A DNA stretch of 64,000 bases from contig CAJFCJ010000019.1 of assembly GCA_904063045.1 (NCBI GenBank), forward strand, positions 1,937,700-2,001,699. Direction: 5' to 3'. Every line of letters begins with the position of its first letter. Position 1 is the first letter of the stretch. The DNA is from Dimorphilus gyrociliatus (Eukaryota > Animalia > Annelida). Shown one piece after another: positions 1-64,000 of this stretch. The notes beneath the pieces are model-generated. The model searched no databases and was not told the DNA's origin. It saw only the letters and a program-made list of their open reading frames with translations. The position numbers and the translations under genes were made by a program.

Positions 1-330
1 ACCTCCGAATAAGTACAGTTTATTCTTAACTGATGCCATGCAAGCACCCATTCGACCCGGTGGGATATCTCCAGTAACCGAAAGTGTTGCCCATTTTCCA
101 TTGTCTTAGATAGAAAACAATTAATATATTTTAGATTATAATCAAGAAATCAAATACTCACAGCAATCATATTCTAATAATTTATTACACTCTAGGTTTT
201 CACTCTTAGGTGATAATCCTCCAAATATATATAACTTGTTTTCGCTACTCAATGCACAACAATGCCCCTCTCTTGGTCCTTCTGGAATGTCTGATTCTTT
301 TTTAAAATGTATAATCGTCTCAGTCGACAT
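1..330 (-). CDS. Kelch-repeat protein, 5' part (exon 330-162, intron 161-105, exon 104 to window edge)
   Basis: Spliced translation gives two kelch repeats: GPREGHCCALSSENKLYIFGG and DIPPGRMGACMASVKNKLYLFGG; GTGAGT donor and AG acceptor keep the frame. Confidence 0.85.
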
Positions 331-410
331 AATTGTTATATAACTTTTAAAATTATAATAATATAGTTGAAAGAATTAAATATCTCATAGATGAGCGATA
401 AAGCAGAGTG

Positions 411-933
411 CCCGCCAAATACCATGTGACCGACTTCGCAATGCATGACGGTAGTTATTTACGATAGAATTCTCGATGCGCAATTTAAGAATATTTGCAT
501 TATCTGTCAATAACACGTAAATAATTAAAGGAATATTCCATATTTATTTTTACCAAAACCGAATAACAAAAGTTATTTACAATTAAAGATAGCAATAATA
601 CAAACGCAATAGTTTTTTCCCCAATTCGTAATTTTTACTTTACCCGCCAATGATCACGTGACGGGGAATGAAAAAGGCATCATGGTAGTTGAAGATAAAA
701 CGTTACGTAGACTTTATTTTAGTATTAAGTCTGTGTAGAACATCTAAAACAGCACCCCTAACAATTTTATATATTTATCTGATACCCAATTTATATATAT
801 ATCTTATTTCCTCTTAGCGATATTCAGCACAAGCTTAACAAATAAAGCAAAAGTTATTAAGTGCAATTCGTATGAGTGAGAACGCCCGCCTAATATCACG
901 TGACCTAACTGAACAAAGCATCTTGGTAGTTGT
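411..933. promoter_or_regulatory. Three repeated promoter modules (CCGCC-AAT / CACGTGAC E-box / ZNF143-Staf-like site) between divergent kelch and F-box genes
   Basis: Copies at 411-456, 643-691 and 886-933 share motif order and spacing. Confidence 0.6.
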
Positions 934-1632
934 TTACGACAAATTTTTTTTATTCGCACTCACCAGAAAATTTTCATTGGTAATATAATACAAACGAATA
1001 AAAATTAGAAAGATTTATAAACATCGCGTAAGAAAAATCGAGTAGTGACCTATTTTTTATATTCCGGAAAGAGACGAGCAAAGCCGACCTGTGCCAGCTG
1101 ATTATATGGAGAGACAATGCTCATAGAATGCGAAAGAAAACCGTTTAAAAATATGATCTGGTAAGTTAATTTACTTCTAACCTAACAAAAAGTGATCAAT
1201 ATATGATTGGGCTTGCGATTAGCATGTAAAATCCGTCGTTTAAGCGATTTAAGCAAAATATGTAGCGGAGCGGCTGACATGTAGAGGTGATTGACCTTTG
1301 AGCAACAAAGAATCCATCGAATACGGTAATATAAAGAAGGCATATGGCGTCCGACCACTAATTTAAGCCATATTTTCGTAGCCTAGTATCTTAACTTGAA
1401 CTCTAGCACCAAGCATACTTTATAGCCGACCTGGTTGTAGATACTTGCTAAAACAAAAACAGGACGCAAGACGAAATTCTTGCACATTTTTGCCTGTGTG
1501 GAAGCAGTATACTTCAGGTAAAAACAAAAACTGAAGGCACAGAGCATGTGTATGCTGATGTAATATTATATGAGTCAGATAAAGGCTTACACGAAAGAGC
1601 TCAATAGCATGTTATTTTTGCAGGCGACGGCT

Positions 1633-2925
1633 ATGGTAAGTGAACGAAAAACGGGTCGAAGGCGACGCCAGAGCAGTCCAATCGAAATCGAAGCTATGAC
1701 GACGGTAAGGATAAGACCGACTTGCGAAGACACAACAGAATTCGTAGGAAGGAGGAAGAAGGCTAGCATGGCGAGGTCGATATCGCCTTCGGGTTACTCG
1801 AATAGACGCGATTCGTTGACCGAATCGTTAGCGCTGATGTCCCGAAGTTGTGAAGATCACAGTAGTCTTAAACAAAATATCGAACGATTGAGAGAAACCT
1901 CGATGAGGGACCCGTCTTCGTTCCCTTTAGATAGCCTCGCTCCTGAACTTAAAGTGAAAATTCTTGAGCATTTACCCGTCAGGGAACGTGGTCGTATGGG
2001 TTTAGTTAACAGACAATGGAGGAGCTTAAGCAGGACCTGTAGTCTATGGAGTAGAGTTGACCTAACCGAATTTCCCCTATGTTATCACAACCAATGCAAA
2101 AGCCCTCAACTTTGCTACTCTTTTTATAAAAAGAAAGTGAAATCTTTTATTCGCTTCCTCATCAACATCAAACCGAACGTTAGAAGTTTTACAATGGCCT
2201 TCGATCTGCAGCAAGAGCACGAAGATGGTTGGAAAAGCGCGATGGAACAACTTCTGGGACAAATGAATTGCTCCGATTTAATGTCGGCTTGCCTCAACTG
2301 GACTGATACACCTGTAAAGCCACTTGGTATAGAGCACAATAAAACTTGGGGAGCATCGGATTATCGCGACATGCGCTACAATCAGCGTCTTCGTCAAAGG
2401 AAGTTTATCAGCTTTTTCGACTATTTCACGTTATTAGCGTCGAACGTCCGCAGCTTATGTTTACCCTTCGATTGGTCAGATCGATCGATGTTGTCCTTGT
2501 CGCGCCTATCGAATCTGGAATGTTTATCTGCGCTTCACTATGGACATTTTAAAGTGCCGGGTCAAAAGAACATAGACAGGCTATTTAGCAGTTTACCGAA
2601 TTTGAAAAGCGTCTCCTTGCAGGTCGTCTCCACTTATTCCTGCGCATTCTCTATCCGATCGAGTCAGCTTGAGTTGATGGATCTGAGTTCATGCAGAGGA
2701 ATCTACTTGATTCAATTGCGAACGCCCAATTTAACTAGCCTTAAGCTACCGCAAATCTCGCGTAGCGCCTATGTTTGTTATCAGGAAGATGATCCGCTTC
2801 CTTGTGTTGCGGACGTCCTAAAAGAAGGAGCTCCTAAAGTTCACTTGTTAAACGGATCTTCGAACTTTGACGATGTGCTTAGTACCGTGTGCGCTTGTAG
2901 TCGTCATTCGAACGTTTACGACTGA
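1633..2925 (+). CDS. F-box protein with degenerate LRR-like C-terminus, single coding exon
   Basis: F-box motif PLDSLAPELKVKILEHLPVRERGRMGLVNRQWRSL..LW; the ATG at 1633 follows a TTTTTGCAG acceptor, so it is preferred over 1570. Confidence 0.85.
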   Translation: MVSERKTGRRRRQSSPIEIEAMTTVRIRPTCEDTTEFVGRRKKASMARSISPSGYSNRRDSLTESLALMSRSCEDHSSLKQNIERLRETSMRDPSSFPLDSLAPELKVKILEHLPVRERGRMGLVNRQWRSLSRTCSLWSRVDLTEFPLCYHNQCKSPQLCYSFYKKKVKSFIRFLINIKPNVRSFTMAFDLQQEHEDGWKSAMEQLLGQMNCSDLMSACLNWTDTPVKPLGIEHNKTWGASDYRDMRYNQRLRQRKFISFFDYFTLLASNVRSLCLPFDWSDRSMLSLSRLSNLECLSALHYGHFKVPGQKNIDRLFSSLPNLKSVSLQVVSTYSCAFSIRSSQLELMDLSSCRGIYLIQLRTPNLTSLKLPQISRSAYVCYQEDDPLPCVADVLKEGAPKVHLLNGSSNFDDVLSTVCACSRHSNVYD

Positions 2926-3459
2926 TCTCATATGAAACGTTTAAGTTTTGCATGCGAAATAAGAATTCCGTGTTTTAACGTGTTTGAGATTTTATTCAAA
3001 ATTTTAATCCTTTCTTCTTTTTCGTATGTCTGATATGTTGTATAATGAAATTTTATAACACGTCGCTTTTGTAATAAACGACAATCGATGTAGGTACATA
3101 CAAATTTTAATTGTTATAGTTGGAAATTTTAATTTCTAATCTGACATCAGATATGACTCTTGAATTGCAACAGTGGTTATAGTTGAACTTTATATTAGTC
3201 ATGAACGGGTGTTGAACATTGGCCTCGTAATTTCAATGAACTTAGTGAAAAGCTGCTTTAAAATAGGACGAGCGGAAGTGCAGTGGTGTCATCTATGTTG
3301 CCAAGACGGGTTGGTTAATTGTCTTAAGAATTTTTTAAATACAGTTCAAAAAAATTATTTCTACAGGTTGTCTTTACTTTTGGAACATTTTCTTAATTCA
3401 TTCTCTTGCAAACTATCATAAAATTAGTAAAATATATCTAAATAGCTAATTCTCTCTGC

Positions 3460-3834
3460 ATGATAATGAGCGATAATACAATGGAGAAAAAATTAGACGC
3501 TATCGAGGGTGTTGACATTGACGCCGACGGTAGATTCAAGTATATTCTTATCAAGGTTGGGAAGGGAAGCATAAATAAGCTTATCGTTAGGGGATACGAT
3601 TCGTGTGGTTATCACGCAGATATACTAGACCTAGTCGAACCTGGTATTAGAGCGTTAGGTTTTGAAGTTGATTGTGTGGGAGGTGGAAGAATACTACATG
3701 AGCCTAATAAGAAATCAATTTTGGTTTATGGATATTCGCAAGGCTTTGGCCGAGCCGATCATGCAAAGACTGTTGAAATATTAAAACGTCAGTATCCGGC
3801 ATACAATATTACCTACAAAAATGAAGGATATTGA
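3460..3834 (+). CDS. PHPT1: 14 kDa phosphohistidine phosphatase (janus/ocnus family), intronless
   Basis: VDIDADGRFKYILIKV, IVRGY, YHADI, GGGRI, VYGYSQGFGRADH motifs. Confidence 0.95.
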   Translation: MIMSDNTMEKKLDAIEGVDIDADGRFKYILIKVGKGSINKLIVRGYDSCGYHADILDLVEPGIRALGFEVDCVGGGRILHEPNKKSILVYGYSQGFGRADHAKTVEILKRQYPAYNITYKNEGY

Positions 3835-6774
3835 GAATACATATATATTATAGTATACAGCATGTAATAATGCAATTCATTAAACCTTCGTAGTCTTTAT
3901 AAAATGCATATTTATATAAATATACATAAAAAATTTGAACAACTCTAAAATCATATATAAATTAATGTTATTTGAAGATTTCTCTATAATTTTTTAATAT
4001 TGCCAGACAATGGCACTATTTGTAGAAAATGAACAAACATGATAAAATAATCATGCTATTTATGAAAATGTAGCTTATTTAAGATAAAGGTTAAACGCTT
4101 CTACAAACATTTGCTGTTAATTATATAAAAGTTATGAAAAAGAAAGAAAGGAAAAGGAAATCATACAATTAACAAATATAAAAATCATGTCTAAGACGAA
4201 TAATGCAACAAGATAGTATAGCAAGATTCCTAAAATTCTCTTGATGACTTTTGTAAGATGAAAAAAAGGAAGGAAGTCATTTCTTTTTTCCTTTTGTTAA
4301 GTGATTTATCCTAGAAGAAAAGGAAGAAAATCACTACTGTCTCTAGTCACCCATTTTCCTACAGTACCAAGCCAATAGTGGCTTTAGGTCACGTCTTGTT
4401 ATATTACGTAAATAGACGGTTACAACAGTAATATAAAATGGGTTGTTTTACTATATTTCTTTTTCTGTACTTCAACTTTCTTCATTGAGATGATGTATAT
4501 AGATTTTATGGAATTGTAAATAAGATGTGAGTTTGTTGATTAAATTCATCGAAGCGATAAATTTTCAACAAAATTTTCTCATTAATTTTCCTTAATCGCA
4601 AATCGCCAGAACTCTCTGTTGGCTCTAATTGATTCTTTCGTTGTATCATCCAAATTTGCATATTATGAACTAGTTTTCTACCGAATGACCGCATCTTTAA
4701 AAGTCACGTACATATTGATGACGTAGTCTAATTAAGTTATTTGAAGTAGGATTCTCCTTGCTAAAACGTAAAGCCTGCCAACTCGGCCGCTATTGAAGCC
4801 CTATCTGTATTCTTATTTTTAACCCGTGTCTTATTACAGTGCCAGGAAAAGGTCAACCTTATGGAAGCTCCTTTCTATTGCTTATTGTATATAACGAGAA
4901 TTTATTTCAATATTGTTTGTTCAGGCCTCCCTAGTTTTTAATAGACAAGACCAATCCTTTTACAGATTTTGTGCTATACCATTAAATCTTGTACTCTATT
5001 TTTATCGCACAGTTCGTTAGCTATCCAAACCAAACAGATATAGTTTTATTGCTATCGTAGCGAACAAATCACGTTTATGCCCACATTTTCCCATCTACCA
5101 AGAATTTATTGCTTGTTGTATGTAATTGCTAATTAATAAAACAAAGGAACAGTCTGGAATTTCTCTTCCCTCTTATCGTAAAGGGAAAGACGTCGGTTAA
5201 AGGTTTTTATCGTATTTTTGTTTCTTCCTACAACATATCAAAAGCCAGACTCTCCTTTAGGATTTATCTTTTAAAAAATCTGAAAAAGAACTCTCTTTTC
5301 ACTATAAGCTTGGAGTCATAGGCTTGGTAAAGCTGAAGAATACATCAAGTGAAGAGAGAGAGAGAGAAAAAAAGAAAGCGAGAGAGCAGGAGAGGAGAGC
5401 GCGTGTGAGTGAGCAGCTAGAGAAGGAAAATGATGTCCTAGAAGTAGTGAAATATAAATCCATTAATTCCTAATACATAATTTCTCTATTTTACTAAATA
5501 AAAGTAGATTAATCGATAGTTCTTTAGACTTTTAAAATAATTTCCGTTCGTTTTAATTAAAGACTCACGGGCATTATTTGTAACCTACAAATTATCTACT
5601 AAACTTACAGAAAACTAGATTTCAACAATATTAGAAATAGGATGAACTTATACCCCAGTAACAAACTACAAAAGCGGTAATAATTGGTATCAAATTTCAT
5701 TCTGTATGGCAAACTATTCGCATTCTTTTAGCTTAGAATATAGCCTTGTCTGCTAACTGGAGCAGATTTATTGATTTTCATAACGACTATCAAATTAAAT
5801 ACTACATGAATTGTGGTTCGAATATATCACAGAGCAATCAATTGGGAATATATAAAAGCACTTAATGTTTATGTACAATGAATTAAGTAACTATATAATA
5901 CTTATAATGTTTTTATATACATACATTTTATTCAGCGTTTGAAAATGGCAAACAAAAACATTTAGATATTATTCGAAAGTGTTTCATTCAAAGCATGTTT
6001 TTTAAAAGCTATTTTGTTACTTTGCGTTCAAAAAATAAATAACAAAGGTAACCAAATTAGGTCCTTTTGTTTTCACGCCAACGCTTTAGCCATTCAATCG
6101 TATAAGAAATAATAGAAAAAAAATCGTTCAATATGAATTGTAGATTAAAACATCATTTTTGTTGAAGCAAATACTTCTTTCTAATAACAACACTTCATAC
6201 GTAAATAAACACACACATATACACAAAATTCTCAACATTTACAGAAATTCAATTCCAAAATCAACATATAATCAATTAACTAATTTAAACAAATCAAAAG
6301 TAAGTCTACAGCTCAAAGTTGTTATAATATACTATGAAAATAATAGTATAAGAACAAGGTAAAGGATTAATGAATTTGTAATTGATGGAAGTATTCTGAG
6401 ACTTTTTAATTTTGAAATAGATGATATAACAGCTGTTTCATGTAGAAAAAAAACACTATTTTTTACTTTATAATTGGTATATGTTTGAAACTTTATTCAC
6501 GATGAAGTGTTGATAATTTATAAAGTATATAGGAGAATGTTTAAGTAGACTATATATATATATACTGTATATGGGTTCTGTACATTTTAATTGAAATTAA
6601 TAATAATAATAATAATAATCATGATAAAGAAACAATACAAACATATACACGTCATAAATATTAATCAACATTAAAAAAAATTCTGTTTATTCTATTAATT
6701 AAAGTGACAGTGACCCTCAAACATGCTTTGAAAAAAAAATAAAAAAACAATTTTATTTTCCTAGGTAACAATTG

Positions 6775-7779
6775 TCACTCAGACTTGGTTTCTATGTTCA
6801 ATTTGGATTTTGCCATATACTCAATATCGTCCAAACTCATTGCATTTACGGTAACGTGAATATTCTGTAAAGGTTCATAAATATATTAACGATTATTTAT
6901 CAACATATTAAAAAAGATTTTTCCATAAAAAGTATTCAATATTAAATGCTTTATTAATCATTATAGGAGGACGAAACTTACTCTTTGAAACAAACGATAG
7001 ACTTCTTGGGCGTCTTGTTCTAAAAAGTGTTTCTTAAGAATTTTCATGAAAGACTCGCTAAAATTTAGAACTTGAGGTTTTTCATCTATGGTACTAGAGG
7101 TCGAGGAGTTTTGTTCTTGAGAAAATTTATCTGCAGCTTTAATGGTAGCGTGCAATCGAGCTCCATCGGTTATGTTATAGTCAGCTGTTGTTTTGGTATC
7201 TGCAGGTCAAATATGTGGAAAACAATTTTTTAGTACAAAAGCATAAAAGTTCTTGGAAAAGTTAACAGCGGTTAAGTTTGGTTTCTATTAATTATCGAAT
7301 TACGTTTAAGCCGAATTCGTTTCATTTATTAAAAAAAAATCAAGTCCATATTGGACAAATACTTAGACTATTTTAGAAAAATTTCAAGAAGTAGTAAAAA
7401 TGAGTTGGAAGAATATTTGTTACACAAATTGACTTCATGTACAAAATCCAATATGACAACTCGCTGGTAATAGTGAGAAATTACCTAGCAGGGGTTTTCC
7501 ATTAAAAACAAGCCTCATGTCTCCGACACCTATCTTTAGTTCAACGGCAACTTCATTCTTTAAGTCAACAATGGAACATCCTTCTCCTACCTATGATAAA
7601 TGCATGTTATATGGCGCTCGAATATAATGAACAAGACTAATTCAGGAGACAACCTTAATTGTATAGGATTTTCCAGCCTTTTCACCACTTAAAACTTTAA
7701 CGTGTATATTCATATTTGAAATAATATGCTTTTTTTGAGGAAGAACATTTAATGGATCATCGATCGGGCGTTTAGACAT
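6775..7779 (-). CDS. UBL4A: Ubiquitin-like protein 4A (GET5-like), 4 exons
   Basis: Spliced UBL domain (MNIHVKVL...MRLVFNGKPLLDTKTTADYNITDGARLHATIK) plus C-terminal KILKKHFLEQDAQEVYRLFQR...SLDDIE resembling the UBL4A BAG6-binding tail; introns in frame. Confidence 0.8.
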
Positions 7780-7814
7780 GGGGCATTTCAAAGCTTCTAC
7801 ACTTCACTCCATAG

Positions 7815-7837
7815 GTCACGTGACTACACGCCATTTT
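7815..7837. promoter_or_regulatory. Palindromic E-box GTCACGTGAC plus YY1-like CGCCATTTT in the UBL4A/SAP30BP bidirectional promoter
   Basis: Exact motifs at 7815-7824 and 7829-7837; the two ATGs are about 440 bp apart and divergent. Confidence 0.55.
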
Positions 7838-8220
7838 CTAATATTAGTTTCTTTCAATATTACATAAACGTAAATCTTAATTTTATTCCATTAAACTATT
7901 TTAACAAAGTTTTTGAGGTGAAAAAATACTCATTGAATAAGAATTTATTAAGTTCAGCTATACATCACATAGTAACGGTTTGCGATCTTTGCGTTGGAAA
8001 TGTTTTTGCTAGTGAGGTGCGTTTTTCAAAATAAATTCTTCTTAATATTAAATCTGGCTCTCAATAAATTTTCAGAAAATTTGTACAAATTGTAGAATTG
8101 ATTTTATGTTAAAGGTTACATTGATTAAATCAATTGTACGAAAATATTACATTTTACCATTTTCCTGTTCTTAAATATTTTACGTCCCCGAGACGTTAAC
8201 AAAACTGGTATACAGCCAAA

Positions 8221-9072
8221 ATGAACGCTGCTGGTGATTATTCTGCAATAAAAACTCTTATGGCTTACGTTGATGATCCTGATGAAAGTCACGATATTTC
8301 GAAATCCTTTGATGAAGATGACAAAATCAGCGATGAGGACACGATCGAACAACCGGAACCCCCAACTAAGAAGCCAAAGTCTCTCTCTCAGTTTCTGGAT
8401 ACTCCCGTTGGATCTGAATCAGGAACTCCCAAGAAAAAAGTCAGTAATTTAGTTTCATACGTTCCCGACGATAATGATATCACAGATGAGGAGAGTCCGA
8501 ATGAAGAGGAAAAGCCCGAATCAATACCACCAGACGATGAAATAGTAATGTCACCTCAACCGATTACACCTATTTCCGATAGAGAAGAAGAAGGGGAAAA
8601 AGAAGATGAATCGGGGGTAAAGCTTCCTCCCGAACCAGCGTCTAAATGCCCATCTGATGTTCAAGAGGCTTTTAAGAAATATCACGACGAAATGTTAGGT
8701 GGAAGAGATATTAATGCGCTTTACTTAAATAAGAAAAATTTAAAAAACCCTAGTATATATGATAAACTATTGCAATTTTGCAAAATCGATGAAAAAGGTT
8801 CAAACTTTCCTAAAGAGATATTCGATCCTCATAGTTGGAAAAAAACATCTTATTACGACGCTTTGTCAAATGCTCAAAAAATAGAAATGGACAAACGAGA
8901 GAAAGAGAAAAAAGACCGAACAAAAGTCGACTTTGTGTCTGGAACGAGAAAAGATGAATCAAAAAGAAAAAGTAAATGGGATCAAAGCGGAACAACTGGA
9001 GCTGCTCAATCGACAACGAAACATGTACAATCTAAAGGAACACTAATGAAGAAGAAGACACTTCAATTGTAA
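8221..9072 (+). CDS. SAP30BP: SAP30-binding protein (HCNGP family), intronless
   Basis: KNPSIYDKLLQFCKIDEKGSNFPKEIFDPHSW...YYDALSNAQKIEMDK and KRKSKWD motifs after an acidic N-terminus. Confidence 0.92.
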   Translation: MNAAGDYSAIKTLMAYVDDPDESHDISKSFDEDDKISDEDTIEQPEPPTKKPKSLSQFLDTPVGSESGTPKKKVSNLVSYVPDDNDITDEESPNEEEKPESIPPDDEIVMSPQPITPISDREEEGEKEDESGVKLPPEPASKCPSDVQEAFKKYHDEMLGGRDINALYLNKKNLKNPSIYDKLLQFCKIDEKGSNFPKEIFDPHSWKKTSYYDALSNAQKIEMDKREKEKKDRTKVDFVSGTRKDESKRKSKWDQSGTTGAAQSTTKHVQSKGTLMKKKTLQL

Positions 9073-9915
9073 TATATTTTTATAAAAGTTTTAAGCAAAA
9101 ATCTTAAAGCGTATCCTTGTAAATATTTATAGGTAAAAAATTATACGTATATAACATATATATATATATATATATATAATACAAACTTAAGGTAATGAGT
9201 TCGTATGCATATATGTGTCTATGTACTTTTGTCTTTGAGTAAAGTTTCTTTTCATCAAAAGAGCTAACTAATCATTGAACTGAATGACCTATCTTTATAT
9301 ATATATATATATATATATATTTGTATATTAGGATATTCAGTATATGCACTTATACAGCGTACAAAACAAGAGAATAACTAAAAATAAACTCGCTAAATTT
9401 GTGTGTAATAATTAAGTTATCGTGTTTATGTGTATATGTATAACAATAGTAACAAAGTCCTTTTAGAATTAACTACTTGCAAATTATTTCAGACAAACAT
9501 TAGTGAACTTCTCAAGGATAATGGAATAGTCTGTACTCATTTTAGTCTTAAACTACAAGCAATTTTAATATGGAATTTAAACAATTAGATCTCTAGGTTA
9601 CCTAGTATAGATTACCGTATTAAAGCGTATATTTTTTTAATACTTAAGAAGAACATCTATGCCAAAGCAAAGATTTATCGTAAACACGGAGATAATTGTT
9701 GTTTTTTAATGGTAAACGTGAACAAAACAATTTTATTAGAAACTTTAAAAAAAAAATTTGCTGTTTTTTTTCCAATTAAAATTATTCATGAATCAAACGA
9801 AATTTTAGTCTCTGCCCATTTTAAAAAAAAGAAAAAAACGCTTATGGCAAACAAACAAAAAAAGAGAAAAGAAAACAGTCCCTGAAAGAATTTTCTTCCT
9901 CTCATTTCCTCTTAT

Positions 9916-12900
9916 TTAGACGAGCGTTGAATCGGGTGTTTGTTGATTCCTATCCGTTAACCAGTTCATCATCTCTGATTTAAAAGCATCGCTCTGGCAG
10001 CTCATATCCAGATCTCCGAATGTTTTCTCAAAACTGTTTGTCGGAGACCGCACTGGCTCGCACTTTAACAATTCGGGCGGTGCATACTGGTGTACTTTTT
10101 GAACATTGTCTGGAGAAATGGGTGACATTTGGCGGCGCCTGCTCTCGCTATATTTAGCGACATCAGAGGATAGGAAAGGTCTAAAAACCTCCACACAGTC
10201 TTGATACCTCTTAACTATCACGTGATCATTGCAAGTAGAAGAACAAACTCGATTACTCTCGTATTCCATATTTAACTGCTTTGGCTCTGTATATGATCCG
10301 TTCGCTTCAATCTGCTGTAAAGCAGCGTGTTGAGGCCTATAAGAGTGTTCGACTCTAATGGGATACTGAGGAGGCTCAACTACATGTTCGATGTATCGCT
10401 GCGATATGGTTGGGTACTGTTGTATTCGATATTTCGGACGGTGGGAAGGCAAGTATGGTTTGTACCCAGCGTTCTTTTCTGGATTAATGTTTTGGGGAGG
10501 GGGAGATTCGTTAGGGGAGGGGAGATTATGAGACTGAACCTGGGGTGGAGAATTAAAAGAAGTTGAAGGAGTTATACAGGGAGAAGATGAGGGTGTTGAA
10601 GAAGAGCCATTCTTTTTTGCTTTACAACTAGAGGTCAATTCAACGTATTCAACCTGTTTAATGCACATAATGGTAAATTTAAAGATCCCTGTGGTCAACT
10701 TTATAACAAGTAACTACCCTTGGGGTTTCGGGCTGCTTATTACCCTTAATTGCAGGGTACCTTGCATAGGTAACAACGACTTGTTCAGGAGAAGAGCTCT
10801 GTGGGTGGATAAATAAAAAGCAGTTGTTAGTTTAACAAAAATTTCCAATTTAATTTTAAAGAGAAGCGAAAGGGTGTTAGTCATTAAATTAACATTTGTT
10901 TCTCCATCTTAGTTTTACTCACTCTAGGCGAACATCTAGTAATATTTTCTCTTCCAAGAGCTGGTGAGTCACGAGGACTAACTAAATCATCCAAGGAATC
11001 GTCATCACTAAAATCTTCAACGGACTTCGAGACATGAACTGCTTTTTGGCCTTTTTTGATTTTCAAGTTATTTAATCTATCTTCCAATTTCCTTAGTTCG
11101 CTGGCACTCGTCTTAAAAGTGAACTTATGTTTCCTTCTAATAGTTCCTTTAGACTCTTTATATACTTTTTTATTAGCAGCAACAACAGACTTAACGATTT
11201 CAACTTTCTTTTCCAATTCATTCACAACGATGTCGGCATGGTCACTAAACAATTTCGGAGGAAAGGGAAACAACGTTCCAACTTTCTTCTGTAGTATTGC
11301 TTCTGAATCACCAGGATATTCCTTTGGTAAATGACCCGTCAACTCCTTCAATGAAACATAAAATTTGTATAAAAAAGAGACTACTTCATTAAGTAATTCA
11401 TTTATGAATGAATATATGTATGAATTGAATTGTTTACTTACATATTCCTCTATACAGCTTGCTTTTAATTCTTCCAACCTCTGCTTTAGCTTCTCTTCAA
11501 GCATCAATTTCCGTTTCTCCAGTTCAATTTTTCGTTCCTTTCTCTCTTCTGGAGTTAGCGTTTCAATATTCATAACTTTTAAGGATAAAATGAAAAAAAA
11601 TTATTATTAAAAATTTTACAAACAATAGAACAAAGAATACAATTAACTTACCGGCTTTAGAATATTTACCAACGGCTACAAATTTAGCTCGATCTAAACT
11701 TTTAACGATTTCTTCATTTGTTCTAGTGGCGAAACCCTGAAAGTTTTCCGGTCTCAAGTAGTGCTTGTGTTGTTCTATTGCCGTTTGCCAAATATTCTTA
11801 GTTAAACTCAATGAATTCGTAAACCAAGCGTGAACATAAACAGAACCGCTTGAGAACGTTCGTCGACTAGTTGACACCCTGGTAATTGATGAGAGGGAAA
11901 AAGTACTTATATAATTAATTCATTTTTTTTATTAATGGAAGAAAGCTGTTCCCAACACCCCGCTAGATGGCGAAGCACTCACTGTGTTGTAGGTTCATTA
12001 ATGGCTGTTGATAATTCGTCACAAGACGAATGAATATGACCATGGTAACGCTCTGGCACTTGTGTTTCCTCATAAATGTTATACGTACTTTTTGACTGCA
12101 CCAGTCTGCAACGATAGGGCGATTATCAGGCGCTGGAGGTGCGTCTGTCGCCATCTAGCGGTTAGCGCGAGAAAGTGTAGATTATGACAGAGTTGAAGCG
12201 ACTTGAATCACGGCAAAAGCACCTCCAGCGCCACCTACCTTTTGGAATCGTGAACTTCTATTGAAAACTTCTTTTCGCGATAGTAGAGATTCTCGAGCTG
12301 CTTCCAAGTAAACATCTAATGGTGGAATAGGTTGGAATGTTAATCAATTCTCTTTTCGGATTAATCAATCGCATTATTAATGGTATGGAGGGGAAAATAA
12401 AATTAACGAACAAAGAAATAACCGCAAACTTGCCTTAGTCACAATAGTCCTATTTTCATAATCAAACTGTCCAATGCCTTTATGACTAACACCTAACCAA
12501 TGTAAATTATTTTGTTTATCCTTAACTTGAAAATAGTGCATTCCATAGGAAGGTGAATTCTCAGCATTTTGAATAGTTAAAACGACAGCTTTTCCTCTCG
12601 AGCAATCCTTTAGGCCCCGCCATTGCTCAATAACAACATCAACTAGGTCATCTGGAATTTCGTGTTCAATTCCTTCTTTATAATCACCATGTAAAGCTTG
12701 AAGGATGTGAGCATAAGTTTCGTATAAAAGAGGTCCTTTGGCAAAGCATAGCTCCTTTGAGTGCAAATTCCTAACAATCTGGTAAAATAAGGCTAAAACC
12801 GATGAATCCTCTGAGAGACAAGTAAAACTTTCGCAAAAGAATCGAACACCGAAGAATAACAACAAACTCTTATTAGGGGGAAGTTCTTGGTCCAGAACAT

Positions 12901-13096
12901 TTCTTTCTAGATCTAACCAGTGCTTTTGATTGCAACTATCTTTCCAAAATATACCGAAATATGATTTATCCGTTTTAATATGAAGGTGAGAAAAGACCAT
13001 ATCAAGAAGGTCGCGAGATGAGAGAGACGGTTGAATGAGTACATTTATTTCTGTTCCGTCGAGAAAAAGAATTTTTGTTTGGCGACTGTTACTCAT
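9916..13096 (-). CDS. FRMD4: FERM-domain protein 4-like; exons 13096-12434, 12315-12239, 11878-11652, 11575-11442, 11345-10923, 10698 (or 10653)-9916
   Basis: N-terminal FERM, WKQLENLYYREKKFSIEVHD, VHAW...KNIWQTAIEQH and coiled-coil LEEKLKQRLEELK..C..E.ELTGHLPKEYP typical of FRMD4A/B; splice phases consistent. Confidence 0.88.
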
Positions 13097-14116
13097 CTGT
13101 AAAGAAGAATGAACATATAATGATCTTTCCTATAGACCTTGATCTATTTAACAAACGCTAATTCACTGTAAGATTCTTTGAATACTTCATTAAACTATTT
13201 GATAGCAGAGTTACAAGACAATAGAACAAAAAAAAAACTCCTTAGGTTTACATTCAATCGTCAAGTATGCAATTGACAATGGGATTATACTACAGTATAA
13301 AGAACTAAATTTAAGGCACAAAAGATTAAAACAAACCTTTATCGGTATAACGTGATCATATCAATAATTCGCTGACATTTCTCATGAGCAAATGCATAAA
13401 TTACTTATATAAAATCTTTTCTTATCAAAAACTCAGCAATCCTGTATGAATCACTTATCTGATATGATTCAACAAACAATGCAGCTTCCGAGGGTTAGAA
13501 ATACGATCGATTATATCTATTGTAATAAAGAGTACGATGAGTTGTTTTTGTTGATTGTCTTAATCCGTATATCGATGATATAATACGAGAATTTGACAAG
13601 CAATCTTAGTAAATTTAACCCTAATCGGCCATATTTATAACTTCCGGTTTGTAGCCGGGTTACGCGATCCGCTCATAAAATGTGAACCATATTATAAGAG
13701 AAGAAACCACACAAAGCCGAAAACGCCATCTAAAGTATTTGTTGGGCATATAAATTTGTTTAAAAGTAATAAATATCCCATAAAAACATATTTTCTTTTA
13801 AAAATATTGTATAGAAGTTTACTTGTAAGGTTTCTACGTAGTTTTAACAAATTTAGTGTATTCTTGCTCTCAAGAGGTCGCAAAAGATATAAGGAGGTCT
13901 GAAATATCTTACTTTAAAGTTTGAGCTCTAAAAAATTGAGTAGTGTCAACATGTAAACAATGTTAGCTATATGAACTCAATAGTATACGCACGACTATAA
14001 AACGTAATTCTACTTTCGATTAGATGGCGCTGAGATTTGTTTAAAGCGCAAAATGCATATTTATAAGGTGATATTTGCGCCATCTACCAACGTGAAAATA
14101 GTTAAGCTTTAATTTC

Positions 14117-15773
14117 ATGATGGCGACGTTGGAGGACAAGCGATTTGATCTAGATTACCGAAGCTTTTCCTCCAAAAATGCCCGTTTTACTATACTTCGC
14201 GTGAAACTAACCGACGCTGCCTTGCATTCTATCGAAAAGTATCAAAAACACAAGGTAAGTCCACTGGATTGCTACTTTTCTCAGTTCTATCCATACGGTT
14301 AAAATTACTTTGTCCTCTTTCTTTCATAGTAATATAGGATTTTAGAACCGAATTTGATATTCAAATGTTGTTTATACCACATTAATTGTCTGAAGAATCG
14401 TGTCAAATAAACATCTGTTGATTAATTAATGGTATTAACGAAAAAAACTATATATATAAAGCATCTGTTTTTTGCAGACACGTATGCTAAATTAAGTTTC
14501 AGGCGTGGTTAACTCTTCGTGTTTTTCAGAATCATTTAACCCAAAAAGCGACCATTCTACTCAACTCCTCCAACGGCTCCTTACGAATTCCAACTGGAAA
14601 AAATAATGAAACGAAAGATTTTAAACTAACCGTATCAAAAATTCCGAAAGAAGAAGACTGTGTCGAACAATCTAGAAACGGCTCAAAGTTTGTTGCACTT
14701 GGTGTTCAAACATGCAAAATTCAAGTTGGTGCTACGGAAGAGGTATACGAACAGACTAGAGAAAGAATGGTTGCTGCCGAAAAGGAAAGACAAAAGGAAG
14801 GAACTCAGGAAATAGAAACCAAAGTTAAAAGTCTTGTTAATGGTAGAAATAAAGGTGTTTCGACACCCACATCACCATTTAGAAAAAGACACAGTCCTGT
14901 TACGATACCGAAAAGAAACGATGCGAAAAATGACATTACTTCTAGACCTCTTCGAGATAGAATCATTCACATTTTAGCCATTGGTACTTATAAAAGACCA
15001 GAACTGATAATTCGCCTTAATAATGGTTAGTATTAGTGGCTAGTGGTTAATTTTGAATTTTGAATCAATAAATTAGTTATTTATTTATTTCAATTTAATA
15101 AACAGATGGACCTTCATGTCAAGCTTCTTCACCTGATTTGCTCAATAACATTCTCCAAGATGTAGCCAACCAATCCAAAGAGGGAAGTTACACTCTGCAA
15201 CGCCGATTCTACTCCAAAATACAACCGGATTGGCCTGGATACTCTGCAGAAGACCGCAAAATCCTTTTTGATCGCATGCCTACAAAACTGTCTCCTTCTG
15301 AGCCTGAAGCCAAAAAACCCAAAGTAGATTCTACTTGTCCAGTTAGAAAGACTAATTTGGAACAGAGAATCGAAAGAGCTCAAATGAAACGGGTACACGC
15401 TCAAAATAAGGAGATATCTCCAAAACCTATTTCGCCTACTGATTTTACAAGGAAGTATGTTCGGATAGAAAACGACGAGCAGTTCAGATCATACGTTTCT
15501 TCATATCGATCCGAGTACAGCTCCTATATAAGTCTGCATTCCTTTCTTTTTAAGCAATATTATTCTCAATTCGAAGCTTTTCAAGATGAACTTCAAAAAG
15601 TTGATCCTGGTAGTGAAGAAGAACGTCGTCTTTGTGACAGTATTATAGAAGCTTTTAATCGAGTGAAGAACGATGAACAGTTTGAGAAAAGAAAAGGCAG
15701 ATTTGACATCTTGCATTCGAAACTTAGTCATATTAGACGGCTGATAAAAGAGTATGAATCTAGAACTAATTAA
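14117..15773 (+). CDS. ELL: RNA polymerase II elongation factor ELL; exons 14117-14254, 14530-15025, 15106-15773
   Basis: VKLTDAAL N-terminal motif, RPLRDRIIHILA.GTYKRPEL, and a C-terminal occludin/ELL domain; phases consistent. Confidence 0.9.
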
Positions 15774-15933
15774 TTAAAAATTCTCTTAATTTATCGTCAG
15801 TGAGAACCAAATACATTTTTAGGTGACAAGTTAATTATGTTTTTATGCAATAATCTTTTATTTCATATGTTTAATGTACAAAATAATCCACCAAAATAGT
15901 ATCTAAGAGTCGATAATATTACTATTGCATCTG

Positions 15934-16341
15934 TTACAGTCGTCCTTTTTGTGTACTTATATAGAGAACTGTAAATAAGATTGCATAATCGTCCTTGAGA
16001 ATGAAAAAAATTAAAACTGATAATACGCACCATTATTCCCTCTAATGAATGCGTCACCATATTTATTCTTTAATTGACCATTAGCATACTCTTCAGTTTG
16101 TTCCAAAGCAATATTCATATAACCGTCCAAGCAAGACAAAACACCTGTATTTGAGATGTAATTAGCACACTTTTTCTTGCAATGACTAAAGTCTATTGAT
16201 AATAGTTATGTAATCTTCTTTTTCTCACGTAATAATGAACCCGTACGAACCTCTATAATCGATACCAGAGTTTAGCTTAACTACAACTGGACGACCTATT
16301 ATTTGTTTCAGAAAATCGCTTGGCGTCTGTTTGCGACTCAT
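15934..16341 (-). CDS. LSM6: U6 snRNA-associated Sm-like protein LSm6; exons 16341-16251, 16144-16031, 15968-15934 (79 aa)
   Basis: MSRKQTPSDFLKQIIGRPVVVKLNSGIDYRGVLACLDGYMNIALEQTEEY.NGQLKNKYGDAFIRGNNVLYIS; missed by the ORF track. Confidence 0.97.
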
Positions 16342-17884
16342 TTCAGATTAAGTAACCTGTGCGAAAAGGGGAGCATTACAATGAAATATCTAATTTGACA
16401 TGTAGCTTATCAGTAAATCTAGCCTTCAATTTTGCAATAGAATAGTATTATTCTATTTCATAAGAAAATTATGTCACCAGACGATCTAGTTTAGTTTTTA
16501 AGAGACTAACCGTTCTAGCCGGAGTTATTATAAATACGAAGATATTTTTGACTGGGTAGCCTGGTTTCTATTTGTTGATAGATCGAATATAAAATAAGAA
16601 TTCTGTGTATAACAATATTTTATTGTATTTTTTCATTTTTATCGTATTATCATTTTTTTATATTCAAATTTTCTATAGTTAGCTTTAACCTTGTCTGTCT
16701 TTTTCTTGTTTTCGCAGTACGTGTTCTAGAATACATTATATTCAATACTTTGCATGCAGATGTTCCGGATATCACAGATGTGCATATTTATATAATTTTC
16801 TTTATACACTACATTCTTTTCGTTTCAACAGCTAGGTGGTTATATTAAGTTATCAAGTTATAGCGTTCTAATAATAGTATAGTGTATATAGCTTTAGACT
16901 AATTCTTATGATATTTGTTCTTCACCCTCCCTTTATTATATTTTACGTTTAAGGGTCTTTGAGTACTATCCTTCTATAAAAGAACTCTAACAGTCAGTGC
17001 TTACGCCTATCTTTCTTAAATAGATATTAGCGTTTATTATATTTTTTTCAGAGCACCAATTTTATTTTTCCTAATGTTATTGATAACAGTTTTCTTCTCT
17101 TCTTTCCCATTCATTGATTGAATATCTTTCAATTCTTTTCAATTCCTTTTTTCTCCTATTCTATTGAACGTTTTTATACTTTTTCATTTTTATTACCCCT
17201 CCCCCTCCCCCCTCCCTCGCCTCTCCCTATTGCCTCATTCCCTCATGCCCTTGTAAGCTTTTGCCTGAAGAATGTATAATAGAAAGTTAATGTAAAAACA
17301 TGTAGGTGTAGCATATGTTTATCAAAAAGAATTTATTCACTTTCAAAATAATAGTTTCATACTTTGTTGTTATTACTAAAAGTTGTAATTTCTATTCAAT
17401 TAATAGTCCTAGTAACAAATATATATATATAGATGAATAAATCAACACTGATATCAGCTGATAGAACATTCTATATCAATACTTTTTAATTTTATTTCAA
17501 AACTATAAATCATGTATAGTTCTTATCATTATCTCATATTTTTTTCTATTTGATATAAATAACAATATGAACGAATAATCGGCTAAAATTCTATCGGAGA
17601 ATAGTTGTTTAGTATTGAAAGTTTTAAGGCAATATAATGTTTTTTTTTAAAATCGTCTTTTGTAAATGATAAGCCTATTTATCTATTATTTAATAAAAAT
17701 ATAATTAAAACTTATTAATATGATTGAATAGATAATAAATGTTTTGTACAACTCCATATATATATATATATATATGTATATATATTTCTTTTACAATAGT
17801 TTTCTAGCAATAACGGCTAGAGCCAGAGCGTTGCTATTTGGAAAACTCTGAATTATTAGCAAAGGAATGCGCACGCATTTATTT

Positions 17885-17896
17885 GGTCACGTGACC
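17885..17896. promoter_or_regulatory. 12-bp palindromic E-box GGTCACGTGACC upstream of CYBC1
   Basis: Exact palindrome about 350 bp upstream of the ATG. Confidence 0.5.
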
Positions 17897-18250
17897 ACAA
17901 AGAATTGTTCTTTGTTTGTCAAGCGTTTTCTCTATTTTGTGCTTGGGGAGCGGTATTTTTGTAAATTTAAAATGGAGATATAATTCCAAAGCATGTCAAG
18001 GACAGTTTTGCAACATGAATAATAAAGCTTGGGGTAAGGGATGAATTGTAAAATCATTTCTTTATTGTAATATCGCTCTTAATGTTTGTCTATTCGTTTT
18101 CAGTTGTCGAATCTATGATTACGACATGCTCGTTTTAAATTTTAAGATTTCTAGCCATAAAAAGGAAAGTCTGTAAAATAATATAAGGTTGGCTTTAACA
18201 TTCTATTCATTCATTTAAAATATTCTACATAATTTTACATTTAAAGAACA

Positions 18251-19329
18251 ATGGCGTACTATGTAAAATATGGAGAGGAGAATGGCATATTAAAACTATA
18301 TAAGAACCCCAGTGTCAAATCATGGGCAATTTTAACAAGTGATTATTTAATATATTTGTTTTTTTTTTCAAATAATATTATTATGTTTATCTATTACAGT
18401 GCTTCTAAGCATTGGAGGAGCAGCCTCTCTTTTTACGTCCGGTAAGTTATATTTACAAAATTTTCAACAAGCTAATCTAAAAAAAGTCTTTTTATAACAT
18501 TGTAGAAAACTTTATATGGAGAACTGGATACTTATGTTGTACGTTGTTTATCGGTCTAACGTGTATGGACGATTTTCAAGTTAGGGAATAAATGTTCTAA
18601 TATATTTATTGATAATAATATTGTTTTACAGGAGTGCATTTTAGAGAAAAAGAAGGAAAGAATTACATTTTATAAACGCAGTTTGCTGCAAAAACTATTG
18701 TCTCTTTCGACCATCTCTGATTTTTGTAAGTTTAACGATAAATAGTATGTGTATATGACCTTAACAATACTATGTGACAGATGAAGGGCATTTAGTAAAT
18801 ATACAATATGTTTCGGTCGATTCTAACGGAGAATATGGTAATAGTGGAAAGATGAAATGCCGAGTTGTTGTATGCTGTCAAGATATTGAAAATAATCAAA
18901 ATCTCATTTATCCAATAACTGATGGATTTTACGAGGAATGCGAGTAAGTTTATTTAAAACGCAGACTATGTTATTTAAACTATTAAATATCGACGTTGTC
19001 GAACATTTTTATCAATATCAATAAATGATAACTATCTATATTTCAGATCTCATTTTGAAGTAGCCAAGAAGATTGCAGATTATTTAGGTCTTATTGAGAT
19101 ACGAGAAGATCAGGAAGAGGAAGAAGAGGAAGGAACTGGTGAAGAGGATGAAGGATCATTGTCTGAGACTAGTCATGAAAATGAAGGGGAAGAGTTTGCC
19201 ATCGATCAAAGCGAATCAGACTACGGTAGCAATGATTATGACGACGGAACATCGAGCCAAAATTCTTTTGAAATGGATAATACATTTGACGAACAATCAG
19301 AGGAGGAAGTCAAAAATTTTCCAGTTTAA
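18251..19329 (+). CDS. CYBC1: Cytochrome b-245 chaperone 1 / EROS (C17orf62) homolog, 6 exons, acidic C-terminal tail
   Basis: PSVKSWAILTMLLSIGGAA...WRTGYLCCTLFIGLTCMDDFQECILEK...SLLQKLLSL resembles human EROS (PGIRSWSLL..LSIG..W..Y...CLFV..LEDWEEAIFDK..SLYKKLLTL); exons 18251-18338, 18400-18441, 18506-18579, 18632-18725, 18781-18943, 19047-19329 are in frame. Confidence 0.8.
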
Positions 19330-20153
19330 TGCATGCTAAAAAATTATAATTTAAATCTGTATAATTCGAATTAAATGTAAAATATAAAATTTCTTTTAGT
19401 GAAATCTAAGCCGCTCTCAGAGCATAAAGGCTTTGTACATGTACTTGAATTCCCTTGTAAACAGCCTTGTGGAGTTCTCAGCGAGTATGAATAACAACAA
19501 TTCGAAACCCAAAAAATACGTATGTTAAATTATATTATTACAATACATTTGTTAATTAAAGAATCAATTTGTTTTTAAAGTGTTCTTCAGATTAATAGTT
19601 AAACATTCTTTATTGTAAATAACATACGCATTCAATTTGAGTTTATTAGGTACCAAAGTCTCCTAGGCCTTCTTCAAAGACTATCTGTTAAGTATAATTC
19701 TACATCTTTTTCCTGTAGATGACGCTAGCTATCAATCAGTCATATGGAAATTTTATTTGTGTTATAAATATAATGCTTTCCAAAAATATCTTTGTTTACC
19801 ATACAAAATTCGTACAATCTTCTTGTCCCGTTTTGATATTGTTCTCAAGAGCTGTTTAAATGTAATCTCTTGTATTATCATAGGCTTACACTATATTTAT
19901 CAGTTCAACCTATGCATTTTAATAGAAACAGTAAACACCAATGTAATCAGTTATGACGTTGATTTCTTATCTTTGTAGGAAGATTGGTAACAGAAGTTAA
20001 GTTGAACAATATGGAGTTTTTGAACCAAAGAACGATAATGGGGGTTTTTTATTTCAAATTTAAACACTTCATAATTTGAGTAGCGTTACATTTATAATTG
20101 AGTAGAAACTCTTCTATTGTCAAAAATTAACATTTCAACCTCCTTCTAAGACG

Positions 20154-21687
20154 ATGGCGGAATGCTCTATGTTTTTTTCGACGCTAACTAATTCTAGCAC
20201 CTTTTCCTTTGGGAAAGCAAGCTACGAAGGTTTAAAAGCGAAGAATGCTCTTCTCGATTACGGTTTTACTTTTGTAGAGAAAAGAGTCTCCGCAATTGGT
20301 AAGCCTGTTCTCGAGGTTGGAAGTAAACTAATAGAAAAATACCCCAAGCAAGGTAGACAAGGAGAGCAATAAATAAATGAAAGGTTTTCTTCTTTTGTAA
20401 ATAACACCTTTTCTCTAAACATTCACAGCTAAAGTATTTGATAAAAAAGCTGCTGATTGCTTGCAGAAGGTCGAAGATGAAACGCCAAAGGTATTTTAAC
20501 ACTGTTCAATTACATATTATCTAGAAGTACACCATTTATATTCTCTACTACAGTTACTTAGCGCTGTAAAGGACTCTGCAGTAAAAAATTGCACGAGTAG
20601 CTTAAAATGGTGTCTACAATCGTCTGTAGGCAGAAAAGGATTGAAAATGATGACCTCCGTAATTAATGCAACCGAAGTTATCATCGATAAAATAGAAGAT
20701 AAAAAGATAGAGGAGAAACTTGACGATGAAACAAATCCAAAAGAGAATAATGAAAACAAAGATACAATAATAGATAAATTTACTTTAAGGGGAAGGAAGA
20801 TATTTTCTTTCTTTTTGAAGGTTCCTTTAACAGGCTTGGTATGAATATTAAAATCAGTTCAAATATTTTCGACAATATGCCACCGAATAATCCTTATAAT
20901 CCGATTAAGGTGAATGTTTTGAAAGTACTTCGTCACCGACTTTATAGAATTGCTAAACTAAAGCAAGTTAGGAAATTGAGAAAGAGAGGAAACCCCCCTA
21001 AAGAAGATAAGGAGGAAAGAACTTGTCAAGCGAACGGTCACGTACAATCTGAATCTGGTAAGTTGATTAAAGATTTTCTTTAATTATATAATTGATTTAT
21101 CTATTAAGAGTCTGATAATTGTAAAAATATTGAATAAGGATATAGAATAAAAGATATAATAATTATAATCATTGACTCTTGATAATGAGAGAGAAAAGAT
21201 AACGGCTTTCCTATTGCCATCTTTTCATCTTATCTCTCGTCTATTTCCGCTTTCGTAATCTGTTATTTTTTCTCTTAAAAAAAAATCTATTATATAAATA
21301 CAGATGAAAGTGAGCACGATCTTGAAAATTTCGATTTCGAAAATTACCAATCGGATGACGATCCCAATTACGAAGTATATAGTATAGCATATATATAATA
21401 ATATATATAATATCTATCTGATTAAACCATTAGGCTACTTTTGTTTTGTTGGAAGTATTTAATCTATTATTTGTTTTTTCTTTCTTTCTTTTACAATCTC
21501 TCTCTCCCTCTCTCTGTTCTCTACACTAAAATAGCCACCATCTTCTCCATCATCCTCGGACGATTCATCAGATTACGAAAGCGAATCGGAACGTGGCGAG
21601 AATCTAATGGAGGAACTACAAGATAAACCTCCTACCACCGAGAAAACCGAAGGCGAAGAAAAGAAAGAAGAAAATACTTGTAATTAA
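20154..21687 (+). CDS. Perilipin-like lipid-droplet protein (divergent), 6 exons
   Basis: PAT-like pattern (SYEGLKAKN...EK.V...KPVLE...DKKAADCLQKVED..P; SSVGRKGL...INATEVIIDK; LRHRLY) and acidic tail; exons 20154-20352, 20429-20490, 20554-20838, 20910-21057, 21304-21374, 21535-21687 are phase-consistent. Confidence 0.55.
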
Positions 21688-21871
21688 AAATTCGTTTAAT
21701 CATAATACTTTTTTGATTTTTTTCGTGCAAGTTTTCTTTTCTCTCTTACCTTTTTTTAAACATGTGCAAAGGATATGCTGAATTATAAGGCACTCACATT
21801 CTTTTTTTGCAAAAAGAAGGAAAAAAAAATAAAGAATCATTAATAAAATAAAAAAAAAAAGAAGAAAGATG

Positions 21872-22988
21872 TTATTCAATTTCCGGTTCAATAGTTTGAA
21901 CACCGATAGTATTTGTATCGATTACCGTTTTGATTACTGGTCTAACTGGTACAGCTTTTTCGGGGAATTTTCTTTTCTTTTGCAATTTCATTTCATCTGG
22001 GCTACTAGTCCCCCAAGCTGCTCTGAATACTCCGGAATCAACTGTGGCTAAACCCCTCATTCTCTTCTGACTAGCCTTTCTTAAATCGCTTTCAACATTG
22101 AGAACGGGTGTTGATAACCAATGTGAATGAGTTGTGGTATGCCTACCTAATGGTGCCGTTGCCGGTATAGGAGGTAATCTCATGTTTTCCACAATCTTTG
22201 GAGGGTATCTTTCTCCAGTAGTACACTGCAGGACTAGTTGCTGTTCCCTTGTTCTTTGGCGTTGTTGGGAATGTAAGGGGTCCTTGAGATGGCCCGTTCT
22301 GGCTACTAATAAAGAGGGTCTTGTTGGATGCAGAGATAATGGATAATACTCGTCGGCAGAAACTACATCAAGGAATACGTGACCTTTCTTATTAAGGTGT
22401 TCCAAATACTCTCGGTACAATTGGCGTTTTCTTTTCTTTAACTCTTTGTACATCTCTCCTTTAATCTCCTCATTAATCTTATTTTCAAGGGGTGCATAAA
22501 CTTTATCCGTCCATCTCTTGTGTAATAGTTCCTTTTTTCTTAACGTCAACCATTCATTGTCATCTAAAAGTGTCGATAGTTTGTCATCGATAAAAAAACG
22601 TTCATTTTCCAATATTTGTTGGCATTCATCCAAAATAGGTCGACTTTCTGAATTGGCATTCTTTTGTATTTTCTTTATTGTTTGCCGGTTAAGCCAATCA
22701 TTAAATTTTGTCGAATGTTTTATAAGCAACTCAGCATCAACGCCATTTTTATCTTCGTCCTATGGATATTTATATTTAAGTGTTATTTACAATTTCATGT
22801 ATATTAATTAACTTATTAGGGTTAATAACAAGTAAAAATCATACTTCTTCGTCTAAAATTTCCTCTTCTTGAACTTGGCACAATGGTTCTGAAAGCTTTG
22901 GCTGAGGTTCCGTTGTGATTAAATCACGAAACTCATCATTTAAATGAATTGTTCCACCAACTCGCTTTTGACAATATAACGACGTCAT
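21872..22988 (-). CDS. FAM228: FAM228-family protein; exons 22988-22845, 22759-21872
   Basis: LRKKELLHKRWTDKVYAPLENKI and YLEHLNKKGHVFLD...EYYPL resemble FAM228A/B. Confidence 0.7.
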
Positions 22989-24490
22989 TCTAGGCTAGAA
23001 AAAGGCGTCTGTTAGTAAAGAAAACGATTCAAAAATTGAACGCCATATTTGATTGTGTCCGTTGCTAAGGTAAAGGTCTGGTTCTCTGAATAATAGCCTT
23101 AAAGGGCCTATTATAAATCTCATTATTAGTCTTTTATTTCTAAAGCTCTTTATTGCTATTCGTACTTAACAAGATACTTAGTATCGATATTTCCTCTATC
23201 GAAGTAAACTTTCCCCCCGAAACGCCTCATCTTATCTTAAAAAAAAAAACCGATTCAAGAATTGGATTGCATTTTCATTACTTAACTTAAGAGGATTAAC
23301 ATTAAATAAGTGCTTACTGTTTTGTTTATATTCTATAGCTAATTTAACAATTAGCTAATCGATTATTATTAAGTAAAAAGGAAATGAATACTTCCTTTAT
23401 TTAAAAGAAAAAAGATAGAGGGAGAAAGATTGAAGAATTTCATCTATTTACGAAATAAAATAGCAACGCGAAATACTTTTTATACACGTTTTGATCAATG
23501 TATTTTTATTGTTTAAACAGCCTTTTTTCTAGTAATAAATTCTATACAGACGTTTCTATAAGAATACTATTTTTATCCATGAAAAAACTATCTATTTTAA
23601 TGAATGATGTTATATTTTGAATTGAAGCGAAAAAAAAACTCTTTTGCTCTCTAAAGGTCACTCATCTAAAGGTTATACACGTTTTCGTTTAGTTCCTTGG
23701 AAAAAATATATACTACGCTTATCAAGCTACATAGGCCTATGGAGATTATTTCACACGCTATCTATTTAATCGTAATAGATTATCTTTGAAATGTATTTAA
23801 TTGAAAGCTTCTTTAGGGCTGATGGACTGATTATGTGATTTACTTTTAGTTTTTCTTGGAAATTGTACAGAACTTAAAGGAAACAATAACATAAAGCTTT
23901 TCCTAATTGTGGCTTATTCACAAAAAGAGAGGAAGAAAGGCAGAGAGAGTGAGAGATAGAGAAAATAGCTCATTGTTTTCTAATGATAACTCATCAATTA
24001 TCAACAATTTCCTAAGAGATTAAGGAAATTCTAAAGAAAAGAAAAGTCGTTTTATTTCTTCCTTCATTGAAATAAACCTAATAAAACTTCTAAAAGAATA
24101 TTTATATAAATTCTTAATAAATTGTATAGATTTAGTAATAAAAAACCTAGAACTTTTCATAAATGTCAATTATATAAAATTAATTAGTATTAATCATAAT
24201 AGTTCGACTGGTTCTATCGACTAAGGGTTCAAATAGATTAGTTTTTAGTATAAAATCTTGATAAACATATTGAGTGAGTAGTGTTAAAATGTATATATAT
24301 ATATATATATATATATACAGTATGAACATTATTCAAATTAGTTAAAGTAATATAACAACTGGTGAGCTATAATAAATTAATAAAGGCGTTGTTTTTCTAT
24401 TTTAAATAGTTGATAATTAAATGAAAATATATTGAATAAATTCGTTATTAGTTAATTATTAAACTATTGAAATATTTTAGGAAATTAAGA

Positions 24491-26244
24491 ATGGACGTCA
24501 GTTTGGTTTTGTTTATGGTGTTAACATTTCAAGGAATTTTTGCAAATTCAAGTAATAATTATTAATTATTTAAATTAACTAAGTTTATAAATTAACTTAT
24601 TTATTTATTTTTTTTATATAATTAGATAGAACTGTTAGTTTTGAAACTATTAATACGTTCCTAATGGAGGTGTTTGCCGATGATTTGAGGCATGAGGCTT
24701 TGGTTAGCGAACTAAAAAAATCCTCTTCTGATGTTATTTGTTTACAAGAAGTATGGAGTGATTTAAGACTATCAAGGGTTAATTAACATAATTAATATTC
24801 AATTTTCAAAGAAAATCTATCATCTTTATTATTATTTTATAGTTATGCGAAAATTTAGCAGTGTCTTACCCATATTCATACAGTTCCTTACACGCTAAGG
24901 ATGGTTTTCTACCTGTTTCATTAGGATCAATGCAGAGTAAATGTCGTAAGGGTGCACTGGAACGAGTACTAGAATGTTCTGTATCAGCTTGTAAAAATGA
25001 AAGAAGTCTCGATAAATTTTTCGAATGTAATTTTAAAGTAAGCTATTTTAAATATGTTCTAAAATGTTTGAAAGATGATAGTAAGTCTTTATCGTTTGAT
25101 AAATTGTTCTATTTTATAGAAATGCAAAATATTACAAACACTTGGTGCAAAGTGTTTTGAATGTTATGTTATGCAGGCGAACATATGCAAATATAAAACA
25201 TCTACAAGGTTAAGCTTAACTGAATTCCTTATATGTTTAACGAATGATCTATTTTCTCAAAATGGAATGTGCACGTTAGTATCTCTTTACTTTTAATATT
25301 AACTATTTTATATTGTCAACCATTAGACAATTGGGAAGTGAACCAAATCGAAATCTAGGACTGTTAATATTGAGTAAAATTCCACTTAGAGTTGATTCTT
25401 TAACAACGTTTATTTACAATGAAAATGTTATTATTAAAAGAGGAATATTGGAAGCTAAACTGGTAATAAAAGAAAATGAACTCATTTATAATTCTTTAAT
25501 TATTTTTAAGTGCATATATTTTTCTTCTATGAACAGGAAGATGAATATGAAAGCCTTGTAAGTTGTACTCATCTTTCAGCGGATTCGTCATCATTCTTTG
25601 ATTGTAAGCGACTTTCGTTTACATTTATTTCCGGATCAGGTGTTAACCAAACGATATTTATTTTTTAATTAGACGCCGCTGGATTTAATTCCTGGTTTGA
25701 ACTTAAACAAGACGAAATAAATACTCTTATTAATCGTTATTCGGGCAAGTCTAATGTATATATTATGGGAGATTTTAACGTTGGACCAGAACTGCCAAAA
25801 GAAAATATAAATGGATACTTTCCTGAGTTATATAAGGTTTTAAATATTGCAAAAAATACAAACGAACAAACAAACAAACAAGCAATAGACCTATAATTGT
25901 GATTTTTTTCTCTTGTTTTTTAGAAACTAAGTGATTCTGGATTCAATAATCTAGCTGTAGACTATCTGCATCTATGTAGCTTTTGTAAGAAGAATATGCT
26001 TGTAAAAGTTGTTTATAAGGAAAAAGCTGAAAATTTGATAATTGATGGAATAATACCATTAAAAGTATCAAGAGAATTTAAAACTATCAAGGTGATAATT
26101 CCCTTTATCATTTTCATTACTTTATCCATTTCATTTATGTATTTTAAATAGAGGACAGCAATGAAGAATATTAGTTTACCCTTAAATTTTGACTTTTGTG
26201 TTTCTGATCATTGGGGAATAAAGGCTTCATTTTATGATTATTAG
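24491..26244 (+). CDS. Secreted endonuclease/exonuclease/phosphatase (EEP/DNase I-like) family protein with Cys-rich insert, 9 exons
   Basis: Signal-peptide-like start (MDVSLVLFMVLTFQGIFA) and EEP motifs DVICLQEVW, GLLILSK, CTHL, IMGDFN, IDG, SDHWGI; all junctions GT-AG and in frame. Confidence 0.8.
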
Positions 26245-27161
26245 TGAAATTTGTTATTTTTTTCACGCAGATGTACACACACACACACACACACACACGC
26301 ATACTCTCTTTATCTCTCTATCTCTCTTTCTCTCTGTCTTCGTCTCTTTTCTGTGTCAATTTAGAATTCATAGCAGACAATTAAACAGTAAACATGTTCA
26401 AACTCTGTTATTGTTATGCAATATTTATGATTTTCTTAGGGTTAAAAAGGAAATACGGTTTTTGACGGACAGATTCTATAAATTTTTAGATTCTTTAGAT
26501 GCAAATGTAGGGAATACTATGAATATCACGTTTATATGACAATTATTTCTCGTCCAAGAGATAATTGTAGTTATTATTCTTATAAAAGTACTTATTCATT
26601 AGTGAATAGCGGCGTTAGTGACTTAAATGATAACAAATGCAAATATGAATATCGTTAAACATAATTTCAATATTATCAGTCTTATACTTTATTCAAATCA
26701 GCAAAAATGTAAATTTAACATAGTATAGGTTGAATTATTTGCATATTATTAATATAATATAATACTATAGCCTTTATACTTCAGTCAAATTATCTTTAGA
26801 TCCCTATCGAATGTGAAGACAGTAAAAAGACAAACTAAAGTATTGACAAATGTATCGTGTAATGAGATTTATTCTTCGTACGAAAACTGATTTCGCTCTC
26901 TAAGTTAATCGTTATTTCACGTTGTAAAATGATAAAATAGAGATTTCTAGTTGAATTTTAATCTAGAGAGGCCAACGACGATGACGATGAGAAAGCCAAA
27001 ATCGTTTCGTATTTTTGTTATATTTTCAGTTTTGTAGGATTAAATAAAATCAATACTCGTTTTCAGCAAGCTGAACAGTATTGTGCATAAAACAGAACAT
27101 ATTGAAAATTTGCAAAATCATCCTGTAGAGACATTAGCTGTTTAAGAAGTAAAGTTAAAGG

Positions 27162-28706
27162 ATGAAGATGGAATGTGACCAAGTCCTTTTAGCCCTGGGG
27201 GCATCTGCTATTGCTAAATATCTTGCAATGTATTTCATGGAAAATAAGAAACCAGATAATCTAGAATATGTTGGAAAAATTTCATCTCTTAAACTATTTC
27301 CTGTTAAAAGTCTCGGTGAAATTGATATTAAACGTGCTAATTGTACAAAGATGGGATTAGAATACGAAGGATTCTTTGATAGGTTAGTTAGTTTCTCTTC
27401 TTTAACATATTTCCTAATGTCAGATCTTACCTTAAAAGTTAAACTAATGGCTTAAAAATTCCTTGATTAAATACATCTTCAAAAAGCTGCTTAGATGTAG
27501 TCATTTTCTTTTTTAAAGTTTACGACTTTCCGTACTAAAGAGTATCCCTTACAGGGATTCATACGAATATTTACTATAAAAGGAAACCTACATTGGTTCT
27601 TTCTAACAAATATACGTAATTAATCACGTTTTAGGCGTTGGGTTCTTATAGATAGCGCTAACAAGATAATAACAATGAGAGAGTGCCCGAAACTCTGTTA
27701 TGTTTCCTGTAATCTTTCCGGAGAGAATGTTATCTTTTCTGCTCCTGATCACGAAGATTTGATCGTTAACCGTAATCTGGACACTAAAACTTCCCCACTC
27801 CTAAATATACAGTAAGTACTGTAACGAGTCAAAGGTATGGAGTGAACTTGTGCACTATGTGTTTACATTGTATTCAGAATTCATGGCGATCCACTGAAAG
27901 CTTACGATTGTGGAGATGTTCCAGCCAATTGGTTCGCAGCCTACATAAATGATTCTTCGTCCAGAATCAGGCTACTGTACGCTCCACCTGGCGACACTGG
28001 TCGTTTTATAGTTAATAACAAAAAAGCAACCAATTTTTCGCATAGAGTTCAAGAAGATGATGAAGTAATCACATAGATTTATATCATAAACAAACTATCT
28101 TAAACAGATGAATTTCGTGCAAAATTTATGTGTCCATCTAGGTGGGAACTTCTGACCAAGCTCCGTACTTATTGATTACCAGTGAATCCTTAAAAGACTT
28201 AGAGGGAAAGGTTGGGAGGAACCTAGATAGGTCTTTCAGGCCTAATATTGTTGTTTCTGGATCAAATGCTGCTTTCGACGAAGTAAAAAAAAAAAAAATT
28301 AAAAACAAAAACACATTTAATTAAATGTATATAGTAGTGTATTAGAGTATTTAAATAAGCTCTATAATCTATATTTAGGACGATTGGGACGTTATTTACA
28401 TAGGAGACGCTAGATTTAAAACATGGAAATATTGCGGAAGATGCGTATTGACAACTGTTGATCACGATGAAGGGATTAGAGATCCAAAGGCTGAACCGCT
28501 AATGACTTTAAGAAAGTAAGAAAAATAAGCGTTTAATAAATAGAATGTACAACAATTTCTTCTATAAATAAAAAAAAATGTATAAATTTAGATATCGAAT
28601 GATACATTCTGCCGATCCGTATAACCCCATTTTCGGATTATACCTTGCAAACGAGAAAAAAGGAGAAATCAAAGTTGGTGATAAAATTTATGTCAAAAGA
28701 AGATAA
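27162..28706 (+). CDS. MTARC: mARC/MOSC molybdoenzyme, unit 1 (6 exons)
   Basis: Signal anchor, LFPVKS, DRRW, SDQAPYL, FRPNIVV, CGRC..TTVD, EPLMTLR, FG...G.IKVGD. Confidence 0.92.
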
Positions 28707-29082
28707 ATTAATTATAAAATATAATTCAATAAAATTATAGTAAAATAAAAAGAGACTTTTAGTTTAACTTTAGCAAATAGGTTTGATTATATCTCAACGA
28801 GATAGCAAGAAAATTCACTAGATAGGTGCGCCACCTATATACATAGAGTATACACTTATAACTATTTGTCTACATGTCGTTATTTCGTATTATCTATTAA
28901 CCTTTAGAACTTAGATGGGACAATAACGAAATTAGAGATATCTAGATTACACCATCTGTTGAAATACAAATTCAAGAATTGGTCATTTGTAAACTTTGTG
29001 AAGTAGACAAAAGCTTATTGAAAATAACTATTAAATATAGAATTAAATTACTTTTAAGTAATCGAAAAGATTAATTGGAAAT

Positions 29083-30560
29083 ATGACTTTCGATTCAATT
29101 TTATTAGCATTAGGAGCCTCTTCTGCTTTAAAATATGCAGTTATGTATTTTATGAAGGATAGAAAACCTAACAATCTAGAATATGTTGGTCGTATATCAT
29201 CTTTGAATTTGTATCCTGTAAAATCTTTACAAGAAGTATCAATCCTTCAAGCCAATTGTACTAAAAAAGGTCTTGAATATAATGGATTTTTCGACAGGTA
29301 TTCAATTAAATAAATCTAGTATTATATTTATCAAAAAGAGCTCTTTTTTGTCTATCTGTTTGTTTTTTTTATTGTTTCTTGCTCGATGAAGCATGCTTTT
29401 AAATGATTATTCTTTTTATTTTTTTTTTTTAAAAAAAAAACACAAAAAAAATAATCGAAATATAATTTAGACAATAAAGTTGTCATCCATCCTACGTGAG
29501 TAGAATCATGTTTTACAAAAGAGGTTATACTATCGTAATTAGGCGTTGGGCGTTAATCGACAAGAATGATAAGCTTATTACCCTAAGAGAAATACCCAAA
29601 CTATGCCTTATAAGTTGTAAAGTGTCTGAACAAAGGATTATCTTCTCAACTAATGAACAAGAAGACCTCTCAATTGATCTTGAACTTTATAATGAGCGAG
29701 ACAATAATTCAAAAATTAGCATTGAGTAAGCAAATAGTATTAATTAATTAAATATTAAACTTTTTTCTCAATTAAAGTATATGGGATGATTATGTTGATG
29801 TTTTCGATTGTGGTGAAAAACCATCGGAATGGTTTTCGAGATATTGCAATCAGCATATTAGGCTTGTTTATTCACCACCTGGAGTTACTGGACGTTACTT
29901 GATTAATAGCGTTAATGAAGATCAATTTAAGCACAATATACGTGACGATGACGAGGTTATAGACTATTATTTGCAATCATTGCATAAAGTATTTTATAAT
30001 ATTTTGTAACAGGCTGGTACAGCTAATGATGGACCTTATTTACTGACAACGCAGGAATCTTTCCAGGATGTTGATCGAAGAGTTGATAGATCTTTAAATC
30101 CATCATGCTTTAGATCGAATATTATTATTAATGGGACAAGAGAAGCCTTTGATGAGGTTTGATAAATTAATACATTAGATGGGACGTAGACGATAGTAGT
30201 GAACTTTTATACTTTAAAAACTTAGGATAATTGGGATCTTATTTTTATCGGAGATGCTAAGTTCAAAGTATGGAAATTATGTGGTAGATGTAGTATAACT
30301 ACAGTAATGTTAGATACGGGCGTAAAAGACTTGAAATTTGAACCATTAACAACCTTAAGAAAGTATTTATATACCAACAAAAATATTTTGTTTTTATTAT
30401 AGAAAACCTATTTTAAATATGACATTTTAGATATCGAATAAGACCAGAAATCTCTAGGACAAATCCTATCTTTGGTATTAACTTGGTTCTCATGCAATCT
30501 GGCTCTATTGCAGTTGGTGATAAAGTCTTCGTTAAAAGACTACCAAAAATCAATTTTTAA
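29083..30560 (+). CDS. MTARC: mARC/MOSC molybdoenzyme, unit 2 (6 exons)
   Basis: Same exon structure as unit 1; LYPVKS, DRRW, ANDGPYL, FRSNII, CGRC, EPLTTLR; AATAAA at 30583. Confidence 0.9.
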
Positions 30561-30900
30561 AAAAATCCTATCTTATCAATACAATAAATAAATCCATAGT
30601 GAAAAATGAAAATATGATATCTATTAAGATAATCAATCAATCAATCAATCAATTGCTTGACAAGAATTAGTATTTAATTAAGGAATATGAAATTGTACAT
30701 TTTATTAAGGAATAACATACCTCACATCCTCCTTCTAATATATCTATTGCATTTCCATTAATAGCCGCTTATCTCTGTGATATAATTGCTTAATTTTCTA
30801 TAATTAACAAACGCTATTATGCATATACAAACATAAGTATATTTATAATTACATATATATACTGAAAATAGTACATGTTTCGTTTTTCTAATTAATACAG

Positions 30901-32088
30901 GAGATGGCTTATAGTCAATTCGCAAATGAAAATGGTGACTTTAACTATGCAACCACGTTTCAGTCATATTAAGACAAAGTTTTTGGATGATGGAATTGAA
31001 ATATACGTTCCAACAAATCCTGATATTCCAGCCTTAACTTTAACGAGTAATTTATCAAAATTCGACAAGAATAGTCGATTAGAAATTGTGTAAGAAAAAA
31101 AAACTATATTCCTTTAACTGGAAAGATAAAAAAAAAACGTATATAACAACCATATTAATTTTACAGGCTTTATGGAGAAAAGTGTACCATGTACGATTGT
31201 GGCTTAGCAGGTCAGGAGTGGTTAGAAAAGTTCTTTGATTTAAAAGGCTTCAAATTTCTTTACTTTCCTTCGGAAGTTGGTAGTAGATCAGTTAGCACCT
31301 ATAAGCCAAAATATCCTTGGGTGTCCACAGCTGGAGATCTAACGGATATGGTAAGTTTTCTTTCTTTTTGCTTTAAAATCACTTTGTAAAAATAAAATGG
31401 CCTTACTTCAATAAGAAGCCTTTTTACATATGGATTTATTAACTCTTACAAATATAAATAACAGGTTGGCTGCGCAAATTTTGCTCCTTTTCTCCTAGGA
31501 TCGGAATCTTCTTTAAAGGATCTGAATGATAGGATAAAAGGAGATCCTTTGAAGATGATCAATTTTAGACCTAATATTATTATCGAGGGAACCAAACCGT
31601 GGGATGAGGTAAGAATATAAAGAACATATAGAAAGCAGAAAAGATATTAATATTTATAAAAATTCTACGTAACGTTGTTGACGTTTTCATATATTCTATT
31701 TTTCTAGGACGACTGGGAATACGTCTTCATAAATAATGTTTGCTTTAAAAGAATAAAGGATTGCACAAGATGTCCAATGACTACGCTCGACCCTCAGAAG
31801 GGTAAGCTAAGAGAAGATGGAGAACCACTAAAAACTCTACAAACGTAAGTGATAATTAAGAGAAGGGGAAAAAGGAGGAGGAAGGGGAGGACGTAAATAG
31901 ACATAAATCAATTTACTAAATACAATTCCTTATTCCTATGCGTAAATAGGTTCAGAACAAAACCTGAAGAGTATGGAAATAAAACAATGTTTGGCCTTAA
32001 TGTTCTAACCAAAAGATCCGGAAAAATAACAGTTGGTGACGCCGTTTACGTGATTAGAACCTCTGATTATAAGAAAGGATTTTATTAA
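30901..32088 (+). CDS. MTARC: mARC/MOSC unit 3: exons 2-6 only (30901-31089, 31167-31350, 31465-31608, and two more to 32088), no own exon 1
   Basis: Open in-frame exons with the same intron phases as units 1-2; ANFAPFL, NFRPNII, CTRC..TTLDP, EPLKTL; no exon-1 motif (YPVKS) seen in 30561-30900. Confidence 0.8.
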
Positions 32089-32541
32089 AATAGAACGAAA
32101 AGAAGGGAGGATAATAGAAGATGAGGTTTTTTTTAATCCTTTCTTAGTAAGACGAGGATTAAAACTAATTAATCAATTTGACTAAAATAATAATCAAAAT
32201 GGATTTTAGTTTACTTGTAAAACTTCTTTTTAAGAAATAAACAATTCACTTTAAATAATTAAATATATATTTAATAGCAATGTTACGCAATGGCTATAAT
32301 TTAGAATACATATAAGTATACATATATATATATAACAGGGATAACCTTTCAAATTCTATGCTTCTGTACTTCTTCAATTAGCAAGTAAATGTCATTGATG
32401 ATTCGATAAAGATTGAATATACAAGATTATTTCCGATTGTGAAATCTAATGAAATGCCTTTTCTTTATCAAAAATAATATACAAAATGATATTATTTTAT
32501 ATCAAAAGTTGTGTCTAATAAATAAAATAAATCTGATTAGA

Positions 32542-35165
32542 TTATCTTTCAATCTTCTTTGATTTCGCGTATAAATATAGAACCTGAAGAGGTAAGAACA
32601 GTATATATATATAGACAATATATAGATATATTGATAGATAATTAACGCCATCTTTCAGCAATTTAATATCAAGTAGGACTAAGAGAATACAATAATGAAA
32701 AACTAGATTTTTTAAAACTTACCTCATATATTAATTTATATTGTTCTTTTGTTTGAACAGAGCCATTTCTATCATTTCTTATCGTTTGAACACGATTTAA
32801 AATGTCAATCCATTTCTCTTGATCATAATCGTTCATGCTTATTAATATAGCTATAACTGTTCCAGTTCTTCCTGTTCCCGTACTGCAATGTACGATTGGT
32901 CGACCCTGACTTAATTCTATATATGGTCGACAGAATTTAGTCAAGTTTAATATTTTGGTTGAAGAGTCTTTAGAGTCATTAATTTCAGACCAAGACTTAA
33001 GCCAAATATGGTGAACTTGTCTACTTAGGTCTTTCTTTTAGGATTTTTAGAGGAAAATAATAATTTTTATATTAGATTGATAAAATATAGAAAATCTAAT
33101 GAATATTCATACTTCTGTATATTTTAATAATAAAGTGGAATGTACCAAATCGTCATGCTCAGTTCGTTTTTGCAATAAGATCTCGTATTTTCCACAATAC
33201 ATCCATATATTCCCCCTCTCCGTATCAGGCCAATATTGCGTGCACTTTGGCTGGGAGATAGAAGAAAGAATTAGTTGGAAATTATTACCTATAGGCCTAA
33301 TTTTGGATAAAATTTCTCTCATTTGTTAATACTATATATAGTATATAGAAGTATTATTGTTGGTGTGCGTATGTGCACGCTGTTTGTTTCTATACCATAG
33401 GTATCGAATGAAGTATAAACCTGGTTATTTTCTATTATATTAACAAGCATGATGATAATTTGTGATTGCTGCTCCCAAACCATTTTCCAAAAGTCTTCTT
33501 GAGTATTCTCTAATGGAGCTTGAGTTGCTATAAATCCTTTGGTCTGACCCTTTTTTATCATTATTTAATTATATAAATTGAATAAAATCCTATGCAAATT
33601 TTATTCAAATTTTACTTACGTCAACTGGTTGTATGTAATTGGCATTTATATATTGGCCATCTTCCAAAGTAACTCTAGTTCTTGGTTCTGTATATTTCAT
33701 ATAAGATTATTCGTTATTAGTATTATTATAACTAAGAATTATACTATGAAACATAGGTCTAATTAGGGAAGATAACTAGATATCGATTCAAAAACTTAGA
33801 GAGAGAGAGAGAAATAGTGAGTAGAGAAAGAAAAAAGAGAGAAAAGAAAGTAGTAAGAATCGACTATCTATTTATCTTTGCTCTACACAATTAAAATATT
33901 TCTATACACCCGGAATAACGTTGGAGAAGCGATTCTTTCCGGTAGCGTCCTTTGGCAAGACGTCACCAGTATGCTTATGAATTGGTATTGTATCAAATTC
34001 CCTATTCAACTCTTGGCAATTTTCACAAGCTTTTTCTAATTCAGCCCATTTAAGGCGTCTAGTCAATACGACGTCACTCTAAATGAAAGAAAAAAAACTT
34101 TACTCTATCATTTTTTTCTCATTCTCCTATAAAAAAGAAAATAATTTCCTTTTCCTACTTGAAATTTTAAGGCGTCATTCTCATACGAATATTTGTTTCG
34201 GATAATTCGACTACTGTGGCGACTTCTAGATGAAATCCTTTGACTCGAGAATCGAATACTTGCCGAACGTTTCATTTCCTTAACTTTCCAATAAAAAATT
34301 AAAGAACGCTTTAAAGAAACAATACATAGATGTATATATATATATTACGAAATAGTTGAAAATGATGGATTTATATTAAACCTTACTATTTTAATAACAA
34401 GGAAAAAGAGAACGATTCCACCCCCCAACACGCTGATAACAGAAGCAATAATAACGCCAATGTTCGATTTCTCTTCCTTATCTTCGTTTAAGGCAGGAGT
34501 TGCATGATTATTATTATTATCAACATTTACAGTATTCACTATAGGTCGAAAACTGACGTGACGTCTAGTTGAAGGATTAAATAATCTGGGGCTAGTAAAG
34601 CGAATTGATAGTAATTTCATTGTCAGTCCTTTATTTCCTTTTGAATAGGTTTTATTAAGGTTTAGACCAGCTGATATATTTTGTCTATTTGAAAGAAATA
34701 TTAACTAAAAGGCTACTAGCAAGAATATTTAGAGGAAAAACCTATGAGGAATTTCTGTAGTATTACTGTTCCCTATAGTCCAATTCCAAGGGTTATCGCT
34801 TATGTTCGCTCTACCTGAAATACTGCTCGAATATTTATTTATAAATAAACAAATATTAAGTAAAAATAACAACAAATGTTTGTAGTATAGGTAAAACATT
34901 AAATAAACAAACCTATGACCTCCCGCAAACTTATTTGAGATATTCTTTTTACTTTCATTAGCAGCATCTTTTTTATGAACAGCTTGGTTCTTTTTTTCAT
35001 AATTCGTCAATGTACCATTACTATTTGTATATTGATATCCACAACTAATTAAAGAGATATTCCAACTATCTAAATATTTATGTATCCTGATTATTTATTA
35101 ATAAACAAAAATCAAAGTATAAACATACTGATTAACAATAAGTAAAAAGTCAGCCTTAACTCCAT
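32542..35165 (-). CDS. Single-domain receptor-type protein tyrosine phosphatase with short N-glycosylated ectodomain
   Basis: Signal peptide, TM segment [77 protein letters not shown]. Confidence 0.88.
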
Positions 35166-36702
35166 AGTATTTTCAACAAAATAGAAAAAATAAATACAAG
35201 TATCTCCTTACTTCAATTAATTAGGTAGGCAAACAAAAAAGTGGGAGGATTTATATCGAAATAGAGAGAGATAGAGAGAGAAAGAGAGAGAGAGACAAAC
35301 AGACAGACAGATAGAGAAATATGGTTTATTCAAATATACGATGGTGAATAAGGAAAAATTCACTCTGCAACAATTGAGGCCTATATAGCATATGTTTATA
35401 AATCTATAAATCTATTTCTAAAATAACTTAAAAAAAAGAGATGGTTTTTTTCTTGTTTAAAATAATAAAGAAATAGAAATTTATTGAAAAAATTGTTTTT
35501 TTTAAAAAAAATGGAAATAACATAAAAAAAGAAAAAAAAAAGCCAATTAAAATAATCGAAAAAAGCGAGACGAAGCTCATTGGATTTTAGCCAATTTAAT
35601 ATTATAGAAAGTGCATTCGTTGAATATTAAAGTAGCACTTTTTACTATTCGAAGAAAGTCCCTTGAGATTTTTACAGTAGTTTGTTATCATCTAATCAAA
35701 TAAGATGAATTATTCATCGTAAAATCTGAATATTATTAATAAATATTGCGTAATAGTATTTATAATCTTTTATTGAAATATTTAAAGATAGTCTTTTATG
35801 TTCTTCTTTTATTAAATGCACACTTTCTATTTGTTTCAAGTCCCTACTTCCCTGAATACTTTGATGTGATTATATATGAAGTAGGGATTTAAGAAGAATT
35901 GTTATTCAGCAGACAATTAAAAGCTCAAACAGATGTCGTTAGTGATGCTTGTAATAGATCCTATTAGGCTCTTTCAATGTCTTTGTTATTCAAGTCAACA
36001 GGTATAGTAAAGTAATTGAAGGAAACAAAAAGAAAATAGATGAGAAGGATCATAGGAATGAATATAAATAAAGAGAGAATGAAAGGAGGAAAGAAAGAAA
36101 GGAGAAAGAAAGAGAGTGGATGAAACATATAGTCATTGAGAAAAAAGAGGAAAGACTGTATAGAGGAAAAGGTAGAACAAGGAATTTGTTCTCTTTGAAA
36201 TGGAATGGAAACGTGGATAAACAATGGAATTGAATTTTATATTCTCTCCAAAGGCACATTTTTCTCTGTAGGAAAGAAAAAGAAACGAATAGGCTTTCAG
36301 TACATTATTCCGTAAACGTTCGTCCGGTTCGATTCATCCGAGATCTTTCTAAGCGTCTAGGCCCATTAGCCAGCGTCCGGTCGCCGGGGACATGGAAAAA
36401 ATAATGAACATTTTGCTCCCGCCCTACCGCATTTGTGTATGTAACCTTTGGCTAAGAAAAATTCTAGAAGGCTCATCGTTTCAATTGCTTAAGGGTTAGA
36501 ACTTGAGTCAGCCGAAGTGTAAAATAGGAAAAAACGACTTAAAGGTCGTCACTCAATAGGCCTACTTAATTAATTAGCGCCAACGCACTTATAAGTTTTA
36601 CGCGAGGACGGTAAAAGGTGTTTCAATTATACGGTTTAAATATAGCGCCATCTAGACGGAACAGCATCATCAGACTGCAACGATATGTTTGCGGAATAAA
36701 TA

Positions 36703-38462
36703 ATGACTCGCCTCCCGCCTTCTTCCATACATTTTATGGATGCTAGTAAAGAACCTGGACTGCTCTCACCATGTACAAGATGCGACGTTATCGAAGCCTT
36801 CTCAAGGAAAAGTGACCACTTAAAAGTACAAGTTGTTGAAAAGGATGGCTTACTATATACTTTAAATAATTCAACACTAGACCTTTGCCGGAATCTTGAG
36901 GAACGGGGATATTTGGCCAAGGTTAAAGTTGACATAATACGCTGCTCTAACGTTCCAACACCATTGCTAAACTTGATGAATCCTCCAAAAGAATCGGCAC
37001 CGAAATGTAAGTTTTAGTCACGAACCTAATTTACATATGTAATCGCGTTTAGCCTTTAATAGAACCGCTCCGTCACGGTAGCAAATGGAAAAAAACCGTC
37101 TCTTTTCGACGGCCAGAATCACGTTAACGCCTGCCAAAAGCCGCATTGTATAGAAGCAGTTGGTAGAAAATAAAAAAAGGGATATTTTTTTGCGGAGTAT
37201 TGCTGTACTTTTACAGTAGACTGTAGAAAAAAAACGTTATTACAAACACGTTTGCCTTAATTTATTTCCCCTTATCATTCCACCAATTTTCACACTTGTT
37301 TTCACTTCCTTAGAGGTTATCTGTAATTCATTTAAAAGGTAATAAATTCTAGTTTTAATTGAAAATTTGTTGGCCCAAAAGCTGGAGGTTAAAATATTAA
37401 AACGTAAAAACAAAAGAGAAAACGCCAAAATGCTTATTGATAAAGAAATAGAAATGAAAAGCGAAGCATAATATCATTCCTTCTCAGGATAAAAACGGCA
37501 ATGTTTATACGGAACGATTGAGCTCGATTGTTGATAAATAATTATACGATTATTCGATGAGAAATCGATGGAAACGCTTTTTTTCGCGTCTCTAATCAAT
37601 ACTTTCTGCCGTTTTCTACCGAAAGACCGTTTCTATAGATACACGTGTTTTTTTCGTACGTACGTTTAAGATCATCTTTAAGGCCTATAAGCTAAAAATA
37701 TGTCCATTACTATGTAATTTCATGTTATTCTTTCATGTTAATGTTCATTAAACATTTATATATAAAAAAAATACTAGGACTATTTATGCAAAGAGATTAA
37801 CACCATGAAATGGCTAGAAAGGAACGTATTTTCTCTTTTTCCTGACAGTCAAGTTCGTCACTGTTATAAATAGATTGGTATACCGAAAAATATTTCATAC
37901 AATATACATTGTATACATTTTGTCGTCAGTATAGTATAAAGGCTTTGTGATATTCTTTCTCTCTATCTCTCTATGTATTCTTACAGTAAAGCAGTGCGTG
38001 AACGTCACTTCTAAAGGATATCAAAGATTGCCGAAGGACGAAATCGAATTGGAAGAGAATGAGAATGAGGCAGATGACGAATTTAGTAATTACGACGATG
38101 AAGACGAAGACGACAATGATGATGATGACGGTGACGAAGATGACGAAGAGGATGACGACGACACCGATGACGATGATGGTAATGAAGAAGAGGATTACAT
38201 TTTTGACGATGAAGATGAGGAGGCGGAGATATATGAAGACGAATACGAAGATGGTGAAATAGAAGACGGCGAAAGTAGAGATGTGGACAAAGATGATATG
38301 TCAGATTCTCAGGCCACTTATTCAGGTAAACAGTAATAAAATGTATAATAAAAAAAATACCATAAAGTTAAAATATTTCTTATAGAATTTGATTCAACTG
38401 ACTGCGAAGAGAGGGCGTCTAGTGAAGAGGAGAGAGGAAATGAAACTGATTCTCTGCTGTGA
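36703..38462 (+). CDS. Uncharacterised 239-aa protein: about 100-aa globular domain plus very long Asp/Glu tract; exons 36703-37006, 37987-38325, 38386-38462
   Basis: Three exons join in phase (1,1) with canonical GT-AG sites; N-terminal domain loosely ParB/sulfiredoxin-like. Confidence 0.75.
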
Positions 38463-38696
38463 TTTTTCCATTCCCTAATTGCATACGTCTTCCTATTCAT
38501 TTCCTCCTCGATGAAAAGAGACTTACTAGCTTCTACACGGAGAGAGGACTTTTTTGTTGAATTCCCTCTATATATGTACAGTATAATGATATAAATAAAT
38601 AAATCTATACGATTATCAATTGAAGAAGGCAACTATACAAAAAATGAAGAGAGTACAACACCTCTATAGTTGTTAAATTGAGGAAAAATACCAATT

Positions 38697-38738
<42 letters not shown>

Positions 38739-39483
38739 AAGAAATATGATAAATACTCAGAAGAGTATGTTATCAAAACTCACCATAGGATGAGAACGTA
38801 TGATCCTGTCTTCCCTTTTCCCTCCCCCCATATCCTTCTGATATATAAAGTAAGCAAAAAAAAATACGAGAAAAAAAGCTAAGGCGATTATAGAATAATG
38901 ATAAACAGATTGGTTGGAAAAGAGAGATGAAAATCAATAATAAAACCTTTTAATAACATTTTCGCATTTGTTACCGTCTTTTGTAAATAAACACTTAAAT
39001 AAACCTTGTCAAGTTTTCCCTATAGATTTTCACTGATTGTCGTAAAAGATTTCAATTACTAATTAATAATCGAAAGTTTTATTAAGGACAAAAGTAAAAA
39101 AAAATGTATATAAAGTGAAAAGGAAAGAGAGAGAGAGAGAGGGCGAGAGAGAAGAATTGTGGGAGGGAGGTAAAGAGAAAGAGAGAAAAAAGAAAAATAA
39201 AAAAATATCTACAATTTATACGAGTTTTAACAGAATATGCAATAATGACGATTATAATAACAGTTATGGTTATAATAAGAGACGCAATCGAAAGTGACGT
39301 CATTCTAACCACAGGCAAATCAGCTTATGATTACAAGGACAAACAAAAAAAACTATTGTGAAAGGGTTGAAACAAGAGGGAATTATTTTAGACATTGAAT
39401 TAAATTGGATAACTATTAAATACCAAAATTTTATTACGTCATATTCACCATTAGCAATAGCTTAGAAATTACTTTTGTAGGTT

Positions 39484-39520
<37 letters not shown>

Positions 39521-41284
39521 TCCCCTCTTTACATCCATCTATATACATATACACACACACACCTATAGATATATCTATTAATATATATATATATATATAC
39601 ATGTTACTTTTGTAATTTTTCTTTGTTTCATTAATAATTCAATTGTAAATAAAATCCAAACAAAAAATGAGAAAAGGAAGGATAACCTAGAGAGACGAAT
39701 TAATGTAATACAAATCGTTACTTTTCTTTCCTACAAGATTAAGACTTTTACAATTTATTGTTTCATCTTTCAATATTTGCAATTAAACTTTTTTTCATTC
39801 GTTATCAATTAGCCTAAGTAACATTTTATGATTGAAAAGGTAATGTATAATAATAATAATAGCTATTGTTTTCCAGGAAGACGGCTAATACAAAGAAAAA
39901 ACTGGTACTTAAATTTTTTGAATATTAATAAAATTATAGAGCTTAGTTTTATAATATTCCTATAAATAGCAACTTTTACTATTATGATTACATTCATAAC
40001 CAAAGACAACGTAATCAACAGAGTTAAGGCTATCATCAGACGACACGCCATCTATTTCTTAAAGTATAAACTAAAAAAAAAAAGAATTCCTTCTTTCCCC
40101 ATTGACTTCTTTCATTCTATATAGTTTGTAAAGTAACTAAAAAAAACTGTTTATTATTAGTATTAAATGGTATGGAAATATTTATAATAACATAAATCCC
40201 ATTTTTAGATTTTTAGCGTGTATTCGCTAAAACAGAATGAAGAATACACTAGATATTTTTAATTAAAATTAATCACATGAGAATGAATCAATATGTCTAT
40301 AAATAAACAGATATTATTTCTTTACTATACTATATATTTATACAAATTAAAAAGTAAAACAGGAAATAGATAGTTGTCTATTCCGCGCCCTTCTCTTCCT
40401 CATTTTCACCAATTCCCTTGTCTTTAATCTATGTATAGTATCTATTTTTTTTCAATTCCTTACTACTTCCTATCTCCCTTTCCCCCTTCCTCCTCTGCCA
40501 CTATAATTTCATGTTTTTTTTTAACCATTTTACAATCTATTTAATATTGCTATTATGTATAATAGGCTTAATATAGTAGTTGTTAATAAAAAAAAATGTG
40601 CCCAATGCCTAAAAAGGGTAATAACCTGAATACATGGCATGACTCTAAAACGTTCAATACATAGGGATATTGTGTACTGACATATATATATATTGTACAG
40701 ATATAGGCTGATTGACCTAGTCAATACTATACTATACACCTGGAGAGAATAAATTTTGTCCCATCTAGGTAGTTTGCTGTTGATTGCGTATAAAATATGG
40801 AATAAAATTTACATGTAATTTTTTTAACACTTTTTAAATATCCATCAGCAAATAACGATGCTCATTTTGTGGCTTTAAAGAGAGTCACATAGAGATAGAA
40901 ATAGAAAAACAGTGAGAGAGAGAGAAACAGAGACAGAGACTGATAAACGACGTAAAAATTATCTCCTATTCAGTTTTTTCTCCACATTTTTCCTTTCTGA
41001 TATTTGTCACTCCATCATTCTTCCTTCCTCTACGAAAACTATCTAATTCCTCCCAAGGTAATTTATATAAATTGTTGAATTAATAATTACAAATAATTGG
41101 ACAGGTAAAAAAAGGGGTAAAGAATGAAAAGAGTAGGAAATAAATTCCAAAAATACTAATTTATTAATCTCTTTTTATTAGGTTTATATTTTATAACAAT
41201 TGTTATTTTATTACTATATTTTCTTTTTAAAAAAAAACAGATTAATTAATAAATTAATAACTTAAGAGGAAGAACTAAAGGAGA

Positions 41285-44200
41285 ATGTCAAGCAATAAGG
41301 GAACTGGAGGAGGAATTGTTGGATATTTAAAAAGGAAAGTTTCCAGGGTTTCCGATAAGGTAGGCTACTTTAAGAACGAGACGAGATACTTGAATAAAGC
41401 GTTTTTTTTCTTCTTTTTACTTTTGATCATTATAATTATTCTTTATCTTTTAAAAATAGGAATCGGACAAGAATAAATTGGAGGAGAGCAGCGAGAAAGA
41501 TCCAAACGAAAGAGAGGAATGGGGGCATCCTGCCGAATTTATACTATCTTGTTTGGGGTATGCTGTCGGCTTGGGTAATATATGGAGATTTCCATATTTG
41601 TGTTACGAGAACGGAGGAGGAGCCTTCCTAATACCTTACTTTATAATGTTGACGTTTGTGGGTATTCCGGTATTTTTTATCGAATTATCCGTAGCCCAAT
41701 ACTCAGGAGTAGGAGCGATAGGAGTATGGGCGGCATCGCCCCTATTTCAAGGTAATAAATAGAAAAAAAAGGAAGGAGATTAAAAGAAATTAGTAGGGAA
41801 TAAAGTTTTAGCCAATTTATCATCTAATTTTCTAACCACTTATCATCATCAAAAGGTGTCGGTTTAGGTATGTTGATTATATCATTTATTGGATTAACCT
41901 ATTATAACGTCGTAATTACTTGGTCGCTGCATTATTTATTCGCAAGCTTCAATTCGAAATTACCTTGGGATGGTTGCCAAAACGATTTTAACACGAACAG
42001 TAAGGGAATTATTTATCATTTTATTAGTTAAAGTTAATTTAAAAATCTATCATATATAACTCGTAATCTTTTTTGTAGATTGCTATTCAAAAAATGAAGC
42101 TAAAGATTGCGAAAATGATAAAGGATTATGGATAAATAGAACATGCTATAATAAAACTGTAATAAATTCTTACGACTATACCTGCTGGAGAAATTCTACA
42201 AATACTACCGGAACTTATACGTTTAATACAACATGTAATAGTTTACAAGAAACTTACGAAGATAATCTAAAGTTTATTACCTATCCAAGTAAAGAATATT
42301 GGAGGTAATTGATGATTTCCCTAAGTAAAATAATGCATGATAGGTGGCGCTTCAGGTATTAAAATAATTAAATGAGGCGTTGATTTGTTCTCTTGTCTTT
42401 ATTTAATAAATTAGCAGTTCCCATTTATAGAGTCTATTAAGGCTAAAAGTTATTTATTTTCTTCCCATCAGTATTAAATAGTTTCTCATGTTGTTTATAA
42501 TAGATAAGATAATGGTACTCTAACTCCTTACAGGAATAAAGTTTTACGTATATCCGATACAATGTCTGAAACTGGGAACGTCCAATGGGATTTATGTTTA
42601 GTTCTACTGCTTTCGTGGATTATTGTTTATTTGTGTGTAATAAGGGGAATTAAATCGTCAGGGAAGGTGGTGTATTTTACCGCTACATTTCCCTACGTTG
42701 TTTTGCTTATTCTCTTCTTTCGAGCCGTTACATTAGACGGTGCGGGTGACGGGATTAAGTATTACCTTTCACCACAATGGGAAAAGTTAGCAACACCTAA
42801 AGTAATATTAAGACATATTCAAAAAATCTGTATTTGTTTTATAATTGTACTATGTGTTGTTCATTAGGTTTGGGCGGACGCCGCTGGACAGATATTCTTT
42901 TCTTTAAGCGTTGGAATGGGAGGCCTAATGACTTACGCAAGCTATAATAAGTTTAATAATAATGTCTATAGGTAAGATAATTAATTTTCTTAGCTTTAAT
43001 TTCTCCTTTTGATTATATACAGTATATAGTACTTTCTATATATATATATAAAGTACAGTATATACAATCGTTTCATCCTTTCATCTATACCGCAAATACA
43101 TATATAAAAACACTCAATCTCTTCCTTTTTTTCTTCTCTTCTCGCCGATCTATCTTCTAAACAAATAATAGAGACGCCTTATTCGTATCCATTGCGAATT
43201 GTGCAACTAGTTTTTTTGCTGGATTTGTCGTCTTCCCAAGTCTTGGTTTCATAGCTCGGGAATTAAATACAACTGTTGAAAAAGTTGCTGACGATTCCGG
43301 TTCCGGTTTAGCTTTCGTTGTTTATCCAGAAATTCTAACACGATTACCAATTCCACAATTTTGGGGTATACTCTTCTTTGCCATGCTATTGACGCTCGGT
43401 CTTGACAGTCAGGTAAGGTAATTTAAGGAAAACGAAAGCATATAGACTCTCCGTAATTTCTTATCGTTCTTAATACCTTTTCTTTTCTTTTTTTTATAAT
43501 ATAAACTGTCAACAGTTTGCGGGACTAGAAGCCGTTATGACAGCAATTGTAGATGTATTACCAAGACTCAGGAAATTTAAATATATAGTTGCTGGAATTT
43601 TATCGATAGTAGTTTTCTTTATAAGTTTGCCGATGACGACAAACGTAAGTTGTTTGTTTTGTGTTGTTGTTGTTGTTTTTCTTCTAACGTAAATCAATTA
43701 AAAAGTAATTTTTAATAAGCTTATTGGCTGTTTGATAAAAAAGAAAAGCAAGAGAATTAATAATGTAATTTGCTTTTATTATCTAGGCGGGATTCTATTG
43801 GGAAGAATTAGTAAGTTATTATGGTGCCGGATGGTCATTAATATTAATTGGTTTGTGTGAAGTTATGATATTTGGTTGGATCTACGGCGCTAAAAGACTA
43901 ATTGGAGATATTGAGGAGATGTTGGGAACGAGGATGCGAAATCCTTATTGGTGGATTTGTTGGTATGCCATTACTCCACTTCTACTACTGGTAAAGACTT
44001 CCCATTAATAATCTTTTTATTCGCTTGTTTACTCCTTTAATAATCTTTTTATCAGGCAATCTTAATAGTCAATTGTATACAATTTGAACCACTGGAGGTC
44101 GGAGATTATAAACTACCCGATTGGGCGCAAGGCTTGGGTTGGTGTATGGCAATTGTATCCGTCTTAGTCATACCGATTGTGGCAGTTTCGACATTATTTT

Positions 44201-44442
44201 TTACGTATTATTTTAAAGATCCAAAATTTCAAGATTTAACATTTATAGGAAGAGTTATAAAATTAACAAAACCCTCTGAAGATTGGAAAACGTCCATTGA
44301 ACGATATAAAAGATCAAAGAGTGTAACTACTATAGATGAATATAAACTTGAGGAAAAACAAGAAAATCGGAGAGAAATAAGCGTAGATAAATCAAAAGAT
44401 GGTGGTATAGGAAATCCAGCTTTTATCGGATCACAAATCTAA
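41285..44442 (+). CDS. SLC6 sodium/chloride-dependent amino-acid-type transporter, 10 exons
   Basis: REEW...[74 protein letters not shown]; all exons in frame. Gly in TM1 indicates amino-acid rather than monoamine type. Confidence 0.95.
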
Positions 44443-47400
44443 TCTTTCCACCCTTTTTTTTTTTAAAAAAATAAACTTTCCTTTACTTTTTTTTTAATTT
44501 TCTCTATACCTTACTAAAATCTTCAATTCATTTTGCAGTATACCAGTATATACAGTATATATTATATACAGATTTATAACATATAAATTTATATAAATAT
44601 CGTAGAAATAGATAACTTAGCTCTTCTTATATAAAGATAAAGTATAGTATATAGCACTATAATTTTTTTCTCTTTCTCTCTTTTTCTCTTTCGTTCGCTT
44701 TCTTACTCTTATGCAAATCTATTCTATCCCTCTGTTCTCTTTCTGATTTCTTTCATTCCTTAGTAATTTTCTATGCATGTATATTTTGTGAAAATAAAAA
44801 GAAATAGAAAAAAAAACAATACCGGAAGCAGTTAAAAAAGAAAATGCTTACAGATTTGATGTTTGTTTATTTTTTTTTTTCAAAAGTTTCCGTTTCACTT
44901 TGTCGGTGGCGACACCAAGTTGGAAAATATAACGAAAAAGAAAGTATCTTTTAAAGCGTAGTTCTGTGAATAGCTGTAAAGAGAAAAAAGTTTTTTTATA
45001 TGTAAAAAAAAGGAAATAGAATAATTAAACTATTCCTTTTTAATATTTGATAAAAGAATAATAACAATGAAAAGTTAGATTATAAATTATAAATAGGGTG
45101 TGGGTGGAGAGAGGGATGGACAAGATTGGAAGGATAAAAAAGAAACGGATACAAAAAGATGGAGATGTTAGAGTGGGAGGGGGGAGGGGGGAGGGGAGGG
45201 AATGAAAGAGGGCGGGAAGGGAGGGATTGAGAGTAGAAATCTCTAAAAGGGAGGAATAATGAATAGAATGATTGAATAAAAAGTAGAAGAAAAAAAGATC
45301 ATAAAATCCGTACTGTTAGTCTTTCTTGCTATATTTACCTTTTTGAAAATCCCAGACGAATCTCTCGAGCAGGTATAAAATCAATATTCCTTTTCCCACT
45401 CCGTAAAAAAAAGATTAAAGGAATTTCATTTAATACGCATTATACTGTGGGCGAATCGAAGCGATAACGACAGCTTTGTAGTAGATATTACCTCTACTAC
45501 AGCTCTACTATTTTGTACCCAACTAAATAGACAAGTTAGAAGATTGACACCTTCCTTATCTAAGGTCTTTCCTTCCACCAGAAATTGAAAATTACAAGGA
45601 TAAACTCTCTTCTGCCCTTTTACCGACAAACTTCTTGTAAACTATTGTTATTTCCTAACGGGAAATTATCTCATATTTTCAAAAAATGTCAATTACTTCT
45701 TTAGGCAATATTTAACCAAGGTAATTTTCACACGTGGAATTGGAATCTTTCGGCCATGAGAGATTACGAAATAAATGAAAATCTAAACGGACTAAAGCTG
45801 TTTTCTGTTTGGAAAGAGAAGAGGGAAGTGGAAAGAGAAGAAGGGTGGGGCGAAGAGCGAAGAGAAGAAAAGATGGGGCAAAAAGTACCGGATTAAACGA
45901 AATGTTTTATCAAGATTATTCCTCTTATATGTTTCCTATTTTGATTTGTTTTTCTTACCCAAGATATCATAGTCTTTGTGAGCTAGATGGCGTTACAAAC
46001 GTCACGCCAAATGTATAAAATACCAATATTTACATAGACAAACAGTTCGTTCGAAAATTAACTGCAGCTGGCAATATAGGTGATTAAATCACGGAAATAA
46101 ATAACTCGCCTTCTACCCCCGTAACATGGCTTTAATTATCCATAATTAAATAGGATAAAGAACTCACTTAAACCAGCACCTGTATTTACAGTAGCCTCTA
46201 CCGCTGATCCAATAGACGCCGACGAAAATTGAATTAATCCTAAGACGGAACTCTCCTCCCTTTGCAAATCTATGCGCCCATATGCCGACAATCGATTGAA
46301 ACAATTTTTCTCCAGAACATAAAACAGAGCTATAGATAGGGGCAGAGAAAAGAAACAAAGCAAAAGATAGACTTAATGCACAAATTTTCGCGTATTATAC
46401 AAGTAAATAAAAGGAAGATGGATTGCATAAAAAGAATAATGAAAGATAGTGAATGAATGAACGAATGGGTTGTTGGTAATTCAGAGAAAGAATGTATTAA
46501 AAAAAAAAGGAGATTCTAAGACGAGACAGACTGATAGAATTGAGAGGAAAAGAGAGACAGAGAGGCAGAGAGACAGAAAGAAATGACTAGGGTAGAAGAG
46601 GATAGAGAATTAAAGGTAGAGAAGGAAAGGATAGAGGAGCAAAGGTTAGATAGAGAGACAGAATTAGAGAAAAAAGAGATCGAAAGAACGAATAAGAGAG
46701 GGAAAAACGGAGACATATAGAAAATGAGACTGTACTAGAGACAGAGTGAGAGAGAGGGAGAGAAAGCGAAAGAGCGACTTAGGCAGAGAATGAAAGATTA
46801 TTACGGGGGGAAAGCGGGAGGGAGAATGAATAGAAGAGGAAAAGGTGGTGGGATATGAATAAAATTAAAACTAAGAAGAAAATCTTTTCCTATCATTTTC
46901 GGTTATCCTCAGGCCTATCTTACTATTTATTTATTTTATAACAAACGTGTTCCGGGGGTAAGCCAGAAACTTTGCACCGCAAAGTATATATAATACAGTA
47001 CAAAGTTTCGATTGTTGGCGTTCTCTTTCCAGTCCGTATATCTGCATTAACGAGCGCATTTTATAGACATATGTCTTGTAGAAACGGCTAGCTAAACCGC
47101 CTAGATTTGCCATTAAGCACGTATCATCTTTTCCGATTGATACCAAAGAAGAAAAGAATAAATATATTCCTACGGATAGTAACCGAAAAAGCGTCACTTT
47201 TTTCAATCATCCCAGTCTTGGTCTCTTTCCCCTTCACCCTTTCCTTTCTTTGTATTAAACACTTTCAATAATTGACACCTTCTAGCGTTTGGCGAATTCA
47301 AAGTTAAAAGGAAAAAAGCAAATTCCCTCGCTTGATTATCTACCTGACCTCATCATAACCCCGTTATACTAAACGTAGTAAAAGTTTTACTTGTAGTATA

Positions 47401-47701
47401 CATGGCCTAGGGCGTTTTTAATTAGCGTCTTATTGTTTTTACAGCGTCGTTTATGAGGCGCGCTGATTAAAGGCGTCTGCAAAATGTCGGCAGTCCTGTC
47501 ATCTCATATTGAATATAGGACAAATTTTTTCTACGTAATTAATGACGACGTCCGACCGTTATAATCGTTTATCTAAGCGAATTGAATACCGATTAACGGG
47601 GGAGCAGTTGCGCAAATAAACACACCGCATTCATTCGAAATAATTAGATTTTTATAAATAGATATTTTCTTTTCTATTCTTTTTTTTTGACTCCCATCAC
47701 A

Positions 47702-47715
47702 GTGCCATCTGGCGG
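47702..47715 (-). promoter_or_regulatory. CTCF-like site CCGCCAGATGGCAC (strongest of about 10 in the window)
   Basis: Matches the CTCF core CCRSYAGRKGGCRS. Confidence 0.55.
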
Positions 47716-48041
47716 TCTGTTCTCTATTGGTTTTAACAAGGAGAAAAAAAAGTCGTTTACTCTTTCCGGTTCAACCGTCTTCAATCTCTTTTCGACTATA
47801 AAATATGATATACACCTATAGCGCGAAAATTCTGCAACGGAAAAATATTCCCTTTCCTACCCTACGGTCGGAATGGGGGGTAAATTGACAATAACGATGA
47901 CGATCGAGCTTCGGGCGACTTTTTCTCATCTGGACGCTGTCAAGCGCTAATTCGTCAGATCGCCGTCTCCACTCTTGCTCCTTTTAGATCTTTTTTTTCT
48001 CAGTTTTTTCTAGGTCACACAGACCCCATTGCCTATAATAG

Positions 48042-49196
48042 TTAGGCGTCTAACGAGTGGACGCTTAATCGTTGCCCTACCGTCCTTAATTCGTATAAAG
48101 AGTCCATTTCACTAGGTCGTCTTCCGACTATACCTCGTCCAGGGCAGCAGCAGCAACAGCAAGTAAATCTGGGTAAACGTCTGTTGGGTCGCGCCACTTT
48201 TATTCGAAGCAATCGGATGAAGGCGAGTCGAAAATCCCGATTGAAGAAAGCGTAGATGAGAGGATTAAGGGCGGAATTAAAGTAGCCTACCCAAAAGAGG
48301 ATAGCGACCACAATTTGAGGAGTATGACAAGTATCGCACATGGTCGAGGATACGTACCAAAGGAAAAAGGGTACCCAACAGGCTAAAAAAGCGCCCATAA
48401 TGAGACCTAGAGTCTTGGCAGCCTTGTGCTCTTTTTTCATCCTCTTTTGTTCCTGCCTTGACGAAGGTGAACCTCCTCCATTTTGAAAAGTTAATGAATG
48501 GATATTTTTCTCTTGTCTCCTAGCTTCCTTGTAAATTTTGGCGTAAACGAAAAGCATAATTACGGACGGTATCCAAAATGAGATGGAAGATGAGACGGCG
48601 CAATAGGCCTTATTCGCTACAAAATTGCACTCGTCTGTTCGATTGTTCCAGTTCAAACGTTCTTCGACTGTTGTATACCAGCCTAACTGCACAGGGCCAT
48701 GAGATATAAGGACGGCTGCGGTCCAAACACAACTGAGCATTAGTCCTACTCTCCTCTTAGTCATTTTTGATTCGTAATGGAAAGGATCCGTTATGGCAAT
48801 GTATCTATCCATTGATATACAACACAAATGTAAAATTGAAGCAGTTGAGAAGAGAACATCGTTTCCGTTGAAAATATCGCACACTACACGTCCGAATATC
48901 CACTTTCCGGCTATTACTTGAGAGGCGTTGAACGGCATGACGAAAACGGCTACTAGAAGATCGGCGAAAGCTAACGAGACAATAAAAGAATTGGCGACAG
49001 TCTTTAATCTTTCAAATTTTAGCACGGCTACTATGACTAGTATATTGCCAATTATCGCCAATAAGATAACAGTGAGCATGGCAAAACTTTGTAGAACTAT
49101 GGCATAAATAGGTCCAGATTCTCCGCTACTCTCATCTGTTTCGATTGTTAGAAGATTATAAGTAAAGTTACCGTCCGACCGACCGATAACCTCCAT
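48042..49196 (-). CDS. OctbetaR: Beta-adrenergic-like octopamine receptor, single coding exon
   Basis: FNGNDVLFSTASILHLCCISMDRY, EHKAAKTLGLIMGAF..CW.PFFLWY, FW.GYFNSALNPLIYA; first ATG at 49196 (the ORF track starts at GTG 49232). Confidence 0.9.
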   Translation of the reverse strand: MEVIGRSDGNFTYNLLTIETDESSGESGPIYAIVLQSFAMLTVILLAIIGNILVIVAVLKFERLKTVANSFIVSLAFADLLVAVFVMPFNASQVIAGKWIFGRVVCDIFNGNDVLFSTASILHLCCISMDRYIAITDPFHYESKMTKRRVGLMLSCVWTAAVLISHGPVQLGWYTTVEERLNWNNRTDECNFVANKAYCAVSSSISFWIPSVIMLFVYAKIYKEARRQEKNIHSLTFQNGGGSPSSRQEQKRMKKEHKAAKTLGLIMGAFLACWVPFFLWYVSSTMCDTCHTPQIVVAILFWVGYFNSALNPLIYAFFNRDFRLAFIRLLRIKVARPNRRLPRFTCCCCCCPGRGIVGRRPSEMDSLYELRTVGQRLSVHSLDA

Positions 49197-49461
49197 TCGG
49201 AACGACTGCAAATCTTCGTGTGAAAACGCCACCTGCCGACCGTAAAACTTTTTTCTGCCGCTTTCCCTGTTTTTTCTCTTTTATATCCAGTTCCAAAAAA
49301 ATTTACCCTGTCCTTTATTTCTTTTTAATTTCTCTCTTCTTTTCTATTTGTTCTCTTAGCCCTCTTTCCTTTCTCTTTCTCTTTTTCTTTCTATCCTATC
49401 CCCCTCTCACTTTTTCTAAGCATAAGGCTCTTTTCTATTGCTTTCGCTCTCTCCTTTGCTT

Positions 49462-49465
<4 letters not shown>

Positions 49466-49500
<35 letters not shown>
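49466..49500. repeat. (CT)n microsatellite upstream of the octopamine receptor CDS
   Basis: Direct dinucleotide run. Confidence 0.9.
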
Positions 49501-49502
<2 letters not shown>

Positions 49503-51158
49503 AGAGGTTTTAGCGCGCACACTATACAACAGGAGAGTAAATACAATAAAAAATACCCTTTCAGCAGGAACCAGTCTATACCAACTAGTAGTCTATGATA
49601 TAGACTAGATGAAGACTTATTGCTGTAGATTCTACATCAAAGAGATCCCGACGAGAGCGACAAATGAACGTTCAATAGGCCATTTCCCCGACATGAAAGT
49701 CCAAGGGACAGTTGAAAGAAGTTGGCGAAAAATGGCTATTATATAGGTTTATTATAGGCCTATACAGTAAGAGAGATAAAAGCATCTTCTCTCTTTTTGC
49801 ACCCGCCCTATAAACAATGCACTGAAAACGCCGGCATTCTATAGAAGGGAAGCCTATTTATCAACAGTCGTGAAGGAAATAAAAAAGCCGTAAAAATTGT
49901 TAACTTTATCAATTAAACTAATCCCTGGCTTATCTTGTCGGTACGTGAATAGCATTAAACTTCATTTCTGTCTCCTATTGATCGGCCAGGTAAAGGGTAG
50001 CATAATAGAATAATCAATGTAGGGAGAAATTGGTAATTTTTGGTTTTGCTTAATTATTTACTGTCTATATGAAGTATGTCAATTTTGAAATTGACGTGGC
50101 GTAACTTGATTTTTTTTTCATTGTACACAGCAACTTTTTTTTTTATTGCAGTCTGGTAATTATTTGCTAGCGATCGAATTCTATATAATTGAGATAAAAT
50201 TGAATCTGTAAAAATTCAGTGGCTCCATCTATCATTTATCCCATTTATACTATAATCTAAAAAAAGAAGGGGACTCTTTATTTATAGTTTGTCCTCATTT
50301 TACTTTTATTTGTAAAAGAAGAGCAAATAAAAACTTCTAAGCAAAAAAAAAAAAGAAAGGTCGACTGCAAAAGGGTTGACAGACCAACAGCATTAATGAA
50401 TAGTAGAGAATTTTTTCTCTGGTAATTTTTCTTTGTTTACAAACTACTTTATGACAAACTTTTTCTTCATCTTTTACTTAGGCTATATTGTATAAATCTA
50501 TTTTCATTTCCTTTTCTCTCACTCATTCCGTCATTCTTTTTATTCTCATCTCTATCTCATTATAGTTCTATCCTGTTCTCTTTCTCTTTTTATGGGTAAG
50601 TTTATATACGTGTTTGTGTCTGTGTGTCTGTCTGTATATATATATATATATGTGTGTGTGTCTGTGTATATGTGTATGTATATATCTGTCTATGTCTGAA
50701 CGCAAGAGTACACAATATGTAGAACAGGCTATTTATTTCACTATTTCTCTCTTTTTTTCTCAGTATTTATATACAATAAATCTAATATTTATACACTCTT
50801 CTTACTTCCTTAAAATCAAAAATAACCCCACCTCCTCAACGATTTTATTACCATAAGATCAAAATTTATTACCTATCCATTAGTTTCAACGTCGCCCACG
50901 ATCGAATCTACTTATACTGTAGGCCTACCAATGAAATTTCTTTACTCACCGCAAAAGAAGATATAAAGAAATGAGAGGAAGGCGATTGTTACCCCATCTT
51001 CAGTATATAATGATAATTACAAAATCTGAAAAATATAAAGACAAAAAAAACAATGTTATAATTTAGTGAAAAAGGTTAGCAAAGAGGTCAAAAAGTGGCT
51101 AATTAGTGCCTATACGTCTATTTATAGATTATATGGATACAGCATATATAAATATATA

Positions 51159-51161
<3 letters not shown>

Positions 51162-51214
<53 letters not shown>
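51162..51214. repeat. (TA)n microsatellite
   Basis: Direct dinucleotide run. Confidence 0.9.
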
Positions 51215-51218
<4 letters not shown>

Positions 51219-51707
51219 TATGTATTTATTATTTATTTAGCTGTCACTTATGCACAATGTATTTTGCCCTAATTGATCATTTCCCTTCACTATACCTATA
51301 GAATTACTCAAAATTCAAAATAGGAAGTTGAAGGTTAGGGTTAGGGTTATTATCGAAGTAATTGTACTTTTTTTTTTTGCTTTTTTTGGGTAGAGGAATG
51401 TTGGGGGTGGGGAACTTGGTTGCCTTCTATGTGATGATTAGTATACGTACTTGAATATTTTCATATATATATATATATATATATATACACTGTACATAAT
51501 ATATACATCATTTCAAACTCATACCAATTTTATTGTTTTCTCCTAATGGAATTTTCCTTAGAAACACTATAATTAAGAATTAATAATCTCTCTATAGATA
51601 TTAGGCAGGATTTAATGATAATTTCAATTTCATATTTCTCCTTTGCCTCTGATCATTAAAGAGGGCTAATTACACGATAGAAGGAGTTGGATAACAGATA
51701 CACTATA

Positions 51708-52604
51708 CAGTCGCGATATTAAGTAATTATAACAAGAGTAAAAATATCTAAAATTCGAAATATCTTGATTTACAAATGAAGTTTATGGTTAGGAATAATT
51801 TTTTCTGTAAGAGAGATGACTTATGAAGCATCAGGCAAAATTTTTTAAAATATCTATATTTTAATGATCAGTTTTTCAGTCTTTTTTTTTACAATACTAT
51901 GAATTTAGACCGCTATTAAGTAATTATAACAAATCAATCAGGTCCATCAAAAGTACTTTTTTTATTTTACTTATACATTTTTAGAAGGCAAATGATTGTA
52001 AATGATAAAATTTTCAAATTTAATACTTGGTATGTATGCCTTTTGCCTTTCTTGCTGCATTTAGCCTCCTTTCAATAGAGGCATACAATCCCTGTATCTC
52101 AAAATTTGATATTTTGAAAAATTCCTTCTCAAAAATTTCCCACAGCTCTTTCAAATTTCTCCTGGCGATTTTATGTGGTCTACCAGACATATGCAGGTCA
52201 TTTATTGTTCTAAATTGCTTGAACTGATTCTTTATATTCTGCACTGTAACTGGGCTGCAATTAAATTTTGCTGTTATGCCTTGAATGGTCAATTTTGGCC
52301 TGCTTAAGTGGAACAGGATATCTTTGCAGATTTCTAAAGATAGCTGATGCATTTTTTAATAATTATGAGGTCATAATGATGATGTTATAATTACTTAATA
52401 GCTGTCTAAATTCATAGTATGGTAAAAAAGAAAGATAAATTGATTCTTAAAATATAGATATTTATCTGAAATTTTCCATCATGTTTCACAAGTCATCTAT
52501 CCTATACAAAAAAATATTCACAACCATACACTTTATTCCTAAATCAAAATATTTCGATTTTTAGACATTTTTACTCTTCTTATAATTACTTAATATCGCG
52601 ACTG
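51708..52604 (-). mobile_element. Non-autonomous Tc1-like IR-DR DNA transposon (897 bp, TA target duplication)
   Basis: About 225-bp inverted repeats starting CAGTCGCGATATTAAGTAATTATAA at both ends, inner direct repeats, flanking TA; ORF 52352-52020 has HTH...GRP and the Tc1 C-terminal RRL.A..KAKG.HTKY. Confidence 0.92.
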
Positions 52605-54351
52605 TATATATATATATATAATAAATCTTTCTGTCAGCTATTGATTTTCTTGTAGTTTAATAGCATTAATATCGGTTTTCAATTGGTAATAATGTTTATA
52701 AAGAGTAAAACCTTTACGATTTTCCATCAAAATATTAATATCTCAATTTAATTTTCATTTCTAGAGAAGTAAAGGTAGAACAAATTTTTCACTGTTACTA
52801 TGGTTTTTATCTAATAATAACAATAATAATAAGTAATTATAAGGTATAAAATAACATTTTATTATCCCCGTGAGAAATTAAACAGTGACGTTCGTTTTTT
52901 TTTTATTTTTTTGATTATTTAAGTAAATATAGAATGGCAGGAGAGAACAATTAAAAAAATTAACGTCAACTATTGAAGCAAAGAGAAAGAGAAAAGAAAG
53001 GGAATAGTAGAGATAAACACGGAATATAGATATATAGATTTCTCTTTATATATACTCTAAAACATATTTCCAAAAGGTGTATTTATAATATAATAATGAG
53101 TATATGATATTCTTATCCAGCACCCACTTTTTCCTATATTTTCACCTTTTTAAATGAATAGAAATATCAAGCGTAACTAAGAAATAGTCTTATATTTCAA
53201 CACGATTCTTTTCGTTAATATTTTATTAATGTTGACATAAGAAAAGTTCTATAATTGAAAGAATCAAGAAAGGAGTTTGCCTTGATAATAATGAAAAACA
53301 ATAGCATCTTTTCTGACACCTAAATCTTGATTGAATACCTAATCGACTCGATAAGCCATTAGAAAGGGTTAGGACTACTCCTTTAAGTTACCTCTTTCTG
53401 TATAAGCATGAACTGGAAAACGGAGAAAGACAAAAGCAAAACAATAGAAGAAGACCTAGCTATAATAGTCATTTACTTTTCTTTTCGTCTCTTCTTATTC
53501 TTAAAGCAGATAGAGAAATGAATTAGGAGAGTAAAAGATGAGATTTAAAGCTTTAAAAATATATAATAACAGAAAAACAAGTACATTTTTCTTACTTTGT
53601 TCTTTTTATTCTATTCTTTTATTTATTCACTTGCTCTCTTTCTCTCTATTTGACTCTCTGACTCTATTCTCTTTTCCTTTCAAGCCTTTTGTTTATATTT
53701 ATTCACTTTAATAAACCTTTATATAACTTGTTTATTTAATTTTGTTTTCAGTCTTTACGCTATATAAATATTTCAGTAATCTCTTTATAAACAATCAACT
53801 TTTTAATGACGTTAACAAAAAAATAAAGAAGAGACCGTATGAATATATAATAAAGGGATAAATATACTGCAAAATTAACATAATGACAATAATAGAAACA
53901 TAAAAACATTTGTCCCTTCTTCATTAACTAAAGATAAAAAGCTATTTTTAGGTTTAATATATATGTAAATTTAAGCAAAACAAAATATAATAACTATGTA
54001 TTGAATATTCAATATTTTATATTCTGATAAAATAGGTCAATCTTAGACATAGCATTTTAAAGCAAATATACATAAAGGAACATGCAAAATATCCAATAAA
54101 TATTGAATGTAAAGAAATATGAAAAAAAACAAACTTTACTTTTATGGTATATTAATCAAGTAGATATATATTAGCTGTTACACACACACACACACACATA
54201 CATACATACATACATGCACATATATATATGAATTATCATAGTATATAATAAATGATAAGATAAAAATAAATATACATTTATACACAGTATATTCCGTTAT
54301 ATATTGTAAGTCAATAATCTGTAAAGAGAAACCCTTTTTTTGTTTGCTTTT

Positions 54352-55152
54352 CTATGTCTTTGAAGGATGAATTACATTTGACATTTGCGTTTCATATTTA
54401 GGCCTTAGCTCTTTCTTGTATATATAGAATATGATAACATTTATCCAACTATTACTAAATGATAATAGATTAAACACTAAGATCCAATATTTTGAATTGA
54501 AATCAATTAATTGAGAAATTATAAATGGTTGATTACAAATAATTAATAGAACTGTTAGAATAAGCGTCATATAGGCGTCTTCTTTTTGTTTGCCATCTTT
54601 GAATCGTTTTCCTTTTAGAATGAGAAATGAAGAGAATAGATTAATAGATATTGGCAAAACATATAAGAGTGCTATATCAGTATAGATATATCTTTTATCT
54701 TCTATCATACAATTCTTCGAAGAACCTGTTGTATTAATTTTGCAATCTTCAGTAGGAAGAAGATCAAACTGAAATGAACCTGTAATAGCGTAGAGAAATG
54801 ATAATATCCAAAGAGAAATTAATGAAGCAATAACGAGAGATTTCTTCCAGGTTCTGCACTTTGAAACCGCTATAAAGATAATTGAAAAGAAACTGGAAGT
54901 TGTTGAAAGTTTTGCGAAATAGTGGCAAACTTTACATAATATTCTTCCTATATATTCTTCCGAATAGAGGGCAGTCATATGGCCAGGAATGACCAGGAAT
55001 GCTATGAGTATCCGAGAGATAATTAAGGATATAAAAAAATAGCTGGAATGAGATTTTAATGTTCTAAAAGCTGCCCGAAGTGTAAAGGAGTTCGCCAATA
55101 CAATAATAATTATGCTGAATGAGTAGGAAAGAAGAGCGGTAACTTGAAACAT
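54352..55152 (-). CDS. Divergent rhodopsin-class 7TM receptor (266 aa), intronless
   Basis: Seven hydrophobic segments, AN in TM1, LCK at TM3 start, LP in TM5, P in TM6, NS..N in TM7; DRY and NPxxY are degenerate. Confidence 0.7.
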   Translation of the reverse strand: MFQVTALLSYSFSIIIIVLANSFTLRAAFRTLKSHSSYFFISLIISRILIAFLVIPGHMTALYSEEYIGRILCKVCHYFAKLSTTSSFFSIIFIAVSKCRTWKKSLVIASLISLWILSFLYAITGSFQFDLLPTEDCKINTTGSSKNCMIEDKRYIYTDIALLYVLPISINLFSSFLILKGKRFKDGKQKEDAYMTLILTVLLIICNQPFIISQLIDFNSKYWILVFNLLSFSNSWINVIIFYIYKKELRPKYETQMSNVIHPSKT

Positions 55153-55215
55153 TCCGAGATTAGAATGATAATTGATGATCAATCAGATAAACGCCATCTA
55201 GTGAGTGTTGAATAA

Positions 55216-56597
55216 TTAATACACTTTATGCCATTTTTCTACTCGCTCCTTCTTCTTGGCAACCATTTCATTCCAATGTTCTAATTCCCGACCTCTCGCG
55301 AACATATGAGAACCGAGAGCCACTCTACCCAATTGCCTCTTTCTTTGACCGGTGAAACGTTGCATTACTGTAATGGAAACGCTTGCGTCTTGAACACTTT
55401 CATTAGCTAACTTAAAAGTAAAAGATTCGTTAAATACTGGGCAATCGCCTTTAGCCACATCCGATTGTTTCCTCTTAACTATTTTATTCGAAAGTAAATA
55501 CGTGATTTTGATGTAATAATTTTGCATATTTTTCTTTTCTAATCTAAACTTTCTACCTTCGAAAACGGAAACGGTTAAAAGACCAAGGCAGTCATTAAAC
55601 GCCAATGAAATTCGTAACTCTCCTTGCGGTTGCGGTAGACCGCTATCGTCCTTCTGCAAATCCCTCCAGGCGACTAGACGATCGTTCGATTCGCAATCGA
55701 CAACATTTTTTAGCGGATACAAAGCTCTGCCGATTATTGAGTGCTTCTTGCGTCTGTCGTAATCGTATACTGTCAGGCAAATAGCCCGTTCGTCGAACGA
55801 CCGGAAAGATGCGTGAAAAGCAAAAGTCTCCTCGAAATTGGGGTTATTCGTCTTCTTCTTGCATTTCGAATTTACGTGGCGTCTTTCGTCCGGCGTCAAA
55901 TGGATCCTAAAAGCGTTGAGAAAAAAAAAACATGCAAATAAATTTTAAATAGCCATCAACACAATTAAGCCTGTTGCATTCTTTCGACACTAGATGGCGT
56001 CGATAAAGAAAATATGTTCTACTGCATAAAATATGCTGAAGAATAAAAAACCAAGACAGAGATAGAAGAAGAGAAAAATTACTCTAGTTGATGAAAAAAT
56101 CATAGAAGATTTAATTAAAGAATACAACAATACAAAAAGTAATGGAGGAGGAGGAGAGGAAGAAGAAGAAGAAGAAACAATCAAAAGTGTAAACAAGAAC
56201 AGAACTATTAACTTAAATTTAAGTTTCGTGTAGAATCTCAATTATTTCCTCCTCCACAACATTCATATAATCGTTATACACGCTACATAGGCCTAGATCG
56301 AGACGAAGACAGAGCGTAATATTTTCTATTTTACATCCTCTTTTCTGGCAGCATAAAACATGATTAAATTTCCAATTTAATGCGTAGTTAATTTCCTGAA
56401 AATATTATATCCACTTCACGCAGAGGGGTTTTAGATTTGTATATATTTATATAAATATATATGTCAATTACATATATTTAAAGAAATATTAAACCATATT
56501 CATACAACAGAATAGAATAACAACCAGAGGAAAATTAATTTTAATTAGAATTTTCCTTGACTATTGAATCTTCCCCTTCTTTCTTTCTTTCACTCAC

Positions 56598-56645
<48 letters not shown>

Positions 56646-57326
56646 CCTACCTACCTACCTCTCTATCTATCCCTCTTTCATTCAGTCTAGCTATCTATTT
56701 ATTTCTTTTCTTTTTCTTTTCTTTCTCTTTATTAAATATTAATAAAAAGTTCTTTTCAATTTCTTCTTCTTTATTTCTCTTCTTTGATACTATTTTTTTT
56801 AATATAAATACACCAAACCAAAACCGAAGAAAAGAAGCAAAAAAACCTTCGAACGTTAATTATTTATAAAGAAAGAACTGTAACTATTTTTTCCTTTCCA
56901 CAATTTAATTTGAATATAGCAAAATACTAAAGTAAGAGAATATTCTTTGTTTGTATATTGTGTGAATATTTAGGGCGAAAACAAACCTTCAATAAACATT
57001 TCCTTATTTATACAAAAGGGGAAAGGGAAGAGGGGAGAGGGGCGTTGAAATCATTTTTCTCTTTAAACTTAATTGATAAATTGAAAAAATCGTAACAGTA
57101 GTTACAAGAAAATCAGTTAAGGAAGAAAAGCAAGAGAGATAGAGATGGGATGCAAGAGAGATGGAGAGAAAAATATAAAAAAAGATGGGAAAATGATTTA
57201 TTATTTAGAAACTTTGTCGTTAGGGATAAATAAAGACAAGAGAACATCAATTTCACTTTTACTTAACTTTTCGAGAATCGTGAAAAGAATACATTCCACG
57301 AAGAAGGCGTGAGGGAGAGAGTGTGG

Positions 57327-57361
<35 letters not shown>

Positions 57362-60300
57362 CAAGAGAAAGAGAGAGGGGAGGGGGGAGAGAATAAATGA
57401 AAGAAAGATGGAAATAATGAAAAAAAGACACCGAGATAAAATATGATTTGGACATTTTAAGTAGTGGATTTTTCTTTTAAAGAGTCAAATACTTGAAGAA
57501 TAAAAAATTCTTTGATATACAGTAATACTAGACATTATGGACATGCGTATGCATTTACATATACATCGTCTATATACAGATAGAAAGTATATATGGCACG
57601 TTGTCTACTATATTCTTTAAAGTATTGGATACATTTATAGATATTTAAGTATATGTAAGGTAAAATGATTCTCTTACAAAGAGTACATCATCTCAATTTA
57701 ATAAGTGTTTATTTGATATTTTAAAAAGTATAAATTGATTTACCTACGTCTTTCTTATGCCTAATTCTTATAATTTATATCAAGATGAAAATTACTCTTT
57801 TCTTTTTATACTTCTTCTTCCTTTTTTTGTTCTGTTTATTCTTCTCCTTCTCCTTCTTCTTCTTCTTCTTCTTCTTCCTGCTCTTGTTCTTGTTCTACTA
57901 CTACTTCTCCTCACTCCTTCCTTGAAATTTTTTCTATTTACACCTCTATATTCCTACTAATGACTTTACTGGTAAAAACTTTCCCATACTAATCTTAATC
58001 CTTTAGAAAACTTGATACTGAGAAAATGTAGGAGTGAAGAGGTCTATCTTATAGCTCTTTTAGCTTTTTTTTTCTTCCTTTTTTTCTCTTTTCCTAACAC
58101 ACAACATCTTAACAAAGTAGGCCTGTAATCTTTAATAACACAAGCCGTAATGCTACCAAATAAGGAAATATCTTTAGTCAACTCTTTCTCAGCAAGCCCA
58201 TGGGGTTGCAAAAGATTTTCATACTCCGTCTCCTCCCTACTCGTTTAAGCTTAACCACACGATGCGGATATTGTCAATATGACTATACATATATGCATAG
58301 ATATACTGTATACATATATATATATATATATATACTGTGGACTGTATATATGTAAATGTATATATATAGATATATTTAATTATGGTTGACTAATGAAATT
58401 TTTTTCATCTCTTTTCATGTTAAATTTCAAATCAATGTTTTCATTTCTTACCTTACGAATGGATCACATACACCGTTTCCTTGAATCAATAAATTCCTCG
58501 CTTTCATTATTGTTACCAACAGCTTTTCGCTTTCTCTTTCGTATTGTACGGCAAACCAAATCCGGCCTACGTGATCTGGCGTCACTTCGTAATCGTCGTC
58601 AGCGTCTACTTCGCGATATAAAGCCGGGTCGATGGCTCCCAAACAGGCTCCTGTTTAAATAGAAAGGTACTTGAAGCTTATCTTGATATATTGCAATAGG
58701 CGTCTTTTTTTATTTTCTGTATAGTATCAAAGAACCTTCCAGCAAATTTCGTTAGGCCTAACGAACGCCGTCTTTTGTCACACCTTGAATAATAAGTTCT
58801 TTTCCATATAAAAGAGTTTTTTTTTCAATTAAAACAACACGTTGTGTATAGACTAATGTCTTACTATATTAGATTATTCTAGTTTTTGTTGACTTCTTAC
58901 TTCTTAATTGAAGATTTTCTGGATTTTTTCTATATATTTCATCTCTGAAGCCGTACAATCTTACCTTGAAACTCAGTTGCAGCTGAATCTAAGGAGTACC
59001 TCTTCGCCCTGATCGGCGATGGTGGTTCACTAGAAATATCTTCAGTTCTCCTCTGGGTCGGCACGGTGAAGGGAATCGGTTTCAAACTGCCGGGTAAAAT
59101 GACCAGTGAAGAAGATTTCTTACGGAGCGGAGCGTTTAACATCGCGGAATGATAAAAACGAACGTAGGAGGCGTTAGTGTAGCGGGCGTTTTCACAAGAC
59201 GACTTTATTAGCGAGATATATACAAACGAGACATTAATCTGGATTTATGCTATGTTTTTTACAAATATTCTATAAAGGAAAACGGCTATCGGAAATTATA
59301 TTTATATATATATAAATATATATATAATGGTTTTCGCCAGAAGTACAAGTCGTGCTCTCTTTTTGAAAATATATTCTGTTTCTTAGTTAGGAAACTATAA
59401 AGTCCGCTAGGTGGCGTAAGGTGACGGTCAGTAAGATGGATCATAGCGTTTCGACTGGAAAAAAAGAAAATAAAAAAATTTAGACTACTTTAGAAGAAAA
59501 TTATTTATAAACTTTTACCGATCCGAAACGAGGAGGGAAATAGGAACAATCGTCAGGAAGTTTGAAAACGTTCTCGTCGATCGTCTGCACGCTCAGATTC
59601 GTGTACTTAATCGATTCAACTTCGGCATATCCTGTTCGATCAATTTTTTCGCAATTACAAAAAATTATAGATCAATATTTTGTTACCTTTGGTCTTGTAA
59701 AAGATCTCCTCGAAAACCGGAACGCAGTTTTCCCTGTTCACAGCTGATCTAACGGTTGAGTTAACACCCGGAAACTTCCACAAGTCTATCTCAACGTTTC
59801 CGACAAGCGTCTCTTTACCCAAGTACTCGGCTTCCTTTGGAACACACATTGCCCTCTCTTTTTGCCGAGTTCCGTGTCCTCGGCAGCCCCGGCTTGATAT
59901 CGAGTAGGCCATACCCTGCAATCGTCAGTATGAAAGCTATTGTCTAAGGATTCACTGTGAGACAAAGCCGCTTTGAAATGTCAACGGCTCCTTCCTCTAA
60001 TGAGTTTATTTGCTACCGAAGAGCGTCTCCTGTTAACGCCTTTTTCGACATCAAACACGGCTACCCCCGTGAGGCGTCTAGTCGTTAAATATTTCAAAAG
60101 AAACAACTTTTGCTTACCTTGCCAAAATCCAAAACTGCTCTACTCCTCCCCTTGTAAATTATGGCCATTCTCCTTCCCTCGAAGTCATAATATACGTCCA
60201 TCGAATTTCCTCCAGACGCCGAACGTCCATGTTCCAAATCAAATTGGTAAGAAGTGGAAGAAACGGTCGCGCTCCAACGTCCCGGTACGCAACGGCAGCC

Positions 60301-61221
60301 GGGCGTCGAGCAAAGTAAAGTCGAAAAAGAAACGCCGGCGATTAGGAGCGCGAACCAACGCTTCATCGTTCCAAGTGACAGCTATGGCGTTGCGGGCGGT
60401 GCAGTGACGTCAACGTGCGCAGAGATATTTATACTATGTATATGCTTTTTGCAGTATATATACATTATATTCCTGGGAATATATCTTAAGGGAACTTGAA
60501 TAAAATTTGCAAAAAGGGCATTTCACTTTAAAAACGAAATAGATTTGAGTATTAGGGGCGCTATACCTCCGTTCGTTTTTATCTCTTCCGCATTCTTTTT
60601 AAAAACTCATTTTTTAGAGACGCCGCATTAAAAAAACTATACCAAAGAGAGATTGGGAGTGGGGAAAGGAGGGGCATAATTGAGAGAACGTAAGAGGAAA
60701 TACCAATATTATATTGTCTCTATAGGTGATGAACAAGAAAGAGGGAGAGAGATGGAAGAATAGAACTCGTGCGAACGCGGAGATAAAGAAGAAATGAAAA
60801 AGAAGGCGGCGATGATAAAGAGAAAAACGATGAGAACAACAACAAACAACAAAGCGTAACATTCAAATGATTTAATTAATTAGAGTATATGGAATTTCTT
60901 TTTAGTATTTCGCAGATCTTAAAAAAACATTCGGCCGTCGGAAATGATTAGTTCACGATTCAATAATTTAGAAAAACAATGCTCACCCACAAGATGGCGC
61001 AGCTGAATGACGTCTGTGGAAGGATATAATTGACTCCCTTCTACTCGCGGCTATGGATGATGTCCTAGTAGATGGCAAAGATTCCGGTATTGAGTCGTAG
61101 TCATTCTTTAACGAATTCACTTCTCGTCGCCTCCTCACGAACCATAACATTAGACGGATAAGAATAAGAGACGCTACCAAGCCTACTAGAACGCAGGCGA
61201 ACGTTGGCCAAATGATTCGCG
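55216..61221 (-). CDS. SYT15: Synaptotagmin-15-like (TM + C2A + C2B); exons 61221-60987, 60719-60704, 59118-58965, 58650-58452, 55906-55216; first coding exon not located
   Basis: GAIDPALY, GRIWFAVQYE..SEKLLV, LTPDERR..SK.KKKT.NPNFEE.F, and G..MFARGRELEHWNEM...E.VEKWH match SYT15; Ca-binding Asp set incomplete. Confidence 0.85.
56601..56642. repeat. (CT)n microsatellite in a SYT15 intron
   Basis: Direct dinucleotide run. Confidence 0.9.
59428..60366 (-). CDS. EPDR: Ependymin-related protein (205 aa), nested in a SYT15 intron; exons 60366-60118, 59915-59687, 59631-59519, 59454-59428
   Basis: Signal peptide, C.CVP.RW, YYDF..RR, CVPKEAEYLG, DLW, CVPV.E, YTN......D..VF.LP.DC ependymin pattern; all junctions canonical and in frame. 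Confidence 0.85.
60405..60412. promoter_or_regulatory. Full palindromic CRE (TGACGTCA) about 40 bp upstream of the EPDR ATG
   Basis: Exact consensus in a GC-rich patch. Confidence 0.5.
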
Positions 61222-61709
61222 CTGCACAAACAAATAAGAGTATAAAAAGAAATAAACCACAGAATTTGTTAGAAATTCATAGAAAATGCCTAAATTTAGC
61301 TCATAACCAACCAAGACGATTAACAAAGAGCATAAACAGAAGAAAAAAAGAGTTTACGAAGAAAAGAACATCTTTAAAAAACAAAAAAAAGGAAAAGTAC
61401 TAAATGAACATGAACAACAGACAGCTTACAAACAAAGCCGAAGGCCAAGATAAAGAGACGCTAGACGAAAAAAAACAAAAATTATTTCTTTTTTTTTCAT
61501 ATCTTAGGCCTAGAAGGAAACAAAGTGTTTTTTTTTTGTTTTAAAATAACTCTAACGTCTAATTTAAAGCTATCCGGATCGAATCAAGTTCAATAATGGC
61601 TGGTTTAATTGAAGCGTAAAAAAGAAAGCCTAGACTTTATATAAATAGTTAGATTGCTATAAATAGAGAAATAGCAAATATAAGGAAAAAAGTGAAAAAC
61701 TAGCAAAGG

Positions 61710-61744
<35 letters not shown>

Positions 61745-62024
61745 TTAAGAGAAAGTGAGAACAAAGATAAAGGTTAAGGAGAGTGGCAAGCAAAAAGCAG
61801 AGACGGCTAAAAAGAAAAGGAGAAGAAGAAAAGTAAAGAGGTAGCTTTTGGTACAGTTAGAACTGAATTGGTTTTTTTCCGTTTAAATGATGTTTATTCT
61901 CCTCGAGAAAAATATTTATAAATACCAAGAGACCGACTGCTGAGATGATTATAATTAAGGAAAATCGTAAACTGGTATAAAATCGAAAGTGTAGTTTTTT
62001 ACCGATTAATTGGATTTTTGCAAT

Positions 62025-63707
62025 ATGTCGAAAACTTTGAAAGATATTCCCTCTCCTAAATCTTGGCCTTTGGTTGGTTGTTTACCGCACTATTATCAAC
62101 AAGGTTTTGACAAACGCCATCTAATTTTAAACGAATTCGCAAGGGAGTACGGCAGTATCTTCGTTGAAAATTTAGCCTTTTTAAAGAACGCTATTGTTAA
62201 TGATATCCAAGAATATTCGAAAATCGTTAAGGCGGATGGGCAACAAGTCGACCGTATTCCCTTAGATCCCCTACTCCACTACAGGAGGAGTAAGGGTTTA
62301 AGCGATGGAATTGTAAACGGGTAATATCTATAGAAAGTGTTTATATATTTATATACAGTATATCTACACACAAATATATAAATATGTATATAAACATAAT
62401 TTCTATCAATATCTATAAATAAACCATTACCTCTGCAAAAAAAACTAATAAATTTGTTTATAGAATCGGACCGAAGTGGTACGAATCCAGACAATTGGTC
62501 AATAAGAAAATGTTAAGTAAAAGTTTCGCAGACGCCTTTATTGAACAATTGCACGATGTTGCTATCGACTTTTGTCAAAAGTTGGAAAATGACAAACAGG
62601 ATACGGATTTGATATTCGATTTGGAGTTCTTTATCGATAAATGGGCCGTTGATAGCTCTTTTATATTTCTTTTTGGTAAACGCCTAGACTGTCTAAAAGG
62701 AGACGACATCGAATTCGTCCGTAATTTACAATCGGTTTTCGACATACTACACCAACTTCTCTTTTCAATACCTCTCTACAAAATATGGCCAACCTCTACA
62801 TGGAGAGAGTTCGAACGTAGATGCGACAAATTGTTCCAGTCTGCTTTAGAGTTATGTCAACAAGTAAATATTATCTTTGCAGTACATATTCGCGGTAGAG
62901 TGTATACAGAAAATATAATAAGGAGAAAAAACAACGAAAAAAAAGAAAGAATAAGCTAAAAAACAAATTTACAACGCTTTTTTATCCCTTTTTTATTTCT
63001 AATGTTTTACTATACTATACACATAGAATCAAGTTGAAAGTGAAACGTCAACCTCACCCAGCTTGATGAACTACCTATTGCTTGATAAAAACCTATCGAA
63101 ACAAGTTGCAGTTGAACTTACGGTTGAAATGTTAATGGGAGCCGTTGAAGCAGTAAGCGTCTATTTTGAATTGTTCCTATATATAATTTACAAATGCTTC
63201 CCTTTAACAAACATCCGCTGTATTACTATGGTCTCTCTACTGTCTGGCTACGAACGAGAATTGCCAAGAGAAACTCTATCAGGAGATCAAAAACGCAGAC
63301 TATAGAAACATTAACAACATAACATATTTAAAAGCTATTGTTAAAGAAACTCTTCGTTTGTACCCTGTAACTTACTCAACCAGTAGGATCTTGAACAAGG
63401 ACACAGAATGTGGAGGTTATGAATTGCCCCGAGGCACACATGTCCAAGCCAATTTGTACACTATGGGAAGAAATGAAGATAGATTTCGCAACGCGAAAGA
63501 ATTTATACCAGAAAGGTGGCTAGGGGACGAAGGGAAAAATAATTTGGTATTCTGCAATTGGATTTTTGGACATGGTCCAAGACTATGCTTGGGAAAGCGT
63601 TTAGCAGAGGAAGAAGTGTACTTAGCAATTTTTGAGGTAAATCTAAGTAGAGTGATATGACTTTTTTGGAGCTTTGAAATCCGCCTAATAGTCACGTGAC
63701 ACAGAAT

Positions 63708-63748
<41 letters not shown>

Positions 63749-64000
63749 ACAGTATATGTATATACTTGATCATATTGCCTATATCTGTAAATGTATATAC
63801 ATATAAAACTCTACTACGGGCTGTATATAAATATACACATATTTGTATGCAAATATATTATATTTCTTTAACTGTATGTCTATATTATATAAACAACCCG
63901 TATACATATATACTCTATATCTGTTTTTGCTTATATACTGTACAGATTGTAAAACACTTTCGGATGGAATACTTCAACGAAACAGTACATCCTATTGTAA
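62025..64000 (+). CDS. Cytochrome P450, mitochondrial-clan-like, runs off the window end; exons 62025-62320, 62464-62863, 63027-63152, 63211-63636, 63946 onward
   Basis: IPSPKSWP..G, GAVE I-helix, KETLRLYP, PERW, FGHGPRLCLGKRLAE heme motif. Confidence 0.9.

Follow-up and report, generated by a model that had tools for sequence, protein, structure and literature searches.

Common 5' exons that join alternative 3' cassettes, each equipped with its own poly(A) site, are known from the Drosophila genes lola, mod(mdg4) and broad, and in Anopheles gambiae GST1-alpha a common 5' exon joins alternative catalytic 3' exons. The mARC cluster of the annelid Dimorphilus gyrociliatus resembles these genes in its proposed use of one promoter and one 5' coding exon for tandem paralogous alternatives that have their own stop codon and AATAAA and compatible phases. 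It differs from them in that its proposed cassettes are whole five-exon molybdoenzyme bodies, and in that the shared exon would contribute not only targeting but also some of the fold, namely MOSC_N strands. In UGT1A and the clustered protocadherins, tandem duplicated coding units likewise share exons by alternative splicing, but the polarity is reversed, with a variable 5' part and its own promoters there and a constant 5' part with a variable 3' part here. Read-through "conjoined" transcripts offer a further likeness, as these too arise when transcription runs past the poly(A) site of the upstream gene and the two units are spliced together. Conjoined transcripts, however, tend to be minor side products of neighbors that are each complete, whereas the third unit of the annelid cluster appears to have no other way to obtain a start codon. 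Conservation of the layout at dS > 1 argues against a transient accident of duplication. Vertebrate MTARC1 and MTARC2 also stand in tandem, but as complete, independent genes. The alternative-3'-cassette layout is therefore a known one, and whole five-exon enzyme bodies arranged in this manner in an annelid mARC cluster would be a new case.

The window, a stretch of 64,000 nucleotides of D. gyrociliatus DNA, contains three tandem mARC-like units on the + strand (27162-32088), the exons of which were rebuilt from the sequence and compared exon by exon throughout. Searches of the 78-Mb genome with MOSC and with an exon-5 query yielded a total of three mARC/MOSC genes, every copy within the cluster, and no mARC copy outside it. 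Units 1 and 2 have six exons each and unit 3 has five, equivalent to exons 2-6; the introns of all three are GT..AG, and their positions and phases are identical across the units. An earlier note on this DNA had described a third unit with five open exons that keeps the CxRC motif, and our rebuilt models agree on both points, with all five unit-3 exons open and the motif present as CGRC, CGRC and CTRC in units 1, 2 and 3. The separate AATAAA that the same note had assigned to unit 2 is also present. The features are listed below, with a slash marking splice boundaries.

27162-28706, + strand: unit 1, a complete six-exon mARC gene (rebuilt exon models)
27162-27382, 27635-27811, 27878-28064, 28142-28282, 28379-28515 and 28592-28706, + strand: unit-1 exons, the first (27162-27382) carrying a hydrophobic anchor and the start of MOSC_N
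29083-29297, 29543-29725, 29778-29955, 30013-30156, 30226-30362 and 30431-30560, + strand: unit-2 exons
29083-29297, + strand: unit-2 exon 1, the proposed shared exon, with the anchor and MOSC_N positions 1-31; donor GAC AG/GTATTC, phase 2
29298-29542, + strand: unit-2 intron 1, 245 nt (exon models)
29543-30560, + strand: unit-2 catalytic cassette, exons 2-6, stop included (exon models)
30583-30588, + strand: AATAAA of unit 2, 23 nt past the stop
30561-30900, + strand: spacer of 340 bp with a pyrimidine tract, an in-frame TAA at 30893-30895 and an acceptor CAG as its 3' end
30901-31089, + strand: unit-3 exon 2, with a phase-2 acceptor, G AGA TGG, and MOSC_N positions 36-78
31167-31350, 31465-31608, 31708-31844 and 31950-32088, + strand: unit-3 exons 3-6, stop included, encoding the MOSC domain with CTRC
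32236-32241, + strand: AATAAA 3' of unit 3 (from the sequence)

A multi-exon gene lies directly 5' of unit 1 (24480-26245, + strand, ending in ...SDHWGIKASFYDY), and a (CA)n/(CT)n microsatellite occupies 26275-26345 between the two.

A search with unit-3 exon 2 returned two matches, the public protein P0001 (DgyrCDS11758, CAD5123407.1) at 100% identity and P0002, an 84-residue ORF from the Logan assemblies. The contig that carries P0002, L006 (3159 bp, genomic, with introns present), represents the locus of a related species and consists of a six-exon orthologue of unit 2, its stop, an AATAAA 5 nt past that stop, a 611-bp spacer, and unit-3 exons 2 and 3. The check on synteny in relatives proposed by the earlier note was thereby answered in its favor, as the same succession of unit 2, a spacer devoid of exon 1, and unit-3 exon 2 is found in L006, which indicates that the layout is older than a deep split. 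Word searches for more species with unit-3 exon 2 and P0002 gave nothing new. A further sequence, L010, extends the relative's locus by only 189 bp upstream, and its ORF at 3-185, approximately 390 bp 5' of the relative's unit 2, bears no likeness to the last exon of unit 1 and is not recognizably mARC; unit 1 may be absent or located elsewhere in the relative.

Like human mARC1/2 (6FW2), the cluster combines MOSC_N and MOSC with an exon-1 hydrophobic anchor, the Cys motif, and the FRPNI and VGD motifs; it differs in that unit 3 lacks an exon for the anchor and for MOSC_N positions 1-35. Exon 4 of unit 3 matches Pfam MOSC, and the unit-3 protein P0001, compared with human mARC1 (6FW2), aligns at E = 4e-28, retaining the catalytic motifs and placing CTRC opposite the human CSRC. 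The cysteine described as the Mo ligand of the MOSC domain (PMC10637980) is present in unit 3. The N-terminal part is a different matter. On the Pfam profile, exon 1 corresponds to MOSC_N positions 1-31 and unit-3 exon 2 begins at position 36 of 119, with exon 1 aligning with the start of the crystallized human mARC1. A complete MOSC_N beta-barrel is not encoded by the exons of unit 3 itself and would arise only in a spliced product. The same applies to the N-terminal membrane anchor, since the 19-residue hydropathy does not exceed 0.43 in any unit-3 exon; the best values in the first exons of units 1 and 2 are 1.5-1.7, and this is the only anchor-like hydrophobic segment. Because the Moco is held in a crevice between MOSC_N and MOSC (PMC10637980), a truncated barrel would probably be inactive, and judging from the profile alignment, a barrel without positions 1-35 is unlikely to fold.

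The earlier note had stated that no homologue of exon 1 follows the unit-2 stop, and three separate tests of the spacer (30561-30900) were indeed negative. Six-frame reading of the spacer revealed no exon-1-like open frame on either strand. A whole-genome search with the exon-1 peptide, carried to E values of up to 10, recovered exon 1 of units 1 and 2 alone (2 matches), and Pfam MOSC_N positions 1-35 were likewise confined to these two exons across the whole genome. An exon-1 profile assembled from the segments of 16 homologues (the worm copies and 13 distant homologues) matched just the three known first exons in the window and L006, with all other pieces at E ~1 or worse. Unit 3 is consequently without an exon 1 of its own, homologous or conserved, in both D. 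gyrociliatus and the L006 species. A hidden exon 1 within unit-2 intron 1 was considered and rejected, as this intron contains no ATG..GT phase-2 ORF. The sole MOSC_N match outside the cluster, at G000:C28:615999-616157 on the minus strand, covers profile positions 32-83 with one TGA inside; no MOSC was detected beside it, and it may represent the Moco sulfurase gene or a remnant.

The acceptor at 30901, which had been called clean and equivalent to that of exon 2, reads ...TAATACAG/G AGA TGG. The donor of unit-2 exon 1 (GAC AG/GT) is in phase 2, and joining it to 29543 or to 30901 yields D-R-R-W alike, as had been claimed. This phase match also exists in the L006 species, in which the exon-1 donor joins A AGA TGG in frame and the unit-3 exon starts at the same codon position (...cttgaag/A AGA TGG CTT ATT GTT GAT TCA AAT ATG...); the first exon base is G in the window and A in L006, giving Arg either way after AG (AGG/AGA, split codon). 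Conservation between the window and L006 sets in exactly at the acceptor AG, with ungapped identity of 80-90% in the first 10-20 nt 3' of it versus ~40% in the 10-40 nt 5' of it. In the 25 nt between the AG and Met9 (30926), five of the seven differences, among them the one in the split Arg codon, fall at third codon positions (p = 0.045, from 7 changes only), and RWLIV(N/D)S in unit 3 corresponds by homology to RWVLIDS and RWALIDK in the other two units. An in-frame stop is located 1-2 codons 5' of the acceptor in both species (TAA in the window, TGA in L006), which means that the unit-3 frame can be entered only by splicing. By these sequence patterns, the unit-3 acceptor is functional and the frame is coding from 30901 onward. 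Homologous, phase-compatible donors for 30901 number only two, those of exon 1 in units 1 and 2, and both are upstream. Both species also display a tandem NAGNAG-type acceptor (CAG GAG/ATGG at window positions 30899-30906, AAG AAG/ATGG at L006 2629-2639), and the second AG, if used, would remove one Arg and produce DRW in place of DRRW.

Two upstream features of the complete genes were recognized.

26939-26950, + strand: motif AGAGATTTCTAG, 223 bp 5' of the unit-1 ATG, an exact match to AGAGAYWTCTAG that aligns with the motifs of unit 2 and of the relative
28886-28975, + strand: conserved block 5' of unit 2, a probable promoter, from the alignment to L006, with motif AGAGATATCTAG at 28934-28945

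The ungapped-like alignment to L006 reaches ~190 bp 5' of the unit-2 ATG and retains 73% identity despite dS > 1. The near-palindromic AGAGAYWTCTAG is matched in full at exactly three places, namely 26939, 28934 and L006 247 (spanning 247-258), which lie 140-220 bp 5' of the ATG in the two complete mARC genes and in unit 2 of the relative, and it is likely to be a shared transcription-factor site. The motif is absent before unit 3, and comparison of the window with L006 disclosed no conserved block 5' of the unit-3 acceptor beyond the pyrimidine tract; from this we infer that unit 3 probably lacks a promoter of its own. Docking-site/selector RNA pairing between unit-2 intron 1 and the spacer was examined in the window and L006 and rejected, as it amounted to A-run/T-run complementarity with nothing conserved. 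Intron 1 of unit 2 measures 245 nt, compared with a species median of 66 nt (PMC7854359).

We favor, with a probability of roughly 0.62, the reading that unit 3 is a cassette expressed from an upstream mARC promoter by way of an exon 1 spliced to 30901. The split between D. gyrociliatus and the related species would postdate the loss of unit 3's promoter and first exon, and expression of unit 3 would now depend on a mARC promoter farther 5', probably the one belonging to unit 2. The pre-mRNA would read through the unit-2 polyadenylation site (signal at 30583), and the phase-2 donor at 29297 would be spliced to the acceptor at 30901, with unit-2 exons 2-6 skipped as part of a 1.6-kb intron. In the predicted product, the membrane anchor of unit 2 and the initial 30% of the MOSC_N barrel would be followed by the unit-3 catalytic body, and one promoter with one targeting exon would give rise to two different enzymes with catalytic bodies that are 32% identical. 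Cis-splicing from an upstream exon 1 is the simplest source of the start codon, the anchor, and the missing third of MOSC_N. The features of a shared 5' exon are found here in that the donor and the cassette acceptor are in the same phase and the cassette has no first exon and, presumably, no promoter. Exon 1 of unit 1 is equally in phase with 30901, and exon 1 of unit 2 is the nearest, 1.6 kb away. Several observations count against the shared exon: the public annotation models unit 3 as a separate gene starting from Met11 (DgyrCDS11758), and the relative retains both Met9 and Met11; an intron of 1.6 kb that runs across five well-formed exons and their poly(A) signal would be unusual where the median is 66 nt; and no conserved RNA pairing between donor and acceptor was found.

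The public gene model embodies the main alternative, in which unit 3 is an independent gene driven by a weak promoter in the spacer, starts at Met9 or Met11, and encodes a soluble protein that lacks the anchor together with the initial third of MOSC_N. Unit-3 exon 2 has two in-frame Mets, Met9 and Met11 (30932), and DgyrCDS11758 (253 aa) takes the latter as its start. The Kozak context at Met11 is good, the relative has kept the MKM residues, and bacterial MOSC-only proteins exist (PMC10637980). Against such a start, the eight codons from the acceptor to Met9 are conserved, change in a codon-like manner, and are homologous to RRW(V/A)LID of units 1 and 2, with conservation beginning right at the AG. 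On any unspliced leader, Met11 would come after a strong out-of-frame ATG (30904), which would open a 22-codon uORF overlapping both Met9 and Met11. The spacer contributes neither a conserved upstream block nor the family motif, and the encoded barrel, deprived of positions 1-35, would be unlikely to fold. An independent gene is therefore unlikely in our assessment, and DgyrCDS11758, which leaves out ten conserved codons upstream of Met11, is probably truncated at its N-terminus.

A further alternative is a first exon of unit 3's own that escaped recognition because it is not homologous to the others; it might be a minimal ATG exon within the spacer, or might lie farther off, and would be spliced to 30901. 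Each spacer does contain one ATG..GT phase-2 mini-ORF, at 30687-30694 in the window (MK+TT) and at 2536 in L006 (MRII+AT), but the two resemble each other neither in sequence nor in position, both have weak donors (GTACAT and GTATAC), and the flanking DNA is not conserved. Extending the ATG..GT phase-2 search back to the exon-1 donor added only pieces of unit-2 coding sequence. The resulting protein would still lack MOSC_N positions 1-35, and we consider this explanation quite improbable.

Read-through to unit 3 could also take other forms, either a chimera in which the donor of unit-2 exon 5 is spliced to 30901 or an operon resolved by a spliced leader. The unit-2 exon-5 donors are in phase 2 and thus in phase with the unit-3 acceptor in both species, yet the exon-5 chimera would be a structurally odd double domain. 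The distance of 310 nt from the AATAAA to the acceptor resembles operon spacing; the genome paper, however, found no spliced leaders and no over-represented 5' sequences and reported no operons in D. gyrociliatus (PMC7854359), and translation behind a spliced leader would still have to start at Met9, behind the out-of-frame ATG. These variants are very improbable.

The earlier note had characterized unit 3 as the most divergent of the units and yet intact, and had proposed a dN/dS check on it; both were borne out. Its amino acid identity to units 1 and 2 is 31-32%, versus 53% between units 1 and 2, with synonymous sites saturated in all unit pairs (pS 0.77-0.82), and in the locally aligned parts, its closeness to an amphioxus mARC equals or exceeds that of units 1 and 2. 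Of unit 3 in the relative, L006 carries exons 2-3 only, and the comparison restricted to these exons (123 codons) gave dN 0.19, dS 1.38 and omega 0.14, an excess of synonymous change with p = 8e-14 against neutrality. For unit 2 and its L006 orthologue, dS was 1.27 and omega 0.125. Purifying selection on unit 3 is thus as strong as on its complete neighbor unit 2, and unit 3 is both old and selected. A 5'-truncated duplicate decaying as a pseudogene, as the missing exon 1 and the lack of a shared upstream motif might suggest, is ruled out by this selection at dS 1.38, and also sits poorly with 253 open codons in 31% GC DNA, nine intact splice sites, the kept catalytic motifs, and the match to human mARC1. 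For the shared-exon reading put forward in the earlier note, what stands is the anatomy, a conserved acceptor, a selected unit 3, a frame coding from 30901, and the lack of both an exon 1 of its own and the upstream motif shared by units 1 and 2; the 29297-30901 junction, the donor used, and the control of the choice are what we infer.

Exon 1 of unit 2, compared with L006 390-604, has the lowest pN (0.09) and pS (0.37) among the unit-2 exons, the pS of the others being 0.61-0.76. At conserved residues, codons are identical at 42 of 57 positions in this exon versus 79 of 141 elsewhere (Fisher p = 0.024). The low synonymous change suggests an overlapping constraint, e.g., splicing or translation signals, and is compatible with, though only suggestive of, a double duty of the exon for two cassettes.

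If the junction is true, a single promoter and targeting exon would bring two mARC enzymes to the same membrane, amounting to a compact diversification of a detoxifying molybdoenzyme, and a public gene model that is probably N-truncated would be corrected. Automated annotation can mislabel cassettes of this kind as short independent genes, which bears on gene and paralogue counts in compact genomes. It is conceivable, albeit doubtful, that in the compacted Dimorphilus genome the downstream members of tandem duplicates have recurrently lost their promoter and exon 1 and been retained as alternative 3' cassettes of the upstream paralogue; such a mode, if true, would allow regulatory DNA to be shed while paralogue diversity is kept.
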